DNA from: Escherichia phage vB_EcoM-UFV13
Sequence record: NC_031103.1
Length of the DNA stretch: 64,000 bases
Direction: 5' to 3' (one strand)
The position numbers and the translations under genes were made by a program. The notes under the pieces were generated by a model. That model worked only from the letters and a program-made list of their open reading frames with translations. It did no database searches and was not told where the DNA came from. Shown here piece by piece: positions 1 to 64,000 of this stretch. Within the stretch, counting starts at the first letter, position 1; every line of letters begins with the position of its first letter.

Positions 1-1488
1 TTTTAACACCTGAAACTTTTTCAGCAATATCACGCCAAGTAAATAAAAGAGCAATATCAATTCGCGCTTTTTCACCTTGACTGAATGAAGCATAACTAAA
101 ATCTTCACGACCACGGGATTTAATTGTCTCATTAAATTCTTCATCTAATGTAAACACATAATCCGCTTCCATTATTTTAAGATAATGGTTAATCTGCTTA
201 TTAAATAATGGAATGTACTTTTTAATAATAGCACCTTTAATACCAGAATCTTTGAGCATATCAGTCAAAATTCCTCGGTGGTATTTTTCCATTACTAAAT
301 TAGTTTTTGTCTTAACAATTTTATCAAGTTCTTCTTGAAGCAGTGCTATTTCATCAGCATGGTCAATAAACTCAGAAGATGCTTTTTCTATAGCTGCTTT
401 AACTTTTTTAGCTTTATCTACCGTCGTGATTAGAGATTGCTTTTTATTGCGAATATCATTTGCCAACGACTGCTGGGTTTTAATATTATCTCGGTATTCA
501 TCAACAAGAACTTTTAAATTATCACGATGTGTTGAAAGCTGGTCAAACGAATGCGTACATTCAGAAACTTTATCTTTAATTTTAGAAACAACTTTATCAC
601 CAGAACTTAATTGTGACAAACAGGTTGGACATAATCCACCTTCGTGATACATATTAATGACTTTATTATACGAGTCAATTTTTGATTTAATTAAAACTGC
701 TTCTTGACCGATTTTATTAAATGCATCAGTCGGGTCTTCATCCAAAACAATATTAACTAATCTTTCATTAGCTTCTTCTATTTCCGATTTTAGCGTTCTA
801 GCTTCTTTTGCCAAATCATCATACATATTTTGTAGACGAGTAAGGTTGTCACCCGTTAATTTTTTCTGGCGTTCAACGTTATCATTATATATTTTAATTT
901 GTTGGATAATACTATCTTTTTTAACATCAAGCACTTGGTTCTGCGAATTTAATTCACGTATTAGTGCTTTATTAAGCTTATCCATTTCAGCTAATGTTCC
1001 TACCTCAAGCAGGTCTTCCACAAGCTTTCTTCGCGCAGGGGTCGACAAACCCATGAAAGGGGTATACCCTGCTGTACCAAGGACAACAATCTGCTTGAAA
1101 CTGGCATATGACATTCCGATAAGCTGTTCAAATTCTGCTTGGAAATCTTTACTGCTGGCAGATTCATTAAGACGTGTACCGTTAACGGTGATTTCGAAAA
1201 CGTTTGGTTTTTGTCCTCTTTTGATATAGTACTTTTTCTCATCATATTCCATCCACAGTTCAACTAAAAGTTCTTTCTTATTTGTGCTGTTTATTAATTG
1301 ACCTTTCTTTACATCACGGAATGGCTTGCCAAAAAGCCCAAATGTGATGGCTTCTAACATAGTAGACTTACCACCGCCATTTCGTCCAGTAATAAGAGTT
1401 TTTTGAACCTTATCTAATTGAATGTCAATAGGATTTCCACCCACTGACATTATATTTTGATACCTAACTCGGTTTAGTTTAAAATTCT
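1..1488 (-). CDS. 46: Recombination endonuclease subunit gp46 (Rad50/SbcC-like ATPase); C-terminus runs off the window
   Basis: Hand translation of the minus strand gives KNFKLNRVRYQNIMSVGGNPIDIQ with Walker A GRNGGGKST; likely GTG start at 1486-1488 preceded by AAGGA; no stop before position 1. Confidence 0.9.
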
Positions 1489-1752
1489 TCACAAAAGATT
1501 CCTTTTAATGTATCTTTTAGACCATTCTATCATATCATCATAATCTAAAAAGTATTCATCAAATTCAGCCATGCAAACAACACCTTGTGCTGCTTTTGAT
1601 GTGATATAAATTATTCCAACATATCTAGAATCTTCTTCGGTGTAATCAATATTTGCTATGAATTCATCATTAATGTCAAATGTCGAAAACTTCACAGTAT
1701 GCATCCTTAATACAAGATACAGCCATATCTTGTAATGATTTAGGTGTGTCAT
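1489..1752 (-). CDS. Small hypothetical protein between genes 47 and 46 (46.1-like position)
   Basis: Minus-strand ORF in the gene 46-47 gap; true start may be an internal Met; overlaps the next ORF. Confidence 0.4.
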   Translation of the reverse strand: MTHLNHYKIWLYLVLRMHTVKFSTFDINDEFIANIDYTEEDSRYVGIIYITSKAAQGVVCMAEFDEYFLDYDDMIEWSKRYIKRNLL

Positions 1753-1939
1753 TATCTAAAATGTTGAAGTTAAAAGATACAGCCCAGTCAGTGCAGACTG
1801 TAACCTTTTTAATACAATTATCTTCAACCTCTAACGGTTCAAACCAATATTCAATAATTTCTTTATGACCAATATCATCTTTTACTTCGCATTCAAAATG
1901 CTGACTCATCATAACATTTTTAAATTCATCAAAAGTCAT
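1676..1939 (-). CDS. Small hypothetical protein (46.2-like position)
   Basis: Minus-strand 87-aa ORF immediately downstream of gene 47, start overlapping the gene 47 stop. Confidence 0.45.
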   Translation of the reverse strand: MTFDEFKNVMMSQHFECEVKDDIGHKEIIEYWFEPLEVEDNCIKKVTVCTDWAVSFNFNILDNDTPKSLQDMAVSCIKDAYCEVFDI

Positions 1940-2955
1940 TGTGTTGCCTCTACATATAACTGATTTGAATATTGAATAAGTGCTTCACGGTCAGAATCAG
2001 TGATGTCTGGAATTGCATTAATGTATTCTTCCATCAATGTCTGAAGCGATTGAACTTCAACTTCTTCACTGTCATCTGACTCGACAGAGTTATCAATTTT
2101 TGACACAACTCGTAATGAATGCACAACTTTTTCTAGTTCAGATTCGAACTTCGTCAGATTTTTGTCTACTTCAGTTACTATAACACGTACTGATAGATTT
2201 GTAAAATCTTTATAGTCAATTTTTCCTTTAAATGGATAATGAATTCTACGATGCCAGGTAGTATTGTTTGGAATAAATTCCATTCGTTCTGTTTCTGTAT
2301 CAAACATCCAGAACCCACGAGGGTCATTCTCGTCACCTGCAGTTAGTGTCCATGGTGTCCCAATATATCTGACGTTAGCAGCCTCAGAGATAGTATGGAA
2401 GTGACCAGACCACACCTCTTTATAAGTCTTAAGGAAATCAGGTTCAAGACCATGAGATTTCATTCCTTTATAAAAATAAAATCCATTCAGTTCCCAGTGA
2501 CCAACACAAAAAGAAGCAGATGAAGTTTTGATGTGTTCAAGAATTTCACCAGTATTTTCTTCACACATCCAAGGAATTAAATCAATCAAACATCCGTCAA
2601 AATCTACTGTAGTAGGCTTATCATATACTTTAACATTGGGATATTTAGCCAAAAGCTCAGTAGAGGCATTTGGAGTTAAAGTATTTTTAAAGTGCATATC
2701 ATGGTTTCCTACAACAGTATGTAGGGTAATACCAGCATCATCAAGCATTTGAACTATTTCACGAGCAAACTCCATAGTTTTATGCGTGATTGCTTTTCGC
2801 ACATCAAAAATATCGCCGTATTGAATCCAGGTAGTAATTCCATTTTTCTTAGAATATTCTATTGCTTGTTTAATTCCATCCAACTGAATGGATTGAACCC
2901 ACTCATCATCGGCTTTAACGCCTAAATGCCAATCACCTAAATTTAAAATTTTCAT
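1936..2955 (-). CDS. 47: Recombination nuclease subunit gp47 (Mre11/SbcD-like phosphoesterase)
   Basis: 339-aa ORF; metallophosphatase motifs GDWHLG, GDIFD, GNHD, GHFH; same length as T4 gp47. Confidence 0.9.
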   Translation of the reverse strand: MKILNLGDWHLGVKADDEWVQSIQLDGIKQAIEYSKKNGITTWIQYGDIFDVRKAITHKTMEFAREIVQMLDDAGITLHTVVGNHDMHFKNTLTPNASTELLAKYPNVKVYDKPTTVDFDGCLIDLIPWMCEENTGEILEHIKTSSASFCVGHWELNGFYFYKGMKSHGLEPDFLKTYKEVWSGHFHTISEAANVRYIGTPWTLTAGDENDPRGFWMFDTETERMEFIPNNTTWHRRIHYPFKGKIDYKDFTNLSVRVIVTEVDKNLTKFESELEKVVHSLRVVSKIDNSVESDDSEEVEVQSLQTLMEEYINAIPDITDSDREALIQYSNQLYVEATQ

Positions 2956-3105
2956 ATATCAAGAACCGTCATTGAAATGCAAAATAAAATTATTGAAATA
3001 AATCCATCTGGAGTGCTAAAGAACCCAATCCAACATGCTCTAGTGAATAGATAAAATGCAAGAAAAAGTATCACATATCCAAGAAATATCATTATATCAA
3101 ACTCC

Positions 3106-3130
3106 GTATAAAGCTAAAGGGCCGAAGCCC
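3106..3130 (-). terminator. Hairpin terminator after a-gt
   Basis: GGGC-CGAA-GCCC hairpin (UUCG loop on the transcript) followed by a U-rich tract, just 3' of the a-gt stop. Confidence 0.6.
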
Positions 3131-3131
3131 T

Positions 3132-4334
3132 TTATTTTGTAATAATGTCAAACTGTTCTTTAAAGCAGAAGCTTGAATCTTGGTGCTGATACAAAAATTC
3201 ATATGCTTTTTCTCGCTCACGGTCATAAAGAGCTCGGTCAGATGACAGTTCTTTAATACGTTCAAATGTTGATTCCATGTCATTTTCATCAAACCAAATG
3301 ATACCGCTATCATGCGAGGTCAAAGGAGTATTATCAACACGGAATTTTAAATTTTCGCCAGTAGATTTCCAAAATACCGGAATTGTTCCACATGCACCAA
3401 GCTCGAGATGAGTATATTCTAAAGAACGTTGTAGATATTTTTTGTCCAACTTACTCAGCTGATAACCAAATCCGGATTTACTCATACGTTCAAGCATTTC
3501 GCTATTTACATAACGGTCAAGAATTTGCGTTGGCAAATTAGGAGCAATTTTAATTTGGTCTACTTGATGAAGACGATAATACTCGTATGGAATTCCTTTT
3601 TCTTTAATGGGAATGAACGCTGGAGAACGTTCCAGACCTTCCATAATAGTACTTAGTCCTGCAGGTTTAAGATGTTTTTCATGAAAATCAAACATCTGAT
3701 AAAAACCTTTCCATGTAGTCGTACGACCAATCCAACGGTTGATATTCATGTTAATTTCAGAAACATCTTTCCAGTATGTTGACCGAACCTTCGCAATATC
3801 CATAGGAGGCTGAAAGTTATATACTGTCGGTGCTTCTTCAATATCATCAAACAGAGAAACAGTTTCTGGATACCATTCTTTCATCAGAACTTTATTAAAA
3901 TCACCATTATCAGAATGGCTAAAAATAACATCAGCTCGACGAACAGTTTCTTCTAATCCCAAATTTCGACGCAAAGAAAGAGAAGAATGGTCATGTTGAT
4001 AAACTACAACACGAACAGAAGGTTTAATGTTATCAATAATTTTTTTATAGTTATTAATAGTGTCTTCTTCAACCGAAGTAGCAGGAACTGAATTGATAAT
4101 TAGAATATCACAATCATTTACCAGCTTAAGTGTTTTATCGTATTCTTTTGCCAATAAAACCGGAATTGAAAATGATTTATAATCATGCGCACAATTACGA
4201 GTAAATGATTTATCTTTAGCATAAACCAAAGTTACTTCATGACCATTTTTAATAAACCAATCACGTTGCTCAAGAGAAAATTTAGTTACACCACAACCTT
4301 CAAGACCTCGAGCCATAAAAATACATACTTTCAT
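3132..4334 (-). CDS. a-gt: DNA alpha-glucosyltransferase
   Basis: 400-aa ORF matching the T4 alpha-glucosyltransferase as I recall it (MKVCIFMARGLEGCGVTKFS...), same length, located after gene 47. Confidence 0.85.
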   Translation of the reverse strand: MKVCIFMARGLEGCGVTKFSLEQRDWFIKNGHEVTLVYAKDKSFTRNCAHDYKSFSIPVLLAKEYDKTLKLVNDCDILIINSVPATSVEEDTINNYKKIIDNIKPSVRVVVYQHDHSSLSLRRNLGLEETVRRADVIFSHSDNGDFNKVLMKEWYPETVSLFDDIEEAPTVYNFQPPMDIAKVRSTYWKDVSEINMNINRWIGRTTTWKGFYQMFDFHEKHLKPAGLSTIMEGLERSPAFIPIKEKGIPYEYYRLHQVDQIKIAPNLPTQILDRYVNSEMLERMSKSGFGYQLSKLDKKYLQRSLEYTHLELGACGTIPVFWKSTGENLKFRVDNTPLTSHDSGIIWFDENDMESTFERIKELSSDRALYDREREKAYEFLYQHQDSSFCFKEQFDIITK

Positions 4335-4387
4335 TTAATATCCTCTTTGTTTTGGTTTATTTTACCAAAAATTTATAAAGCAATATA

Positions 4388-4401
4388 GGAGCCGAAGCTC
4401 C
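4388..4401 (-). terminator. GC hairpin, terminator or RNA stabiliser
   Basis: GGAGC-CGAA-GCTCC perfect hairpin in the intergenic region upstream of a-gt; weak U-tract. Confidence 0.4.
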
Positions 4402-4574
4402 TATCCGCATAATACGCCATACAGAGGCTCGTTAGAACTTTTAAATTTTATGCGCTTATATGTTATAGTTCCTTCTGCTTTAGCTTTATCATGAGACTCT
4501 TTAAAGAGTCTCATCATTTCTACTTTAGAGGAACGAATTTTATTATCTATTTCACAAGTCTGGGCGTTCATCTT

Positions 4575-4781
4575 TCACAGTTGCCACCATTTTTTGACTT
4601 GATAGGAATCAACCCACACTTTCATATTAGGGTCTGCTCTTACAATAGGAGGATTAACTTCTTTAATTGAACTATCATGGTATTCTTTTTCAGAAATTTT
4701 CACACAAAGATGACCATTCAAAGATTCAGTAAATCCTGCATTAATTTTAAGACGCTTGAATTTTACGTGTGTAAGCATCAA
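4575..4781 (-). CDS. Hypothetical small protein
   Basis: Minus-strand ORF in the a-gt to 55 interval; overlaps the upstream ORF so the start is uncertain. Confidence 0.35.
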   Translation of the reverse strand: MMLTHVKFKRLKINAGFTESLNGHLCVKISEKEYHDSSIKEVNPPIVRADPNMKVWVDSYQVKKWWQL

Positions 4782-5064
4782 TCATATCCTCAATCTGCGA
4801 TCTAGTAGTCTTCCAAAGAATACTGATGAGTTCATCGTTATATGGCTGTTTTAGAATATCCCGACTTTTCTTGATAGCATATTCGTATTGAGCAAAATTA
4901 TTATTTTCAGCTGCAATCTGAGCGTGCTTATAAAGACGATTCAGTTCGCGTTTGTTTTTAGACAATAACTTATTTGCTTTTCTTTCTGCTTCAAGACGGT
5001 TCTTTTCTTCAATAGAAGAAATAAGCTTTTCCACTTCATCATTAATTTCGGGTTTATCAGTCAT
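4747..5064 (-). CDS. Hypothetical protein, charged and helical
   Basis: 105-aa minus-strand ORF tiling with its neighbours. Confidence 0.5.
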   Translation of the reverse strand: MTDKPEINDEVEKLISSIEEKNRLEAERKANKLLSKNKRELNRLYKHAQIAAENNNFAQYEYAIKKSRDILKQPYNDELISILWKTTRSQIEDMIDAYTRKIQAS

Positions 5065-5065
5065 A

Positions 5066-5284
5066 TTATTTCTCTAATATAAAATAAAAATCATCATCTG
5101 TTAAATGATACCGATAGTTTAATTCTACACCATTAGATTTAAAAGCGGTATCATACGGATTTTCTGGATCAATATCAATGTCAAGAGCTAAAACTTCCCT
5201 GAGATACATTTTAAGTAAATAGGGAATAGCTTCAACTTCAGGTATTTCTTCCAAGAATCCGGAGAGGTTAATCGTTAGCCTCAT
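5066..5284 (-). CDS. Hypothetical small protein
   Basis: 72-aa ORF directly downstream of gene 55; tight tiling. Confidence 0.45.
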
Positions 5285-5831
5285 ATAAAAAATCCAAACT
5301 AGGAGAATCGTCTACAACACTTTTCTTTTCAGCCCCCGGTGTTCTATAGGTTGATTCTTCGTAATGCGTCATTTTATCGTAGATGTCTTGAATAAAAGTT
5401 TCATCTACTAACGCAACCATATCGTCGTCACGACTGTCATAGACATTGTGAACGAAGTAACTATATTTCTTTGCAACTTCCTTACGTTCTTTTTTAATAC
5501 GCTGGACGAATGCATTAAAACAAGCTTGAGTTATATATGCATGTGGGTTTTTATATTTCGTTTCATCAAAATTGTGAAGCCCCTTAATAGAAGCTTCTAT
5601 ACCATCTGCAATCATTTCTTGTTTCCAAGACTGGGTGTATCCTGAAAAGTTGAAACGTTTAGATAAGCCTTCTGCAATAAGCATAATGGCTAATCCGATA
5701 GTATCATTCTGACGAACTACTTTATTTGGGTCTTTATTATTTGCTAATTCTGTTTTCCAATCAATAATAGCTTGTAAAAGCTCTTTATTGTTTACGTAAT
5801 TATATTTAGGCTTAGTTTCTGACATTTTCAC
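5268..5831 (-). CDS. 55: Late-transcription sigma factor gp55
   Basis: ORF with [24 protein letters not shown]-terminus and a size (185-187 aa) matching T4 gp55; located between a-gt and nrdH. Confidence 0.85.
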
Positions 5832-5903
5832 CTCTTAGCTCAATTCATAGATCTATTATATCATAATATTTGAAGATCTATCTTAAAGCATAGAGGATAT
5901 CAG

Positions 5904-6173
5904 TTATCTAAGTAAACAGTATGCTTGGAACACTTTTTCCATCATCTTTTTAAATTCATGAATATCTATGTAATGACTAGTTAAATCAGCATGATATAAA
6001 AAGTCTAAAAACTTTTCATGTGTACTAACATATTCACTTTCATTTAATTCAGAAACATGGCTTTCCCAATATCCAACACCAGTCTTATTTGGGAAAAATG
6101 AAATTTTCATGTATTGGTCAACATAGAAAATACCATAATTTTCAATAGTAATAGAAATATTAATAAATTTCAT
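5904..6173 (-). CDS. Hypothetical protein
   Basis: 89-aa minus-strand ORF in the 55-nrdH small-gene block. Confidence 0.45.
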   Translation of the reverse strand: MKFINISITIENYGIFYVDQYMKISFFPNKTGVGYWESHVSELNESEYVSTHEKFLDFLYHADLTSHYIDIHEFKKMMEKVFQAYCLLR

Positions 6174-6385
6174 ACATTCATCAACTTAGCCGCTTCAAGA
6201 GCTGCATCTAGTGAATCAAATTGATCAACATATTCAATCAATTCGCCGTAATTAGCGTATAACCACCATTGGCTAAATTCATACTCAAGGATGAATCCGT
6301 TTCCTTCAATTTGAGTTAAACCAATGCCATTTGTATTTACTTCATACCCAGCAAGACGTAAATCGTTAATAAGAGCTTCGTTCAT
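6170..6385 (-). CDS. Hypothetical acidic protein
   Basis: 71-aa ORF, stop/start overlap with neighbours. Confidence 0.5.
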   Translation of the reverse strand: MNEALINDLRLAGYEVNTNGIGLTQIEGNGFILEYEFSQWWLYANYGELIEYVDQFDSLDAALEAAKLMNV

Positions 6386-6387
6386 AA

Positions 6388-6714
6388 TTATACCTTAGTA
6401 ATTTTCAGGTCTGCAAATTTTTTCTTGCGTTGATTTTTCATGCGACGAATAGTCTTATCGGAAATTTCATGCTTTTGATAAGCTTTAGATTCTACACCAA
6501 AAGCTTTAACATCAAATTCTGACAAGATATATTGAACTAACAATTCACGGACAGTATTGCGTCCAATCTTCTGATCATTCTGTTTCATCGTCTGATGAAG
6601 CTCTTTTTCCCATTTATCCAAACTTTGAGGAGTTACAATATCGCCTTTTTCTAGCAAAGAAACTACTTTATCATATGCATAAGAATTGATGGCGTTTTTA
6701 ATTTGAATAGTCAT
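6388..6714 (-). CDS. Hypothetical protein
   Basis: 108-aa ORF with tight spacing. Confidence 0.5.
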   Translation of the reverse strand: MTIQIKNAINSYAYDKVVSLLEKGDIVTPQSLDKWEKELHQTMKQNDQKIGRNTVRELLVQYILSEFDVKAFGVESKAYQKHEISDKTIRRMKNQRKKKFADLKITKV

Positions 6715-6739
6715 ACATTATCCTCAATTGCGTTAAAAT

Positions 6740-6766
6740 TTTATTATCCAAAAAGGGCCGAAGCCC
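6740..6766 (-). terminator. Hairpin terminator
   Basis: GGGC-CGAA-GCCC hairpin immediately 3' of the stop at 6767, followed by UUUUUGG on the transcript. Confidence 0.6.
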
Positions 6767-6967
6767 TTAGCTAAACTGTTTGGCACCCTTCCAGCCTTCG
6801 TACATCATTGCGGCTGATATTAATATTGCTCCTGAGCATTTTGAATATTTGTGATTCCAAAACCAGTTTAGAAAAACTTCGTCATCAATACCTTGGGCTA
6901 TCATATTTTCAAAGAACTGACGACGAGCTTCAGCAATTCGTTGCGATAATTTAGATTCAGGATTCAT
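6767..6967 (-). CDS. Hypothetical protein
   Basis: 66-aa ORF followed by the terminator hairpin. Confidence 0.45.
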   Translation of the reverse strand: MNPESKLSQRIAEARRQFFENMIAQGIDDEVFLNWFWNHKYSKCSGAILISAAMMYEGWKGAKQFS

Positions 6968-7099
6968 TTAAATTTTCCAGTTACCATTTTCATCAATAAA
7001 TTTAATCCAGTCATTTACTGACCACTTAGTTGTATCGCCTTTTGGAGTAACATTTAAAGTGTATAACCCCTGCTTAAAAAGCATTCGTTTGATATTCAT
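6968..7099 (-). CDS. Hypothetical small protein
   Basis: Likely real start at MNIKRML with a strong SD (GAGGAAAAT) rather than the ORF-track start; about 43 aa. Confidence 0.3.
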   Translation of the reverse strand: MNIKRMLFKQGLYTLNVTPKGDTTKWSVNDWIKFIDENGNWKI

Positions 7100-7106
7100 A
7101 TTTTCC

Positions 7107-7400
7107 TCAGCTGTAACGATAACACTCGTTTGATTTGCGCTTAGCAACTCGTTGAGATGTATTGTAATCAAAATCATCGTCAATGTAAACTGATTTTTTC
7201 AACTTTCTTACTTCACCACGTAATTGACGATTTAGCTCATCTTTAACTTCTGAATCAATGCCTTTCATTCTACGCCATTTATCAGAGCGAAAAATGTTTT
7301 CAACCATATCTTTATGACTTACACCATCAGGAGCTTTACGCTTTCCGAAATAGTCATAATCACGAACTTTTAAGTCTTTACGACGATACGTTTTACCCAT
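7107..7400 (-). CDS. Hypothetical basic protein
   Basis: Start taken at the internal Met (MGKTYRRKDL), which overlaps the upstream stop; Lys/Arg-rich. Confidence 0.5.
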   Translation of the reverse strand: MGKTYRRKDLKVRDYDYFGKRKAPDGVSHKDMVENIFRSDKWRRMKGIDSEVKDELNRQLRGEVRKLKKSVYIDDDFDYNTSQRVAKRKSNECYRYS

Positions 7401-7575
7401 GGAGTTTGATTTCCTTAGCAACTGAACTAAATACAGCACGGTCACAAATCATCTGTTTATGTAACTTGAGTATAAGATAATAAACTTCAAAACCGTTTAC
7501 ATAAGTAACACGAACAACATTACCATTAATAAAATAATATTGTCCCTTTTTAATTTCTTTATCAACCACAACCAT
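7393..7575 (-). CDS. Hypothetical small protein
   Basis: 60-aa ORF about 25 nt downstream of an early promoter. Confidence 0.45.
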   Translation of the reverse strand: MVVVDKEIKKGQYYFINGNVVRVTYVNGFEVYYLILKLHKQMICDRAVFSSVAKEIKLHG

Positions 7576-7603
7576 ATCAAATCCTCAAAGGCAATTCATA
7601 TGT

Positions 7604-7640
7604 TAATAATACCACAGTTTGAACTTCTTGTAAACAACTT
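7604..7640 (-). promoter_or_regulatory. T4-type early promoter
   Basis: Minus strand reads GTTTAC, a 15-nt spacer, then TGGTATTAT, with the conserved A/T-rich upstream AAAGTTGTTTAC. Confidence 0.7.
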
Positions 7641-7702
7641 TGTGAAAAATATTTTAGGGAATGACAAGAAGGGAACGATAGCTTAGAATGGTAATATACA
7701 GA

Positions 7703-7730
7703 ATGCGAGAAAGAAAGGCCCAGAGGGCCC
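7703..7730 (-). terminator. Hairpin terminator after nrdH
   Basis: GGCCC-AGA-GGGCC hairpin with a U-rich tail on the transcript, just 3' of the nrdH stop. Confidence 0.55.
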
Positions 7731-7733
7731 GTC

Positions 7734-8042
7734 TTAATCTTCTATGATATCTCTATCATATCCAAGTGAAATGAGAGTTTCTTTGAAGTGTTTAATGTTC
7801 TTTTGTCTAGAATCATTAATGAAAATGACCGGATAACGAATGTTAAGAGATGTGAATCCAGCGCGTTTAGCAAGAGATACAATCAGTGGACGATCATACT
7901 CAATCTTACCATTATTTGTAAGAACTTTATAGAAAGTAAAAGGAGCATTGAGCTCCTTTAGAAGTTTTGTAACTGATTGACATCCAGGACAACGACCTAC
8001 TTCATCTGGAATTCCATAGACTTCAATCTTATTTTGTTTCAC
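7734..8042 (-). CDS. nrdH: Glutaredoxin-like protein
   Basis: 102-aa ORF with a CPGC redox motif after the first strand and a glutaredoxin-like layout; adjacent to nrdG/nrdD. Confidence 0.6.
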   Translation of the reverse strand: MKQNKIEVYGIPDEVGRCPGCQSVTKLLKELNAPFTFYKVLTNNGKIEYDRPLIVSLAKRAGFTSLNIRYPVIFINDSRQKNIKHFKETLISLGYDRDIIED

Positions 8043-8044
8043 AA

Positions 8045-8257
8045 CTATTCCTTACTAAGAGCAGCATTCAGCTTGTTAGTAATTTTATCCAAACGCTCAT
8101 TGAACTCACTAGAAGATAAGCCCTTTTCTGGAGAAATCAAACTAATCACGAAAAATATAGCAATAAAAGGAATAAGAAAAATAGCACCAACTGCCATGAA
8201 CAAAAAGAATGTTACAGTTGTAAGAAAATCAGCTAAACCTTTACGAAATTTATACAT
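8045..8257 (-). CDS. Small membrane protein
   Basis: 70-aa ORF with one strong hydrophobic helix (FFLFMAVGAIFLIPFIAIFFVISLI). Confidence 0.5.
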   Translation of the reverse strand: MYKFRKGLADFLTTVTFFLFMAVGAIFLIPFIAIFFVISLISPEKGLSSSEFNERLDKITNKLNAALSKE

Positions 8258-8372
8258 ATTTTACCCTTAATTGATTAACCAAGCATTGATAAGTACTAAA
8301 CTATACTGTGAATAAAATTCTGGACCAAAATGAAAAATCATATCATTTATAGTATCCATAATATAATTCAAT

Positions 8373-8843
8373 TTAATCATGTGTCCACACCCCATCGGTA
8401 TTTGACCAAAGTCGCTGATTATCTGATCCTCGCCACAGCTTTTTGGTCGGAAGATTTTTCTCATACTTCCCATCAATAATAACATCAACATATTTAAGCA
8501 TTTCTAGTTGTTTAATATCTTCAAACTTATATCCTGTCCACAACCAAATGCTTTTACTGGGATAAAGATTTTTTACTGTTTGAACAATGCAATGAATCAC
8601 ATCTCTGTTATCAGGATAAAGAGGGTCACCCCCAGTTATAGTTAATCCTTCTATATAATCATTATTCAAACATTCAATTAATTGCTCTAGTGTCTCTCCA
8701 GTGAATGGAATACCATTTCTAGCATTCCATGTTGATTTATTATAACACCCTTCGCATTTATGCAAACAACCTGTAACGAAAAGAACGACCCTGCATCCAG
8801 GGCCATTCACAAAATCGCAAGGATAAAATCTATCATAATTCAT
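8373..8843 (-). CDS. nrdG: Anaerobic ribonucleotide reductase activating protein (radical SAM)
   Basis: 156 aa; CLHKCEGC radical-SAM cysteine motif; overlaps the nrdD stop. Confidence 0.9.
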   Translation of the reverse strand: MNYDRFYPCDFVNGPGCRVVLFVTGCLHKCEGCYNKSTWNARNGIPFTGETLEQLIECLNNDYIEGLTITGGDPLYPDNRDVIHCIVQTVKNLYPSKSIWLWTGYKFEDIKQLEMLKYVDVIIDGKYEKNLPTKKLWRGSDNQRLWSNTDGVWTHD

Positions 8844-10657
8844 TGGTGTTTAACCCTATGCATGATTTCTTTATTTTTGCCGAGATTAAATCCGCGTTCA
8901 TTCGGATTTCCCAAATAACCACAAGTTCTTCTTATTGTGTTCATCTTTTTAGGATCAGTTTCTCCACAAATAGAACAAACAAATCCGTTTTCAGTAGGAG
9001 TCATTTCATGGGTACTTCCACACGTAAAACATTTATCTACTGGCATGTTAACACCAAAATAATCTAAATGTTGTGCGGCATAATCCCATACAGCCTCAAG
9101 ACCTTTTAGGTTATTTTTCATATCAGGAAGTTCAACATAAGAAATGTGACCACCTGTCGCAATGAAATGATATGGTGCTTCACGAGAAATCTTTTCAAAC
9201 GGAGTAATATTTTCTTCTACTGAAACATGGAAACTATTAGTGTACCAGCCTTTATCAGTAACATCCTTTACACTTCCATATTTCTCAGTATCAAGTTTAC
9301 AGAAGCGATAACAAAGGTTTTCAGCAGGTGTAGAATACAAGCTAAAAGCAAAACCAGTTCTTTCAGTCCACTGCTTAAGACGAGCATTCATTTTAGTTAA
9401 AATTTCTTGTCCAATATCACGACCGACAAGAATATTCAATTCGTGAATACCAATGTATCCTAAGGACACTGAACTTCTACCGTTTTTAAATAACTCAATT
9501 ATGTCGTCATCAGGTTTAAGACGAACCCCGAATGCACCTTCTTGGTAAAGAATAGGAGCAACAGTCGCTTTAACTCCTTTTAAGGAACTAATTCTACACA
9601 TCAAAGCTTCAAAACACAGATCCATTCGTTCATTGAATAATTCAACAAATTTCTGTTCATTGAACTGTGTTCCAATATAAGAATCTAACGCGATGCGAGG
9701 AAGATTCAGTGTTACAACACCAAGATTATTACGTCCATCAAGAATTTCATTACCAGTCGAATCTTTCCATACGCTCAAGAAACTACGGCAACCCATTGGA
9801 GAAACAGGAACAGATGAACCAGTGATAGCTTTATTGTTCTTAGCTGAAATAATATCAGGATACATCCTTTTGCTTGCACACTCTAGAGCAAGCTGTTTAA
9901 TATCATAGTTCGGATCGTCTTTATAAAGATTAACACCTTCTTCAACGAACATAACAAGCTTAGGGAAAATAGGAGTTATCCCATCACGACCGAGACCTTT
10001 AATACGATTTTTCAGAATTGCTTTCTGAATCATTCGTTCAGTCCAGTCAGTTCCTGTACCAAATGTAATTGTTACAAAAGGTGTTTGTCCGTTTGAACTA
10101 AAGAGAGTATTTACTTCATATTCATAAGCTTGGAATGCATCGTATACGTCTTTTTCTGTTTTAGATTGAGCATAATTCAACGCATCAGCGATTTGCCATT
10201 TTTCTGCATCCTCAATATGTTTTGCATAGGTGCGTTTAACATAAGGAGAAAGTACTTTATCTACATTCGCAAAAGTCGTTCCGCCGTATTGATGGGAAGC
10301 AACCTGTGCAGTAATTTGTGCCATAATTGCAGTAGCAACACCGATTGATTTAGGAGTTTCAATCTGTGCATTACCAAGCTTAAATCCATTCTCAAGCATT
10401 CCTTTTAAATCTACTAAACAACAATTAGTAAATGGAAGAGCAGGGGAATAATCAATATCATGGAAATGAATAATTCCGCTTTCATGCGCTTTCATAATAA
10501 AAGACGGGACCATATTTTTGGCAATGTGCTTAGACACAATACCAGCCATAAGGTCCCGTTGAGTTGGAAAAACACGAGAATCTTTATTAGCATTCTCGTT
10601 TAAAAGGTCTTTATTAGTTTTATGAATCAATCCTTCAATTTCTTTTTCAATTGTCAT
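8840..10657 (-). CDS. nrdD: Anaerobic (class III) ribonucleotide reductase, uninterrupted
   Basis: 605-aa continuous ORF; C-terminal glycyl-radical region RRTCGYLG and Cys cluster CFTCGS...CSICG. Confidence 0.9.
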   Translation of the reverse strand: MTIEKEIEGLIHKTNKDLLNENANKDSRVFPTQRDLMAGIVSKHIAKNMVPSFIMKAHESGIIHFHDIDYSPALPFTNCCLVDLKGMLENGFKLGNAQIETPKSIGVATAIMAQITAQVASHQYGGTTFANVDKVLSPYVKRTYAKHIEDAEKWQIADALNYAQSKTEKDVYDAFQAYEYEVNTLFSSNGQTPFVTITFGTGTDWTERMIQKAILKNRIKGLGRDGITPIFPKLVMFVEEGVNLYKDDPNYDIKQLALECASKRMYPDIISAKNNKAITGSSVPVSPMGCRSFLSVWKDSTGNEILDGRNNLGVVTLNLPRIALDSYIGTQFNEQKFVELFNERMDLCFEALMCRISSLKGVKATVAPILYQEGAFGVRLKPDDDIIELFKNGRSSVSLGYIGIHELNILVGRDIGQEILTKMNARLKQWTERTGFAFSLYSTPAENLCYRFCKLDTEKYGSVKDVTDKGWYTNSFHVSVEENITPFEKISREAPYHFIATGGHISYVELPDMKNNLKGLEAVWDYAAQHLDYFGVNMPVDKCFTCGSTHEMTPTENGFVCSICGETDPKKMNTIRRTCGYLGNPNERGFNLGKNKEIMHRVKHQ

Positions 10658-11127
10658 TTTAAACTCTTTCTAAGCTGCTTCTTAAATGAAGCTATTAATT
10701 GTGTTTTGGTGTCAGATTCATTATATTCAAATCCTCTTTGAAGCATCTCGGCCATCATTTCCTCTTTTCCTAAACGAGAAAATTCCTTTGATTTATCTCC
10801 AACGAAGTTAGGGTGAATATTATTTTGGGTGTAATCGGATTTTAAATAAGTAAGTAAATTTTCTAACCATTCAAGATAATCAACACCTTGTCCCTTTAAG
10901 CCAGAACGATTAAATTTATGCTTCATTTGACCTTCTGCGGCATTGCAGAGATTACAAAGCAATCCACGTACCTTTCCTGCTTTTGGTCCATTTAATTCAT
11001 GGTCATGGTCGAGGTGATTAGCTTGAACATCAGGATTTAGTTCTCGTTGGCAAATTAAGCATTTACCATTTTGTGCATCATAAAATTTCTGTTTTTCTTC
11101 TTTATATAATTTGCCAGTCAATAACAT
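10654..11127 (-). CDS. 49: Endonuclease VII (Holliday junction resolvase)
   Basis: 157 aa, same as T4 gp49; Cys/His zinc motif CLICQ...HLDHDH...CNLCN; correct position. Confidence 0.85.
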   Translation of the reverse strand: MLLTGKLYKEEKQKFYDAQNGKCLICQRELNPDVQANHLDHDHELNGPKAGKVRGLLCNLCNAAEGQMKHKFNRSGLKGQGVDYLEWLENLLTYLKSDYTQNNIHPNFVGDKSKEFSRLGKEEMMAEMLQRGFEYNESDTKTQLIASFKKQLRKSLK

Positions 11128-11168
11128 AATAAACCCTTACCTTAAATAGATAAGGGTATTTATTATTT

Positions 11169-11672
11169 TCAAGTATTGTAAAACATTTGATTCAATCGCT
11201 TATATTGCCGAATCTTTTGGTCAGAAAAAGAAATTTGGGTTTCAAGCCATTCAATATATTCTGCCGCAGCTTGCATCAAATTTCCTTCATAGCCATCGTT
11301 ATTTTCTTGTGCAGCTAATTTAGCTAATGCATATGAAATACGTTCACCTTGAAAATCGGCTTTAGGCTTCTGAACAACTTGATTAGTTCGCTCTACAACT
11401 TCTTCAATTTCGCCATTTTCGACTGATTCAGTATTCCACAAGCACCAATACGTAATTGGCTTATCGTAGATGTTAATAATCTTTCCATCATAAAGTTCAA
11501 TTTCAATAATTCCAGTGTCAGGCTCTATATCATCTTCACATTCTTTTGCAAGTTCACGAACTTTAAAGACAGTACCTGCACTAAGTTCCGGCCAGTAATT
11601 ACACAGCCCTGTATCAGCACGATTAATTCTAAACCACTTATCTACTGTAATCATGTCCCATCTCCATATCAA
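11169..11672 (-). CDS. Hypothetical protein at the position of T4 pin
   Basis: 167-aa ORF between 49 and nrdC; the pin assignment is positional only. Confidence 0.45.
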   Translation of the reverse strand: MIWRWDMITVDKWFRINRADTGLCNYWPELSAGTVFKVRELAKECEDDIEPDTGIIEIELYDGKIINIYDKPITYWCLWNTESVENGEIEEVVERTNQVVQKPKADFQGERISYALAKLAAQENNDGYEGNLMQAAAEYIEWLETQISFSDQKIRQYKRLNQMFYNT

Positions 11673-11777
11673 TTAAGTCATTTATCGTTGGTTCATTATA
11701 TACTGTTTCTTCATCAGTGTAAACCGGTTCTTCCGGCTCTGGCTCTACAGTTTCCCATCTAGCCGCCCACCAAGGTT

Positions 11778-12098
11778 TTATAGCGTAATCCATTCTCGTA
11801 CTGTCTGAGTTACTACACGTTCACGGGGCTCGACTAGTTCAACAGTCGGAACTGCATAATACCAGTCAGAATGATAAGAACCTGACCGAGATTCATTTAC
11901 AGCCACATGTACATTATGTTTTGGACTAAAGTAAACACACTGACGATATTGACATTTACCATCTTGCACCCAGTCTTCTATTTCGACAGGTTTAAGATAA
12001 TCGGAAAAATCGAAATCATAGTTTTCCGAAAATGCATCATGGTCTTCAATGATTTCGCTCAGAACTGCATCAACATCTAATTTATTTTCAATAGTCAT
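11778..12098 (-). CDS. Hypothetical protein
   Basis: 106-aa minus-strand ORF. Confidence 0.45.
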   Translation of the reverse strand: MTIENKLDVDAVLSEIIEDHDAFSENYDFDFSDYLKPVEIEDWVQDGKCQYRQCVYFSPKHNVHVAVNESRSGSYHSDWYYAVPTVELVEPRERVVTQTVREWITL

Positions 12099-12281
12099 TT
12101 TTCACCAATTAATTTCGCAATTTATTAAGTTCTTCATCATCAATCCAGGATTCTAGTCCTGATGGCAGGTCACATTCAATTTCCCAAAGAAGTTCTTCAA
12201 TTTTCTGAAGACGATCTAGTTCTTCGGCTGGAATAGTAACCATTGACGGAGCTCGTGATACATTAATATCGTAAATCATAT

Positions 12282-12497
12282 TTACCCCAATTTAACCATA
12301 CAATCGCCGTATTTCCACTTAGAAATAGACTTTTCACCATTAGAATAATAAACTTCGAGTTTAGCACGATTATTTTTAATTTGAATAACCTTGGCTGTCA
12401 TCAAAGTTCCATACCCATAATAAACTGCAACTTCATCACCTACATATACCGTGCTTCCGCGGTAATCATGAATATAGTCAGTTCCTTCGAGCATCAT
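12282..12497 (-). CDS. Hypothetical small protein
   Basis: 71-aa ORF overlapping the nrdC stop. Confidence 0.45.
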   Translation of the reverse strand: MMLEGTDYIHDYRGSTVYVGDEVAVYYGYGTLMTAKVIQIKNNRAKLEVYYSNGEKSISKWKYGDCMVKLG

Positions 12498-12757
12498 TTA
12501 AAATATTCCCGCAATTGGTCAAATCCACCAATATGACTTCCATCCGGAGCAAATACCTGGGGCATTGTCAAGCCGATTTGAGTATCACGACCTAGTTTAG
12601 TCAGAAGCTCAGCGATTTTCTCATCATCAAAAACACCTTTTTCCGGCATAATGTTGATAAATTCAAACGGTTGTTTCTTCACTGTCAAAAGACGTTTTGC
12701 ATTATCGCAATACACACATTTATGGATGTTGCTATCATAACCATATACTTTAAACAT
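12494..12757 (-). CDS. nrdC: Thioredoxin/glutaredoxin
   Basis: 87 aa; CVYC active site in MFKVYGYDSNIHKCVYCDNAKRLL; same length as T4 NrdC. Confidence 0.85.
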   Translation of the reverse strand: MFKVYGYDSNIHKCVYCDNAKRLLTVKKQPFEFINIMPEKGVFDDEKIAELLTKLGRDTQIGLTMPQVFAPDGSHIGGFDQLREYFK

Positions 12758-12758
12758 A

Positions 12759-13016
12759 TTATTCCTTAATTCCTAGTACTTGTTTAAAAGTCTCGTCGTA
12801 ATCAAGACTTTGGCCCGTTTGTTCTTTATGTTTGTATATAATATCACTTACTTCTGATAGCATATTTTTATATGAACGAGTTAAAGCAGATTTAAGCACG
12901 CTGTATCTATCAGGAAATTTACCGTGTTCATTATAATAAGCTATTGCTAATTCACGGACTGCCTTTTCAGCAGTCTCCATATATTCTTTACGTTTGGTCA
13001 TTTTCTTCTCGGTCAA
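12759..13016 (-). CDS. Hypothetical protein
   Basis: 85-aa ORF directly upstream of nrdC. Confidence 0.45.
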
Positions 13017-13305
13017 ATCGGTGTTTACAATGGCGACATTTATAACGAAGATTATTAGTCTGCCAATGGACTAATTGCACCTGTTCAGTACCGCATTCAG
13101 GACAATTAGGAACGTTTTTAGAAGCTCTTTCACGTCGCTCAACCATAACCATAATAGCGTCCCAGGCTGGCGGTTTAAAATCTAAATCGTCACAACCATG
13201 AATCTTTCCACGCATTTCCAAATCGTCTTCTTCACCAGCCATAATAATTTTAATTAGACTAGAATTACTTGAAGCTGCAATGTCTTCTAATAAACGCTTT
13301 TTCAT
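12988..13305 (-). CDS. Small zinc-ribbon protein
   Basis: 105 aa with CPEC...CRHC four-cysteine motif. Confidence 0.5.
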
Positions 13306-14231
13306 TTCAATACCTCAATAGCATTACGTAAACCATTTGCTTTGGCAGTTAAAGTCTTAAGAACTTCAGTTTGCTCTTCAATCTGTTTTTCAACTTCAAT
13401 CAAACGGGCATTGAGATATTCACGTTCTTCACTCAGATTATCAACCTTTTCTACTTTAGGCTCTTTTACAACTGTCTTATATGTATTAGGGTTCTTCAGT
13501 TTAATTAGAATGCGTGAACTGTATAACATTAAACCATTATCTTCGGTTTCGTCATACATTTCCACTACGTCCATGATTTTTAACATCATGCGGAGTTTAT
13601 AAGACAACGAACGAATAGTTTTGTTGTGCTTATTAATTTCTTTAGCTGTCATGGTGCCAAGATTACGTGAGTAATAATAAGGAACCTGGATATTAATTAA
13701 TACTGATGAACCACCTGGCTTGTGTGTTACTTCATCAGCAATAACCCAGTCCTTAACATGAACTGTATTTGTACGGTCATCGCCCGCGGTAAATAGTTTA
13801 CGAGCATGCTTAAAAAGCATATTCACTTGGTCATTGAATTGACAAGCGAACTTATCAGCAAATTTAGTTTCAGGAATGGTAGATAACCAATCAGCCAAAT
13901 GGGTCTTTTTAACATCGTTAACAATAGTAAATTCAACCAAATCGGTTATAGATGTCGCAGATTTAATGAAGCTCGGCTTCATAAAGTTTTCAATGTTATC
14001 ACGAGCTACAGTAGAAGATAACATACGAGAACGTTTAAACCATTCAAGCAAATTGCCTACCGAATAAGAATAAGCGTTTTGAGTATCTTTACAGATATGA
14101 TTTTCCTGGCCAACATATTGAAGAAAATCACGAAGAATATTATTGATTACTGCTCTGTGTCCGATTTGATAATTACGGTGTTTAGTAATAAGACTGTCAA
14201 AATAATCAATATAATGCTTACGAGTTTTCAT
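13302..14231 (-). CDS. Hypothetical protein with C-terminal coiled coil
   Basis: 309-aa ORF; C-terminal heptad-like stretch EEREYLNARLIEVEKQIEEQTEVLKTL. Confidence 0.55.
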   Translation of the reverse strand: MKTRKHYIDYFDSLITKHRNYQIGHRAVINNILRDFLQYVGQENHICKDTQNAYSYSVGNLLEWFKRSRMLSSTVARDNIENFMKPSFIKSATSITDLVEFTIVNDVKKTHLADWLSTIPETKFADKFACQFNDQVNMLFKHARKLFTAGDDRTNTVHVKDWVIADEVTHKPGGSSVLINIQVPYYYSRNLGTMTAKEINKHNKTIRSLSYKLRMMLKIMDVVEMYDETEDNGLMLYSSRILIKLKNPNTYKTVVKEPKVEKVDNLSEEREYLNARLIEVEKQIEEQTEVLKTLTAKANGLRNAIEVLK

Positions 14232-14283
14232 GTTCTTCTCACTTGGTTAATGATTTATACTCCGAGCCATCCTTGGCTTTAAA

Positions 14284-15285
14284 TTACTTAATTAACTGTA
14301 AAGCTTGTTCAAGACGATCCAAGCGATTGACAGATTCTTCCCAAATCTTTTTAGCCTGCTCATATTCTTTCTGCGCTTTATTAGAAATTTCTAGAACTTC
14401 TTTATAAGCTTTTTCTAGTGCAATAACTTCTGGACGAATTTCTGCCGGTTCAGGCGAATCATCAAGATTATCCATTAGTTCCTCAAGGGTAGTTTCTTCT
14501 TTAGGAGTATTCACAATTTCCTCACATTTTTGTTGATAAATTTCTTTATCAGTAGGTGAATAAGCACATTTCACTTCACGAAGACTAATTACAATTTTAT
14601 ATCCTTCCCATCCGCATATATTCTTAAAAGGATATGTATGAATATTTTCTACTGTTTCCATACAAAGTAATGCAGTCTCTAACTGACGAGTTATAGTGCT
14701 AGCAATTGAGAAAAATTTATTAATATTCTTTTGGTTAGTTTCTGGTGTAAAAAATCCATAATTCACAAAAATAGCTACTTTATTTTTATCAAGCTCATAT
14801 TCTTTTACGATAATCATATCAGAAGCCAAAGGATGAATTTGACGATAATCGCCATAACATAATTTAGAAGCTGATTTTAGAATTTGTCCTTTGAAAAGTC
14901 TGAAATTACTAATCCAACGACGAGTAAAAATATTCTCAGGGTCTTCTTTATTATTAAGATGATAAGAATTAACATCACCGAACCAATTATATCCTACTAC
15001 ATCTTTAGTTCGTTTAATTTCTTTCCCAAAATTACCAAGAATATCCCGATTAACCAAATATGAAAGAAGACGAGACTCTTTAAAGGTTTTCTTGATAACA
15101 TCTTTATCTACACGGCTAGAAATTTTACGAATTTCATGAATAAATTTAGCAGAAGAAACAATACTTGCATCAACACTATTGAGCCATTGATTGATAATAG
15201 AAAGAACGATATTTTGACCAAACATCGGTATAGCTTTATCATCAATAACGCTATTGAATGATTTGATATATTCGGTACGAGTCAT
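14284..15285 (-). CDS. Hypothetical protein with C-terminal coiled coil
   Basis: Start set at MTRTEY with SD GAGGAGA; the ORF-track N-terminal extension is translated promoter sequence. Confidence 0.55.
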   Translation of the reverse strand: MTRTEYIKSFNSVIDDKAIPMFGQNIVLSIINQWLNSVDASIVSSAKFIHEIRKISSRVDKDVIKKTFKESRLLSYLVNRDILGNFGKEIKRTKDVVGYNWFGDVNSYHLNNKEDPENIFTRRWISNFRLFKGQILKSASKLCYGDYRQIHPLASDMIIVKEYELDKNKVAIFVNYGFFTPETNQKNINKFFSIASTITRQLETALLCMETVENIHTYPFKNICGWEGYKIVISLREVKCAYSPTDKEIYQQKCEEIVNTPKEETTLEELMDNLDDSPEPAEIRPEVIALEKAYKEVLEISNKAQKEYEQAKKIWEESVNRLDRLEQALQLIK

Positions 15286-15311
15286 AATAATCTCCTCAGT
15301 AGAAAGTAAGA

Positions 15312-15345
15312 ACATTATACCACATCCTTGTGGCAAAGTAAACTA
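15312..15345 (-). promoter_or_regulatory. T4-type early promoter
   Basis: Minus strand reads GTTTAC, a 15-nt spacer, then TGGTATAAT. Confidence 0.65.
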
Positions 15346-16368
15346 GTTCAGTGCATTTAGTGCATTGTTCAGTTTAGAACGTTGCTTCGTAAGATTTTTG
15401 ACTTTTTCTTGAGCTTTTTCCAACATCTTTTCAGCTTCTAGCACTTCATTAGTTGCTTTAACGAGTTCATCATCTACTGCCTTGATAGACTTCTCAATCG
15501 CATCTGCATGCCATTTTTCAACAGGTTTAAGACTCGGATTTTCAATAGGAAGAAAATTCACTTTATTGAATTTCCATGCATCTTTATTACCTGAACTATA
15601 CATCCAAAATTTAGGATCGTTTGATAAGTAATTGGATAAATTTAAATTTAAGTTATCTTGTACTTCCTGCTTTTTCTCTTGCGGGACTTCGTCCTTTCTC
15701 AAAAAATCATATTTAAATGAAACAACCATATCAAGTTCATATGTTGTTGTGTCTAATTTAAATCGTTCAAAACGAGGTAAAATCTTAGATTGAACAGCGG
15801 CAACAACATCCATATACTTAAATGCTTCTGTCAACTGTGATTTAAGGCATTCACAAATTGAAAGAGAATTTTTAGTATTAGGCTTAAAGCTAATTCGCGC
15901 AGTTCTATTATTTTCCTTTAATGGTCTTACTTCCATCTGAAGAGTATAACCATCAAATTTAAGATTCTTTAAGTTAATATCAGAACCTTTTAATCGACTA
16001 GCAGTAGACAAAATTTGCTTTAATTGTCTACGGAACAGAGCAATAAATCTCCATTCAATACGATAATGATTTGGATTGAAAAATCCAGATGATAAATCGA
16101 CCTTACTTTGACCAACGCCTTGAACAAATAGAGGATTTTTATAATCAATAGTTTTACAGAAATCGGTGAGCTGCTCACGAGCAGTCATTTGTGTAATATA
16201 TCCCGCTTTACTAAAATGACGTAACCATTCACTGCTATTCATATATTTAAAGTGAATATCACGATTAACTTTATCAGGGTCTAAATTATTTTGGCACAAA
16301 AATGTCATAACATCACGAGTATAGCTGGCATTACGAACCATATCTTCAATTTGAGAACGAGTTTTCAT
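15343..16368 (-). CDS. Hypothetical protein with C-terminal coiled coil
   Basis: 341-aa ORF; C-terminal LEAEKMLEKAQEKVKNLTKQRSKLNNALNAL. Confidence 0.55.
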   Translation of the reverse strand: MKTRSQIEDMVRNASYTRDVMTFLCQNNLDPDKVNRDIHFKYMNSSEWLRHFSKAGYITQMTAREQLTDFCKTIDYKNPLFVQGVGQSKVDLSSGFFNPNHYRIEWRFIALFRRQLKQILSTASRLKGSDINLKNLKFDGYTLQMEVRPLKENNRTARISFKPNTKNSLSICECLKSQLTEAFKYMDVVAAVQSKILPRFERFKLDTTTYELDMVVSFKYDFLRKDEVPQEKKQEVQDNLNLNLSNYLSNDPKFWMYSSGNKDAWKFNKVNFLPIENPSLKPVEKWHADAIEKSIKAVDDELVKATNEVLEAEKMLEKAQEKVKNLTKQRSKLNNALNALN

Positions 16369-16376
16369 GGTGTTCC

Positions 16377-17285
16377 TTAAGATTTAAGTAAATCAACAAT
16401 TTTAATTAATTTTTCACGCTCAGATTTAGCTTTACTACTCAATCCAGATAGTCTGAAAATTTCATCGTCATACTGTTGAATAGAAATATTCAGCTCTTCA
16501 ATTTGCTTATTAAAATAATCAATTTGTTCAGAATGTTTTTCATTACTACGAACTGGTACAGGTTTTGTAGGCAATTTAGTTGAACTGGATTCATCCGGGC
16601 GATAAATTAAAATACAACTTGAACCAATAGGGCATTTTGCACCAGACACATATTCTAATGTTCCAGCTTCTTTTAAAATTTCAAAAGCTAAACAGAGATG
16701 ATGACCCATATTGGCATAATCTGTAGAGTGAGCTCTGACGTAATAATCATCTCCACGAGTGCTAAATTTAAAGCATTTAAGGTCTTCTGTATTATTAGTT
16801 TTAAAAATCATTTGTTTATCTAGACCTTTAGCTAATCGAGCGCCTAATGCTAATAATCGTCGTTGATTTTCCCACAAATCCGCAATCATTTGGTCAAATG
16901 ATAATTTCGGCATTAGTCGACCATAAAGGTCGTATCCTTTATTATAATTGCGAAGGATTTCACTCGCGTTAATACGAGACAATGCTCCAATTTTATTAAG
17001 GGCTTTCATAATGCGATTAGATAAACTCATTCCAGATCCGTTTGTTCGCTGTAAATGTTTTTCTAATCCAAATCCAATATCAACTTTAAACTTATCTAAA
17101 ATTTCGGCATGAACATCTTTATCAATAACATTCAAATCCAAAGTTGGGTTAAATCTATGAAAAAATTTATCTGGCTCTCCACGACGAAGTACAGTCCATT
17201 CATTCAATTTTTTATTAACTAAAGATTTAATTACTGCATTGACATTATTAATTACTACTGACATATTTTCCTCACTCAATTTCAA
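16377..17285 (-). CDS. Hypothetical protein
   Basis: 302-aa ORF with a coiled-coil tail. Confidence 0.55.
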   Translation of the reverse strand: MKLSEENMSVVINNVNAVIKSLVNKKLNEWTVLRRGEPDKFFHRFNPTLDLNVIDKDVHAEILDKFKVDIGFGLEKHLQRTNGSGMSLSNRIMKALNKIGALSRINASEILRNYNKGYDLYGRLMPKLSFDQMIADLWENQRRLLALGARLAKGLDKQMIFKTNNTEDLKCFKFSTRGDDYYVRAHSTDYANMGHHLCLAFEILKEAGTLEYVSGAKCPIGSSCILIYRPDESSSTKLPTKPVPVRSNEKHSEQIDYFNKQIEELNISIQQYDDEIFRLSGLSSKAKSEREKLIKIVDLLKS

Positions 17286-17679
17286 TTTTACTAAATATAC
17301 AGAATATGATGGAAAAGACTATATAAGCACCACACACAGATTGAACTAATACCATTCCAAAGAACCAAACGATATTATCACACAATGTCTGTTTTACGTC
17401 GAAAGGACGTAAACTTACAGTAATATTATCACCTTTTTCTATTGATGAATACATCTCTGGGGAAATATATTCACTAAATCTATAACCGTCTTTGAGTTCA
17501 TATACGGCAATAAACGATAAACTAGACCCCTTTCCTTGTGTTCCTGTAAAGGTATTAACTACAGTAACATCATAATCTTTATAATGCATATAATCATTAA
17601 TAGCATAATAACCATATGCAACTACTACACATAAACAGCATATCAATAAATTCAATCTTTTAATTATCAACTGTTTCAT
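17272..17679 (-). CDS. Membrane protein (two predicted TM helices)
   Basis: 135 aa; N-terminal and C-terminal hydrophobic helices. Confidence 0.5.
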   Translation of the reverse strand: MKQLIIKRLNLLICCLCVVVAYGYYAINDYMHYKDYDVTVVNTFTGTQGKGSSLSFIAVYELKDGYRFSEYISPEMYSSIEKGDNITVSLRPFDVKQTLCDNIVWFFGMVLVQSVCGAYIVFSIIFCIFSKIEIE

Positions 17680-17706
17680 AATAATCTCAATTAAAAGGGC
17701 TTAGAA

Positions 17707-17750
17707 CCATTATACCATCCTTGGTATAAAGCGGTTATGCGAGTACCGTC
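17707..17750 (-). promoter_or_regulatory. Probable early promoter
   Basis: TGGTATAAT -10 on the minus strand with an imperfect -35; upstream of the gene starting at 17679. Confidence 0.45.
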
Positions 17751-18262
17751 TTTAACCGTTCTTCAAACTTCCGAAGAGTATTTTGGCGTTCAGCTCTTTG
17801 CTTTTTGTAAGTTTCAATACGCTCTGAAATGAGAGTGTATCGTTCATTTACTGATTCTTTCATAAAATCAGGAATTTCACGAGAAGCTTTAATCTCATCA
17901 AATTTATCAATAACAGCTTGCTCTTCAGCAATTAAGTTATCATACATCAAAATATCTTTCTTGATGAACTCAATATCTTCTTGAGTTACACGAGATAATT
18001 TAGATGCTTTATCCTTTTTGTACTGTTCATTAGTATCACGAGACCAGTGTAATGTACGATTTTTATTCGTATTTTTGTAAATTTCTACAATACCAATCTC
18101 ATCGATAATAACGATCCAATTCCAACGGGATTTGTAAATTTGTCCTCCATCAACCGTGATTTCACCTCCGATTGAGATGTCATTAAAGAACTTGCTTTGT
18201 GCTTCTGATTTAAATTTACCATCGTTGTAATTTACCAGGTTGAAAATATCTTTAGCGTTCAT
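17735..18262 (-). CDS. Hypothetical protein
   Basis: Start set at MNAKDIF with SD GGAGGAACA; upstream ORF-track residues are translated promoter. Confidence 0.55.
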   Translation of the reverse strand: MNAKDIFNLVNYNDGKFKSEAQSKFFNDISIGGEITVDGGQIYKSRWNWIVIIDEIGIVEIYKNTNKNRTLHWSRDTNEQYKKDKASKLSRVTQEDIEFIKKDILMYDNLIAEEQAVIDKFDEIKASREIPDFMKESVNERYTLISERIETYKKQRAERQNTLRKFEERLKTVLA

Positions 18263-18288
18263 TTTGTGTTCCTCCGTAGTTGATAGTT

Positions 18289-18322
18289 GTATAGTACCAC
18301 AGAGGAACGGTCTTGTAAACAA
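18289..18322 (-). promoter_or_regulatory. T4-type early promoter
   Basis: GTTTAC, 18-nt spacer, TACTATAC on the minus strand; part of a repeated cassette AGTTGATAGTTGTATAGTACCA. Confidence 0.65.
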
Positions 18323-18637
18323 CTAAAAGAAACTTCTTTCACAATTTTTTCCACTGAACCATGCGCTCACTGCTTTCTTAGTCTCAGGAGCAGTGTTATC
18401 CATAAACCACTCAAAGGCAGCCTTTTTATGATTCTGGAGGGCTTCTCGGGCTTTAATCTGCTCACGGTCTATTAACACTAACATATGAGCCTTTCTTGTC
18501 ACCAAGGGCTTCTTATGATTCTTGGAGTATTCCCAGTCATTTGTCCAACGCATTGTCGTTGCGAACTGAAATACTGCGTCTTTAATTTTAGTTTCATAAA
18601 TTTCACGAGCCTTTGAGTATAACATCANTACCTCCAT
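18323..18637 (-). CDS. Hypothetical protein
   Basis: 104-aa ORF; an ambiguous base at its 5' end makes the start uncertain. Confidence 0.4.
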   Translation of the reverse strand: MEVXMLYSKAREIYETKIKDAVFQFATTMRWTNDWEYSKNHKKPLVTRKAHMLVLIDREQIKAREALQNHKKAAFEWFMDNTAPETKKAVSAWFSGKNCERSFF

Positions 18638-18726
18638 TNACCAGTTTAATTCTANTCATCTTTTTNATGGCAGTCCATATAATCTATTTCTGAACTGCCT
18701 TTTTGTCATAGAAGTCCTCTTATGAA

Positions 18727-19695
18727 TTATTTCAGAAGAGTAACCTCAGCAATTTCTTCCCAACCGTTTTTGTCGGTCATAATAAAGTCAGCAAGATAAA
18801 GTGCAGTACGCAGTGAAACATTGCGTAAACGATTAACATTGACTTTCATCCATGATAATGCTTTATAAGTTTCTTCATCAGAAAGACCGCGCTTTTGCAT
18901 CATGTCAGTTGAAAGAATAACATCTTCAACCCTGACCATAATTTCTTCATTAGTGTGAACACCCAAATCTAAATAAACTGAGCGGGACACTAATGCTTGT
19001 AAATGTGGAGCAAGTTTAGTACCACGGTCTAATTCGCGGTCAATGTCAACGTTTGTGATAAAAACAATCGTTCCTTTAAATTCAAACTCGCGCTCAATGC
19101 CTTTTTCTTCTAAGTAAGAAGATGCAGTGCTCCAGCAGACTTTACGGGTCTCTCCGGTGTCCAGAGCAGCTTTTAGAAGATTAAGAATGTCCATATCAGA
19201 GAAAACATCCACATCATCAATCAAAAGGACAGAATTCTCTTCACGATTATTCCAAAGCTGCTCATAAAGACCAATACCAGAGATTTTACCATTAATGCTT
19301 TTATACTCAATGTATCCAATATCATTTGCTTTATTTAAAGCTTTATCTAAAGAATACGTTTTACCAATACCTGCTGCACCAGAGATAATTAATGAACGAA
19401 TGTTTCCGTTAATAATACCATTCGTCATCATTCCCATAACATTAAATCTTTTATTAATGCGGGTTTTCATATCTTCATACGATTCTTTAACTTCTTCAAC
19501 TTTTACACCATCATATGAAATGTCTGATTTGTAAACCCAAACACCGCGACGTTTACCGTCAATTTCAACAAAAACTTTACCATCTCCTTGTGCATCTACC
19601 GGAGCATTATCTGGGAACCACTCACCTAAGAGTTCAAAAGTTCCAGAGATTTCTTTACCGAAGTAGATACCCTTATTGATAGTTACAGTTTTCAT
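18727..19695 (-). CDS. P-loop NTPase
   Basis: Start set at MKTVTINKG; Walker A GAAGIGKTYS and Walker B-like VLLIDDVD. Confidence 0.6.
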   Translation of the reverse strand: MKTVTINKGIYFGKEISGTFELLGEWFPDNAPVDAQGDGKVFVEIDGKRRGVWVYKSDISYDGVKVEEVKESYEDMKTRINKRFNVMGMMTNGIINGNIRSLIISGAAGIGKTYSLDKALNKANDIGYIEYKSINGKISGIGLYEQLWNNREENSVLLIDDVDVFSDMDILNLLKAALDTGETRKVCWSTASSYLEEKGIEREFEFKGTIVFITNVDIDRELDRGTKLAPHLQALVSRSVYLDLGVHTNEEIMVRVEDVILSTDMMQKRGLSDEETYKALSWMKVNVNRLRNVSLRTALYLADFIMTDKNGWEEIAEVTLLK

Positions 19696-19728
19696 TTTAT
19701 TCTCCAAATCCGTATCAGTTGATAGTTG

Positions 19729-19762
19729 TATAGTACCATAAAGCTTTATGCTTGTAAACTGT
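19729..19762 (-). promoter_or_regulatory. T4-type early promoter
   Basis: GTTTAC ... TGGTACTATAC on the minus strand, same cassette as at 18289 and 36064. Confidence 0.65.
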
Positions 19763-19779
19763 TTTGTGAAAAAATTTTT

Positions 19780-19808
19780 GAAATAAAAAAGGGAGCCCGA
19801 AGGCTCCC
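19780..19808 (-). terminator. Strong hairpin terminator
   Basis: GGGAGCC-TTCG-GGCTCCC hairpin followed by UUUUUUAUUU on the transcript, just 3' of the stop at 19811. Confidence 0.7.
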
Positions 19809-19810
19809 TA

Positions 19811-20824
19811 TCATTTATAATAACTTCGGTGGTTTTCAAGATAAACCCTCTCAAGGAAGTCATCCCAGAAACCCATGTCTACTTTTTGCTGCATACCGTT
19901 CTTAGAAGCTTCAGTAGATGCTGCTTCTACTTGATCGACCACATCTTCCAAAAACTCTTGAACCGTTTTAAATGGATGTTTACCCAACTTCACGTCGAGA
20001 ATAAATGGAGCGTCTTGAAGTGGATAAACCAAGTCACCAGTTTTGTAAATTTCCAATAGTTGGAGTCCACCACGGCAAGCATGACTCAGAGCTTTCCAGT
20101 CAATACCTTCATTGGCTTCGGCCTTACGAGCACGTTCACCATATTCAGCATCTAATTTGTTCAGTGACTGCTTAAGCTCAATAAGAGAAAGCGTTGTCTG
20201 ATATTTACGACCCAACACAGTGTAGAACGTTTGTGGGCCTGTTTTCTCATGATTATGGAACACCCATTCACAGAATTCGTTTTCTGGAAGACGATGCTTA
20301 ATATCTTCAACTTTAGTACGACGCTGCTTAATAGAACCATCTTCTTGGTAATCAACCCATTGCTCGGGGATTTGATTAACTACTTTCAATACATCACGTA
20401 ATGCAGCCAAACGAGAACCCTTGACACCGTATTTAGAAGCTTGCTTGCGGACATATCCTAAATATGATTTCATGTTAGTCGTATAAAAACGAGAACGGTT
20501 GTCTTGAATAAACTTCCACACATCAGGCAAATCAGATTTAACCACTAGCTCAGGTGGAGTGTGAAGCATATCCAACGCTACAGTTTCACCATCTGCTGCC
20601 AATTTAAAGAAATATTTAAGACTGTATAGTTCATGGTCAATATCATCTTTAGTGTTTTTAGATGATGTATTGTTAGTGTTTTTACTCATATGCTCTTTAA
20701 CATTTCCGATAAGAATATCGCGAGCAGGAGGAACAAAGATTTCTTTAAAATCTACATCAGATTCTGGAGTAGAAGTTCCATAAAGATGACTACCAAAATA
20801 GCTTTTCATTACTGTTTTCATCAT
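19811..20824 (-). CDS. Nucleotidyltransferase, pol-beta-like
   Basis: 337 aa; signature GSHLYGTSTPESDVD (GS, ten residues, DxD) near the N-terminus. Confidence 0.55.
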   Translation of the reverse strand: MMKTVMKSYFGSHLYGTSTPESDVDFKEIFVPPARDILIGNVKEHMSKNTNNTSSKNTKDDIDHELYSLKYFFKLAADGETVALDMLHTPPELVVKSDLPDVWKFIQDNRSRFYTTNMKSYLGYVRKQASKYGVKGSRLAALRDVLKVVNQIPEQWVDYQEDGSIKQRRTKVEDIKHRLPENEFCEWVFHNHEKTGPQTFYTVLGRKYQTTLSLIELKQSLNKLDAEYGERARKAEANEGIDWKALSHACRGGLQLLEIYKTGDLVYPLQDAPFILDVKLGKHPFKTVQEFLEDVVDQVEAASTEASKNGMQQKVDMGFWDDFLERVYLENHRSYYK

Positions 20825-21282
20825 TCAGCCTTATATTCAATAACAGGACATACTTTAGCTTTACGGGCTTTTAAAAATTCGACGATAATAGATTTCTTGG
20901 GTTGAATAGGAGGTAAACCTTTATACGCCCTATCAATATTTTCTACATGTAAAGCATAATCCTTTTTCCATTTATAATCTTTATATTTTTCATGCAGTTG
21001 TGCAGGAATAACAAATGAACCAATAATAAGTAAAACAAGCAAAATGGCAAGTATAAATGCTGATGGAATAAGAGTCCATAAACTACCAAAAATAAGCCAT
21101 TTCTGCATGATTTCTGCGCAGATAATAGTTAGACCTGCGAGTATAGTACATCCGAAAAAAGAAACGAAAAATGTAGGAATAACAACAGACCAAAAATATG
21201 CACACAGTGTCTTAGGTCGTTTCCATTCATCATTAAACATTTTGAATAATTTATAGTGCCAAGAGTTTTCATTAATAATCAT
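20821..21282 (-). CDS. Membrane protein (about three TM helices)
   Basis: 153 aa; hydrophobic segments VVIPTFFVSFFGCTILAGLTIICA and LIPSAFILAILLVLLIIGSFVI. Confidence 0.5.
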   Translation of the reverse strand: MIINENSWHYKLFKMFNDEWKRPKTLCAYFWSVVIPTFFVSFFGCTILAGLTIICAEIMQKWLIFGSLWTLIPSAFILAILLVLLIIGSFVIPAQLHEKYKDYKWKKDYALHVENIDRAYKGLPPIQPKKSIIVEFLKARKAKVCPVIEYKAE

Positions 21283-21284
21283 AA

Positions 21285-21806
21285 TTATCCTTTCATTGAA
21301 GGTGTAACAGTTGTTAAATACTTAATCATAGCTTCAGCTTCTGATTTTGATAATGAAATTTCTCCATTGTTTTGACGAATAGAAATAAAATCCGGATGAC
21401 GGTCACCACCAGCTTTTAAAATACACATATAAGTATCAGTTTCATCTTCAATATCTGAAATGATTGAAGCAGTTCCGCATGAATGTGGTTTTTGATAAAT
21501 CAATGCAGCTTTTCTTCCACCGTTTGACTGTTCATAAACTTTTAACACATCAAACAAATCACTTCTTTTATCAATAGCTAAGATGTTGTTTTCATCTTCA
21601 ATGTTAAATCCTTCGGATACTTCATAAAGTGTCACCCATAAATCACCGATGTCAATAACAGCATTTCCTTTTCCACGACTTTCAAGAATATGACAAATTT
21701 TCTTGATTTCGTCATAACTCATTTTAATAATATCATCTCCTTGAATAAGGAAGATGTCATTTTTAAATTTAACGCGAATTAAACCACTTCCACTTGAAAT
21801 AAACAT
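21285..21806 (-). CDS. Hypothetical protein, tandem paralog A
   Basis: 173 aa; C-terminal motif EAEAMIKYLTTVTPSM resembles its neighbour. Confidence 0.5.
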   Translation of the reverse strand: MFISSGSGLIRVKFKNDIFLIQGDDIIKMSYDEIKKICHILESRGKGNAVIDIGDLWVTLYEVSEGFNIEDENNILAIDKRSDLFDVLKVYEQSNGGRKAALIYQKPHSCGTASIISDIEDETDTYMCILKAGGDRHPDFISIRQNNGEISLSKSEAEAMIKYLTTVTPSMKG

Positions 21807-21812
21807 ATTTCC

Positions 21813-22370
21813 TCACTTTGAAATCATAGTTGGAATGACAGAATCAAGATAAGTCTTTAGCGCAATGGCTTCGTCTTTGGTAAATGTGACAATATGTGAT
21901 CGAAAATCGTCAATTTGGCGAATAGTTAAGACATCTCCCTCTTCATAACATTTTGATACATTTAAAAGAGTTTCATCATTCTGATTGCAATCGTTAGTAA
22001 TAATAGCATTGCAATTTTTGAGCCATTTTAAACTATGTTTTCTTTCATTAGAATAATAAAAATATTTAATCTTAGCTATAAAACTATCCCAATGAATAAC
22101 TGATAAACACATTGACTCACTTTTAATATTAAATCCTGGGCATGAAGAATAAAAATGAATTTTGTGCTCATCATTGATGCTTACTATTTTATCAGTATAA
22201 GGATATTCAATTTGGGTTAAATGAATGATTTCACTAGGCGTAAAATACAGCATATCGTCTTCTTGCGTCAAACGATACATGTTATTTACTTTTTCTATAG
22301 CCAATTCACCAAAAAGCGGACTAACTTCTAATACTAATCGTTTCATATTGATTCTCTTCGACTCACTCAT
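21813..22370 (-). CDS. Hypothetical protein, tandem paralog B
   Basis: 185 aa; C-terminal motif DEAIALKTYLDSVIPTM; early promoter upstream. Confidence 0.5.
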   Translation of the reverse strand: MSESKRINMKRLVLEVSPLFGELAIEKVNNMYRLTQEDDMLYFTPSEIIHLTQIEYPYTDKIVSINDEHKIHFYSSCPGFNIKSESMCLSVIHWDSFIAKIKYFYYSNERKHSLKWLKNCNAIITNDCNQNDETLLNVSKCYEEGDVLTIRQIDDFRSHIVTFTKDEAIALKTYLDSVIPTMISK

Positions 22371-22503
22371 AATTACATACTCCTTTGAATAATATCAATA
22401 ATGTTGTTCACCAGATTATAAGTAAACATCGGGTGATAATATTGAATCATCACATACACAACAAACAAAATTTTCATTCTCTTCTCCTTGGCAGTTGACA
22501 AGA

Positions 22504-22537
22504 TTACTATACCATAACCTTGCCAACTTGTAAACCA
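22504..22537 (-). promoter_or_regulatory. T4-type early promoter
   Basis: GTTTAC, 18-nt spacer, TGGTATAGT on the minus strand in a 330-bp gap. Confidence 0.6.
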
Positions 22538-22700
22538 TTAAATGACGTTTTCAATAAAATTCTGAAGCTTTGTGTGAGCATCAACCATGATTTTCATTTC
22601 TTCCTTTGCGAAAGCTGTACCTCTTTCTCGAGCAGAATACTCATAGTCAGAAACTGCATTAGCATATTCTTCAATTAGCTTCATTAAAAACATCTGCTTT

Positions 22701-22895
22701 TCAGTTTTCATTATTCCACCTAATCATTTCAAGATATTGAACTAACTTAGCTTTGGATTTATCCAAATCCTTTTTAGCTGCTTCTATGGCATCGTACGAA
22801 TATCCTTCACAATGCTCAACTGCCAATTGGTATGAATCTATTTCAATATCACGTGCTAATTTAATGATCTTTTCAAACTGTTCACGTGTTAGCAT
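22701..22895 (-). CDS. Hypothetical small protein
   Basis: 64-aa ORF. Confidence 0.45.
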   Translation of the reverse strand: MLTREQFEKIIKLARDIEIDSYQLAVEHCEGYSYDAIEAAKKDLDKSKAKLVQYLEMIRWNNEN

Positions 22896-22897
22896 AC

Positions 22898-23101
22898 TTA
22901 AACTCTCGTATTATGATCGATAATTTCATCAAGAAACATATCTAAAGCTTCTACAGCATTATCAACTTTAGCTTCAAGTTCTTCAGCGCCTTTATTTGCA
23001 ATGCCTGCCGAAAACCAAGCAAAGTCACTAAGTTCCTCGTCTGCTTTGCGAATTAAAGCTACCAATTCTTTAATTTTATCTGCTTGTTCGATACTAATCA
23101 T
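22898..23101 (-). CDS. Hypothetical small acidic protein
   Basis: Start at MISIEQADK with SD GGTGGAATAATG. Confidence 0.45.
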   Translation of the reverse strand: MISIEQADKIKELVALIRKADEELSDFAWFSAGIANKGAEELEAKVDNAVEALDMFLDEIIDHNTRV

Positions 23102-23289
23102 TATTCCACCACATATGAAAGAGAGAATATTGCACACGCCATGTGAGTTGCAACTTCATCACACATATTATAACGTTTCTTAAGAAGTTCTACCAGTTCT
23201 TCACTAGTAACTTCATCCATGTCGACGAAAAAATCACCATTGATGATGACGTAGATATTTCCTTCTTGATTGAGTGCTTCAATTTTCAT
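23101..23289 (-). CDS. Hypothetical small protein
   Basis: Start at [10 protein letters not shown] with SD AGGAGAACATC downstream of an early promoter. Confidence 0.45.
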
Positions 23290-23314
23290 GATGTTCTCCT
23301 CTTTATCCGATAGT

Positions 23315-23349
23315 TGTATAGTATCACAGCCCAAACGGAAAGTAAACCG
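23315..23349 (-). promoter_or_regulatory. T4-type early promoter
   Basis: GTTTAC, 15-nt spacer, TGATACTAT on the minus strand. Confidence 0.6.
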
Positions 23350-23351
23350 GT

Positions 23352-23379
23352 AAAATGAAAAAAGTCTCCCGAAGGAGAC
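23352..23379 (-). terminator. Hairpin terminator
   Basis: GTCTCC-TTCG-GGAGAC hairpin then UUUUUUCAUUUU on the transcript; abuts the early promoter. Confidence 0.65.
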
Positions 23380-23384
23380 TAATG

Positions 23385-23771
23385 TTATTCGAGGGAAAGA
23401 AGATACTTACTCTGGTAAAACATCCCAGTAATATCATCTATCGTGCTTTGAATGGCTGGAGGCATTTCTTTATAAATGCTGTTAGATTGGTCTAGTATGC
23501 GATCAATCATTTTAATTGTGTCGGTAGGAAGTTTACTGGCATCTGGAATTGAAGGTGTGTATTTTCTACCAGAATACCCCAAATATTGCTCACCAAATTT
23601 ATCAATCAAATCTGGCAACTCGGAAAAAATAAAATCGTATGCTTTGTGTCTAGCATAACTTTTAGTTTCAAAATGTGCAGAATGAAAATAAGCTTGTGCA
23701 GCCATTAATAAACCTAAGTATTCATCTGCCTTTGAAGGTTTTCCACTTTGTGAAAAGTCGCTGAATTTCAT
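23385..23771 (-). CDS. Hypothetical protein (rI.-1 position)
   Basis: 128-aa ORF immediately downstream of rI. Confidence 0.5.
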
Positions 23772-24061
23772 TCAGTCTCCAATTTAATGTTCATAATTCT
23801 AGCGTATGATTGTGCCATCTCCGCGCCTCGCTCTATACATTCAAAATCAGAAGAGCACGGGTCATTTTTATAGGTCGTTCTCATAAAACTATAGAACTGT
23901 TCAGATGATTCTACGCTTTTATTTTCAAAAAGCATATAAACATGTCTAATACCAGATTCCATAAATTTATCAAAATGAGGATCGACATTCGCTTCAATTG
24001 GTGGAGATAAAACAAATGACAATCCTAGCATGGCAAAAAGTGCCGTTGCTTTTAAGGCCAT
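23768..24061 (-). CDS. rI: Lysis inhibition regulator rI (signal-anchored)
   Basis: 97 aa; N-terminus MALKATALFAMLGLSFVLSP and the rest match T4 RI as I recall it. Confidence 0.85.
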   Translation of the reverse strand: MALKATALFAMLGLSFVLSPPIEANVDPHFDKFMESGIRHVYMLFENKSVESSEQFYSFMRTTYKNDPCSSDFECIERGAEMAQSYARIMNIKLETE

Positions 24062-24073
24062 AAAGGCCTCCTA

Positions 24074-24286
24074 TCATTTTTGTCCTGTATTTACTTTATG
24101 CCGATGCACGGCCTTAACTTTATCAAGGTATTTTTCAAAATTTCGCAATCTAGTATAGTCTGCCGGAGATTGGTTGAGTGATACTTCTCGACGCAAAGCT
24201 GAAATGATATTTCCAACTTCCCTACGAATTTCATCTAATTGAAGCACAGTAAGATTGCGAAGTTGCTTTTCAGTTAATTGTAGCAT
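24074..24286 (-). CDS. Hypothetical protein (rI.1 position)
   Basis: 70-aa ORF between tk and rI. Confidence 0.5.
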
Positions 24287-24328
24287 ATATACCCCTTTAG
24301 TTAGATAAATCTATTTATAACTTTTGCA

Positions 24329-24910
24329 CTAACCGAGCTTTTTAGTTAATTCATTCCAATGTTTTCTACACAAAGAAACATAAATTTCATCACCAATACA
24401 GATTTGATTGCCTTCTTTAACTGGTGTTCCATCTTCCATCAATCGAGCTGTCATAATCGCTTTTTTGCCGCAATGACAAACTGCCTTTAGTTCAATAAGT
24501 TTATCTGCAATCGCTAAAAGTTCTTTAGAACCTTCAAACAATTTTCCAGCGAAATCAGTCCTTAACCCATAAGCCATAACAGGAACATTATATGTATCAA
24601 CAATTCGACTCAATTGATGCACTTGTTCAGTTTTTAAAAACTGGGCTTCATCTACAAATACGCAATGAATATCTTTTTGTGCTTCAGCCCATTTATAGAA
24701 CTCGAAAATATCCATATCATCTGTAATAATATTCGCTTCCTGTTTAATTCCAATGCGAGAAACAACTTCACAGACAGAATCACGAGTATCAATAGCAGGC
24801 TTAAGAACTAATACACTCATTCCACGTTCTTTATAATTATGTGCAGCAGTCAAAAGAGAAGCAGATTTTCCAGCATTCATTGCTGCATAAGTAAAAATTA
24901 AACTCGCCAT
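24329..24910 (-). CDS. tk: Thymidine kinase
   Basis: 193 aa; P-loop AAMNAGKS and C-terminal zinc motif CHCGKKA...C; same length as T4 Tk. Confidence 0.9.
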   Translation of the reverse strand: MASLIFTYAAMNAGKSASLLTAAHNYKERGMSVLVLKPAIDTRDSVCEVVSRIGIKQEANIITDDMDIFEFYKWAEAQKDIHCVFVDEAQFLKTEQVHQLSRIVDTYNVPVMAYGLRTDFAGKLFEGSKELLAIADKLIELKAVCHCGKKAIMTARLMEDGTPVKEGNQICIGDEIYVSLCRKHWNELTKKLG

Positions 24911-24919
24911 ATCACCTTC

Positions 24920-25105
24920 TTAAAGCGTATTCACATAAGCTATTAATTCATTTTCTTTCTTATCAAACCGATCAGCAAATTCTTCCTGCTGTTCGGGAGA
25001 TAGCGGGCCGTATTCATTATAAAAGGTGTTTGCTTCTGTATGCTCATCTAGAAGTTCATGGATAAGCTCAAAAAATTTATCTTTTTGTTCTTTGCTTAGA
25101 CTCAT
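24920..25105 (-). CDS. Hypothetical small acidic protein
   Basis: 61-aa ORF just upstream of tk. Confidence 0.45.
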   Translation of the reverse strand: MSLSKEQKDKFFELIHELLDEHTEANTFYNEYGPLSPEQQEEFADRFDKKENELIAYVNTL

Positions 25106-25271
25106 ATATTAATTTCCAGGAGTTTTAAAATAATTCGCTTTTGCTTAAATATTTCCATAGTTAAATGACCAGTATCTTTTTGACCGATTCCAATGGCAAA
25201 ACCTTTATTAACAGCGAGTTCAATTAAATTATCAAGCTCACGTAACACTTCGTATTGTAACTCAAAACTAT

Positions 25272-25499
25272 TCATTTTGGTTTACCTTCTTTAACGAAAT
25301 CAGGATAAGGGTAAAATCCTGAATAAAATCCTTCACCTTTATGATTGATGCATCCTTTATTAGAACAATAGCACCAATAATCGAAATCACAAGCCATTTC
25401 ATCGTTGCATAAAGCAAAAACAACCGGCCACTTACACTTTTCACAGTGGGCATTTTTAAGAATACTAGTTTGGCTCATAACCATGTAACCTTTAAGCAA
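25272..25499 (-). CDS. Cys-rich small protein
   Basis: 75 aa with CEKC...C..C and C.C...C.NH, a zinc-binding-like pattern. Confidence 0.45.
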   Translation of the reverse strand: MLKGYMVMSQTSILKNAHCEKCKWPVVFALCNDEMACDFDYWCYCSNKGCINHKGEGFYSGFYPYPDFVKEGKPK

Positions 25500-25687
25500 T
25501 ATTCTTCTACATGTTGTTTACGACCTTTCTTATCAATAAAGGTATATTCAACGAATGTTCCAATGTAGTCTTTATCTACATCATGTGGACTATTAATTGG
25601 ACATTTAGTACGGCAAATGCGTTCCCATTGACGAATAATTTCCACTTTGTTTTTAGGATCAAACGGATGTGGGTAATGTACTTTCAT
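25475..25687 (-). CDS. Hypothetical small protein
   Basis: 70-aa ORF overlapping its neighbours at both ends. Confidence 0.4.
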   Translation of the reverse strand: MKVHYPHPFDPKNKVEIIRQWERICRTKCPINSPHDVDKDYIGTFVEYTFIDKKGRKQHVEEYCLKVTWL

Positions 25688-26138
25688 AATCCACCACTAT
25701 TAAATCAATATCAGGAGTAAACATGTCGATTAATTTAGAAACCTTATCCCAATCGCCGCCAGCAATACCACAACCTATGCGTGGAATGTAAATTACTGGT
25801 TTAAACAAAAGGGTTTCTGCCTGTAGATTTAATTCTATCATGCAGTTTACTAAAGCACCATAATCAAGATTAGGACCTGGTTCGTATTGCGTATACAAGT
25901 TATAACATATGCCAAAACCATTAGGTTTATGTTTAAAAACAATAGACATATCACCGAGTTTTTCACGCGAACCATATTCAGTTGTGGTTTTATCTATTTC
26001 TAAAATTTTGGGATAGGCTCTTGCTAATTGACCCGCTACACCTGAACCCATAGTATGAAAACAGTTACACCCGTGCGCAATAATATTACCTTNAAGAAAN
26101 AGGGCGACAATATCGCCCTTGATATATTTTACAATCAT
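25659..26138 (-). CDS. Macro-domain protein, TARG1/DarG-like (putative ADP-ribose glycohydrolase)
   Basis: 159 aa; motifs GDIV...NIIAHGCNC.HTMGSGVAGQ and IPRIGCGIAGGDWDKV resemble the TARG1/C6orf130 macro family; two N bases in the gene. Confidence 0.6.
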   Translation of the reverse strand: MIVKYIKGDIVAXFLXGNIIAHGCNCFHTMGSGVAGQLARAYPKILEIDKTTTEYGSREKLGDMSIVFKHKPNGFGICYNLYTQYEPGPNLDYGALVNCMIELNLQAETLLFKPVIYIPRIGCGIAGGDWDKVSKLIDMFTPDIDLIVVDYESTLPTSV

Positions 26139-26482
26139 CTAGTACTCAATCCTCGATTATAAGAATCTACTAAACGGTCAACCATTGAATGACAAGCGGC
26201 TTTATCTTTCTCCTCCGCAACTGAACATTCTAAGGTATTCCACTTTTTAGCATATCGTTTTAATAATGTATCGTTTTTGTATCTGCTTGATTTATCTCTT
26301 TCTCCGTCTTTATATGCATATATTAATTTCTGTGCAAATTCAGCTTGGCATGCTTTATTTTTCCCACAATAATCTGCCGCAGTGCGGTTTACATATTCTC
26401 TAATTTCAGTATATGATGTATCTGCTGACGCAGAAGCAGAAAATGAAATTAATCCTATACATAAAACCAAAATTTTAGTCAT
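26135..26482 (-). CDS. Small secreted protein
   Basis: 115 aa with N-terminal signal peptide MTKILVLCIGLISFSASASA. Confidence 0.5.
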   Translation of the reverse strand: MTKILVLCIGLISFSASASADTSYTEIREYVNRTAADYCGKNKACQAEFAQKLIYAYKDGERDKSSRYKNDTLLKRYAKKWNTLECSVAEEKDKAACHSMVDRLVDSYNRGLSTR

Positions 26483-27020
26483 TTACTATTTCCAAAAGTT
26501 TATTATTTTTAAGGTAATTAGCCTTTTCTAGGACTTCAGAAGCATATTTAGAACCAGCTTTAACATTCCATCCCGAATTATAAGAGGATATTGCTTTTCT
26601 TATATCGCCCTTATGTATATTTAACCAATAAGAAAGTTCAATGTACGCCCATGAAGCTGAATTGGATCGTTTATTCAACATTCTTTTTATTTCAGCATCG
26701 GTCATATTATAACCAAGTTCCTTAACTCTTGCTCGCATAGTAGGCAAATAATTTTGGAACATTCCATAGGCGTGATGCTTTGGTTTAGATTTTAAATTAA
26801 CTCCGCCAGAGCTTTCTTGCCATAAAATAGCAGCCATTATATGACCTAATCCGCTCTTATGGATATTTTTGTGTGTTTTATATTTTCCATCCTTAGAAAA
26901 TTGTTCCCCGAATTGATACGCGTAACGCATGTTATCGAGTTGGACATTACTGAAAGTATGCTCGGAGCTATGTGCCATCATTGAAATGGCCAATAGACCA
27001 GCGAGTAGTGCTTTTCTCAT
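26475..27020 (-). CDS. Secreted lytic transglycosylase-like protein
   Basis: 181 aa; signal peptide plus SLT-like catalytic motif ILWQESSGG. Confidence 0.6.
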   Translation of the reverse strand: MRKALLAGLLAISMMAHSSEHTFSNVQLDNMRYAYQFGEQFSKDGKYKTHKNIHKSGLGHIMAAILWQESSGGVNLKSKPKHHAYGMFQNYLPTMRARVKELGYNMTDAEIKRMLNKRSNSASWAYIELSYWLNIHKGDIRKAISSYNSGWNVKAGSKYASEVLEKANYLKNNKLLEIVND

Positions 27021-27027
27021 GCTTACC

Positions 27028-27489
27028 TCATTGAGTTTTAATTACTGCTTTAGAAGCCTTTCCTGGTAAACGACGACTGTTAATAATTGCCATCCTGCAT
27101 TGAAGCGACGGGTCTTTGAACTTCGCATTAGGTTTACAAACTGTAAATCCAAGCCAAAGATTTCCATCTGTGATTTCTAAACGTCCAGGACGATATTCAA
27201 CCCCATCAATAAAATCCTCGTCAATGTCAGGACGCGGAGGCATACTTAGGAATTCATTAACTTCTAAAACATGGTCTTTTATTTTATGGAATAATTCAAA
27301 AACGTATGTCTCATCAATCTCCCGTTGAATTGCGCGATCAAGAAGATGTTGAGAATATTTTAGATGAAACGATGAGACCCCTGCTGCTTTTGATGCCTCA
27401 CGAATCTCATTGTTAATTTGACGAAACTCCGACTCAAAGTGACGACGAAGCTTATTTCGACGGATAAAAACTTCTGTGTTGATAGTCAT
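27028..27489 (-). CDS. regB: Endoribonuclease RegB
   Basis: 153 aa, same length as T4 RegB, in the expected position with an early promoter upstream. Confidence 0.8.
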   Translation of the reverse strand: MTINTEVFIRRNKLRRHFESEFRQINNEIREASKAAGVSSFHLKYSQHLLDRAIQREIDETYVFELFHKIKDHVLEVNEFLSMPPRPDIDEDFIDGVEYRPGRLEITDGNLWLGFTVCKPNAKFKDPSLQCRMAIINSRRLPGKASKAVIKTQ

Positions 27490-27515
27490 GTTATTCTCCT
27501 CTTAACTGATAGAAA

Positions 27516-27548
27516 AATTATACCACAGTCAAGAGGAAAAGTAAACAG
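27516..27548 (-). promoter_or_regulatory. T4-type early promoter
   Basis: GTTTAC, 13-nt spacer, TGTGGTATAAT on the minus strand upstream of regB. Confidence 0.7.
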
Positions 27549-27869
27549 TTATTCTTTAAATCTAATCAATTTATTCATAGACTTTGAAACTTCTGCACGA
27601 ACCTCATGTAAGTTTTTAAGCTGTTCAAGACGCTGCTCATAGTAAGCAATTTCATCTTCTTCGAGACAGTCCTGTGAATCTTCTTTAAGATAACGCGCAT
27701 AGTCCTGGAAAGCTTTACGGACTACTTCCTGGAAATCATCAAGACTTTGAATTTTCTTAGGAGCGGCAGATACACGACGAGGTGCAGTATAATACTCATA
27801 ACCAAACCCTGCGCTTAATTGAGCCATTAGTATTTTTCCTCTGGTTGGAACACAGCACGACAAGCCCAC
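27549..27869 (-). CDS. Hypothetical protein (vs.3 position)
   Basis: 106-aa ORF. Confidence 0.45.
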
Positions 27870-28129
27870 ATGCTGGCTTCTTTGAGTTTCGTTTTAGCAA
27901 TAGTTAACTGATCGAGACTTTCAGCATAATTCTTTGCGAATTCACAGTCTTCACACTTATCTAGTGCTTCCCAGAATTCATCATATAAAGCATCAAAGAT
28001 AAGTCCTAAACGAACTTCAGCGTCTTTAATAGCATTTACTTTACCGATTTTTTCGTCGGTATGTGGCTTATAACCTTTAATATCTTCAATCATATTTGAC
28101 TTCCTCACCAGTACATAAATCGTATTCAA
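27827..28129 (-). CDS. Hypothetical protein (vs.4 position)
   Basis: 100-aa ORF at the position where T4 encodes Vs.4; sequence identity not verified. Confidence 0.45.
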
Positions 28130-28307
28130 CTAAACGAATAGGTTCATGAATGCCATATCCCTGAACAGAAATTTCTGTCGTAGGATAAATTCCATTAATA
28201 TCACCCATGTTCCATGCTTCGTTAAATTGCTGTTCGCCTGAATTACTAAACCATTCGGCGAAAGCATTTAGCACATCTTTAGAACCTTCAATAATTATCT
28301 TTGCCAT
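28086..28307 (-). CDS. Hypothetical small protein
   Basis: 73-aa ORF. Confidence 0.45.
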   Translation of the reverse strand: MAKIIIEGSKDVLNAFAEWFSNSGEQQFNEAWNMGDINGIYPTTEISVQGYGIHEPIRLVEYDLCTGEEVKYD

Positions 28308-28669
28308 TACAGACTCTCAGTAAAGGTACGAGCGATAACGTCGCGCTGCTGTTCCGGAGTCAGAGAGTTAAAGCGAACTGCATAACCGGATACGCGGATG
28401 GTCAGCTGCGGATATTTTTCCGGATGCTTAACTGCATCTTCCAGAGTTTCACGACGCAGAACGTTAACGTTCAGGTGTTGACCACCTTCAATTTTAACTG
28501 TAGGCTGTGGCTCAATTTCAATTTCACGGGCATGCAAACCGTAGAAAATTTCTGGGTCTACAAAAGAGTCCTCTTTAAAGGTTTTAGAGACAATAATTCG
28601 TGCTTGAATACCATCTTCAAAATAAATAGTACCTTTATGCGTGCCTTCAAGAATTTGATATGCTTTCAT
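28307..28669 (-). CDS. Autonomous glycyl radical cofactor (GrcA/YfiD-like)
   Basis: 120 aa; C-terminal roughly 60 residues match E. coli GrcA as I recall it ([42 protein letters not shown]...); GC-richer, host-like composition. Confidence 0.85.
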
Positions 28670-28676
28670 ATAAACC

Positions 28677-29006
28677 TCAATTAGAAAATAAATTTATCCA
28701 AGATTGTTCTTTAATTAAAAACGGCTCAGAATCATATGCCATTAAACTCTGCGTGATTAGTCCTTTAAAAGGTCCATCAATAAATTCCATGGTAAAATAT
28801 GGAATTTTATTCATTAGCCGTGCATTAGGAGCAGTACACAAAACTCTGCATCCTTTGAATACGCCTTTTTGTAATTTGTATTGCTTAGGATAAAATTCGC
28901 TCAAGACGTTGTTATTTGCCAAAATTTCAAAATGATTCACCAATTTATTTTTAATAGTTTTTGGCGAAAAATAAAGATATTCGAAAAGCTGAGTGTCTGT
29001 CATCAT
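28677..29006 (-). CDS. Hypothetical protein
   Basis: Start at MMTDTQ overlapping the upstream stop (ATGATGA). Confidence 0.45.
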
Positions 29007-29590
29007 TGCATTCCGATTACGAAAAACTGTGGACGAGTAATACCACCAATACAACATTTAATATTACAGCAGCAGTGTACAGTGTCAATATGGACACTAT
29101 AAATCTTATCCATATCAGGAGATTTGACAGGCTCATCAATTATATACAAAATTCGCGAAAGCGATAAACCTCTGAACTTGCTTCCTTTATTACCAATAAA
29201 ACTGCGCACAGAATCAGTAAATAAACGAAAACGTATATCATCATTAGAATAACGCGAAAATTCATTTTTAATGTTATTTGCAGAAATTTTAGCGTAAGCT
29301 GAAGTATTAGAAAGAACAATAACTGTTCCGCCATCATACAACCAATTAGCAGCAAAGTTAGTCACAGCAATTGATTTACCGGATTGACGTCCACCATCTA
29401 TACGAAGTGTGCAATACTGTTTAAGTAAATCTTCAAATGGTGGGATATAATCGTTTTTACAAATTTCTTCTACTCTAGCATCAGAATGGTGTGTAAAAGC
29501 ATTCATCAGGGATAGATAAGGACCAGTTAAAAATGTTCTCATTTTATTCTCTCTAAATTTGGGCCATTCCATGGCGCATGAATTGTCCAT
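29003..29590 (-). CDS. P-loop protein with Cys-rich C-terminal tail
   Basis: 195 aa; Walker A-like GGRQSGKS; tail HCCCNIKCCIGG. Confidence 0.5.
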   Translation of the reverse strand: MDNSCAMEWPKFRENKMRTFLTGPYLSLMNAFTHHSDARVEEICKNDYIPPFEDLLKQYCTLRIDGGRQSGKSIAVTNFAANWLYDGGTVIVLSNTSAYAKISANNIKNEFSRYSNDDIRFRLFTDSVRSFIGNKGSKFRGLSLSRILYIIDEPVKSPDMDKIYSVHIDTVHCCCNIKCCIGGITRPQFFVIGMQ

Positions 29591-29708
29591 TTCTGTATTT
29601 ACCCATTACCGCACTTGGGCTCGACCTTATTACAGGTTGGCGGGAATCCCTCACAGAATCATGAGGTCCAGCTTGTTCCCATTTTATTTGAATGTAAATA
29701 GGTCTGAG

Positions 29709-30284
29709 TTAGGAATTACGGGCTGCATTAGCAACGGCGTAAGCGTACTGAACATTAGCGTCTTTAAACGTACCTTTAGAGGTATCTATTTCTGCCTTAA
29801 AGCCGCCTTTAGTCATAACATCGGCAAATTCTTTACGGAAAGCCATTGCATCAAGACTTCTCCATGATGATTTGTGCTTGGCGAATTCAAGACCAGCGTA
29901 GTTGACAGCCTTAGCTAATTTATTATCAATAACCCATTTACCAGCTTTAGGCACAAACACCGGGCCTTTCTGTTTAGAGAATAGTTTTAAATTCCAGCGA
30001 CGAAGGTCACCGTCAGCTTTAACAAAAGCTGCGTCCAAATTACTAGCAACAACATCTTGAATATGGCCAAATTTAAGCCCATCAACTTCAATATTTAGAT
30101 CGGTACGCCAGCGAAGTCCTTCCCAAGCGAAAGCTTTAAAGTCAGAAGCTTTTGTAGCTAAGTATCGTTCAATAGGGGCTGTTTTAGGGTCAAAGCCGTT
30201 TCCTCGGTAAGTCCACTCATCTTTATTAATGCCTTTGGCCTTTTCCACAGAAGCTTCAGCGATAAATTCTTTATACGTTTTCAT
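29709..30284 (-). CDS. Internal (capsid-targeted) protein, IPIII-like
   Basis: 191 aa; N-terminal capsid targeting sequence MKTYKEFIAEA. Confidence 0.7.
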   Translation of the reverse strand: MKTYKEFIAEASVEKAKGINKDEWTYRGNGFDPKTAPIERYLATKASDFKAFAWEGLRWRTDLNIEVDGLKFGHIQDVVASNLDAAFVKADGDLRRWNLKLFSKQKGPVFVPKAGKWVIDNKLAKAVNYAGLEFAKHKSSWRSLDAMAFRKEFADVMTKGGFKAEIDTSKGTFKDANVQYAYAVANAARNS

Positions 30285-30298
30285 GTGTTTCCTTTATT

Positions 30299-30613
30299 TT
30301 ATTCTTTAGGGAAGTTTTTAGAATATGCATCATAAAGCTTATTTCCAATACGGCGGAAAACTCTAGCCGCAAAACGATTTTCAGGGTTTTTAATCATGAT
30401 TTGCATCATGTAAGTTCCTGCATCCGAAAGAGCTTCTTCATAGTACCCATTAATTTCTTTAAGAGTCCTACGTTTACCACCAGGACCATCAACAGTAATT
30501 TTCCATTTACCTGTAGAAGTGCGGCTCGGTGGTTCAACTTGTTCAATCCAAATATAACCGCCTTCAACGCGTTGTCCGGCGGATTCTGCAATAAATTCTT
30601 TATATGTTTTCAT
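30299..30613 (-). CDS. Internal (capsid-targeted) protein, IPII-like
   Basis: 104 aa; N-terminus MKTYKEFIAES; early promoter upstream. Confidence 0.7.
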   Translation of the reverse strand: MKTYKEFIAESAGQRVEGGYIWIEQVEPPSRTSTGKWKITVDGPGGKRRTLKEINGYYEEALSDAGTYMMQIMIKNPENRFAARVFRRIGNKLYDAYSKNFPKE

Positions 30614-30641
30614 TTTTGTTTCCTTGTTTGTTTTGATAGAG

Positions 30642-30675
30642 TAATTATACCATATTAATACTTAAGCGTAAACAA
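30642..30675 (-). promoter_or_regulatory. T4-type early promoter
   Basis: GTTTAC, 15-nt spacer, TGGTATAAT on the minus strand. Confidence 0.7.
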
Positions 30676-30679
30676 TTTA

Positions 30680-30934
30680 AGCTTTACCGCCAGAAATAAT
30701 TCCGAAGTTGTTAAAATCGTATCCAATATCGTCAACATCTACTTTAGTACTTGCTACAACATAAGCAATTTCACTACGTTTTGCATAGGTGTTGATTTCT
30801 TTACCATCGCCACCTAAGAAAGTACCCATTACGTTTTAATGAGCCAAAGTCTTCCGCATCACCAATGAAAGCTTTAACTTTAAATTTAGGACCTTTGGCA
30901 TCTGCTTCAACGATAAATTCTTGATACATTTTCA
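30680..30934 (-). pseudogene. Internal-protein paralog interrupted by a frameshift
   Basis: Reading starts MKMYQEFIVEADAKGPKFKVKAFIGDAEDFGS, then the frame is lost near 30820-30835 and continues in another frame to GTFLGGDGKEINTYAK... Confidence 0.45.
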
Positions 30935-30941
30935 TTTTTCC

Positions 30942-31355
30942 TTAGTAAATTGATTTACCATAGTATTTGTACCAAGTCGGACGTTGAGCAATTTTTTCAT
31001 CTAAGCGTGCTTGACTTATCGCAATGGACGCTTCAGACGGGACGTAATTATTACGAAATTCTACAGGAATGTCGGAAATATCCTGGACTGTCGTGTCCTT
31101 GATTTTGAAACCACGTTTCAAACATTCAGCGATTAGCTCGATTTGACGTAAACGTAAAAATTCGAGTTTGTCGTAAAAGAATGTTACGTGACCTGTGCCT
31201 AAGATAAATGTTGGAGAGATTTTAAAATCCTTTACACGTTTACCGTTTTGAACATGTTTACGGACTGCACCAAATACGCGTGGTAATTCACGATACTCAG
31301 CCATAAGATGTTGGTCGGTCAGTTCAGAAACAAGTGTTAAATTGATACGAGTCAT
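30942..31355 (-). CDS. denV: Endonuclease V (pyrimidine dimer DNA glycosylase)
   Basis: [12 protein letters not shown]...[10 protein letters not shown] matches T4 DenV as I recall it; about 138 aa. Confidence 0.9.
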
Positions 31356-31379
31356 AATTTCCTCCAAGTAGTTGATGAA

Positions 31380-31413
31380 TGTATAGTATCAAAACCCTTG
31401 GAGGAAGTAAACA

Positions 31414-31414
<1 letters not shown>
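31380..31414 (-). promoter_or_regulatory. T4-type early promoter
   Basis: GTTTAC, 15-nt spacer, TGATACTATAC on the minus strand upstream of denV. Confidence 0.6.
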
Positions 31415-32654
<1,240 letters not shown>

Positions 32655-32673
<19 letters not shown>

Positions 32674-33143
32674 TCAGTGATAAAGTTATTTAAATTTTGA
32701 GTATATTTCTTTTCATCAAAAATCTTTTGCTGCCTACGTAAACGCCATGGCATTTCAATGAACACGCACCATATTCCTGATAGTACTGCTGCTGTAAAAA
32801 TATTAACAAGTATGATTAAAAGAATCCAATCTCCCGTTCTGCCTACTGGACTTTCTCCAAAGAAGCAAAATACAAATGATGTCACAGGAAAACTAATGAT
32901 ATACCACAGAATAACCTTCTTATCTGTGAACCAATCAGCGTTCGTTAATTTAGCGCGACCATTATGAATACACACGAATTTATCATCTGTTGCAGTAGAT
33001 GGCTTAACTGGTTGATATCCCATTCTAAACTCCCTAATCAGCAAATTTTTCATATCTTCGGAACAGCCGCTCCAGTCAACTCTATCGACTGAAATGCCAT
33101 CGTCCCCATCATCTAAATCATACCAGCGAGTTTTTAAAATCAT
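32655..33143 (-). CDS. Membrane protein
   Basis: 162 aa with two or three hydrophobic helices. Confidence 0.5.
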
Positions 33144-33502
33144 TTGATTTTCCTACAATCACTCACAAACTCTTTCATTGATTCATTTTCAATATAAGAC
33201 ATGTAGTTATTATATTCTTTTAANTGTATTTTGTAATCCTTTTTTCTTTGCCAATTTATTTTAAAATTATCATAATGAAAATATAGTATAGTGCTAAAGA
33301 ATGAAAATAATGAAATCGCTATAGTAAAACGAAGTTCACTCCAAACCTCTGTTATAATTGCTGAACTATCGATGTTTAAAATAAAACAGTCAATCATTAG
33401 TCCAATAAGACTACCCGCAAGAGCTGCAAATACTGATACGGCAAGAATTAATAGCGCCTCAGGAAACGAATATTTGACTTTATTTANTTTTGGCTTTTGC
33501 AT
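33140..33502 (-). CDS. Membrane protein
   Basis: 120 aa with two TM helices; N bases in the gene. Confidence 0.45.
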   Translation of the reverse strand: MQKPKXNKVKYSFPEALLILAVSVFAALAGSLIGLMIDCFILNIDSSAIITEVWSELRFTIAISLFSFFSTILYFHYDNFKINWQRKKDYKIXLKEYNNYMSYIENESMKEFVSDCRKIK

Positions 33503-33897
33503 CGTGATTCCTTAACAAATTTCATAATTTCNTTAAATTCATACATATNTAGTTTAAGCTGGTGTTCCTTTTTAATCTTTTTNCACTGNGCTTTCCAATC
33601 ACGTACGCGTTTACGATAATGTCTTCCTTGATACCAGTATCCTACCCAATTTACGGGTACTAATAAAAGTGGAACTATTAATGGAAGAATTAGCATTAAC
33701 ACAAGTATTTCGCCAGAATCAATATCAGTCATAACATCTAAAACACCTCCAATAATCAATAGAATTACAAATGATATGAGTATAACAGGACCTATTAATA
33801 CATCAGTAGAAATTAGCTGGCGCTTTAATTCATACTTTAAGGGTTTACTTGGAAGATACATTGATGGCTTTGACATATTCTCTACATTCCTTAACAA
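33484..33897 (-). CDS. Membrane protein
   Basis: 137 aa with two TM helices; several N bases in the 3' part. Confidence 0.45.
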   Translation of the reverse strand: MLRNVENMSKPSMYLPSKPLKYELKRQLISTDVLIGPVILISFVILLIIGGVLDVMTDIDSGEILVLMLILPLIVPLLLVPVNWVGYWYQGRHYRKRVRDWKXQXKKIKKEHQLKLXMYEFXEIMKFVKESRCKSQX

Positions 33898-34453
33898 ATT
33901 TTTCTAATAATAAATCGCTTTCAAAATTAGGATTTTCCACGAATTTATCAAAAAGATCATCAACGATAGTTAAGATATTCTTTTTACTAAGAATACGCTT
34001 ATTTTCATATTTTGTTTCAGAGTCAACTATAAGAGTAAAGAAATATTTCTTTCCCTGAAATTTTACCGTAGTATCAATATAGAACAAATTTGACTTTTGT
34101 AAATTACGTTTAAACCATGCATCACTTAAACTATAAACGCCAAGATAATCATAATCGTCATTTAAATAACAAACTGTCCATTCAGGAGAAATGAAATCAG
34201 TAAATTCAACATCAAAATCACACGTCAATGAATGAATTGATTCAATACTTTTAATGAGTATTCCAGGACGTATTAAAGACTTTTTACCTCTAGAAAATCT
34301 TCCAGAAAGACTTTCATCAGTTTCATATGAAGACCCCCAATAATAATTACGTCCTTCTGCCATACGTTTAAGAGCATTTAGTAATTGGTCTGGAACATCA
34401 ACCTGTCTTTGGAACTCTTCAAACATTGAATTGAAATCACTTTGCATTTTCAT
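33845..34453 (-). CDS. Hypothetical protein
   Basis: 202-aa ORF. Confidence 0.5.
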   Translation of the reverse strand: MKMQSDFNSMFEEFQRQVDVPDQLLNALKRMAEGRNYYWGSSYETDESLSGRFSRGKKSLIRPGILIKSIESIHSLTCDFDVEFTDFISPEWTVCYLNDDYDYLGVYSLSDAWFKRNLQKSNLFYIDTTVKFQGKKYFFTLIVDSETKYENKRILSKKNILTIVDDLFDKFVENPNFESDLLLEKFVKECREYVKAINVSSK

Positions 34454-34474
34454 TCCTATTTACTCCAAGTAATA

Positions 34475-34488
34475 GGGGCCGAAGCCCC
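34475..34488 (-). terminator. GC hairpin
   Basis: GGGGC-CGAA-GCCCC hairpin directly 3' of the stop at 34495; weak U-tract. Confidence 0.45.
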
Positions 34489-34494
34489 TTATCA

Positions 34495-35088
34495 TTATTT
34501 CAGAGAATTAATATATTCCTGGACATCGGCAGAGGTGGTTTCAACCCCAGAAATATTGCCGTTAAAAGTTTCAACTCGAGCAAGGGTATCTTCAATATCA
34601 ACCTTAGTCAGTGCTGCAATTTCAACTACATCATCGGCAGTACTAATTCCAAGGGCATTTGCTGCACGAGTTTCACGGATATATTCCAATTTAACTGCAA
34701 GTTCTTGACGAGCATCATCTAACTCAACTACTTTCTTGGCGATTTCAATTCGCATTTCAGCATAACCGTCAGCTTTAGTAGTCAACTGCTCAGCTGTTCG
34801 ACGATATAGTAAACCAAGTTTAGCATGCATTGTTACATCTTGACCTTCAGAAAGAAGTTTACGAATTTCACGCTCTTTTGATTCGGCCTGTCGATTCTTT
34901 TCGATAACAAGTTCACGAATACGTTTTTCTTCATTAATAGATTTAACGGAAGCAGTTTTTAGATCTTTAATCTTATCAAGTAGTTTTGCTGCCGCAGCAG
35001 TATACTGTTCTTCAACAGATAGATTTTTAGCCATAGCAGAACCAAGTTTAGTGCGAATAAACTCAACAATTTTCTTCAGTGTATTCAT
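34495..35088 (-). CDS. Coiled-coil protein, possibly PspA/IM30-like
   Basis: 197 aa, almost entirely helical and charged with an amphipathic N-terminal helix; the family assignment is a guess. Confidence 0.5.
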
Positions 35089-35114
35089 AGTATTTCCTTA
35101 GGTTGGTATAATTA

Positions 35115-35147
35115 GATAATATCACGTTTCTAATAGATTGTAAACTT
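35115..35147 (-). promoter_or_regulatory. T4-type early promoter
   Basis: GTTTAC, 15-nt spacer, TGATATTAT on the minus strand. Confidence 0.6.
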
Positions 35148-35481
35148 ATTCTTCGTCTAGCTCGTCGATAAAGGCGTCGATGGCCTCGACAACGGCATCA
35201 TTGATAGCCAATAAAATAAAATCATCGTCAGTACCTTTAGAAGATTCTAAAGCATTGATATATGCTTGGTTGGCGAGTTCCCAAGCCTTTTTAAAATAAG
35301 GAGCTTCATCATCGGGGCCAACGAAACGTACGCCTTCAAAGATACGGTTAGCATAATCCAATACCCACTGTACAGGCATGTTTTGAGAACGTTCGTTAAA
35401 CTCTTTAAATTCCTTAGATTCAAAAAGCTCTTCAGGATAATCATTTCTATTACAAAAAGCTTTACTAAAGTTACGTTTCAT
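35146..35481 (-). CDS. Hypothetical acidic protein
   Basis: 111-aa ORF. Confidence 0.5.
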   Translation of the reverse strand: MKRNFSKAFCNRNDYPEELFESKEFKEFNERSQNMPVQWVLDYANRIFEGVRFVGPDDEAPYFKKAWELANQAYINALESSKGTDDDFILLAINDAVVEAIDAFIDELDEE

Positions 35482-35503
35482 AATGTTTTCCTTGTGATGA
35501 TAA

Positions 35504-35539
35504 ATCTATAGTAACGCCTTCATACTTAGATGTAAACTA
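35504..35539 (-). promoter_or_regulatory. Probable early promoter
   Basis: GTTTAC, 17-nt spacer, TTACTATAG on the minus strand. Confidence 0.45.
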
Positions 35540-35691
35540 TTTCAACATCGCCTTTTGCTGCTTTATAACCTTCAGCCCAAGATATAACCGAGTTTTTATC
35601 CGAAGATTCAAATTCTGGCATTGGGCTTTCGCCAATGTTCACGCAGTATGTTTCTTCATTTTCGTCAAACCAAATAATTAAAGTAGTCATT
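35527..35691 (-). CDS. Hypothetical small protein (about 54 aa)
   Basis: Hand-translated MTTLIIWFDENEETYCVNIGESP... with SD GGAGAAATAA; below the ORF-track size cutoff. Confidence 0.4.
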
Positions 35692-35759
35692 TATTTCTCC
35701 GTTTTCTGTATTTGTTTTGATAAGTCTATAATAACACCGTCCTTGGCGTTTGTACACAA

Positions 35760-36023
35760 TTATTTCATATTATTGAAATATTCTTCTGCGATTTCATCGT
35801 TATCATGGTAAACTTTAGAAGACAGTTTAACATAACCTTCTGCTGTGAACATATTAATCACAACCTTTACAGTATACCACTGACCATCTTCATTACCCAT
35901 TACTGCGTAAGTTTCAAACATCGGATGATCAGGACCGATAACTTTAATATCATTCACCGTACGACCAAAATCTTCTGAAACACATTTCATAAAGAAGTTG
36001 AACAGTTCGCCGTAATTATCCAT
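35760..36023 (-). CDS. Hypothetical protein
   Basis: Start at MDNYGELF with SD GGAGAACGAA; upstream ORF-track residues are translated promoter. Confidence 0.5.
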   Translation of the reverse strand: MDNYGELFNFFMKCVSEDFGRTVNDIKVIGPDHPMFETYAVMGNEDGQWYTVKVVINMFTAEGYVKLSSKVYHDNDEIAEEYFNNMK

Positions 36024-36063
36024 TTCGTTCTCCAAGTTGTTTTCTGTATCAGTAGTTGATAGT

Positions 36064-36098
36064 TGTATAGTACCATGGAAGAACAGGGATGTAAACAG
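36064..36098 (-). promoter_or_regulatory. T4-type early promoter
   Basis: GTTTAC ... TGGTACTATAC on the minus strand, same cassette as at 18289 and 19729. Confidence 0.65.
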
Positions 36099-36223
36099 TT
36101 TTGTGAAAAATTTTTTAAAAAGTTTTGGGAATTCTAGGGCAGGGAGGGGCAATTAAAGGATAGGATAATATATTATAAAGGATAGAAACTAAATGATGCC
36201 TAGAGAGGCCCGGAAAGGCCTAG

Positions 36224-36253
36224 ATGCCAAAAAGCCCTATCACTTAGATAGGG
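36224..36253 (-). terminator. Hairpin terminator, second of two adjacent hairpins
   Basis: CCCTATC-ACTTA-GATAGGG hairpin followed by a U-tract on the transcript; a second hairpin AGGCC-CGGAAA-GGCCT lies at 36206-36221. Confidence 0.55.
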
Positions 36254-36261
36254 ATTTAAAA

Positions 36262-36828
36262 TTATTTACCTAGTTTAGTTATTATAGCTTCTGCGGCAGC
36301 TTTTAGCTTAGATGCGGTGTTAATACGATTTTTAATTTCAGTATACGCATCGCCAAGAACATCAAGGCTATCGGAATAAACACTTACACTATTGCGTTCG
36401 CTATTTGAAATAGAACCTTTAGTTTTACGATCAAAATCGGTGTACACGTCTTGAAGATCGCGGGCTGCCTTCTTTGCGTCATCCAATGCATCAAGAGCTT
36501 TATTCAAAGCATTAACGTATTTTTTAGTGTCGAACATATTCTTAGAAATTTTAACAGGTGCACGTTCAGGAGTAGCTAAGGCAGATTTAGGAAGAACCTG
36601 TTTGCCAGATGCCAGTTTCTTAGAAATTTTGAAAAACGCTTTATTGAAATTATTTTCTTGACTCATCGTAAAAGAACTATTATCAATGTTATACATTTCA
36701 ATAGCTTTAGCTTTCCACTTAAGAAAATCGCCACGGTCTTTTGGGTCCAAGTGGAAGAATACTTTAGTAAGATCTGCTTCAGATGGTAATTTTGCTGCTT
36801 CGGTTAAAAATTCGGCGTAGGTTTTCAT
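36262..36828 (-). CDS. Internal (capsid-targeted) protein
   Basis: 188 aa; N-terminus MKTYAEFLTEAAKL. Confidence 0.6.
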   Translation of the reverse strand: MKTYAEFLTEAAKLPSEADLTKVFFHLDPKDRGDFLKWKAKAIEMYNIDNSSFTMSQENNFNKAFFKISKKLASGKQVLPKSALATPERAPVKISKNMFDTKKYVNALNKALDALDDAKKAARDLQDVYTDFDRKTKGSISNSERNSVSVYSDSLDVLGDAYTEIKNRINTASKLKAAAEAIITKLGK

Positions 36829-36907
36829 TTAAAATCCTTGAAATAATTTATTGGTTATTAATTATTTATCACGTTGTTATATGTAACAGCATTCTCCGAG
36901 CGATTCA

Positions 36908-36938
36908 AACTAAAAAGCCCCAACCTTTCTGTCGGGGC
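36908..36938 (-). terminator. Hairpin terminator
   Basis: GCCCCGACAGAAAGGTTGGGGC hairpin followed by UUUUUA on the transcript. Confidence 0.65.
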
Positions 36939-36946
36939 TAAAAATA

Positions 36947-37420
36947 TTATTTAATTTGCTTAGCAGACCAAATGCGGTCTTTAATAATTTTTTGGATGTC
37001 TTCAACATATTCAAGAGAGTGAACATGTGGGTTATCTTTGAAACTATAAGCACGAGCTAGCTTTTGGCCTTCAGTTTTGATTACTAAAAGCTCTTTAAGG
37101 ATAGCTTCATATTTGGAGATAATTCCTTTAACGATATTTTTCTCTTGTGTGACTTTAGGATCTGCTTTAGGAGCAGGTTTACCTGAAGCCTTTGCAAAAG
37201 CAGCNCCAGTAGCAACTAAACTTTTCCANGCCATACTAACAGCATTCCCCGTAAATCCTTCTGCTTTCATGTCGCGAGCAAATTGGAATCGTGATTCATC
37301 AGAAGCATCTTTATAGGAATATTTACCCGCGGCAATGGCNGCTTTTGCNACAGCTTGAATTTCAGTGCTAGATGCTTCATTTAACACCGCTTCATTTAAA
37401 AATTGAGCATATGATTTCAT
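36947..37420 (-). CDS. Internal (capsid-targeted) protein
   Basis: 157 aa; N-terminus MKSYAQFLNEAVLNEA; four N bases in the gene. Confidence 0.5.
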   Translation of the reverse strand: MKSYAQFLNEAVLNEASSTEIQAXAKXAIAAGKYSYKDASDESRFQFARDMKAEGFTGNAVSMXWKSLVATXAAFAKASGKPAPKADPKVTQEKNIVKGIISKYEAILKELLVIKTEGQKLARAYSFKDNPHVHSLEYVEDIQKIIKDRIWSAKQIK

Positions 37421-37462
37421 CTTATTTCCTGTTTTAATTCGTGGTTTTAATATACTTATTTA

Positions 37463-37494
37463 TACTAAAAAGCCCCAACCTTTCGGCTGGGGCT
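37463..37494 (-). terminator. Hairpin terminator downstream of the tRNA/RNA cluster
   Basis: AGCCCCAGCCGAAAGGTTGGGGCT hairpin followed by UUUUUAG on the transcript. Confidence 0.65.
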
Positions 37495-37545
37495 AAGCCT
37501 TGCGGCAACCTTGTCGGGGTTCCACCTGCTAAGGCAAGTGTTTGT

Positions 37546-37637
37546 ACGAAACGCCGGGATTCGAACCCGGTTATTAAGCAGTTGACGCTACTNAATATTT
37601 TTAAAAGGCCATATCTCGACCATATCCGAACGTTCCG
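37546..37637 (-). ncRNA. tRNA-like structured RNA (possible stable RNA, rnaC/rnaD-like)
   Basis: Perfect T-arm CCGGG-TTCGAAT-CCCGG and a 7-bp acceptor-like pairing (CGGAACG with CGTTTCG), but no clean anticodon arm and no encoded CCA; contains one N. Confidence 0.35.
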
Positions 37638-37810
37638 TCAAAAACGCTACTCGGCTTACGGCAAAGATATTTCCTCGAATCGATAATTCGGTGCGCCGTT
37701 TCTGCTGTGATGTAAGGGGGCATTAACCGATCGTAAAGATTTGTTAATGCCAGTCCTTACCCAGGGAACATCAGTCCGACGACTTACCGGTAGCGACCCG
37801 GCTTCTTGTT

Positions 37811-37886
37811 TGGTCGAGGCAGTAGGGATCGAACCTACGACCTAGGACTTAGAAGGTCCTTGCTCTTCCTTCTGAGCTATGCCTCG
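37811..37886 (-). tRNA. tRNA-Arg (anticodon TCT)
   Basis: Hand-folded cloverleaf: 7-bp acceptor CGAGGCA/TGCCTCG, anticodon loop CTTCTAA, T-loop TTCGATC, encoded CCA. Confidence 0.8.
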
Positions 37887-37890
37887 TATT

Positions 37891-37965
37891 TGGCGGACGT
37901 GATAGGATTCGAACCTATAACCAATCGCTTAACAGGCGATCGCTCTGCCATTGAGCTACACATCC
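37891..37965 (-). tRNA. tRNA-Asn (anticodon GTT)
   Basis: Acceptor GGATGTG/CACGTCC, anticodon stem ATCGC/GCGAT, loop CTGTTAA, T-loop TTCGAAT, encoded CCA. Confidence 0.75.
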
Positions 37966-37969
37966 AAAT

Positions 37970-38056
37970 TGGTGGGGAGTGATGGAGTCGAACCACCCGA
38001 GTCGCAATGACAATGGATTTACAGTCCACACCGCTACCTCTACGGGATAACTCCCC
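37970..38056 (-). tRNA. tRNA-Tyr (anticodon GTA), long variable arm
   Basis: Acceptor GGGGAGT/ACTCCCC, anticodon loop CTGTAAA, variable arm TGTCATTGCGACTCG resembling bacterial tRNA-Tyr, encoded CCA. Confidence 0.75.
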
Positions 38057-38068
38057 TAATTCATAATT

Positions 38069-38143
38069 TGGTGGCCCTGGGTGGAATTGAACCACCATCT
38101 GGCGATTATGAGTCGCTTGCTTGAACCTTCCAGCTACAGGGCC
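38069..38143 (-). tRNA. tRNA with CAT anticodon (Ile2-type or Met)
   Basis: Acceptor GGCCCTG/CAGGGCC, anticodon loop CTCATAA, T-loop TTCAATT, encoded CCA; the T4 tRNA-Ile uses CAU. Confidence 0.7.
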
Positions 38144-38144
38144 T

Positions 38145-38220
38145 TGGTGCTGATTGACGGAATCGAACCGCCGACCTTCTCATTACAAGTGAGTTGCTCT
38201 ACCTACTGAGCTAAATCAGC
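38145..38220 (-). tRNA. tRNA-Thr (anticodon TGT)
   Basis: Acceptor GCTGATT/AATCAGC, anticodon stem ACTCA/TGAGA, loop CTTGTAA, encoded CCA. Confidence 0.8.
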
Positions 38221-38225
38221 AAAAC

Positions 38226-38315
38226 TGGCGGAGGCGATAGGATTTGAACCTATGAGTCGCCGGAGCGACTGCCGGTTTTCAAGACCGGTGCATTAAACCA
38301 CTCTGCCACGCCTCC
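38226..38315 (-). tRNA. tRNA-Ser (anticodon TGA), long variable arm
   Basis: Acceptor GGAGGCG/CGCCTCC, anticodon stem CCGGT/ACCGG, loop CTTGAAA, encoded CCA. Confidence 0.8.
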
Positions 38316-38317
38316 AG

Positions 38318-38391
38318 TCTCCATACAAGGATTTGAACCTTGGACCTCCTGATCCCAAATCAGGCGCTCTACCAAACTGAGCTACACGGAG
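38318..38391 (-). tRNA. tRNA-Pro (anticodon TGG)
   Basis: Acceptor CTCCGTG/TATGGAG with two G-U pairs, anticodon stem CCTGA/TCAGG, loop TTTGGGA; CCA not encoded. Confidence 0.7.
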
Positions 38392-38401
38392 TAAATTAAA
38401 T

Positions 38402-38475
<74 letters not shown>

Positions 38476-38480
38476 AAATT

Positions 38481-38567
38481 TGGTGCGAGAAGTGGGACTC
38501 GAACCCACAAGGAAATCATTCCGCAGCATTTTAAGTGCTGTGCCTTTACCAATTTGACCATTCTCGC
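38481..38567 (-). tRNA. tRNA-Leu (anticodon TAA), long variable arm
   Basis: Acceptor GCGAGAA/TTCTCGC, anticodon stem CAGCA/TGCTG, loop CTTAAAA, encoded CCA. Confidence 0.8.
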
Positions 38568-38568
38568 G

Positions 38569-38641
38569 CTGGGAATAAAGGACTCGAACCTTTGCATCCT
38601 GGAATCAAAATCCAGTGCCTTACCAACTTGGCTAATTCCCA
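38569..38641 (-). tRNA. tRNA-Gln (anticodon TTG)
   Basis: Acceptor TGGGAAT/ATTCCCA, anticodon stem CTGGA/TCCAG, loop TTTTGAT; CCA not encoded. Confidence 0.7.
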
Positions 38642-38738
38642 ATTATTAACAAAGGCTCTCAAACAAGAACCCTTGATGATAGAGGGTATTAATCAGTGCG
38701 GTATGAGTTAATAATAACAAATAATTCTTAAAGCATAT

Positions 38739-39026
38739 TTACCATTTATGATAATACATATTTACGATGCATTCAAGACCCAAAGGATTCTTGAAAATAT
38801 CATATTCAAGAGGACCTTTTTCCGTTTCAATAAAGAAATCAAAATTTACTGTATTAAATTTACGGTCTTCCTTCACTAATTTAACTTGAGAAGATGAACG
38901 ATCAATGTAAACCTTTTCAACTTCAAAACATGTTAAAATGCCATAATCATCAATCAAGGCTTTAGCTGCTTCTTGATCATATTTATATCCATTTTCAATG
39001 GATGATACTTTCGCATAAAGAATCAT
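38739..39026 (-). CDS. Hypothetical protein
   Basis: 95-aa ORF upstream of the tRNA cluster. Confidence 0.45.
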   Translation of the reverse strand: MILYAKVSSIENGYKYDQEAAKALIDDYGILTCFEVEKVYIDRSSSQVKLVKEDRKFNTVNFDFFIETEKGPLEYDIFKNPLGLECIVNMYYHKW

Positions 39027-39028
39027 TA

Positions 39029-39433
39029 TTAACCTTTATCAACAATAGTATGTGTATGGGCATTTACGATTTGCCACCAGTCAAAACTATCGCCAAATCG
39101 TTTTGATTTATTGTCTTCAATAATTTGGCGTAATTCATCTTCTGTTTCAGCATACGCAATCAAATCATCATATCCACCGCAAGGATAGTAATTATCGCCT
39201 GCGAACAAAAGAAAATTTACTTTAGATGGGTCTACATAATAATGCTCTTTAGGATATTTAGTTCCTTTCCAATCAGTTACTTCAACATAACGATAAGAAA
39301 ATCCATTTTTACTTTCAACCCAACTCCACGCTTCAAAAGGAGTATTAAAAACTCTATCAGGTATTAAATTACCTTCAAAATGAGAAGGATTTGCATAATC
39401 CCCAGCATAAACATAATATTCGTTAATATTCAT
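39029..39433 (-). CDS. Hypothetical protein
   Basis: 134-aa Tyr/Trp-rich ORF. Confidence 0.5.
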   Translation of the reverse strand: MNINEYYVYAGDYANPSHFEGNLIPDRVFNTPFEAWSWVESKNGFSYRYVEVTDWKGTKYPKEHYYVDPSKVNFLLFAGDNYYPCGGYDDLIAYAETEDELRQIIEDNKSKRFGDSFDWWQIVNAHTHTIVDKG

Positions 39434-39619
39434 TTATTCACCTTTAGAAATTTTATCCATAACAATAGCGATTAAACCAATTAAAAATGCTACTACAAGT
39501 GAAAAAACATTTTCTGCTGTAGTCAATAATCCGCATATAAATCCAACAAACATTGAAAAACTAAAAGCGGAAGCAGAAATTGCAATAGCAACATTTCGAA
39601 TTAATTCACAACGTTTCAT
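39434..39619 (-). CDS. Small membrane protein
   Basis: 61 aa with two hydrophobic helices; early promoter upstream. Confidence 0.45.
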   Translation of the reverse strand: MKRCELIRNVAIAISASAFSFSMFVGFICGLLTTAENVFSLVVAFLIGLIAIVMDKISKGE

Positions 39620-39643
39620 TTTATTCTCCTCGGTAGTTGATAG

Positions 39644-39679
39644 GGTAATAGTATCACAACTAAAACCCTATGTAAACAA
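39644..39679 (-). promoter_or_regulatory. T4-type early promoter
   Basis: GTTTAC ... TGATACTATTAC on the minus strand with upstream AAAGTTGTTTAC. Confidence 0.6.
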
Positions 39680-39695
39680 CTTTGTGAAATATTTA

Positions 39696-39983
39696 TTACA
39701 AAAGATTTTTAGCAATAATCTTGAGATGTGCCGCAGAAATGTGTTTAGCTTTAAACAACGCAGTTTCTTCAGCAGGAGAGATAATGATTGTAGCACCATC
39801 CTTTTTAGCAGACCACCCATCACCTAGGTAAACAGTACCTTTGATTTCTTCGCCATCAACCAAACTAATCATTGGTTTACCTTCTCGTCCTTTATTTGCT
39901 TTAATAACTTCAGAAGTAAGAGTAGCTTCAGTAATAGTAGAAACCGGGGTAGTTGTAGAAGTAAATTCTTTGAAAGTTTTCAT
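39696..39983 (-). CDS. Internal (capsid-targeted) protein, IPI-like by position and size
   Basis: 95 aa; N-terminus MKTFKEFTSTTT...ITEA; immediately downstream of 57B. Confidence 0.55.
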   Translation of the reverse strand: MKTFKEFTSTTTPVSTITEATLTSEVIKANKGREGKPMISLVDGEEIKGTVYLGDGWSAKKDGATIIISPAEETALFKAKHISAAHLKIIAKNLL

Positions 39984-40009
39984 TTTATTTTCCTAATTAA
40001 TTTTGATGA

Positions 40010-40045
40010 GATAATAGTATCACTACCTCATCAACGTGTAAACAA
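40010..40045 (-). promoter_or_regulatory. T4-type early promoter
   Basis: GTTTAC ... TGATACTATTAT on the minus strand. Confidence 0.6.
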
Positions 40046-40055
40046 CTTTGTGAAA

Positions 40056-40764
<709 letters not shown>

Positions 40765-40765
<1 letters not shown>

Positions 40766-41478
40766 TATAGTACCTTTAGTGTATTTTTAATTTTAGAAAA
40801 AAGTTCTTCAAGAGAACCATCGTTTGTAATTACTAAATCGCCATCACGAATTGGCAATCCAGCTTCTGTAATATGAGTATCATTGGATTTTTGACCAGGA
40901 CGAACTACATGAATTACTGTAGCACCCATCGCCCTAGCCGCATCCATTTCATGATCTTGACGAGTATCAGGAACGATATAATAATCATAACCTGAGTTAA
41001 ATTTATCAAGATAATCTAAAGCAAATAATTTTACCCAATACATGCGGTCGAAGTTATTAACAATCAAATCCGTACCTAGGGCTTGCATCAGACGACGGAC
41101 TGACCATTGATCTTCAATATTATTTATAACGTCAGCAATCTTGTTAAATGCTACGAAATTAACTGCGTCATCAAAAACAAACACACCTTTAATTGGGCTT
41201 TTACTATTAAGATAGCAAAATGCTTGTTCCATAATCGTAATTACTTCTAATTTAGTCAGATTTAAATTAGTCTCACGATCATAGTCAATTCCTTCAAACT
41301 CTTTACGAGTTAAGCAAGGATAGTCAGTGTTTGCTGCAAATACACCCCATGCATAAGCCAATGCATCCTTAATAGGACCAGCAAGTTGATATTTAACTGC
41401 AGAATAATTATTCATAATAAAATCTGCAGTAGTATCTTTTCCACTACGCTTTACACCACTTAAAAAGATTAGTTTCAT
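40765..41478 (-). CDS. 1: Deoxynucleoside monophosphate kinase
   Basis: 237 aa; MKLIFLSGVKRSGKDTTADF P-loop; matches T4 gp1 as I recall it. Confidence 0.9.
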
Positions 41479-41527
41479 ATGTTTCTCCTCAAATTTAGTT
41501 AAGATTATAACACATGAAACTGAAGCA

Positions 41528-42058
41528 TTAAACTTCTGCTATAATTTTGCCATCTTTTTCTACTTGAAAATACGTATAAGGAATCGTTGCTGTGCATACT
41601 AAGGCTGGGTCTGAATCTTCCGTGTAGCTAAATTCTACTTCAGACAGGTCAGAAACCCAAGGCTTATAAAAATTTATTGACATCACGATTTCAGTTTTAC
41701 TATTATCTAAAATGTAAAGCGTAATGTATTCAGGACCTGTTTTTTGGGCAGTATTTTCGCCTGTAAGATAGTTACTAGTTCCTAGCATCCATTCATACAT
41801 TCCTATCCACGACTTAAGCTCTTCATCAACTATAAATCTCACGATGAGTGGGTCGTACTCAAATGTAACACCTGGACGTTGCGCTCGGCCTAGTCCAAAC
41901 GGCCCAGTCACGGTATCAGTAACAGGTATCCTAATTCCCGGAATAGGAACTGACTGAGCATTTAAAGTAAAAGCGGATGTAGTATTACTATGCGGTATTG
42001 ATACTACAAAGTTAGTTGTATTTGCTTGGTTAAAAATTTGTTGTAGTGCTTGCGACAT
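41528..42058 (-). CDS. 3: Tail completion / tube terminator protein gp3
   Basis: Start set at MSQALQQIF giving about 176 aa, as in T4 gp3; the ORF-track start is further upstream. Confidence 0.75.
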   Translation of the reverse strand: MSQALQQIFNQANTTNFVVSIPHSNTTSAFTLNAQSVPIPGIRIPVTDTVTGPFGLGRAQRPGVTFEYDPLIVRFIVDEELKSWIGMYEWMLGTSNYLTGENTAQKTGPEYITLYILDNSKTEIVMSINFYKPWVSDLSEVEFSYTEDSDPALVCTATIPYTYFQVEKDGKIIAEV

Positions 42059-42163
42059 ATATTCCTCATAATGCTTTATAAATGTTGGTGGTATAATGGG
42101 TCTAAGTCCCTTCATTCAATTCCAATTAGAACAAACAATAGAAAAGAATGGAAGATAATAGAA

Positions 42164-42988
42164 TTAGATATTTGACCAGACTTTGTTTGCAGAGAAACGT
42201 TTTCCTTTTGAAACGAACTGCTGAAGTGGCATCAACACAACGTTCGCCCAGTCTTTCGGGGCGATTTCAACAAGGCTACCCATAATATTACCGGGTATAT
42301 ATGCCTTAATCATTTGGTCTGCACCCCTAAATCCTTTCACTTGACTCCAATCAATTTTTAATTTCGTTTTATTAGTAATAGTAGGTGTATTTGCATATTG
42401 CTTTAAAAGCTCTTCTAGAAATTGCTGACGAGCTTTAGGTGGAATATAGTGCAAGTTCAATCCGTACATTAAATTATGTTTACCTAAACCGAGGTAAATT
42501 ATCAAAGGAAATTTATCCCAATAAGGAAGAGTTTCCTTGTGTTTAGCATCATAAGCAAAAGCATATATTCGTCCCGGCTGCGGGCGAACAACTTTATGTC
42601 CTTTTACTTGCTTAATAGTTTCAGCAAACCATTTTCTGGTTTTATTATTAATTGCTGCGCCTTCATTACGAATTTTATCACGCAATGTTTGTCTGAATGA
42701 ATTTATCATAAGCAGTTGTCTTTCTTGCTTATTGAGCTTATTCATTGGTTTTGATTCAAGCTTTTGAATCTTTTCAGCCGTTTTAATTCCCGAAGCATAT
42801 TTTGACATTGCCGAAGTAAACGTAGAGTATTTGATTCCTCTTTCTTCAGCAAATTGCTTTCCTGTCATTCCTTTTGCTTTGGCCTTTTTGTATTCAAGAC
42901 CTATCTGAATCCATTTCTTTTCGTTTAATGATTGCTTAACCTTTGGAACTTGGGGAGTGCTTTCATTAATTATTTGAAAAATAGCCAT
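42164..42988 (-). CDS. 2: DNA end protector protein gp2
   Basis: 274 aa, same length and position as T4 gp2. Confidence 0.8.
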
Positions 42989-43440
42989 TATGCCCCCTTA
43001 AAGCCAAGAGCTCGTAATCCATCTTCTGTTAGAATTCTAAATTTTATTCCACGCTTTTCAGCTAAAGATTGTGCTGCTTTCCATTTGTCAGTGTTCACAG
43101 ACCAGGTATAAATTTCATTCATAAATCTTTTCTTCGCTGCGGTTGTTAGATGTGCTGGTTTAACTGGTGGTTGTGTTTCTTTTTTAGGTTTTATTTCAAT
43201 AAAAAATTCTTGCCCAGAAGAATCTTTCATCCAAATATCCATGAAGTATCTACGTTTTTTCCCTTCTGCATTACAAAAATAAGGAATTACTGCTGTTTCA
43301 CTACCCCATGCAATAATTTCTGGATTTTTATCTAACCATTCAAAAAAGAATTTTTCCCAATTTGATCTATACGTAATTTTTTTAGGGTCACCTCTATACT
43401 TTGATATATTTTTAGGAACCCATTTTCCAGAATATGCCAT
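42988..43440 (-). CDS. 4: Head completion protein gp4
   Basis: 150 aa, same length and position as T4 gp4; divergent from gene 53. Confidence 0.8.
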
Positions 43441-43451
43441 TGGATTCTCCT

Positions 43452-43459
43452 TATAAATA
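43452..43459 (+). promoter_or_regulatory. Late promoter for gene 53
   Basis: TATAAATA about 29 nt upstream of the gene 53 start. Confidence 0.65.
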
Positions 43460-43467
43460 GATAATAT

Positions 43468-43475
43468 ATTTATAA
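43468..43475 (-). promoter_or_regulatory. Late promoter for genes 4/2/3
   Basis: Minus strand reads TATAAATA about 28 nt upstream of the gene 4 start; divergent from the gene 53 promoter. Confidence 0.6.
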
Positions 43476-43487
43476 ACAGGAGGGCCC

Positions 43488-44078
43488 ATGCTCTTTACAT
43501 TTTTTGATCCGATTGAATATGCGGCCAAAACGGTGAATAAAAACGCGCCGACTATTCCTATGACAGATATTTTTAGAAACTATAAAGACTATTTTAAACG
43601 TGCTCTTGCGGGATACCGCTTACGTACTTATTATATTAAAGGTTCACCACGCCCGGAAGAATTAGCAAATGCTATATATGGAAATCCACAGCTGTATTGG
43701 GTTTTATTGATGTGTAATGATAATTATGACCCGTATTATGGATGGATTACTTCACAAGAAGCTGCTTATCAAGCATCTATACAAAAATACAAAAACGTAG
43801 GTGGAGACCAAATAGTATATCATGTGAATGAGAACGGTGAAAAATTTTATAATTTAATATCATACGATGATAATCCATATGTTTGGTATGACAAAGGCGA
43901 TAAAGCTAGAAAATATCCTCAATATGAAGGAGCACTTGCTGCGGTCGATACGTATGAAGCGGCTGTTCTTGAAAATGAAAAACTTCGTCAAATAAAAATA
44001 ATAGCAAAATCAGACATCAATTCATTTATGAACGACCTTATACGTATAATGGAGAAATCTTATGGAAATGATAAGTAA
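43488..44078 (+). CDS. 53: Baseplate wedge protein gp53
   Basis: 196 aa, same as T4 gp53; first gene of the plus-strand late block. Confidence 0.85.
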   Translation: MLFTFFDPIEYAAKTVNKNAPTIPMTDIFRNYKDYFKRALAGYRLRTYYIKGSPRPEELANAIYGNPQLYWVLLMCNDNYDPYYGWITSQEAAYQASIQKYKNVGGDQIVYHVNENGEKFYNLISYDDNPYVWYDKGDKARKYPQYEGALAAVDTYEAAVLENEKLRQIKIIAKSDINSFMNDLIRIMEKSYGNDK

Positions 44079-45789
44079 TAACCTCAACTGGTTTGTTGGT
44101 GTTGTTGAAGATAGAATGGACCCATTAAAATTAGGTCGTGTTCGTGTTCGTGTGGTTGGTTTGCATCCACCTCAAAGAGCACAAGGTGATGTAATGGGTA
44201 TTCCAACTGAAAAATTACCATGGATGTCAGTTATTCAACCTATAACTTCTGCAGCAATGTCTGGAATTGGAGGTTCTGTTACAGGGCCAGTAGAAGGAAC
44301 TAGAGTTTATGGTCATTTTTTAGACAAATGGAAAACTAACGGAATTGTCCTTGGCACATATGGTGGAATAGTTCGCGAAAAACCGAATAGACTTGAAGGA
44401 TTTTCTGACCCAACTGGGCAATATCCTAGACGTCTAGGAAATGATACTAACGTATTAAACCAAGGCGGAGAAGTAGGATATGATTCCTCTTCTAATATTA
44501 TCCAAGATAGCAATCTAGACACCGCAATAAATCCCGATGATAGACCACTATCAGAGATTCCAACCGATGATAATCCAAATATGTCAATGGCTGAAATGCT
44601 TCGCCGTGATGAAGGATTAAGACTAAAAGTTTATTGGGATACCGAAGGATATCCGACAATTGGTATTGGTCATCTTATCATGAAGCAGCCAGTTCGTGAT
44701 ATGGCTCAAATTAATAAAGTTTTATCGAAACAAGTTGGTCGTGAAATTACTGGAAACCCAGGTTCTATTACAATGGAAGAAGCGGTAACTTTATTTGAAC
44801 GTGATTTAGCTGATATGCAACGTGACATTAAATCACATTCTAAAGTTGGCCCAGTTTGGAAAGCAGTTAATCGTTCTCGTCAAATGGCGTTAGAAAATAT
44901 GGCATTTCAGATGGGTGTTGGCGGTGTAGCTAAATTTAACACAATGTTAACTGCTATGTTAGCAGGAGATTGGGAAAAAGCATATAAAGCCGGTCGTGAT
45001 TCATTGTGGTATCAACAAACAAAAGGCCGTGCATCCCGTGTTACCATGATTATTCTTACGGGGAATTTGGAATCATATGGTGTTGAAGTGAAAACTCCAG
45101 CTAGGTCTTTATCGGCAATGGCTGCGACTGTAGCTAAATCTTCTGATCCTGCTGACCCTCCTATTCCAAATGACTCGAGAATTTTATTCAAAGAACCAGT
45201 TTCTTCATATAAAGGCGAATATCCTTATGTGCATACAATGGAAACTGAAAGTGGACATATTCAGGAATTTGATGATACCCCTGGGCAAGAACGATATAGA
45301 TTAGTTCATCCAACTGGAACTTATGAAGAAGTATCACCGTCAGGAAGAAGAACAAGAAAAACTGTTGATAATTTGTATGATATAACCAACGCTGATGGTA
45401 ATTTTTTGGTAGCCGGCGATAAAAAGACTAACGTGGGTGGATCAGAAATTTATTACAACATGGATAATCGTCTTCACCAAATAGATGGAAGCAATACAAT
45501 ATTTGTACGTGGCGATGAAACTAAGACGGTTGAAGGTAATGGAACTATCCTAGTCAAAGGTAATGTTACTATTGTAGTTGAAGGTAATGCTGACATTACA
45601 GTTAAAGGAGATGCTACCACTTTAGTTGAAGGTAATCAAACTAATACAGTAAATGGAAATCTTTCTTGGAAAGTTGCTGGAACAGTTGATTGGGACGTTG
45701 GTGGTGATTGGACAGAAAAAATGGCATCTATGAGTTCTATTTCATCTGGTCAATACACAATTGATGGATCGAGGATTGACATTGGCTAA
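44062..45789 (+). CDS. 5: Baseplate hub and tail lysozyme gp5
   Basis: 575 aa; internal lysozyme domain (AEMLRRDEGLRLKVYWDTEGYPTIGIGHLI) and C-terminal VxGxxxxx beta-helix repeats. Confidence 0.95.
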   Translation: MEMISNNLNWFVGVVEDRMDPLKLGRVRVRVVGLHPPQRAQGDVMGIPTEKLPWMSVIQPITSAAMSGIGGSVTGPVEGTRVYGHFLDKWKTNGIVLGTYGGIVREKPNRLEGFSDPTGQYPRRLGNDTNVLNQGGEVGYDSSSNIIQDSNLDTAINPDDRPLSEIPTDDNPNMSMAEMLRRDEGLRLKVYWDTEGYPTIGIGHLIMKQPVRDMAQINKVLSKQVGREITGNPGSITMEEAVTLFERDLADMQRDIKSHSKVGPVWKAVNRSRQMALENMAFQMGVGGVAKFNTMLTAMLAGDWEKAYKAGRDSLWYQQTKGRASRVTMIILTGNLESYGVEVKTPARSLSAMAATVAKSSDPADPPIPNDSRILFKEPVSSYKGEYPYVHTMETESGHIQEFDDTPGQERYRLVHPTGTYEEVSPSGRRTRKTVDNLYDITNADGNFLVAGDKKTNVGGSEIYYNMDNRLHQIDGSNTIFVRGDETKTVEGNGTILVKGNVTIVVEGNADITVKGDATTLVEGNQTNTVNGNLSWKVAGTVDWDVGGDWTEKMASMSSISSGQYTIDGSRIDIG

Positions 45790-46318
45790 TATACTTCCAA
45801 TGAGCGCTGATTTAGGAGAATCCATGGAAGGTTCTTCTATCGACGTCACCTTTACCGCTCAATTAGAAACAGGTGAAACGTTAGTATCTATAAATATAAC
45901 TAGTTACGAAGAAACTCCTGGGGTTTTAGTAGAAGAAAATCGTTTATATGGAACGTATGAATCTGTATTTGGATTTGGAAATGACGCATTGAAATATCGT
46001 TTAGATGATGAATTTAAAACTGCTGCTTCATGGGAAGACCTTCCAACTGATTCTAATACTCAGTTATATTTATGGAAAGCTCCTCAAAATCTCCAGAAGA
46101 CATTCACTTACGAAGTAACATTAATATATGACTACCAAGAACAAAGTGAATCTGGGGGTTCTGGCAGTAATTCTAGGTCATCTTCTGATACTACTGAACC
46201 AACGGATCCTCCTGCTCCAGTAAGAAAAACTCTTGTTAAAAATTACACAAAAACTATAGTTGGAAATTGGAGCCGTTGGGCTAATAAATTGAGAAGCTAT
46301 GTGTATGAGAGGTCATAG
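45761..46318 (+). CDS. 5.1: Hypothetical protein gp5.1
   Basis: 185-aa ORF between genes 5 and 5.4. Confidence 0.6.
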
Positions 46319-46612
46319 ATGTCAGGATTAAGTTATGATAAGTGTGTTACTGCTGGTCATGAAGCGTGGCCTCCAACAGTTGTGAATGCCACACAAAGTA
46401 AAGTATTCACTGGAGGAATTGCTGTTCTAGTAGCAGGCGATCCAATTACAGAACATACAGAAATTAAAAAGCCATATGAAACACATGGCGGAGTGACACA
46501 ACCTAGAACTTCTAAGGTATATGTCACTGGAAAGAAAGCTGTTCAAATGGCTGATCCAATATCATGCGGTGATACTGTGGCTCAGGCATCATCTAAAGTA
46601 TTCATTAAATAG
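46319..46612 (+). CDS. 5.4: PAAR-repeat spike tip protein gp5.4
   Basis: 97 aa, PAAR-like; same length as T4 gp5.4. Confidence 0.8.
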
Positions 46613-46620
46613 GATTTAAA

Positions 46621-48603
46621 ATGGCAAATACCCCTGTAAATTATCAATTAACAAGAACAGCAAATGCTATTCCCGAGATATTCGTCGGGGGTACGTTTGC
46701 TGAAATAAAACAAAACCTCATTGAATGGCTTAATGGCCAAAATGAATTTTTGGATTATGATTTTGAAGGCTCAAGATTAAACGTTCTGTGTGACCTTTTG
46801 GCTTATAATACGCTGTACATTCAGCAGTTTGGTAATGCTGCTGTGTATGAAAGCTTTATGCGTACTGCTAACTTACGAAGTTCAGTTGTTCAAGCTGCAC
46901 AAGATAACGGATATTTACCTACTTCAAAATCCGCTGCGCAGACCGAAATTATGTTAACATGCACCGACGCATTGAATAGGAATTACATTACTATTCCTCG
47001 CGGAACTCGCTTTTTAGCATATGCAAAAGATACTTCTGTTAATCCATATAACTTCGTTTCTACCGAAGACGTTATTGCTATTCGTGATAAAAATAACCAA
47101 TATTTTCCACGTTTAAAACTTGCTCAAGGACGTATCGTAAGAACTGAAATCATTTATGATAAATTAACACCTATTATCATTTATGATAAAAATATTGATA
47201 GAAACCAGGTTAAATTATATGTTGATGGAGCGGAATGGATTAACTGGACGAGAAAGTCAATGGTTCATGCTGGTTCAACATCAACGATTTACTATATGCG
47301 TGAAACTATTGATGGAAACACTGAATTCTATTTTGGCGAAGGTGAAATTTCTGTTAATGCTTCTGAAGGAGCTTTGACCGCTAATTATATCGGAGGTCTT
47401 AAACCTACCCAGAACTCTACGATTGTTATTGAGTACATCAGTACTAATGGTGCAGATGCGAACGGCGCAGTCGGATTTTCATACGCAGATACATTAACAA
47501 ATATAACTGTCATCAATATTAATGAAAACCCAAACGATGACCCAGATTTTGTTGGGGCAGATGGCGGCGGTGACCCAGAAGATATTGAGCGTATTCGCGA
47601 ATTGGGTACTATTAAACGTGAAACTCAGCAACGATGCGTAACTGCGACTGACTACGATACATTTGTTTCAGAGAGATTTGGTTCTATTATTCAAGCTGTT
47701 CAGACTTTCACTGATTCTACTAAACCTGGTTATGCATTTATTGCTGCTAAACCTAAATCAGGATTGTATTTAACTACTGTACAACGTGAAGATATTAAAA
47801 ATTATCTCAAAGACTATAATTTAGCTCCTATTACGCCATCAATTATTTCTCCTAATTATCTTTTTATTAAGACTAATTTAAAAGTAACATATGCTTTAAA
47901 TAAACTGCAAGAATCCGAGCAGTGGCTTGAAGGTCAAATAATTGATAAAATTGATCGTTATTATACTGAAGATGTAGAAATTTTTAACTCGTCTTTTGCC
48001 AAGTCTAAGATGTTGACATATGTAGATGATGCAGATCATTCTATCATTGGTTCATCAGCGACAATTCAAATTGTTCGTGAAGTACAAAACTTCTATAAAA
48101 CACCTGAAGCAGGTATTAAATACAATAATCAAATAAAAGATCGTTCTATGGAATCTAATACGTTTTCATTTAATTCTGGACGAAAGGTTGTAAATCCTGA
48201 TACTGGTTTAGAAGAAGATGTATTATATGATGTTCGTATAGTATCAACAGACCGAGATTCTAAAGGAATTGGTAAAGTTATTATTGGTCCATTTGCTTCT
48301 GGCGATGTTACAGAAAATGAAAACATTCAGCCGTATACAGGCAATGATTTTAACAAATTAGCAAATTCTGATGGACGCGACAAATACTATGTTATCGGTG
48401 AAATAAATTATCCAGCTGACATGATTTATTGGAATATCGCTAAAATTAATTTAACATCTGAAAAATTTGAAGTTCAGACTATTGAATTATATTCTGACCC
48501 AACCGATGATGTTATCTTTACTCGCGATGGTTCACTGATTGTATTTGAAAATGACTTACGTCCACAATACTTAACTATCGATTTGGAGCCTATATCACAA
48601 TGA
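46621..48603 (+). CDS. 6: Baseplate wedge protein gp6
   Basis: 660 aa, same length and position as T4 gp6. Confidence 0.9.
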   Translation: MANTPVNYQLTRTANAIPEIFVGGTFAEIKQNLIEWLNGQNEFLDYDFEGSRLNVLCDLLAYNTLYIQQFGNAAVYESFMRTANLRSSVVQAAQDNGYLPTSKSAAQTEIMLTCTDALNRNYITIPRGTRFLAYAKDTSVNPYNFVSTEDVIAIRDKNNQYFPRLKLAQGRIVRTEIIYDKLTPIIIYDKNIDRNQVKLYVDGAEWINWTRKSMVHAGSTSTIYYMRETIDGNTEFYFGEGEISVNASEGALTANYIGGLKPTQNSTIVIEYISTNGADANGAVGFSYADTLTNITVININENPNDDPDFVGADGGGDPEDIERIRELGTIKRETQQRCVTATDYDTFVSERFGSIIQAVQTFTDSTKPGYAFIAAKPKSGLYLTTVQREDIKNYLKDYNLAPITPSIISPNYLFIKTNLKVTYALNKLQESEQWLEGQIIDKIDRYYTEDVEIFNSSFAKSKMLTYVDDADHSIIGSSATIQIVREVQNFYKTPEAGIKYNNQIKDRSMESNTFSFNSGRKVVNPDTGLEEDVLYDVRIVSTDRDSKGIGKVIIGPFASGDVTENENIQPYTGNDFNKLANSDGRDKYYVIGEINYPADMIYWNIAKINLTSEKFEVQTIELYSDPTDDVIFTRDGSLIVFENDLRPQYLTIDLEPISQ

Positions 48604-51600
48604 CAGTAAAAGCACCTTCAGTCACTAGTCTCAGAATTTCCAAGTTATCCGCAAATCAGGTGCAAGTACGCTGGGATGACGTTGGTGCTAATTTCTACTA
48701 TTTTGTAGAAATCGCTGAGACAAAAACAGACTCGGGGGAAAATCTCCCGAGTAATCAATACAAATGGATTAACTTAGGATATACAGCAAATAATAGTTTC
48801 TTTTTTGATGACGCTGATCCGCTGACATCGTATGTTATTAGAGTAGCTACGGCGGCGCAAGATTTTGAGCAGTCTGATTGGATTTATACCGAAGAGTTTG
48901 AAACTTTTGCTACGAATGCTTACACATTTCAAAACATGATTGAAATGCAATTAGCTAATAAATTCATTCAAGAAAAGTTCACTCTTAATAATTCTGATTA
49001 TGTTAATTTTAATAATGACACCATAATGGCTGCATTGATGAATGAATCGTTCCAGTTCAGCCCATCGTATGTTGATGTCTCATCAATCAGTAATTTTATT
49101 ATTGGTGAAAATGAGTATCATGAAATACAAGGTTCTATTCAGCAAGTATGTAAGGATATTAACCGAGTTTATTTGATGGAATCAGAAGGGATTCTATATC
49201 TTTTTGAGCGCTATCAACCCGTAGTTAAAGTATCTAATGATAAAGGACAAACCTGGAAAGCCGTAAAGCTCTTCAATGACCGCGTAGGATATCCTTTATC
49301 TAAGACAGTATATTACCAATCTGCAAACACAACATACGTTCTAGGATACGACAAGATTTTCTATGGCCGTAAATCGACTGACGTTAGATGGTCAGCAGAT
49401 GATGTCAGATTCAGTTCACAGGATATAACATTTGCTAAACTTGGTGACCAACTTCATTTAGGATTCGATGTTGAAATCTTCGCTACTTATGCTACTTTAC
49501 CGGCGAATGTATACCGCATTGCAGAAGCTATTACTTGCACCGATGATTACATTTACGTTGTTGCCAGAGATAAAGTTAGATACATAAAAACGAGTAATGC
49601 ACCTATAGATTCTGATCCATTATCCCCAACATATTCGGAAAGACTTTTTGAACCTGACACAATGACTATAACCGGAAATCCTAAAGCAGTATGCTATAAA
49701 ATGGATTCTGTTGGTGATAAAGTTTTTGCTCTTATTATTGGTGAAGTTGAAACATTAAATGCNAATCCNAGAACATCAAAAATAATTGATTCCGCTGATA
49801 AAGGAATATATGTTTTAAATCATGACGAAAAAACATGGAAAAGAGTTTTTGGTAATACNGAAGAAGAAAGAAGACGTATTCAACCNGGATATGCGAATAT
49901 GTCAACTGACGGTAAATTAGTTTCTCTGTCTTCGAGTAATTTTAAATTTTTAAGCGATAACGTTGTTAATGACCCTGAAACTGCAGCAAAATATCAGTTA
50001 ATTGGTGCTGTCAAATATGAATTTCCTCGTGAATGGTTAGCTGATAAGCATTATCATATGATGGCATTTATAGCGGATGAAAAATCTGATTGGGAGACTT
50101 TTACTCCTCAACCAATGAAATACTACGCAGAACCGTTCTTTAACTGGTCTAAAAAATCTAACACACGTTGTTGGATAAACAACTCCGATAGGGCTGTAGT
50201 AGTTTATGCTGATTTAAAATACATCAAAGTTATAGAAAATATTCCAGAAACATCACCAGATAGATTAGTTCATGAATACTGGAATGATGGCGATTGCACT
50301 ATAGTAATGCCAAATGTTAAATTCACTGGATTTAAAAAATACGCATCAGGAATGCTTTTTTACAAAGCCTCCGGTGAAATAATTTCTTACTATGATTTTA
50401 ACTATCGTGTGAGAGATACAGTAGAAATTATTTGGAAGCCAACTGAAGTATTTTTAAAAGCATTTTTACAAAACCAAGAGCATGAGACTCCTTGGTCACC
50501 AGAAGAAGAGCGTGGATTAGCTGACCCTGATTTAAGACCATTGATTGGCACAATGATGCCTGATTCTTATTTGTTACAGGATTCGAATTTTGAAGCATTT
50601 TGCGAAGCATATATTCAATATCTTTCTGATGGATATGGAACTCAGTATAACAATTTACGAAATTTAATTCGTAACAAATATCCACGAGAAGAGCATGCGT
50701 GGGAATATTTGTGGTCAGAGATATATAAAAGAAACATTTATTTAAATGCTGACAAACGTGATGCTGTTGCAAGATTTTTCGAATCACGTAGCTATGATTT
50801 TTATTCTACTAAAGGAATTGAAGCATCATACAAATTTCTTTTTAAAGTTCTTTATAATGAAGAGGTTGAAATTGAAATTGAATCTGGGGCTGGTACTGAA
50901 TATGATATAATCGTTCAATCTGATTCTTTGACTGAAGACTTAGTAGGACAAACGATTTATACAGCTACAGGAAGATGTAATGTTACTTATATAGAAAGAA
51001 GTTATTCTAATGGTAAATTGCAATGGACCGTAACTATTCATAATCTTTTGGGACGATTAATTGCCGGTCAAGAAGTTAAAGCAGAAAGACTTCCTAGTTT
51101 TGAAGGCGAAATTATTCGTGGGGTTAAAGGAAAGGATTTGCTTCAAAATAATATAGACTATATTAATAGAAGTCGATCATATTATGTAATGAAAATTAAA
51201 TCCAATTTACCTTCTTCTCGTTGGAAATCTGACGTTATTCGTTTTGTTCATCCAGTAGGATTTGGATTTATAGCAATTACCCTTTTAACGATGTTTATTA
51301 ATGTTGGTTTAACTCTTAAACACACAGAGACTATAATTAATAAATACAAAAACTATAAATGGGATTCTGGATTGCCTACTGAATATGCTGATAGAGTAGC
51401 TAAATTGACTCCAACTGGTGAAATTGAGCATGATTCGGTAACAGGCGAAGCAATTTATGAGCCTGGCCCAATGGCTGGTGTAGAATATCCTCTTCCTGAT
51501 GACTATAATGCTGAAAATAACAATTCAATATTTCAAGGTCAATTGCCGTCTGAACGACGTAAATTAATGAGTCCTTTATTTGATGCATCTGGAACAACAT

Positions 51601-51698
51601 TTGCACAATTTAGAGATTTAGTTAATAAACGTCTAAAAGATAATATAGGAAATCCAAGAGACCCTGAAAATCCAACACAGGTTAAAATAGATGAATGA
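48600..51698 (+). CDS. 7: Baseplate wedge protein gp7
   Basis: 1032 aa, same as T4 gp7; three N-derived ambiguous residues. Confidence 0.9.
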   Translation: MTVKAPSVTSLRISKLSANQVQVRWDDVGANFYYFVEIAETKTDSGENLPSNQYKWINLGYTANNSFFFDDADPLTSYVIRVATAAQDFEQSDWIYTEEFETFATNAYTFQNMIEMQLANKFIQEKFTLNNSDYVNFNNDTIMAALMNESFQFSPSYVDVSSISNFIIGENEYHEIQGSIQQVCKDINRVYLMESEGILYLFERYQPVVKVSNDKGQTWKAVKLFNDRVGYPLSKTVYYQSANTTYVLGYDKIFYGRKSTDVRWSADDVRFSSQDITFAKLGDQLHLGFDVEIFATYATLPANVYRIAEAITCTDDYIYVVARDKVRYIKTSNAPIDSDPLSPTYSERLFEPDTMTITGNPKAVCYKMDSVGDKVFALIIGEVETLNXNXRTSKIIDSADKGIYVLNHDEKTWKRVFGNXEEERRRIQXGYANMSTDGKLVSLSSSNFKFLSDNVVNDPETAAKYQLIGAVKYEFPREWLADKHYHMMAFIADEKSDWETFTPQPMKYYAEPFFNWSKKSNTRCWINNSDRAVVVYADLKYIKVIENIPETSPDRLVHEYWNDGDCTIVMPNVKFTGFKKYASGMLFYKASGEIISYYDFNYRVRDTVEIIWKPTEVFLKAFLQNQEHETPWSPEEERGLADPDLRPLIGTMMPDSYLLQDSNFEAFCEAYIQYLSDGYGTQYNNLRNLIRNKYPREEHAWEYLWSEIYKRNIYLNADKRDAVARFFESRSYDFYSTKGIEASYKFLFKVLYNEEVEIEIESGAGTEYDIIVQSDSLTEDLVGQTIYTATGRCNVTYIERSYSNGKLQWTVTIHNLLGRLIAGQEVKAERLPSFEGEIIRGVKGKDLLQNNIDYINRSRSYYVMKIKSNLPSSRWKSDVIRFVHPVGFGFIAITLLTMFINVGLTLKHTETIINKYKNYKWDSGLPTEYADRVAKLTPTGEIEHDSVTGEAIYEPGPMAGVEYPLPDDYNAENNNSIFQGQLPSERRKLMSPLFDASGTTFAQFRDLVNKRLKDNIGNPRDPENPTQVKIDE

Positions 51699-52695
51699 TT
51701 CAAGTGTTATCTATCGTGCGATAGTTACTTCAAAATTTAGAACAGAAAAAATGTTGAATTTTTATAATTCAATTGGAAGTGGTCCGGATAAAAACACTAT
51801 CTTTATCACATTTGGAAGATCAGAACCATGGTCATCAAATGAAAATGAGGCGGGCTTTGCCCCGCCTTATCCAACCGATTCTGTATTAGGTGTAACTGAC
51901 ATGTGGGCTCATATGATGGGAACAGTAAAAGTTCTTCCATCAATGCTTGATGCAGTTATTCCTCGCAGAGATTGGGGAGATACTAGATATCCGGATCCAT
52001 ACACATTTAGAATTAATGATATTGTAGTGTGTAACTCAGCTCCTTACAACGCTACTGAATCAGGTGCAGGCTGGTTAGTATATCGTTGTTTAGATGTTCC
52101 TGATACCGGAATGTGTTCAATCTCATCTTTAACTGATAAGGATGAATGCCTTAAGTTAGGTGGAAAATGGACTCCTTCTGCTAGGTCAATGACTCCTCCT
52201 GAAGGTCGAGGAGATGCTGAAGGAACAATTGAACCTGGGGACGGATATGTTTGGGAATATCTATTTGAGATTCCGCCTGATGTATCTATAAATAGATGTA
52301 CGAATGAATATATCGTGGTTCCTTGGCCTGAGGAATTAAAAGAAGACCCGACTAGATGGGGGTATGAAGATAATCTCACTTGGCAACAAGATGATTTTGG
52401 ATTAATTTACCGTGTTAAGGCAAATACTATTCGTTTTAAAGCATATTTAGATTCAGTTTATTTTCCTGAAGCTGCATTGCCAGGAAATAAAGGATTTAGA
52501 CAAATATCAATAATCACGAATCCTCTTGAAGCTAAAGCTCATCCAAATGACCCAAATGTTAAAGCTGAAAAGGATTATTATGATCCGGAAGATTTAATGA
52601 GGCATTCGGGTGAAATGATTTATATGGAAAATAGGCCACCTATTATTATGGCAATGGATCAGACAGAAGAAATCAATATTCTGTTTACATTTTAA
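51691..52695 (+). CDS. 8: Baseplate wedge protein gp8
   Basis: 334 aa, same as T4 gp8. Confidence 0.9.
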   Translation: MNDSSVIYRAIVTSKFRTEKMLNFYNSIGSGPDKNTIFITFGRSEPWSSNENEAGFAPPYPTDSVLGVTDMWAHMMGTVKVLPSMLDAVIPRRDWGDTRYPDPYTFRINDIVVCNSAPYNATESGAGWLVYRCLDVPDTGMCSISSLTDKDECLKLGGKWTPSARSMTPPEGRGDAEGTIEPGDGYVWEYLFEIPPDVSINRCTNEYIVVPWPEELKEDPTRWGYEDNLTWQQDDFGLIYRVKANTIRFKAYLDSVYFPEAALPGNKGFRQISIITNPLEAKAHPNDPNVKAEKDYYDPEDLMRHSGEMIYMENRPPIIMAMDQTEEINILFTF

Positions 52696-52700
52696 ATTAA

Positions 52701-52727
52701 GGGAGCCCATGGGCTCCCTTTTTCTTT
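52701..52727 (+). terminator. Hairpin terminator after gene 8
   Basis: GGGAGCCC-ATG-GGCTCCC hairpin followed by TTTTTCTTT. Confidence 0.7.
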
Positions 52728-52734
52728 ATAAATA
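52727..52734 (+). promoter_or_regulatory. Late promoter for gene 9
   Basis: TATAAATA about 25 nt upstream of the gene 9 start. Confidence 0.65.
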
Positions 52735-52758
52735 CTATAAACTCATAAGGAAACCGCT

Positions 52759-53625
52759 ATGTTCATTCAAGAACCAAAGAAATTGATTGATACCGGCGAA
52801 ATTGGTAACGCTTCTACTGGTGATATCTTATTCGACGGTGGTAATAAAATTAATAGTGATTTTAACGCAATTTATAATGCGTTTGGCGATCAGCGTAAAA
52901 TGGCAGTAGCAAATGGCACTGGAGCAGATGGTCAAATTATCCATGCTACTGGATATTATCAAAAACACTCTATTGCAGAGTATGCAACTCCAGTAAAAGT
53001 TGGCACTAGGCATGATATTGATACCTCTACTGTAGGTGTTAAAGTTATCATTGAAAGAGGCGAACTCGGCGATTGTGTTGAATTCATTAATTCTAACGGA
53101 TCAATATCAGTTACTAATCCTTTGACAATTCAAGCTATTGATTCAATTAAAGGTGTTTCAGGTAATTTAGTAGTAACTAGCCCATATAGTAAAGTTACTT
53201 TACGCTGCATTTCATCTGATAATTCTACGTCGGTTTGGAATTATTCTATTGAAAGTATGTTTGGACAAAAGGAATCACCAGCTGAAGGTACATGGAATAT
53301 TTCTACATCTGGATCAGTTGACATTCCATTATTTCATCGTACTGAATACAATATGGTTAAATTGCTAGTTACGTGCCAATCGGTAGATGGAAGAAAAATT
53401 AAAACAGCAGAAATAAATATTCTTGTGGATACTGTTAATTCAGAGGTCATTTCTTCTGAATATGCTGTCATGCGAGTTGGGAATGAAACCGAAGAAGACG
53501 AAATCGCTAATATTGCATTTAGTATTAAAGAAAACTATGTAACGGCGACTATAAGTTCTTCAACTGTCGGTATGAGAGCAGCAGTTAAAGTTATCGCTAC
53601 GCAGAAAATCGGGGTGGCTCAATAA
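52759..53625 (+). CDS. 9: Baseplate protein gp9 (long tail fibre socket)
   Basis: 288 aa, same as T4 gp9. Confidence 0.9.
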   Translation: MFIQEPKKLIDTGEIGNASTGDILFDGGNKINSDFNAIYNAFGDQRKMAVANGTGADGQIIHATGYYQKHSIAEYATPVKVGTRHDIDTSTVGVKVIIERGELGDCVEFINSNGSISVTNPLTIQAIDSIKGVSGNLVVTSPYSKVTLRCISSDNSTSVWNYSIESMFGQKESPAEGTWNISTSGSVDIPLFHRTEYNMVKLLVTCQSVDGRKIKTAEINILVDTVNSEVISSEYAVMRVGNETEEDEIANIAFSIKENYVTATISSSTVGMRAAVKVIATQKIGVAQ

Positions 53626-55433
53626 TGAAACAAAATATTAATATCGGTAATGTTGTTGATGATGGTACCGGTGACTACCTGCGTAAAGGTGGTATAAAAA
53701 TAAATGAAAACTTTGATGAGCTTTATTATGAACTTGGTGATGGTGATGTTCCATATTCAGCCGGTGCCTGGAAAACTTATAATGCTTCATCAGGACAAAC
53801 ATTAACAGCAGAATGGGGAAAATCATACGCTATTAATACATCTTCTGGAAGAGTGACTATAAATCTTCCAAAGGGTACAGTTAATGATTACAACAAGGTA
53901 ATTAGAGCTAGAGACGTATTTGCTACATGGAACGTTAATCCAGTTACACTAGTAGCTGCTTCTGGCGATACGATTAAAGGGTCTGCAGTACCAGTTGAAA
54001 TTAATGTTCAATTCAGCGATTTAGAACTAGTGTATTGCGCCCCAGGACGTTGGGAATATGTCAAAAATAAACAAATTGACAAAATTACCAGTTCAGACAT
54101 TAGTAATGTAGCTCGTAAAGAATTTTTAGTCGAAGTTCAAGGACAAACAGACTTTTTAGATGTTTTCCGTGGAACGAGTTATAATGTAAATAACATCAGA
54201 GTAAAACATCGTGGTAACGAATTGTATTACGGAGATGTGTTTAGCGAAAACAGTGATTTTGGCTCTCCAGGTGAAAATGAAGGAGAACTGGTTCCTCTTG
54301 ATGGATTTAATATTCGATTAAGACAGCCTTGTAATATTGGTGACACTGTTCAAATTGAAACATTTATGGATGGTGTATCGCAGTGGAGAAGTTCATATAC
54401 AAGACGTCAAATTAGATTGTTAGATTCAAAATTAACGTCAAAAACTTCTTTAGAAGGAAGCATTTACGTTACTGATTTATCAACAATGAAATCAATTCCA
54501 TTTTCTGCTTTTGGATTAATTCCAGGAGAACCTATTAATCCTAACTCTCTTGAAGTTCGTTTTAATGGAATTTTGCAGGAATTGGCTGGCACAGTTGGAA
54601 TGCCATTATTTCATTGTGTTGGTGCAGATTCAGACGATGAAGTAGAATGCTCTGTTTTAGGTGGAACTTGGGAACAATCTCATACCGATTATTCAATTGA
54701 AACTGATGAAAACGGCATACCGGAAATTTTACATTTCGATAGAGTATTTGAGCATGGTGACATTATCAATATCACCTGGTTTAATAATGATTTAGGCACA
54801 TTATTAACAAAAGACGAGATTATTGATGAAACTGATAATCTTTATGTATCTCAAGGACCGGGAGTAGATATTTCTGGTGATGTAAATTTAACAGACTTCG
54901 ATAAAATTGGTTGGCCAAATGTAGAAGCGGTTCAATCTTATCAACGCGAATTTAATGCTGTTTCAAATATCTTTGATACGATTTATCCTATTGGAACTAT
55001 ATATGAAAACGCTGTTAATCCAAACAACCCTGTTACATATATGGGATTCGGCTCATGGAAATTATTTGGGCAAGGAAAAGTTTTAGTTGGATGGAATGAA
55101 GATATTTCGGACCCTAACTTTGCTCTAAATAACAACGATTTAGATTCGGGTGGAAATCCTTCACATACTGCAGGTGGAACAGGTGGTTCTACTTCTGTTA
55201 CATTGGAAAATGCTAATCTTCCTGCAACTGAAACAGATGAAGAAGTTCTAATAGTTGATGAAAATGGATCAGTCATTGTTGGTGGGTGTCAATACGATCC
55301 AGATGAATCCGGTCCAATTTACACTAAATACCGTGAAGCTAAAGCATCTACTAACTCTACTCACACTCCGCCAACATCAATAACTAACATTCAACCATAT
55401 ATTACAGTTTATCGTTGGATAAGGATTGCATAA
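53625..55433 (+). CDS. 10: Baseplate wedge protein gp10
   Basis: 602 aa, same as T4 gp10. Confidence 0.9.
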
Positions 55434-56092
55434 TGAGTTTACTTAATAATAAAGCGGGAGTTATTTCCCGCTTAGCCGATTTTCTTGGTTTTAGACCTAA
55501 AGCTGGTAATATAGATGTAATGAATCGTCAATCAGTTGGGTCAGTGACAATTTCTCAATTAGCGAAAGGATTTTATGAACCAAACGTAGAATCAGCTATT
55601 AATGACGTTCACAATTTTTCTATAAAAGACGTTGGTACAATTATTACTAATAAAACTGGTGTTTCTCCTGAGGGTGTTTCTCAAACTGATTATTGGGCAT
55701 TTTCTGGAACTGTAACAGACGATTCTCTTCCTCCGGGTTCTCCTGTTACGGTATTAGTATTTGGTCTTCCAGTTTCAGCAACAACTGGAATGACGGCAAT
55801 TGAGTTTGTTGCAAAAGTTCGTGTTGCCCTTCAAGAAGCTATTGCGTCATTTACTGCTATCAACTCATATAAAGACCATCCAACAGATGGTAGTAAATTA
55901 GAAGTTACTTATTTAGATAATCAAAAACATGTATTAAGCACATATTCTACATATGGAATAACTATTTCGCAGGAAATTATTTCTGAGTCTAAACCTGGCT
56001 ATGGTACATGGAATTTATTAGGCGCACAAACTGTAACTTTAGATAATCAGCAGACTCCTACAGTATTTTATCATTTTGAGAGAACAGCATGA
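55433..56092 (+). CDS. 11: Baseplate protein gp11 (short tail fibre attachment)
   Basis: Start at [20 protein letters not shown] (TAATG overlap with the gene 10 stop); 219 aa as in T4. Confidence 0.9.
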
Positions 56093-57672
56093 GTAATAAT
56101 ACATATCAACACGTTTCTAATGAATCTCGTTATGTAAAATTTGATCCTACCGATACGAATTTTCCACCAGAGATTACTGATGTTCAGGCTGCTATAGCAG
56201 CCATTTCTCCTGCTGGCGTAAATGGAGTTCCTGATGCATCGTCAACAACAAAGGGAATTTTATTTCTTGCCACTGAACAGGAAGTTATAGATGGAACTAA
56301 TAATACCAAAGCAGTTACACCAGCAACGTTGGCAACAAGATTATCATATCCAAACGCAACTGAAACTGTTTATGGATTAACAAGATATTCAACCAATGAT
56401 GAAGCCATTGCCGGAGTTAATAATGAATCTTCTATAACTCCAGCTAAATTTACTGTTGCTCTTAATAATGCGTTTGAAACTCGTGTTTCAACTGAATCCT
56501 CGAATGGTGTTATTAAAATTTCATCTCTACCGCAAGCATTAGCTGGTGCAGATGATACGACTGCAATGACTCCGTTAAAAACTCAACAGTTAGCTATTAA
56601 ACTAATTGCGCAAATTGCTCCTTCTGAAACTGCAGCTACCGAATCGGCCCAAGGCGTTGTTCAATTAGCAACAGTAGCGCAAGTTCGTCAAGGAACTTTA
56701 AGAGAAGGCTATGCAATTTCTCCTTATACGTTTATGAATTCTACTGCTACTGAAGAGTATAAAGGCGTAATTAAATTAGGAACACAGTCAGAAGTTAACT
56801 CAAATAATGCTTCAGTCGCAGTTACTGGCGCAACTCTTAATGGTCGTGGTTCTACAACGTCAATGAGAGGCGTAGTTAGATTAACAACAACAGCTGGTTC
56901 ACAAAGCGGAGGTGATGCTTCATCAGCATTAGCTTGGAATGCTGACGTTATCCACCAAAGAGGTGGTCAAACGATTAATGGAACACTCCGCATTAATAAC
57001 ACGCTCACGATAGCTTCAGGCGGAGCAAATATTACCGGTACAGTTAACATGACTGGCGGTTATATTCAAGGTAAGCGTGTTGTAACGCAAAATGAAATTG
57101 ATAGAACTATTCCTGTCGGAGCTATTATGATGTGGGCGGCCGATAGCCTTCCTAGTGATGCATGGCGTTTTTGCCACGGTGGAACTGTTTCAGCGTCAGA
57201 TTGTCCATTATATGCTTCTAGAATTGGAACAAGATATGGCGGAAGCTCATCAAATCCTGGATTGCCTGACATGCGAGGTCTTTTTGTTCGTGGCTCTGGT
57301 CGTGGCTCTCACTTAACAAATCCAAATGTTAATGGTAATGACCAATTTGGTAAGCCTAGATTAGGTGTAGGTTGTACCGGCGGATATGTTGGCGAAGTAC
57401 AAAAACAGCAGATGTCTTATCATAAACATGCTGGCGGATTTGGTGAATGGGATGATTCTGGGGCATTCGGTAATACTCGTAGATCAAATTTTGTTGGTAC
57501 ACGTAAAGGACTTGACTGGGATAACCGTTCATACTTCACTAATGACGGGTATGAAATTGACCCAGCATCACAACGAAATTCCAGATATACATTAAATCGT
57601 CCTGAATTAATTGGAAATGAAACACGTCCATGGAACATTTCTTTAAACTACATAATTAAGGTAAAAGAATGA
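56089..57672 (+). CDS. 12: Short tail fibre protein gp12
   Basis: 527 aa; [33 protein letters not shown] matches T4 gp12 as I recall it. Confidence 0.95.
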
Positions 57673-59132
57673 CAGATATTGTACTGAATGACTTACCATT
57701 CGTTGACGGCCCTCCTGCAGAGGGCCAGAGCCGCATTTCCTGGATTAAAAACGGCGAAGAAATTTTAGGAGCTGATACACAGTATGGAAGTGAAGGTTCA
57801 ATGAATAGACCTACAGTTTCCGTACTAAGAAATGTTGAAGTTCTCGATAAAAACATTGGAATACTTAAAACATCTTTAGAAACCGCAAATAGTGATATTA
57901 AAACAATTCAGGGCATCTTAGATGTATCTGGTGATATTGAAGCTTTGGCCCAAATAGGTATCAATAAAAAGGATATTTCTGACCTCAAAACGCTAACCAG
58001 TGAACATACAGAAATATTAAATGGAACTAATAGTACGGTTGACAGCATTCTTGCTGATATTGGTCCATTTAACTCTGAGGCCAACTCTGTATATAGAACG
58101 ATCAGAAATGATTTACTGTGGATAAAGCGTGAACTTGGACAATACACTGGTCAAGATATTAATGGTCTTCCTGTTGTAGGAAATCCTAGTAGTGGAATGA
58201 AGCATCGCATTATTAATAATACTGATGTCATTACTTCACAGGGAATACGTTTAAGCGAATTAGAAACAAAATTTATTGAATCTGATGTAGGTTCTTTGAC
58301 TATTGAAGTTGGCAATCTTCGTGAAGAGCTTGGACCGAAACCGCCGTCATTTTCCCAAACTGTTTATAGTCGTTTAAATGAAATTGACACTAAACAGACA
58401 ACAGTTGAGTCTGACATTAGTGTTATTAAGACCTCAATAGGATATCCAGGAAATAATTCGATTATCACGAGTGTTAATATAAACACTGATAATATTGCAT
58501 CTATTAATTTAGAGCTAAATCAAAGTGGAGGTATTAAACAGCGTTTAACCGCTATAGAAACTTCTATCGGTTCAGATGATATTCCTTCGAGTATTAAAGG
58601 ACAAATTAAAGATAATACAACTTCAATCGAAGCTCTAAACGGAATTGTAGGTGAAAACACTTCATCTGGTTTAAGAGCGAATGTTTCATGGTTAAACCAA
58701 ATTGTTGGAACTGATTCTAGCGGTGGACAACCGTCTCCTCCTGGGTCTCTTTTAAACCGAGTTTCTACAATTGAAACTTCTGTTTCAGGCTTGAATAACG
58801 ATGTTCAAAACCTACAGGTAGAAATTGGTAATAACAGCACAGGAATTAAAGGGCAAGTTGTAGCGTTAAATACTTTAGTAAATGGAACTAACCCAAACGG
58901 TTCAACTGTCGAAGAACGCGGATTAACCAATTCAATAAAAGCTAACGAAACCAACATTGCATCAGTTACACAAGAAGTGAATACCGCTAAAGGTAGTATA
59001 TCTTCTCTGCAAAGTGATGTTCAAGCTCTCCAAGAAGCAGGTTATATTCCTGAAGCTCCAAAAGATGGCCAAGCTTACGTTCGTAAAGACGGCGAATGGG
59101 TATTACTTTCTACCTTTTTATCACCAGCATAA
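57669..59132 (+). CDS. wac: Fibritin (whisker protein)
   Basis: 487 aa; long coiled coil and the C-terminal foldon [27 protein letters not shown]. Confidence 0.95.
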
Positions 59133-59135
59133 CAT

Positions 59136-59163
59136 GGGGCCGCAAGGCCCCAAAGGATTTTTA
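59136..59163 (+). terminator. Hairpin after wac
   Basis: GGGGCC-GCAA-GGCCCC hairpin (GNRA loop) followed by a short T-tract. Confidence 0.5.
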
Positions 59164-59164
59164 A

Positions 59165-60866
<1,702 letters not shown>

Positions 60867-60907
60867 TAAATATTATAAACTAATTAAAGCCCAGATTAGG
60901 AGAAATC

Positions 60908-64000
<3,093 letters not shown>

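What the first reader, a model, noticed from the sequence alone, without database searches (positions are those of the whole stretch)
20821..22537. Tandem paralog pair and membrane protein where T4 has mobD
Where T4 carries the homing endonuclease mobD and small mobD.x genes, this window has a three-helix membrane protein followed by two similar-sized proteins (173 and 185 aa) that share a C-terminal motif (EAxAxxxYLxxVxPxM), then a 330-bp gap with an early promoter. A duplicated gene pair next to a membrane protein in a variable locus is a plausible accessory or anti-defence module.
Basis: inference. Interest (0 to 1): 0.45.

Follow-up and report, generated by a model that had tools for sequence, protein, structure and literature searches.

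The report
T-even MobD.1 paralogs plus membrane protein
This is the common, endonuclease-free form of a T-even phage early operon: two related acidic proteins predicted to fold like the DNA/RNA-binding protein Pur-alpha, followed by a conserved small membrane protein. It is real and conserved, has no known function, and nothing links it to anti-defence.

Summary
The three ORFs are real and the two soluble proteins are true paralogs (26% identity, E 7e-9). Both match Pfam T4_y05I_N and T4_y05I_C.

The framing needs correcting:
- The 185-aa protein is the ortholog of T4 MobD.1 (87% identity).
- T4's mobD cassette replaces only window 20826-21787, the 173-aa paralog plus the membrane gene. T4 still keeps that paralog's ribosome-binding site and first six codons.
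- The window's layout is the majority state: at least 427 phage records against 47 with the T4-type mobD layout.
- The "330-bp gap" is 167 bp and holds the conserved 34-aa mobD.2 ORF. About 60 bp is non-coding and carries a T4-early-type promoter.

The unit is promoter, mobD.2, mobD.1, paralog B, membrane protein, nrdC.11, terminator.

In every T4-like lineage checked outside the mobD allele, a y05I C-domain gene sits directly upstream of the membrane gene. More distant phages have the membrane gene alone.

Most likely these are dimerising Pur-like adaptors that act with the membrane protein. This is inferred, not shown.

The parts
22506..22534 (-). T4-early-type promoter (TTTACA, 17 nt, tgTATAGT; GTTTAC at -35) that heads the operon
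   Evidence: It was the best-scoring sigma-70-like site in the scan of 19500-23500 (10 of 12 matches, with an extended -10 TG). The sequence is almost identical in T4.
22373..22477 (-). mobD.2 ortholog, a 34-aa hydrophobic micro-protein (MKILFVVYVMIQYYHPMFTYNLVNNIIDIIQRSM).
   Evidence: It aligns with annotated T4 mobD.2. It has an AAGGAG ribosome-binding site. Homologs occur in Mosigvirus, Winklervirus, Jiaodavirus, Gelderlandvirus and phage Ursula.
21813..22370 (-). y05I paralog A, the ortholog of T4 MobD.1 (185 aa). Predicted to contain three beta-beta-beta-beta-alpha (Pur-like) repeats.
21285..21806 (-). y05I paralog B (173 aa). It is the faster-evolving tandem copy, absent from T4 and directly upstream of the membrane gene.
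20821..21282 (-). Conserved small inner-membrane protein (153 aa; RB69ORF104c-like, phrog_944). It has two long hydrophobic stretches and a basic C-terminal tail with the motif [FY][LI]KA[RK]KxK.CP.[IL].[FY].
   Evidence: Hydropathy profile and pI 9.3. Matches phrog_944, E 2e-50. Homologs in 927 phage records and 348 protein clusters. Alignment A7 shows the conserved tail. dN/dS 0.03-0.05.
19811..20824 (-). nrdC.11, an RlaP-type nucleotidyltransferase. It is the last gene of the unit, and its start overlaps the stop codon of the membrane gene.
   Evidence: Matches Pfam RlaP PF10127, E 2.4e-11, and phrog_388, E 8e-137. 96% DNA identity to T4.
19790..19809 (-). Intrinsic terminator that closes the unit (8-bp stem with 6 GC pairs, then a T-run)
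   Evidence: Found by the terminator scan. A terminator is annotated at the equivalent place in JB75 and SA20RB.
20826..21787 (.). The interval that T4 and 46 other records have replaced with the mobD homing-endonuclease cassette
   Evidence: blastn of the window against T4 breaks at 20825/20826 and 21787/21788. T4 keeps the ribosome-binding site and the first 19 nt of paralog B. Only 47 of 503 matching records carry mobD here.

Best explanation
SHOWN. The interval is the ancestral, mobD-free allele of the nrdC.11-mobD.1 region of T-even phages. It is one tightly packed early transcription unit: early promoter, mobD.2, MobD.1 (paralog A), paralog B, membrane protein, nrdC.11, terminator. A and B belong to the phage-restricted Pfam family T4_y05I. 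[quoted passage not shown] Repeats I and II form one PC4-like/Whirly-like domain whose best structural match is Pur-alpha repeats I-II. Repeat III is a sequence-detectable copy of repeat I and also exists as stand-alone 70-87-aa proteins. The whole family is acidic. Among enterobacterial T4-like phages, a gene carrying repeat III is always the immediate upstream neighbour of the membrane gene.

INFERRED mechanism. A single repeat of this fold is not expected to be stable alone. Repeat III, which carries the conserved C-terminal helix (K.EA.AL..YL..VIPTM), therefore most likely pairs two chains, as Pur-alpha repeat III does. In Tequatroviruses this would give A-A, B-B or A-B dimers. The conserved surface positions are acidic rather than basic or aromatic, and the linked membrane protein has a conserved, strongly basic cytoplasmic tail. 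I therefore think these proteins are protein-binding adaptors that work at the inner membrane with the downstream membrane protein. The nearest analogy is the Whirly-fold protein SsgB, whose correct placement depends on the membrane protein SepG. I do not think they are classical single-strand nucleic-acid binders. The cellular process affected is unknown. It is dispensable for laboratory growth.
For: Identity and layout:
- ORFs and spacing.
- Promoter and terminator.
- Orthology to T4 MobD.1 and paralogy between A and B.
- Pfam T4_y05I_N and T4_y05I_C matches.
- Junctions of the T4 replacement and the remnant of paralog B in T4.
- 427 or more records with this layout against 47 with mobD.

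Fold:
- Model of paralog A with pLDDT 87.3 and three b4-a units.
- The independent model of paralog B gave the same ranking.
- Repeat I against repeat III by local hhalign: probability 87%, E 4e-6. The C-domain HMM also gives a secondary hit on repeat I.

Need for pairing: single b4-a repeats are considered unlikely to fold alone, and Pur-alpha repeat III dimerises (PMC7549692).

Acidity:
- pI 4.2-5.8 in 32 of the 34 aligned family members (two stand-alone C-domain proteins are higher, at 6.7 and 9.2), with N-domain net charge of -4 to -12.
- 14 conserved acidic positions against 6 conserved basic ones, several of the acidic ones on strands.

Linkage to the membrane gene:
- Adjacent in Tequatrovirus, Mosigvirus, Dhakavirus, Karamvirus, Jiaodavirus, Winklervirus, Kanagawavirus, Gelderlandvirus, phage Ursula and two metagenomic lineages, even though the surrounding genes differ.
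- 21 of 31 IMG/VR loci.
- In T4, paralog B and the membrane gene were lost together.

All genes are under purifying selection. The SsgB-SepG precedent comes from PMC8061694.
Against: - No interaction was tested.
- Adjacency within one virus subfamily may be inherited synteny rather than functional coupling.
- The membrane gene occurs without any detectable y05I gene in more distant phages: Aeromonas AP1, roughly 93-kb phages and others.
- T4-type phages keep MobD.1 without the membrane protein, so paralog A at least does not strictly need it.
[quoted passage not shown] Overall acidity does not exclude a local binding patch.
Confidence: 0.45

Rival explanations
1. The paralogs are classical Pur-alpha/Whirly-type single-stranded DNA or RNA binders. 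They would be early regulators of transcription, mRNA fate or replication, as the Pfam name "putative transcription factor" implies. The neighbouring membrane gene would be unrelated.
For: - The top structural matches are all nucleic-acid binders: Pur-alpha, p24/Whirly, MRP1/2, PC4/Sub1 and Borrelia Pur-alpha.
- The fold's usual role is binding single-stranded nucleic acid (PMC7549692).
- A phage Whirly-fold protein, ChmC, binds RNA.
- Early expression fits a takeover regulator.
- T4 keeps MobD.1 without the membrane gene.
Against: - The family is uniformly acidic, with acidic rather than basic or aromatic conserved strand positions. ChmC binding, by contrast, depends on Lys/Arg clusters.
- No sequence match to the PUR, Whirly or PC4 profiles.
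- This reading does not explain the persistent adjacency of the C-domain gene and the membrane gene across rearranged neighbourhoods.
Confidence: 0.3
2. One reading: the paralog pair and the membrane protein form an accessory anti-defence or exclusion module. It could, for example, neutralise a host immune sensor or block superinfecting or competitor phage at the membrane.
For: - Early promoter and dispensability in the laboratory.
- Decay of the genes in T2.
- Faster evolution of paralog B, with dN/dS up to 0.46.
- Recombinant, chimeric and mosaic alleles.
- Acidic small proteins and small membrane proteins are typical of phage counter-defence and exclusion functions (general knowledge).
Against: - No homology to any known defence or anti-defence protein. 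No literature on the genes.
- The membrane gene is highly conserved (dN/dS 0.03-0.05) and nearly universal in the subfamily, which is unlike a strain-variable accessory gene.
- The locus is the majority state, not an island.
Confidence: 0.15
3. The genes are functionless passengers, decaying leftovers of a duplication, retained only by linkage.
For: T2 has both paralogs broken. T4 lost paralog B and the membrane gene with no obvious cost, and a T4 deletion covering nrdC.11 to mobD.3 is viable.
Against: - Intact reading frames in more than 400 genomes with dN/dS well below 1.
- The family is conserved across at least 9 genera.
- Tight translational coupling and a conserved promoter.
Confidence: 0.05

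Closest known systems
T4 MobD.1 (UniProt Y05I_BPT4), Pfam T4_y05I_N (PF24449) and T4_y05I_C (PF24448)
   Same: Paralog A is its ortholog at 87% identity. Both paralogs match both Pfam domains far above the gathering score. Paralog A sits at the same genomic position downstream of mobD.2.
   Different: T4 has only one copy. It lacks paralog B and the membrane gene, which mobD replaced. The family has no experimental characterisation; "putative transcription factor" is only a database label.
Pur-alpha (PURA), PDB 3k44 (repeats I-II) and 5fgo/8chw (repeat III)
   Different: Only 4-13% identity and no PUR profile match. Acidic rather than basic. Restricted to phages. Neither nucleic-acid binding nor dimerisation has been tested.
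Whirly / MRP1-MRP2 / jumbo-phage ChmC
   Different: Those proteins form tetramers with Lys/Arg-rich RNA- or DNA-binding faces. Here the conserved charges are acidic, and there is an extra third repeat.
SsgB (an SsgA-like protein) with the membrane protein SepG in Streptomyces
   Different: No sequence relationship. SsgB is a single-domain trimer and an actinobacterial cell-division factor. The parallel is an analogy, not evidence of homology.
Free-standing HNH homing endonuclease MobD of T4
   Same: It occupies exactly the interval that paralog B and the membrane gene occupy here. The review lists its insertion site as nrdC.11/mobD.1 and its target as unknown (PMC2988022).
   Different: The window has no mobD. 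It is the endonuclease-free allele and therefore a candidate source of the uncut MobD target site.

Membership tests
Pfam T4_y05I (MobD.1) family | Matches to PF24449 (N-domain) and PF24448 (C-domain) above the gathering scores | tested here: met
   Paralog A scores 133.1 and 76.7 bits and paralog B 112.2 and 82.6 bits, against cut-offs of 24.9 and 27. Both also match phrog_1502.
Pfam T4_y05I (MobD.1) family | Orthology to T4 MobD.1 at the syntenic position | tested here: met
   Met for paralog A: 87% identity and the same flanks. Paralog B is a paralog at 25% identity.
Pur-alpha / PUR-repeat proteins | [quoted passage not shown] | tested here: met
Pur-alpha / PUR-repeat proteins | Sequence match to the PUR repeat profile | tested here: not met
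   No PurA/PUR hit at E up to 0.1 in Pfam. Structural alignments show 4-13% identity.
Pur-alpha / PUR-repeat proteins | Basic and aromatic nucleic-acid-binding beta-sheet surface | tested here: not met
   pI 4.2-5.8 in 32 of 34 aligned members and N-domain net charge of -4 to -12. Conserved strand positions are mostly Asp/Glu. This was judged from sequence only, without a surface calculation.
Pur-alpha / PUR-repeat proteins | Dimerisation through repeat III; binding of single-stranded DNA or RNA | not testable with these tools
   No multimer prediction or biochemistry was available.
PC4-like / Whirly-like fold superfamily (structural class) | b-b-b-b-a, linker, b-b-b-b-a topology with significant structural similarity to several members | tested here: met
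SsgA-like proteins | Sequence membership in the SsgA family | tested here: not met
Known anti-phage defence or anti-defence proteins | Homology to a catalogued defence or counter-defence protein | tested here: not met
   No PADLOC hit at E up to 0.1 for any of five proteins. No NCBIfam hit. PADLOC covers defence proteins, not anti-defence proteins, so this is a weak test.
Free-standing homing endonuclease cassette (mobD) | Presence of an HNH endonuclease ORF between nrdC.11 and mobD.1 | tested here: not met
   The window has no similarity to T4 mobD. The 808-bp T4 segment is replaced by 962 bp of unrelated sequence.

The most novel reading that the evidence does not exclude
The y05I/MobD.1 proteins would be a phage-specific, acidic, three-repeat Pur-alpha-like scaffold. 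That would make them the second protein class, after Pur-alpha, reported to combine an intramolecular and an intermolecular PC4-like domain. Their third repeat would pair the two paralogs into a heterodimer and dock it on the basic cytoplasmic tail of the conserved downstream membrane protein. The result would be a previously unrecognised membrane-anchored early complex of T-even phages, for example for excluding incoming DNA or countering a membrane-associated host defence. T4, the model phage, happens to have lost most of this complex to a homing endonuclease, which would explain why it was never studied.
Probability: 0.15. Interest if true: 0.6.

Novelty: new member of a known kind. Interest (0 to 1): 0.3.

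Why it matters
T4 is the reference for this virus group, yet at this spot it is atypical. A homing endonuclease removed two genes that about 90% of sequenced relatives keep, so a conserved gene pair has escaped attention. That pair is a Pur-like-repeat protein followed by a membrane protein.

If the proteins prove to be dimeric Pur-alpha-like adaptors, they would extend a fold known mainly for nucleic-acid binding to an acidic, phage-specific variant.

The endonuclease-free allele also offers a direct way to look for MobD's unknown cleavage target.

As it stands, this is a tidy annotation and evolutionary clarification, not a new kind of system.

Tried and rejected
- PDB sequence search with paralog A gave only chance-level hits.
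- Literature searches for mobD.1, y05I and nrdC.11 found no functional data. They gave only the homing-endonuclease review and a genome-reduction paper.
- NCBIfam and PADLOC returned nothing significant.
- Rfam found no RNA family in the locus, and there is no late-promoter box TATAAATA between 19800 and 22600.
- Foldseek against afdb50 was unavailable. BFVD returned only uncharacterised members of the same family.
- The exhaustive profile search found only 30 cluster representatives among 1.8 billion proteins. The one large hit (P0066, 1572 aa) looks like a spurious match to a repeat protein.
- A viral-contig scan with the C-domain alignment failed because no stretch was conserved enough. The membrane-protein alignment was used instead.
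- I tested whether the gene upstream of distant membrane-protein homologs (Aeromonas phage AP1 and a metagenomic T4-like contig) belongs to the y05I family. It does not. The pairing is therefore limited to enterobacterial T4-like phages.
- hhalign found no sequence similarity between repeat II and repeats I or III.
- I considered and rejected the idea that the 40-aa ORF at 22416-22538 is a gene. It overlaps the promoter and is not the conserved reading frame.
- Plus-strand ORFs in the interval are short and have no support.
Full report
**Source and layout.** The window comes from a Tequatrovirus (T4-like) phage, and the genes in this part all run on the minus strand. In transcription order the ORFs are tk, rI.1, rI, rI.-1, a terminator, mobD.5, mobD.4, mobD.3, mobD.2a, and then the interval in question (annotated relatives). 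The whole 2.3-kb stretch is 90-99% identical in 522 phage records, and 427 of them cover at least 80% of it.

**The paralogy is real.**
- The 173-aa and 185-aa proteins align end to end at 26% identity, E 7e-9.
- Both match the same two Pfam domains, T4_y05I_N (PF24449) and T4_y05I_C (PF24448), far above threshold. Both also match phrog_1502.
- The shared C-terminal motif is genuine, and in-frame matches to its core pattern occur only in these two genes.
- The family is small. An exhaustive profile search of 1.8 billion representative proteins found only 30 clusters. They include stand-alone C-domain proteins of 65-87 aa.

**The comparison with T4 needs correcting.**
- The 185-aa protein is the ortholog of T4 MobD.1: 87% identity, E 1e-119. 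The 173-aa protein, which I call paralog B, is only 25% identical to it.
- DNA homology with T4 runs through nrdC.11 up to window position 20825 and resumes at 21788. Window 20826-21787 holds the membrane gene and all but the first 19 nt of paralog B. In T4 this stretch is replaced by the 808-bp mobD cassette.
- T4 still carries the ribosome-binding site and the first six codons (ATGTTTATTTCAAGTGGAA) of paralog B immediately after the mobD.1 stop codon.
- Only 47 of 503 matching records have the T4-type mobD arrangement.
- Outgroup genera have a y05I gene followed by the membrane gene and no mobD.
- The window therefore shows the ancestral, majority state, and T4 is derived. MobD is an uncharacterised free-standing HNH endonuclease. 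Its insertion site is listed as nrdC.11/mobD.1 and its target as unknown (PMC2988022).

**The "330-bp gap" is not a gap.**
- The distance between the 185-aa start codon and the stop of mobD.2a is 167 bp.
- Most of that is the ortholog of T4 mobD.2, a 34-aa hydrophobic micro-protein with a strong ribosome-binding site. It is conserved in at least six genera.
- About 60 bp is non-coding. It carries the best promoter match in the region: GTTTACA, spacer, tgTATAGT at 22534-22506. T4 has almost the same sequence.
- Gene spacing is 2, 6 and 2 nt, then an overlap. A clean intrinsic terminator follows nrdC.11 at 19790-19809.
- The unit is therefore: promoter, mobD.2, MobD.1, paralog B, membrane protein, nrdC.11, terminator.
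- No Rfam family and no late-promoter box lie inside it.

**Predicted structure.**
- The model of paralog B was good only for its N-terminal domain (pLDDT 69 overall).
- The model of paralog A, built on a 34-sequence alignment, was confident throughout (pLDDT 87.3).
- Both show three beta-beta-beta-beta-alpha units.
  - Next come the Whirly proteins p24 and StWhy2, MRP1 and MRP2, SsgB, the KhtT N-domain, Pur-alpha repeat III, Borrelia Pur-alpha, and PC4/Sub1.
- Repeat III is recognisably related in sequence to repeat I: local hhalign probability 87%, E 4e-6, plus a secondary hit of the C-domain HMM on repeat I. Repeat II is similar only in structure.
- The layout is thus an intramolecular two-repeat domain plus a lone third repeat. 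That is the Pur-alpha architecture, which a 2020 review called the only reported case combining both domain types (PMC7549692).
- The same review argues that a single repeat is unlikely to fold alone. On that basis I infer dimerisation through repeat III.

**Against simply calling them nucleic-acid binders.**
- The family is almost uniformly acidic: pI 4.2-5.8 in 32 of 34 aligned members and N-domain net charge of -4 to -12.
- Conserved charged positions are 14 acidic against 6 basic, and several of the acidic ones lie on beta strands.
- There is no sequence match to the PUR, Whirly or PC4 profiles.
- The phage Whirly-fold RNA binder ChmC, by contrast, depends on clusters of Lys and Arg.
- SsgB has the same fold but works through protein contacts, and it is positioned with the help of the membrane protein SepG (PMC8061694). 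It is therefore the better functional analogy.

**Linkage to the membrane gene.**
- The membrane protein has two long hydrophobic stretches, a basic N-terminus, and a conserved basic C-terminal tail with the motif [FY][LI]KA[RK]KxK.CP.[IL].[FY]. This fits two spans with both ends in the cytoplasm better than three helices.
- It is far more widespread than the paralogs: 927 phage records and 348 protein clusters.
- In every enterobacterial T4-like lineage examined, the gene immediately upstream contains the y05I C-domain. This holds for:
  - two full-length copies in Tequatrovirus;
  - one full-length copy in Mosigvirus, Dhakavirus and two metagenomic lineages;
  - a stand-alone C-domain gene in Karamvirus, Jiaodavirus, Winklervirus, Kanagawavirus and Gelderlandvirus;
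  - two tandem C-domain genes in phage Ursula.
- The pairing holds even though the genes on either side of the pair differ between genera.
- In an unbiased IMG/VR sample, 21 of 31 loci with a membrane homolog have a y05I gene directly upstream. The 10 without it are all distant homologs (33% identity or less) in other phage types.
- Two such distant contexts checked by hand also lack it.
- The pairing is therefore conserved but not universal. Part of it could be inherited synteny.

**Selection and turnover.**
- All genes are under purifying selection. dN/dS is 0-0.11 for MobD.1, 0.16-0.46 for paralog B, 0.03-0.05 for the membrane protein, and about 0.05 for nrdC.11. These come from few pairwise comparisons.
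- The single-copy genes of Mosigvirus and Dhakavirus resemble paralog A (46-52% identity) much more than paralog B (27-29%). Paralog B is therefore the fast-evolving product of a duplication within Tequatrovirus.
- The locus is dispensable in the laboratory:
  - a T4 deletion spanning nrdC.11 to mobD.3 is viable (PMC9825161);
  - T2 has both paralogs split across three reading frames, and the N-terminus of its membrane gene is frameshifted.
- Recombinant forms exist: an A-N/B-C chimera, and a fusion of the MobD.1 N-terminus to the nrdC.11 C-terminus.

**Verdict.**
It is wrong about the gap and imprecise about T4.
The paralog pair and its tie to the membrane gene are real. The locus is nevertheless the normal state of T-even phages, it belongs to an existing though uncharacterised Pfam family, and nothing links it to anti-defence.
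- My best mechanistic reading is that these are acidic, dimerising Pur-like adaptors acting with the membrane protein. This is an inference held at moderate confidence.
- The main rival is classical binding of single-stranded nucleic acid.
- Interest is modest. The useful outcomes are:
  - a corrected annotation;
  - the fold assignment;
  - recognition of a conserved two-gene pair that T4 lacks;
  - a handle on MobD's target.

Noticed in passing
window 22538-22711, 22701-22895, 22898-23101 (minus strand): mobD.2a, mobD.3 and mobD.4 are three tandem paralogs of one small family, Pfam DUF7438, each at about E 1e-16. This is a second tandem array directly upstream of the locus.
   Followed up: partly
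window 22373-22477 (minus strand): mobD.2 is a 34-aa hydrophobic micro-protein with a core conserved across at least six Tevenvirinae genera (MK.L....Y..VQY..P[ML]FTYNLVN). It is unannotated in many records, and in T2 a different reading frame was annotated instead.
   Followed up: partly
L009 (phage T2, PV958097) 2416-3981: In T2 both y05I paralogs are split over three reading frames each, and the membrane gene has a frameshifted N-terminus. The whole module looks as though it is decaying in this laboratory phage.
   Followed up: partly
proteins P0011 and P0049 (metagenomic relatives): P0011 is a chimera of the N-terminal part of MobD.1 with the C-terminal part of paralog B, which suggests unequal recombination between the tandem copies. 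P0049 fuses the MobD.1 N-terminus to the nrdC.11 C-terminus, a deletion that removes paralog B and the membrane gene.
   Followed up: no
L013 (phage SA20RB) 2001-2447: This Tequatrovirus has the usual paralog pair but a membrane-protein allele only 29% identical to the window's and closer to the JS10/Dhakavirus type. The membrane gene alone seems to have been replaced in a mosaic fashion.
   Followed up: no
L012 (Citrobacter phage Ursula) 1548-2001: Two tandem stand-alone C-domain genes (phrog_7763 and phrog_10804) precede the membrane gene. Tandem duplication of the repeat-III module has therefore happened more than once.
   Followed up: partly
L042, L043, L046, L048 (about 93-kb viral contigs); L010 (Aeromonas phage AP1, 254 kb); L034 (232-kb viral contig): Distant homologs of the membrane protein occur in unrelated genome contexts and phage size classes, with no y05I gene upstream.
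   Followed up: partly
L016 989-1189 and 1543-1707; L017 2273-2488: Small DUF7189 genes lie just upstream of y05I in distant lineages. Paralog B itself gave a sub-threshold DUF7189 hit (E 2.9e-4, residues 15-42), which hints that DUF7189 may be another single-repeat relative.
   Followed up: no
window 18727-19863 (minus strand): The mechanical 378-aa ORF for nrdC.10, an AAA/STAND-like ATPase, extends through the terminator and overlaps nrdC.11. Relatives and the phrog match indicate that the real start gives about 322 aa.
   Followed up: no
window 18628, 18639, 18655, 18666, 26093, 26100 and 15 more positions: The window contains 21 isolated N bases. None lie in the locus. Two (18628, 18639) fall within or immediately next to the ORF at 18323-18637, and two more lie just upstream of it.
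   Followed up: no
window 37814-38641 (minus strand): A cluster of ten tRNA genes, the usual T-even tRNA region.
   Followed up: no

What the first reader, a model, noticed from the sequence alone, without database searches (positions are those of the whole stretch)
25659..26138. TARG1/DarG-like macro-domain protein in the tk to regB early block
The 159-aa protein carries the two diagnostic motifs of the TARG1/C6orf130 macro family (HGCNC.HTMGSGVAGQ and IPRIGCGIAGGDWDKV), the same fold that DarG antitoxins use to remove ADP-ribose from DNA. In an early-expressed phage block this could erase defensive ADP-ribosylation (DarT-like toxins) or tune the phage's own ADP-ribosyltransferases. I cannot tell from the sequence whether T4 carries an annotated homolog at this position.
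Basis: partly seen in the sequence, partly recalled or inferred. Interest (0 to 1): 0.6.

Follow-up and report, generated by a model that had tools for sequence, protein, structure and literature searches.

The report
Phage T4 tk.4/AdfM macrodomain, divergent allele

Summary
The 159-aa ORF at 25659-26138 (minus strand) is real and carries both quoted motifs. It is the positional orthologue of T4 tk.4, lying between vs and tk.3 in an RB3-like Tequatrovirus. Its macro ("A1pp phosphatase") domain has been annotated since 2006. A 2025 preprint showed that deleting T4 tk.4 sensitises T4 to DarTG2 and renamed the gene adfM.

The likeliest function is removal of DarT2-added ADP-ribose from phage DNA. 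This is inferred for this allele, not shown.

Three smaller observations are new:
- The allele is only 57% identical to T4 Tk.4, although the neighbouring genes are 99-100% identical.
- It is closer to Dhakavirus alleles (76-78%) than to the T4 allele.
- A nucleotide-invariant hairpin sits at the upstream junction of the divergent segment.

Verdict: already known, low interest.

The parts
25659..26138 (-). tk.4 / adfM-type gene: 159-aa single-domain macrodomain protein
   Evidence: ORF. Pfam Macro at residues 22-136. 97% identical to RB3_116 'tk.4 phosphatase'. 57% identical to T4 Tk.4, E 3e-68. AF2 model pLDDT 93.9.
26028..26075 (-). Loop-1 / phosphate-binding motif HGCNCFHTMGSGVAGQ (residues 22-37), including invariant H22, G23, N25, C26 and G33
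   Evidence: Coordinates checked by translation. Invariance across 93-119 homologues. N25 aligns with SCO6735 N27, the DarG Asn, PhiKZ AdfM N23 and the Poa1p Asn; TARG1 has Ser at this position.
25875..25901 (-). NLYTQYEPG (residues 80-88): invariant Gln84 at the position of the catalytic Lys of TARG1 (K84) and DarG (K80)
   Evidence: Q in 119 of 119 homologues. The profile alignment pairs Q with TARG1 K84 and with the Gln of BT1257. hmmalign table including SCO6735 Q85.
25749..25784 (-). PRIGCGIAGGDW (residues 119-130): second glycine-rich loop. G124 corresponds to SCO6735 G128, and A126 occupies the position of TARG1 D125.
   Evidence: The motif is nearly identical to PRIGCGLAGGTW of SCO6735 and PRIGCGLAGGKW of BT1257.
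26135..26138 (-). ATGA overlap of the vs stop codon with the tk.4 start codon, suggesting translational coupling within the regB-vs.1-vs-tk.4 string
   Evidence: Sequence read directly.
25659..25687 (-). 29-nt overlap of the tk.4 3' end with the tk.3 start (the overlap is 4 nt in T4)
   Evidence: ORF coordinates; T4 and RB3 annotation.
26101..26119 (-). Conserved hairpin AGGGCGATATTGTCGCCCT in codons 7-13 of tk.4, followed by a T-rich run. It lies at the upstream edge of the divergent segment.
   Evidence: Terminator-like hit. Nucleotide-identical across Tequatrovirus, Mosigvirus and Dhakavirus alleles, while synonymous sites nearby vary; predicted dG about -13 kcal/mol. At the same codon position in 16 IMG/VR contigs covering all allele types. 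Annotated as 'terminator' in MT682709.
25640..26103 (.). Divergent allelic segment: about 55-60% nucleotide identity to T4, with flanks at 97-100%
   Evidence: Sliding identity of the window against T4. Per-gene identities.
27517..27545 (-). T4-type early promoter GTTTAC-N17-TGGTATAAT upstream of regB. It is the nearest consensus promoter in the right orientation for the regB-vs.1-vs-tk.4 string.
   Evidence: Scan hit with 10 of 12 matches plus TG; sequence read directly. That it drives tk.4 is inference. Promoter-like hits in the region as a whole are not above the shuffle expectation.

Best explanation
The ORF is the tk.4 (adfM) gene of an RB3-like T4-family phage. It encodes a stand-alone macrodomain of the ALC1-like (TARG1/DarG/Poa1p/SCO6735) class.

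The most likely mechanism runs as follows. The gene is transcribed early as part of the leftward regB-vs.1-vs-tk.4 string. Its product binds ADP-ribose attached by the host toxin DarT2 to thymidines in single-stranded phage DNA and hydrolyses the base-ribose bond. That restores replication, so the protein acts as an 'orphan antitoxin' against DarTG2.

Catalysis is predicted to be of the SCO6735 type, not the TARG1 or DarG type. No lysine nucleophile is present. Invariant Gln84, held in place by invariant Asn25, would position the distal ribose, and a water molecule activated by the loop-1 backbone would do the chemistry, with Gly124 lining the site.

Shown here: gene identity and position, fold class, active-site residue pattern, and allele divergence. 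Shown in the literature for relatives: the T4 tk.4 knockout is DarTG2-sensitive; SCO6735 and PhiKZ AdfM remove thymidine-linked ADP-ribose from DNA in vitro. Inferred: that this 57%-identical allele does the same, that it works by hydrolysis, and that the early promoter drives it.
For: - Positional orthology: the gene sits in the conserved order regB-vs.1-vs-tk.4-tk.3-tk in RB3, T4, Mosigvirus and Dhakavirus.
- Similarity to T4 Tk.4: 57% identity, E 3e-68, no gaps.
- Genetics of the T4 orthologue: tk.4 is the only HIDEN-SEQ hit on a DarTG2 host, and a clean knockout is sensitised.
- Profile hits to the same set of proteins. The PADLOC DarG model matches at E 4.7e-7.
- Active site: N25, Q84 and G124 are invariant in 93-119 homologues and align with SCO6735 N27, Q85 and G128.
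- SCO6735 cleaves thymidine-linked ADPr-DNA and protects against DarT toxicity. Its Q85A mutant is dead and N27S is nearly dead (PMC9411070).
- PhiKZ AdfM, a DarG-like phage macrodomain, removes ADPr from TNTC DNA in vitro (PMC13309987).
Against: - No biochemistry exists for any Tk.4-family protein. The T4 evidence is genetic only, and the preprint says only that enzymatic removal 'seems likely'.
- This allele is just 57% identical to the tested T4 allele.
- It lacks the long lysine-bearing mobile loop (K89, K93) that SCO6735 uses for DNA binding, and its net charge is -4.
- It scores far below the NCBIfam DarG equivalog cutoff: 27 bits against 250.
- Its loop-1 motif HxCNC is shared with the yeast Appr-1''-p phosphatase Poa1p.
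- SCO6735 Q85A still inhibits DarT by direct interaction, so protection need not be purely catalytic.
Confidence: 0.75

Rival explanations
1. Small-molecule ADP-ribose metabolite enzyme. Under this reading the protein is an ADP-ribose-1''-phosphate phosphatase (Poa1p-like, as the database label 'phosphatase' implies) or an O-acetyl-ADP-ribose deacetylase. It would clear by-products of RNA repair, of Tpt1/KptA activity or of sirtuin reactions, rather than de-modifying DNA.
For: - RefSeq annotation 'phosphatase; contains A1pp phosphatase motif' and the JGI label 'O-acetyl-ADP-ribose deacetylase'.
- The H-x-C-N-C loop-1 motif is shared with Poa1p.
- Aravind and colleagues argue that many phage macrodomains may prefer soluble ADPr derivatives (PMC9503650).
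Against: - The labels come from homology transfer, not from assays.
- The only phenotype known for the family is DarTG2 sensitivity.
- The Q84, N25 and PRIGCGxAGGxW residues match the DNA hydrolase SCO6735.
- From my own knowledge, T4's RNA repair pathway (Pnk/Rnl1) leaves no 2'-phosphate and so generates no Appr>p.
- The two activities are not mutually exclusive.
Confidence: 0.1
2. Mainly non-catalytic antagonist. The macrodomain would protect by binding and inhibiting DarT2 directly, or by shielding or sequestering ADP-ribosylated DNA, rather than by hydrolysis.
For: - The catalytic Lys is absent.
- Catalytically dead SCO6735 Q85A still inhibits DarT, more strongly than DarG K80A or TARG1 K84A.
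- The surface helices are the most divergent parts between alleles, at 24-38% identity. A binding interface under arms-race pressure could look like this.
Against: - All active-site positions are invariant across homologues down to 38% identity. That argues for retained catalysis.
- The protein has no DarG-like C-terminal DarT-binding domain; it is 159 aa and matches positions 2-142 of the 338-position NCBIfam DarG model.
- The family occurs in phages of many hosts, which suits a toxin-independent chemical reversal.
Confidence: 0.07
3. Eraser for a different ADP-ribosylation. It would reverse marks written by the phage's own Alt, ModA or ModB enzymes, or marks from other host ADP-ribosylating defences acting on RNA or protein, with DarTG2 only a side target.
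For:
- The gene is co-expressed early with other host-takeover genes (inference).
- SCO6735 and TARG1 also act on protein Glu/Asp-ADPr.
- Deep allelic diversity could reflect several targets.
Against: - From my own knowledge, Alt, ModA and ModB modify arginine, a linkage that this macrodomain class is not known to cleave.
- tk.4 is non-essential on plain K-12 and became important only with DarTG2 among the conditions reported.
- T-even phages remain sensitive to the mRNA ADP-ribosyltransferase system CmdTAC, according to the abstract of PMC11618068.
Confidence: 0.06

Closest known systems
T4 Tk.4 = AdfM (anti-DarT factor Macrodomain; NP_049723.1; bioRxiv 10.1101/2025.11.20.689424)
   Same: Same genomic slot between vs and tk.3 and the same length class (155 against 159 aa). 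The alignment is gapless at 57% identity (E 3e-68). Both share the invariant residues H22, G23, N25, C26, G33, N80, Y82, Q84, P119, G122, G124 and W130, and both carry the same 5' hairpin.
   Different: 43% of residues differ, although the neighbouring genes are 99-100% identical. This allele belongs to the RB3/Dhakavirus lineage and T4's to the T4/Mosigvirus lineage. It has a 4-aa longer C-terminus that overlaps tk.3 by 29 nt. The DarTG2 phenotype has been tested only for the T4 allele.
Streptomyces coelicolor SCO6735 (PDB 5e3b) and Bacteroides BT1257 (2afc/2fg1)
   Different: Only about 27-29% identical. Tk.4 lacks the 5-6-residue longer mobile loop carrying K89 and K93. Loop 1 reads HGCNC in Tk.4 rather than HVCND. 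SCO6735 is cellular and DNA-damage-induced, whereas Tk.4 is a phage early gene.
DarG antitoxin macrodomain (M. tuberculosis 5m3i, T. aquaticus 5m31/5m3e) and the DarG-like PhiKZ gp104 'AdfM' (PMC13309987)
   Different: DarG and PhiKZ AdfM keep the catalytic Lys (FPTKKHW and FPTKDNW), where Tk.4 has Gln. DarG has a C-terminal DarT-binding domain and an adjacent darT gene; Tk.4 has neither. PhiKZ AdfM matches Mtb DarG at E 9e-25, whereas the Tk.4 profile reaches only 1.7e-12. The two 'AdfM' proteins are therefore different lineages of the class.
Human TARG1 / C6orf130 / OARD1 (4j5r, 2eee)
   Same: Top Foldseek hit (E 3.5e-10, TM 0.75-0.83). The alignment is co-linear with almost the same residue numbering, the mobile-loop length is the same, and the PRIGCG motif is shared.
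   Different: The K84/D125 catalytic dyad is replaced by Q84/A126. Loop 1 has Asn where TARG1 has Ser. Identity is about 21%.
Yeast Poa1p, ADP-ribose-1''-phosphate phosphatase (6lfq-6lfu)
   Different: In the single-sequence search only the N-terminal half aligns well by sequence. Poa1p is 180 aa with insertions. No evidence links Tk.4 to Appr-1''-p.

Membership tests
Macro domain (Pfam PF01661) | Score above the curated gathering threshold over the full domain | tested here: met
   34.4 bits against a cutoff of 22; residues 22-136 match profile positions 2-117 of 118.
ALC1-like class of macrodomains (TARG1, DarG, Poa1p, SCO6735, BT1257) | Closest sequence and structure neighbours are members of this class, clearly separated from MacroD, viral and PARG types | tested here: met
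TARG1 proper | Catalytic Lys84/Asp125 dyad | tested here: not met
   K84 aligns with invariant Q84, and D125 aligns with A126 (G in T4).
DarG antitoxin (type II/IV TA) | Catalytic lysine (K80) in the FPTKKHW motif | tested here: not met
   Tk.4 has LYTQYEPG where both DarG structures and PhiKZ AdfM have the Lys.
DarG antitoxin (type II/IV TA) | C-terminal DarT-binding domain, full length about 330-340 aa, passing the equivalog cutoff | tested here: not met
   The protein is 159 aa. NCBIfam NF048014 scores 27.2 bits against a cutoff of 250, covering profile positions 2-142 of 338. The PADLOC DarG model is covered at 3-144 of 329.
DarG antitoxin (type II/IV TA) | Adjacent darT toxin gene | tested here: not met
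   The neighbours are vs and tk.3. The protein is at most an 'orphan antitoxin' analogue.
SCO6735/BT1257-type DNA ADP-ribosylhydrolase | Asn27 / Gln85 / Gly128 active-site triad in place of Lys | tested here: met
   N25, Q84 and G124 align with the triad and are invariant in the family. Residue roles come from PMC9411070.
SCO6735/BT1257-type DNA ADP-ribosylhydrolase | Extended mobile loop with Lys89/Lys93 that contacts DNA | tested here: not met
   Tk.4 lacks the 5-6-residue insertion after Gln; its loop has the length seen in TARG1 and DarG.
SCO6735/BT1257-type DNA ADP-ribosylhydrolase | Hydrolysis of thymidine-linked ADP-ribose on ssDNA | not testable with these tools
   Needs an in vitro assay on a DarT2-modified TNTC oligonucleotide.
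T4 Tk.4 / AdfM family (PHROG 335) | Sequence membership and conserved position between vs and tk.3 in Tevenvirinae | tested here: met
   PHROG 335 at E 1.2e-70. 57% identity to T4 Tk.4. Synteny holds in four genera-level comparisons.
T4 Tk.4 / AdfM family (PHROG 335) | Required for growth on DarTG2-expressing hosts | not testable with these tools
   Shown only for the T4 allele.
Poa1p-type Appr-1''-p phosphatase | Phosphatase activity on ADP-ribose-1''-phosphate | not testable with these tools
   Only the HxCNC loop and the fold are shared. The 'phosphatase' label is homology transfer.

The most novel reading that the evidence does not exclude
The two deep tk.4 allele lineages, T4/Mosigvirus-type and RB3/Dhakavirus-type, are about 57% identical. 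They appear to be exchanged as a cassette between Tevenvirinae genera, with the upstream junction at a nucleotide-invariant hairpin. On the most novel reading this is an arms-race polymorphism. The alleles would differ in which DarT2 variants, or which other ADP-ribosylating defences, they neutralise, or in whether a host system can sense them. The hairpin would act both as an attenuator of tk.4 expression and as a recombination anchor for allele swapping.
Probability: 0.15. Interest if true: 0.45.

Novelty: already known. Interest (0 to 1): 0.2.

Why it matters
The finding confirms that sequence reading alone correctly identified an anti-defence gene, but that gene is already annotated. Its macro/A1pp domain has been recognised since 2006, and its anti-DarTG2 role was reported in 2025.

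The residual value is modest and has three parts:
- The T4-family AdfM proteins have a Gln-type, SCO6735-like active site, not the Lys-type site of DarG with which they were compared. This predicts which mutants to make (Q84, N25). It also shows that phages recruited at least two different macrodomain lineages, the Tk.4 type and the DarG-like PhiKZ gp104, against the same toxin.
- The gene is a sharply bounded hot spot of allelic replacement in otherwise near-identical genomes. That is the pattern expected of a gene engaged in host-phage conflict.
- The 'phosphatase' label propagated in RefSeq is probably misleading.

Tried and rejected
- A single-sequence structure job was superseded by the alignment-based model. 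Its result was not ready at the one collection attempt and it was not collected again.
- The NCBIfam DarG equivalog and the PADLOC DarG model hit only the macro half and fall far below the cutoff. I therefore rejected filing the protein as DarG.
- I rejected TARG1 membership because the K84/D125 dyad is absent.
- I checked whether more distant family members are bacterial and linked to darT. The two contexts examined are phage genomes carrying UvsW, UvsY, T4 RNA ligase, Acb5 and ribonucleotide reductase genes, so no cellular TA origin could be shown.
- I checked whether the hairpin is a dispersed repeat, such as a PeSL-like element. It is unique in the window.
- Across 24000-30000 the sigma-70 promoter scan is not above the shuffle expectation: 18 sites found against 23 expected. 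Only the textbook early promoter upstream of regB is cited, and its link to tk.4 is inference.
- ORFs on the opposite strand across the gene (31-69 aa) were not pursued. They lie antisense to a strongly conserved coding sequence.
- I could not inspect the model coordinates, so the spatial contact between N25 and Q84 is inferred from the alignment to SCO6735 and was not measured.

Full report
**Observation.** The window has an ATG-initiated ORF of 159 codons at 25659-26138 on the minus strand. Two ambiguous bases lie in the ORF. One gives CTN, which is Leu13 regardless of the base. The other gives NAA at codon 16, which reads GAA, CAA or AAA in relatives. The ORF is clearly a gene:
- Pfam Macro PF01661 scores 34.4 bits against a cutoff of 22.
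- PHROG 335 matches at E 1.2e-70.
- tblastn finds homologues in 2,758 phage records.
- 791 proteins match in the large protein collection.

**Identity and context.** The surrounding DNA is 98% identical to phage RB3 and its relatives in the genus Tequatrovirus. In RB3 the ORF is RB3_116, noted as 'tk.4' and labelled 'phosphatase'. It lies between vs (valyl-tRNA synthetase modifier) and tk.3, inside the leftward string regB - vs.1 - vs - tk.4 - tk.3 ... tk.

T4 has the same arrangement. Its tk.4 (NP_049723.1, 155 aa) is annotated 'phosphatase; contains A1pp phosphatase motif'. The macro/A1pp domain of tk.4 orthologues was already reported in 2006 (PMC1524935).

The tk.4 start overlaps the vs stop codon in an ATGA, and its 3' end overlaps tk.3 by 29 nt. 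A textbook T4 early promoter, GTTTAC-N17-TGGTATAAT, lies upstream of regB at 27517-27545. That this promoter feeds tk.4 is inference.

**What is already known about function.** A 2025 preprint (HIDEN-SEQ, bioRxiv 10.1101/2025.11.20.689424) infected a DarTG2-expressing host with a T4 transposon library. It found tk.4 as the single significant hit, and a clean tk.4 knockout became DarTG2-sensitive. The authors renamed the gene adfM (anti-DarT factor Macrodomain) and stated that enzymatic removal of ADP-ribose from DNA 'seems likely'. They reported no biochemistry.

Independently, a 2026 Cell Reports paper (PMC13309987) gave the same name to PhiKZ gp104. It showed removal of ADPr from TNTC DNA in vitro, and that an N23A mutation reduced this activity.

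**Fold and class.** An AlphaFold2 model built on 93 homologues is confident (pLDDT 93.9, pTM 0.89).
- Foldseek against the PDB ranks TARG1 first (E 3.5e-10, TM 0.75-0.83), followed by BT1257, Poa1p and DarG.
- A family profile against PDB sequences gives the same set: BT1257 1.8e-19, TARG1 3.8e-17, SCO6735 1.2e-15, Poa1p 2.8e-15, DarG 1.7e-12 and 3.2e-11.

**Active site, the one real correction.** In 119 homologues spanning 38-97% identity, fourteen positions are invariant: H22, G23, N25, C26, G33, A35, D49, N80, Y82, Q84, P119, G122, G124 and W130.

The profile alignment pairs TARG1's catalytic Lys84 with the invariant Gln84, and TARG1's Asp125 with Ala126, which is Gly in T4. Both DarG structures and PhiKZ AdfM keep the lysine, in FPTKKHW and FPTKDNW. 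It does not, for the following reason.

BT1257 and Streptomyces SCO6735 have the same Gln, in the motif ANMIGQHG, and an almost identical second loop: PRIGCGLAGG.W against PRIGCGIAGGDW. SCO6735 has been characterised experimentally (PMC9411070):
- It efficiently cleaves thymidine-linked ADP-ribose on DNA and protects against DarT toxicity.
- Its Q85A mutant is dead, N27S is almost dead, and G128E reduces catalytic activity.
- The authors propose a lysine-free mechanism in which Gln85, locked by Asn27, positions the distal ribose, and a backbone-activated water attacks.

Tk.4's N25, Q84 and G124 align with exactly these residues. Tk.4 differs from SCO6735 in lacking the longer lysine-bearing mobile loop. 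Its loop 1 reads H-G-C-N-C, which resembles Poa1p's H-S-C-N-C.

Tk.4 is therefore best described as a phage branch of the Gln-type (SCO6735/BT1257-like) subgroup. It is not a TARG1 or DarG orthologue. It also fails the other DarG criteria: it has no C-terminal DarT-binding domain, it scores 27 bits against the equivalog cutoff of 250, and there is no adjacent darT gene.

**Mechanism proposed, with status of each step.**
- Early expression from the regB-side transcription unit: inferred.
- Binding of ADP-ribose in the conserved cleft: strongly implied by the fold and the invariant glycine loops.
- Hydrolysis of the thymine-ribose bond in DarT2-modified single-stranded phage DNA by the Asn25/Gln84/water mechanism: inferred from SCO6735.
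- Restoration of replication on DarTG2 hosts: shown genetically for the T4 allele only.

I put 0.75 on this overall. The rivals are a small-molecule enzyme for Appr-1''-p or OAADPr (0.10), mainly non-catalytic inhibition of DarT2 or shielding of modified DNA (0.07), and erasure of other ADP-ribosyl marks, including those written by the phage's own transferases (0.06).

**Allelic divergence.** The window's Tk.4 is only 57% identical to T4 Tk.4. By contrast rI, rI.1, tk, vs, vs.1 and regB are 99-100% identical, and tk.3 is 93% identical.

At the nucleotide level, identity to T4 falls from 97-100% to about 55-60% between roughly 25640 and 26103, then returns abruptly.

The gene tree disagrees with its neighbours. 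This allele is 76-78% identical to Dhakavirus alleles, and the T4 allele is 85% identical to a Mosigvirus allele. For regB, vs.1, vs and tk, however, the window equals T4, and both are 47-82% identical to those other genera.

Database counts show several allele clusters. Relative to this allele, 315 records are at 90% identity or more and 107 at 60-80%. Relative to the T4 allele, 221 records are at 95% or more and 159 at 80-90%.

This pattern is cassette-like exchange of an anti-defence gene. It is suggestive of conflict-driven diversification but does not prove it.

**Conserved hairpin.** Codons 7-13 (K-G-D-I-V-A-L) are encoded by AAGGGCGATATTGTCGCCCT. This forms an 8-bp GC-rich stem with a 3-nt loop (predicted dG about -13 kcal/mol), followed by a T-rich run.
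- The 20 nucleotides are identical in the window, RB3, T4, a Mosigvirus and a Dhakavirus. A second Dhakavirus has one change, in the loop. Synonymous sites in the equally conserved AHGCNC motif just downstream vary freely.
- An exact-pattern scan found the hairpin at the same codon position in 16 IMG/VR contigs carrying all allele types.
- One deposited genome annotates it as a terminator.
- It is unique in the window.
- It sits at the upstream junction of the divergent segment.

Its role is untested. It could be an attenuator between vs and tk.4, an mRNA 3'-end stabiliser, or a recombination anchor.

**Comparison and novelty.** The closest known entity is T4 Tk.4/AdfM, the same gene in a different allele. 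The closest characterised enzyme by active site is SCO6735. DarG, PhiKZ AdfM and TARG1 share the fold and probably the substrate, but not the catalytic residue.

The finding is already known: the domain since 2006 and the function since 2025. The increments here are the Gln-type active-site assignment for the T4-family AdfM, the allelic cassette pattern and the hairpin. Interest is 0.2.

Noticed in passing
window 26101-26119 (- strand); also L002, L003, L004, L005, L010-L025: A 19-20-nt hairpin inside codons 7-13 of tk.4 is nucleotide-invariant across Tequatrovirus, Mosigvirus and Dhakavirus and across both tk.4 allele lineages, although nearby synonymous sites vary. It is followed by a T-rich run, is annotated 'terminator' in MT682709, and marks the upstream edge of the divergent segment.
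   Followed up: partly
window 25640-26103 compared with L002 (T4): tk.4 is a sharply bounded allelic replacement: 57% amino-acid identity to T4 while the flanking genes are 99-100% identical. Its phylogeny is incongruent with its neighbours, being closer to Dhakavirus alleles (76-78%) than to T4.
   Followed up: yes
window 24920-25456 (- strand): The tk.1-tk.2 interval is also replaced relative to T4. A 61-aa tk.2-like ORF is only 54% identical. A 57-aa ORF (25102-25275) and a Cys-rich 75-aa ORF (25272-25499; CEKC...CNDEMAC...CYCSNKGC, possibly zinc-binding) have no T4 counterpart in the T4 stretch compared (rI to regB).
   Followed up: no
window 18628-18666, 26093, 26100, 33224-33589, 37205-37593, 49763-49886: The window contains 21 N bases in small clusters. 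The two in tk.4 fall exactly on sites that are polymorphic among related phages. This suggests a consensus from a mixed population or masked variant positions, not random sequencing gaps.
   Followed up: partly
literature: PMC13309987 compared with bioRxiv 10.1101/2025.11.20.689424: Two groups independently gave the name AdfM to proteins from different macrodomain lineages. PhiKZ gp104 is DarG-like with the catalytic Lys (E 9e-25 to Mtb DarG). T4 Tk.4 is Gln-type and SCO6735/BT1257-like. This invites nomenclature confusion.
   Followed up: yes
window 27517-27545 (- strand): Canonical T4 early promoter (GTTTAC, 17-nt spacer, TGGTATAAT) upstream of regB, followed by a strong Shine-Dalgarno sequence (AAGAGGAG).
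   Followed up: no
RefSeq annotation of RB3_108 / T4p103 (rI.-1) and T4p101 (mobD.4), seen in L001 and L002: Some product names near the locus look like doubtful homology transfers: 'starvation-inducible transcriptional regulator' for rI.-1, 'molybdopterin-guanine dinucleotide biosynthesis protein MobD' for the 60-aa mobD.4, and 'phosphatase' for tk.4.
   Followed up: no
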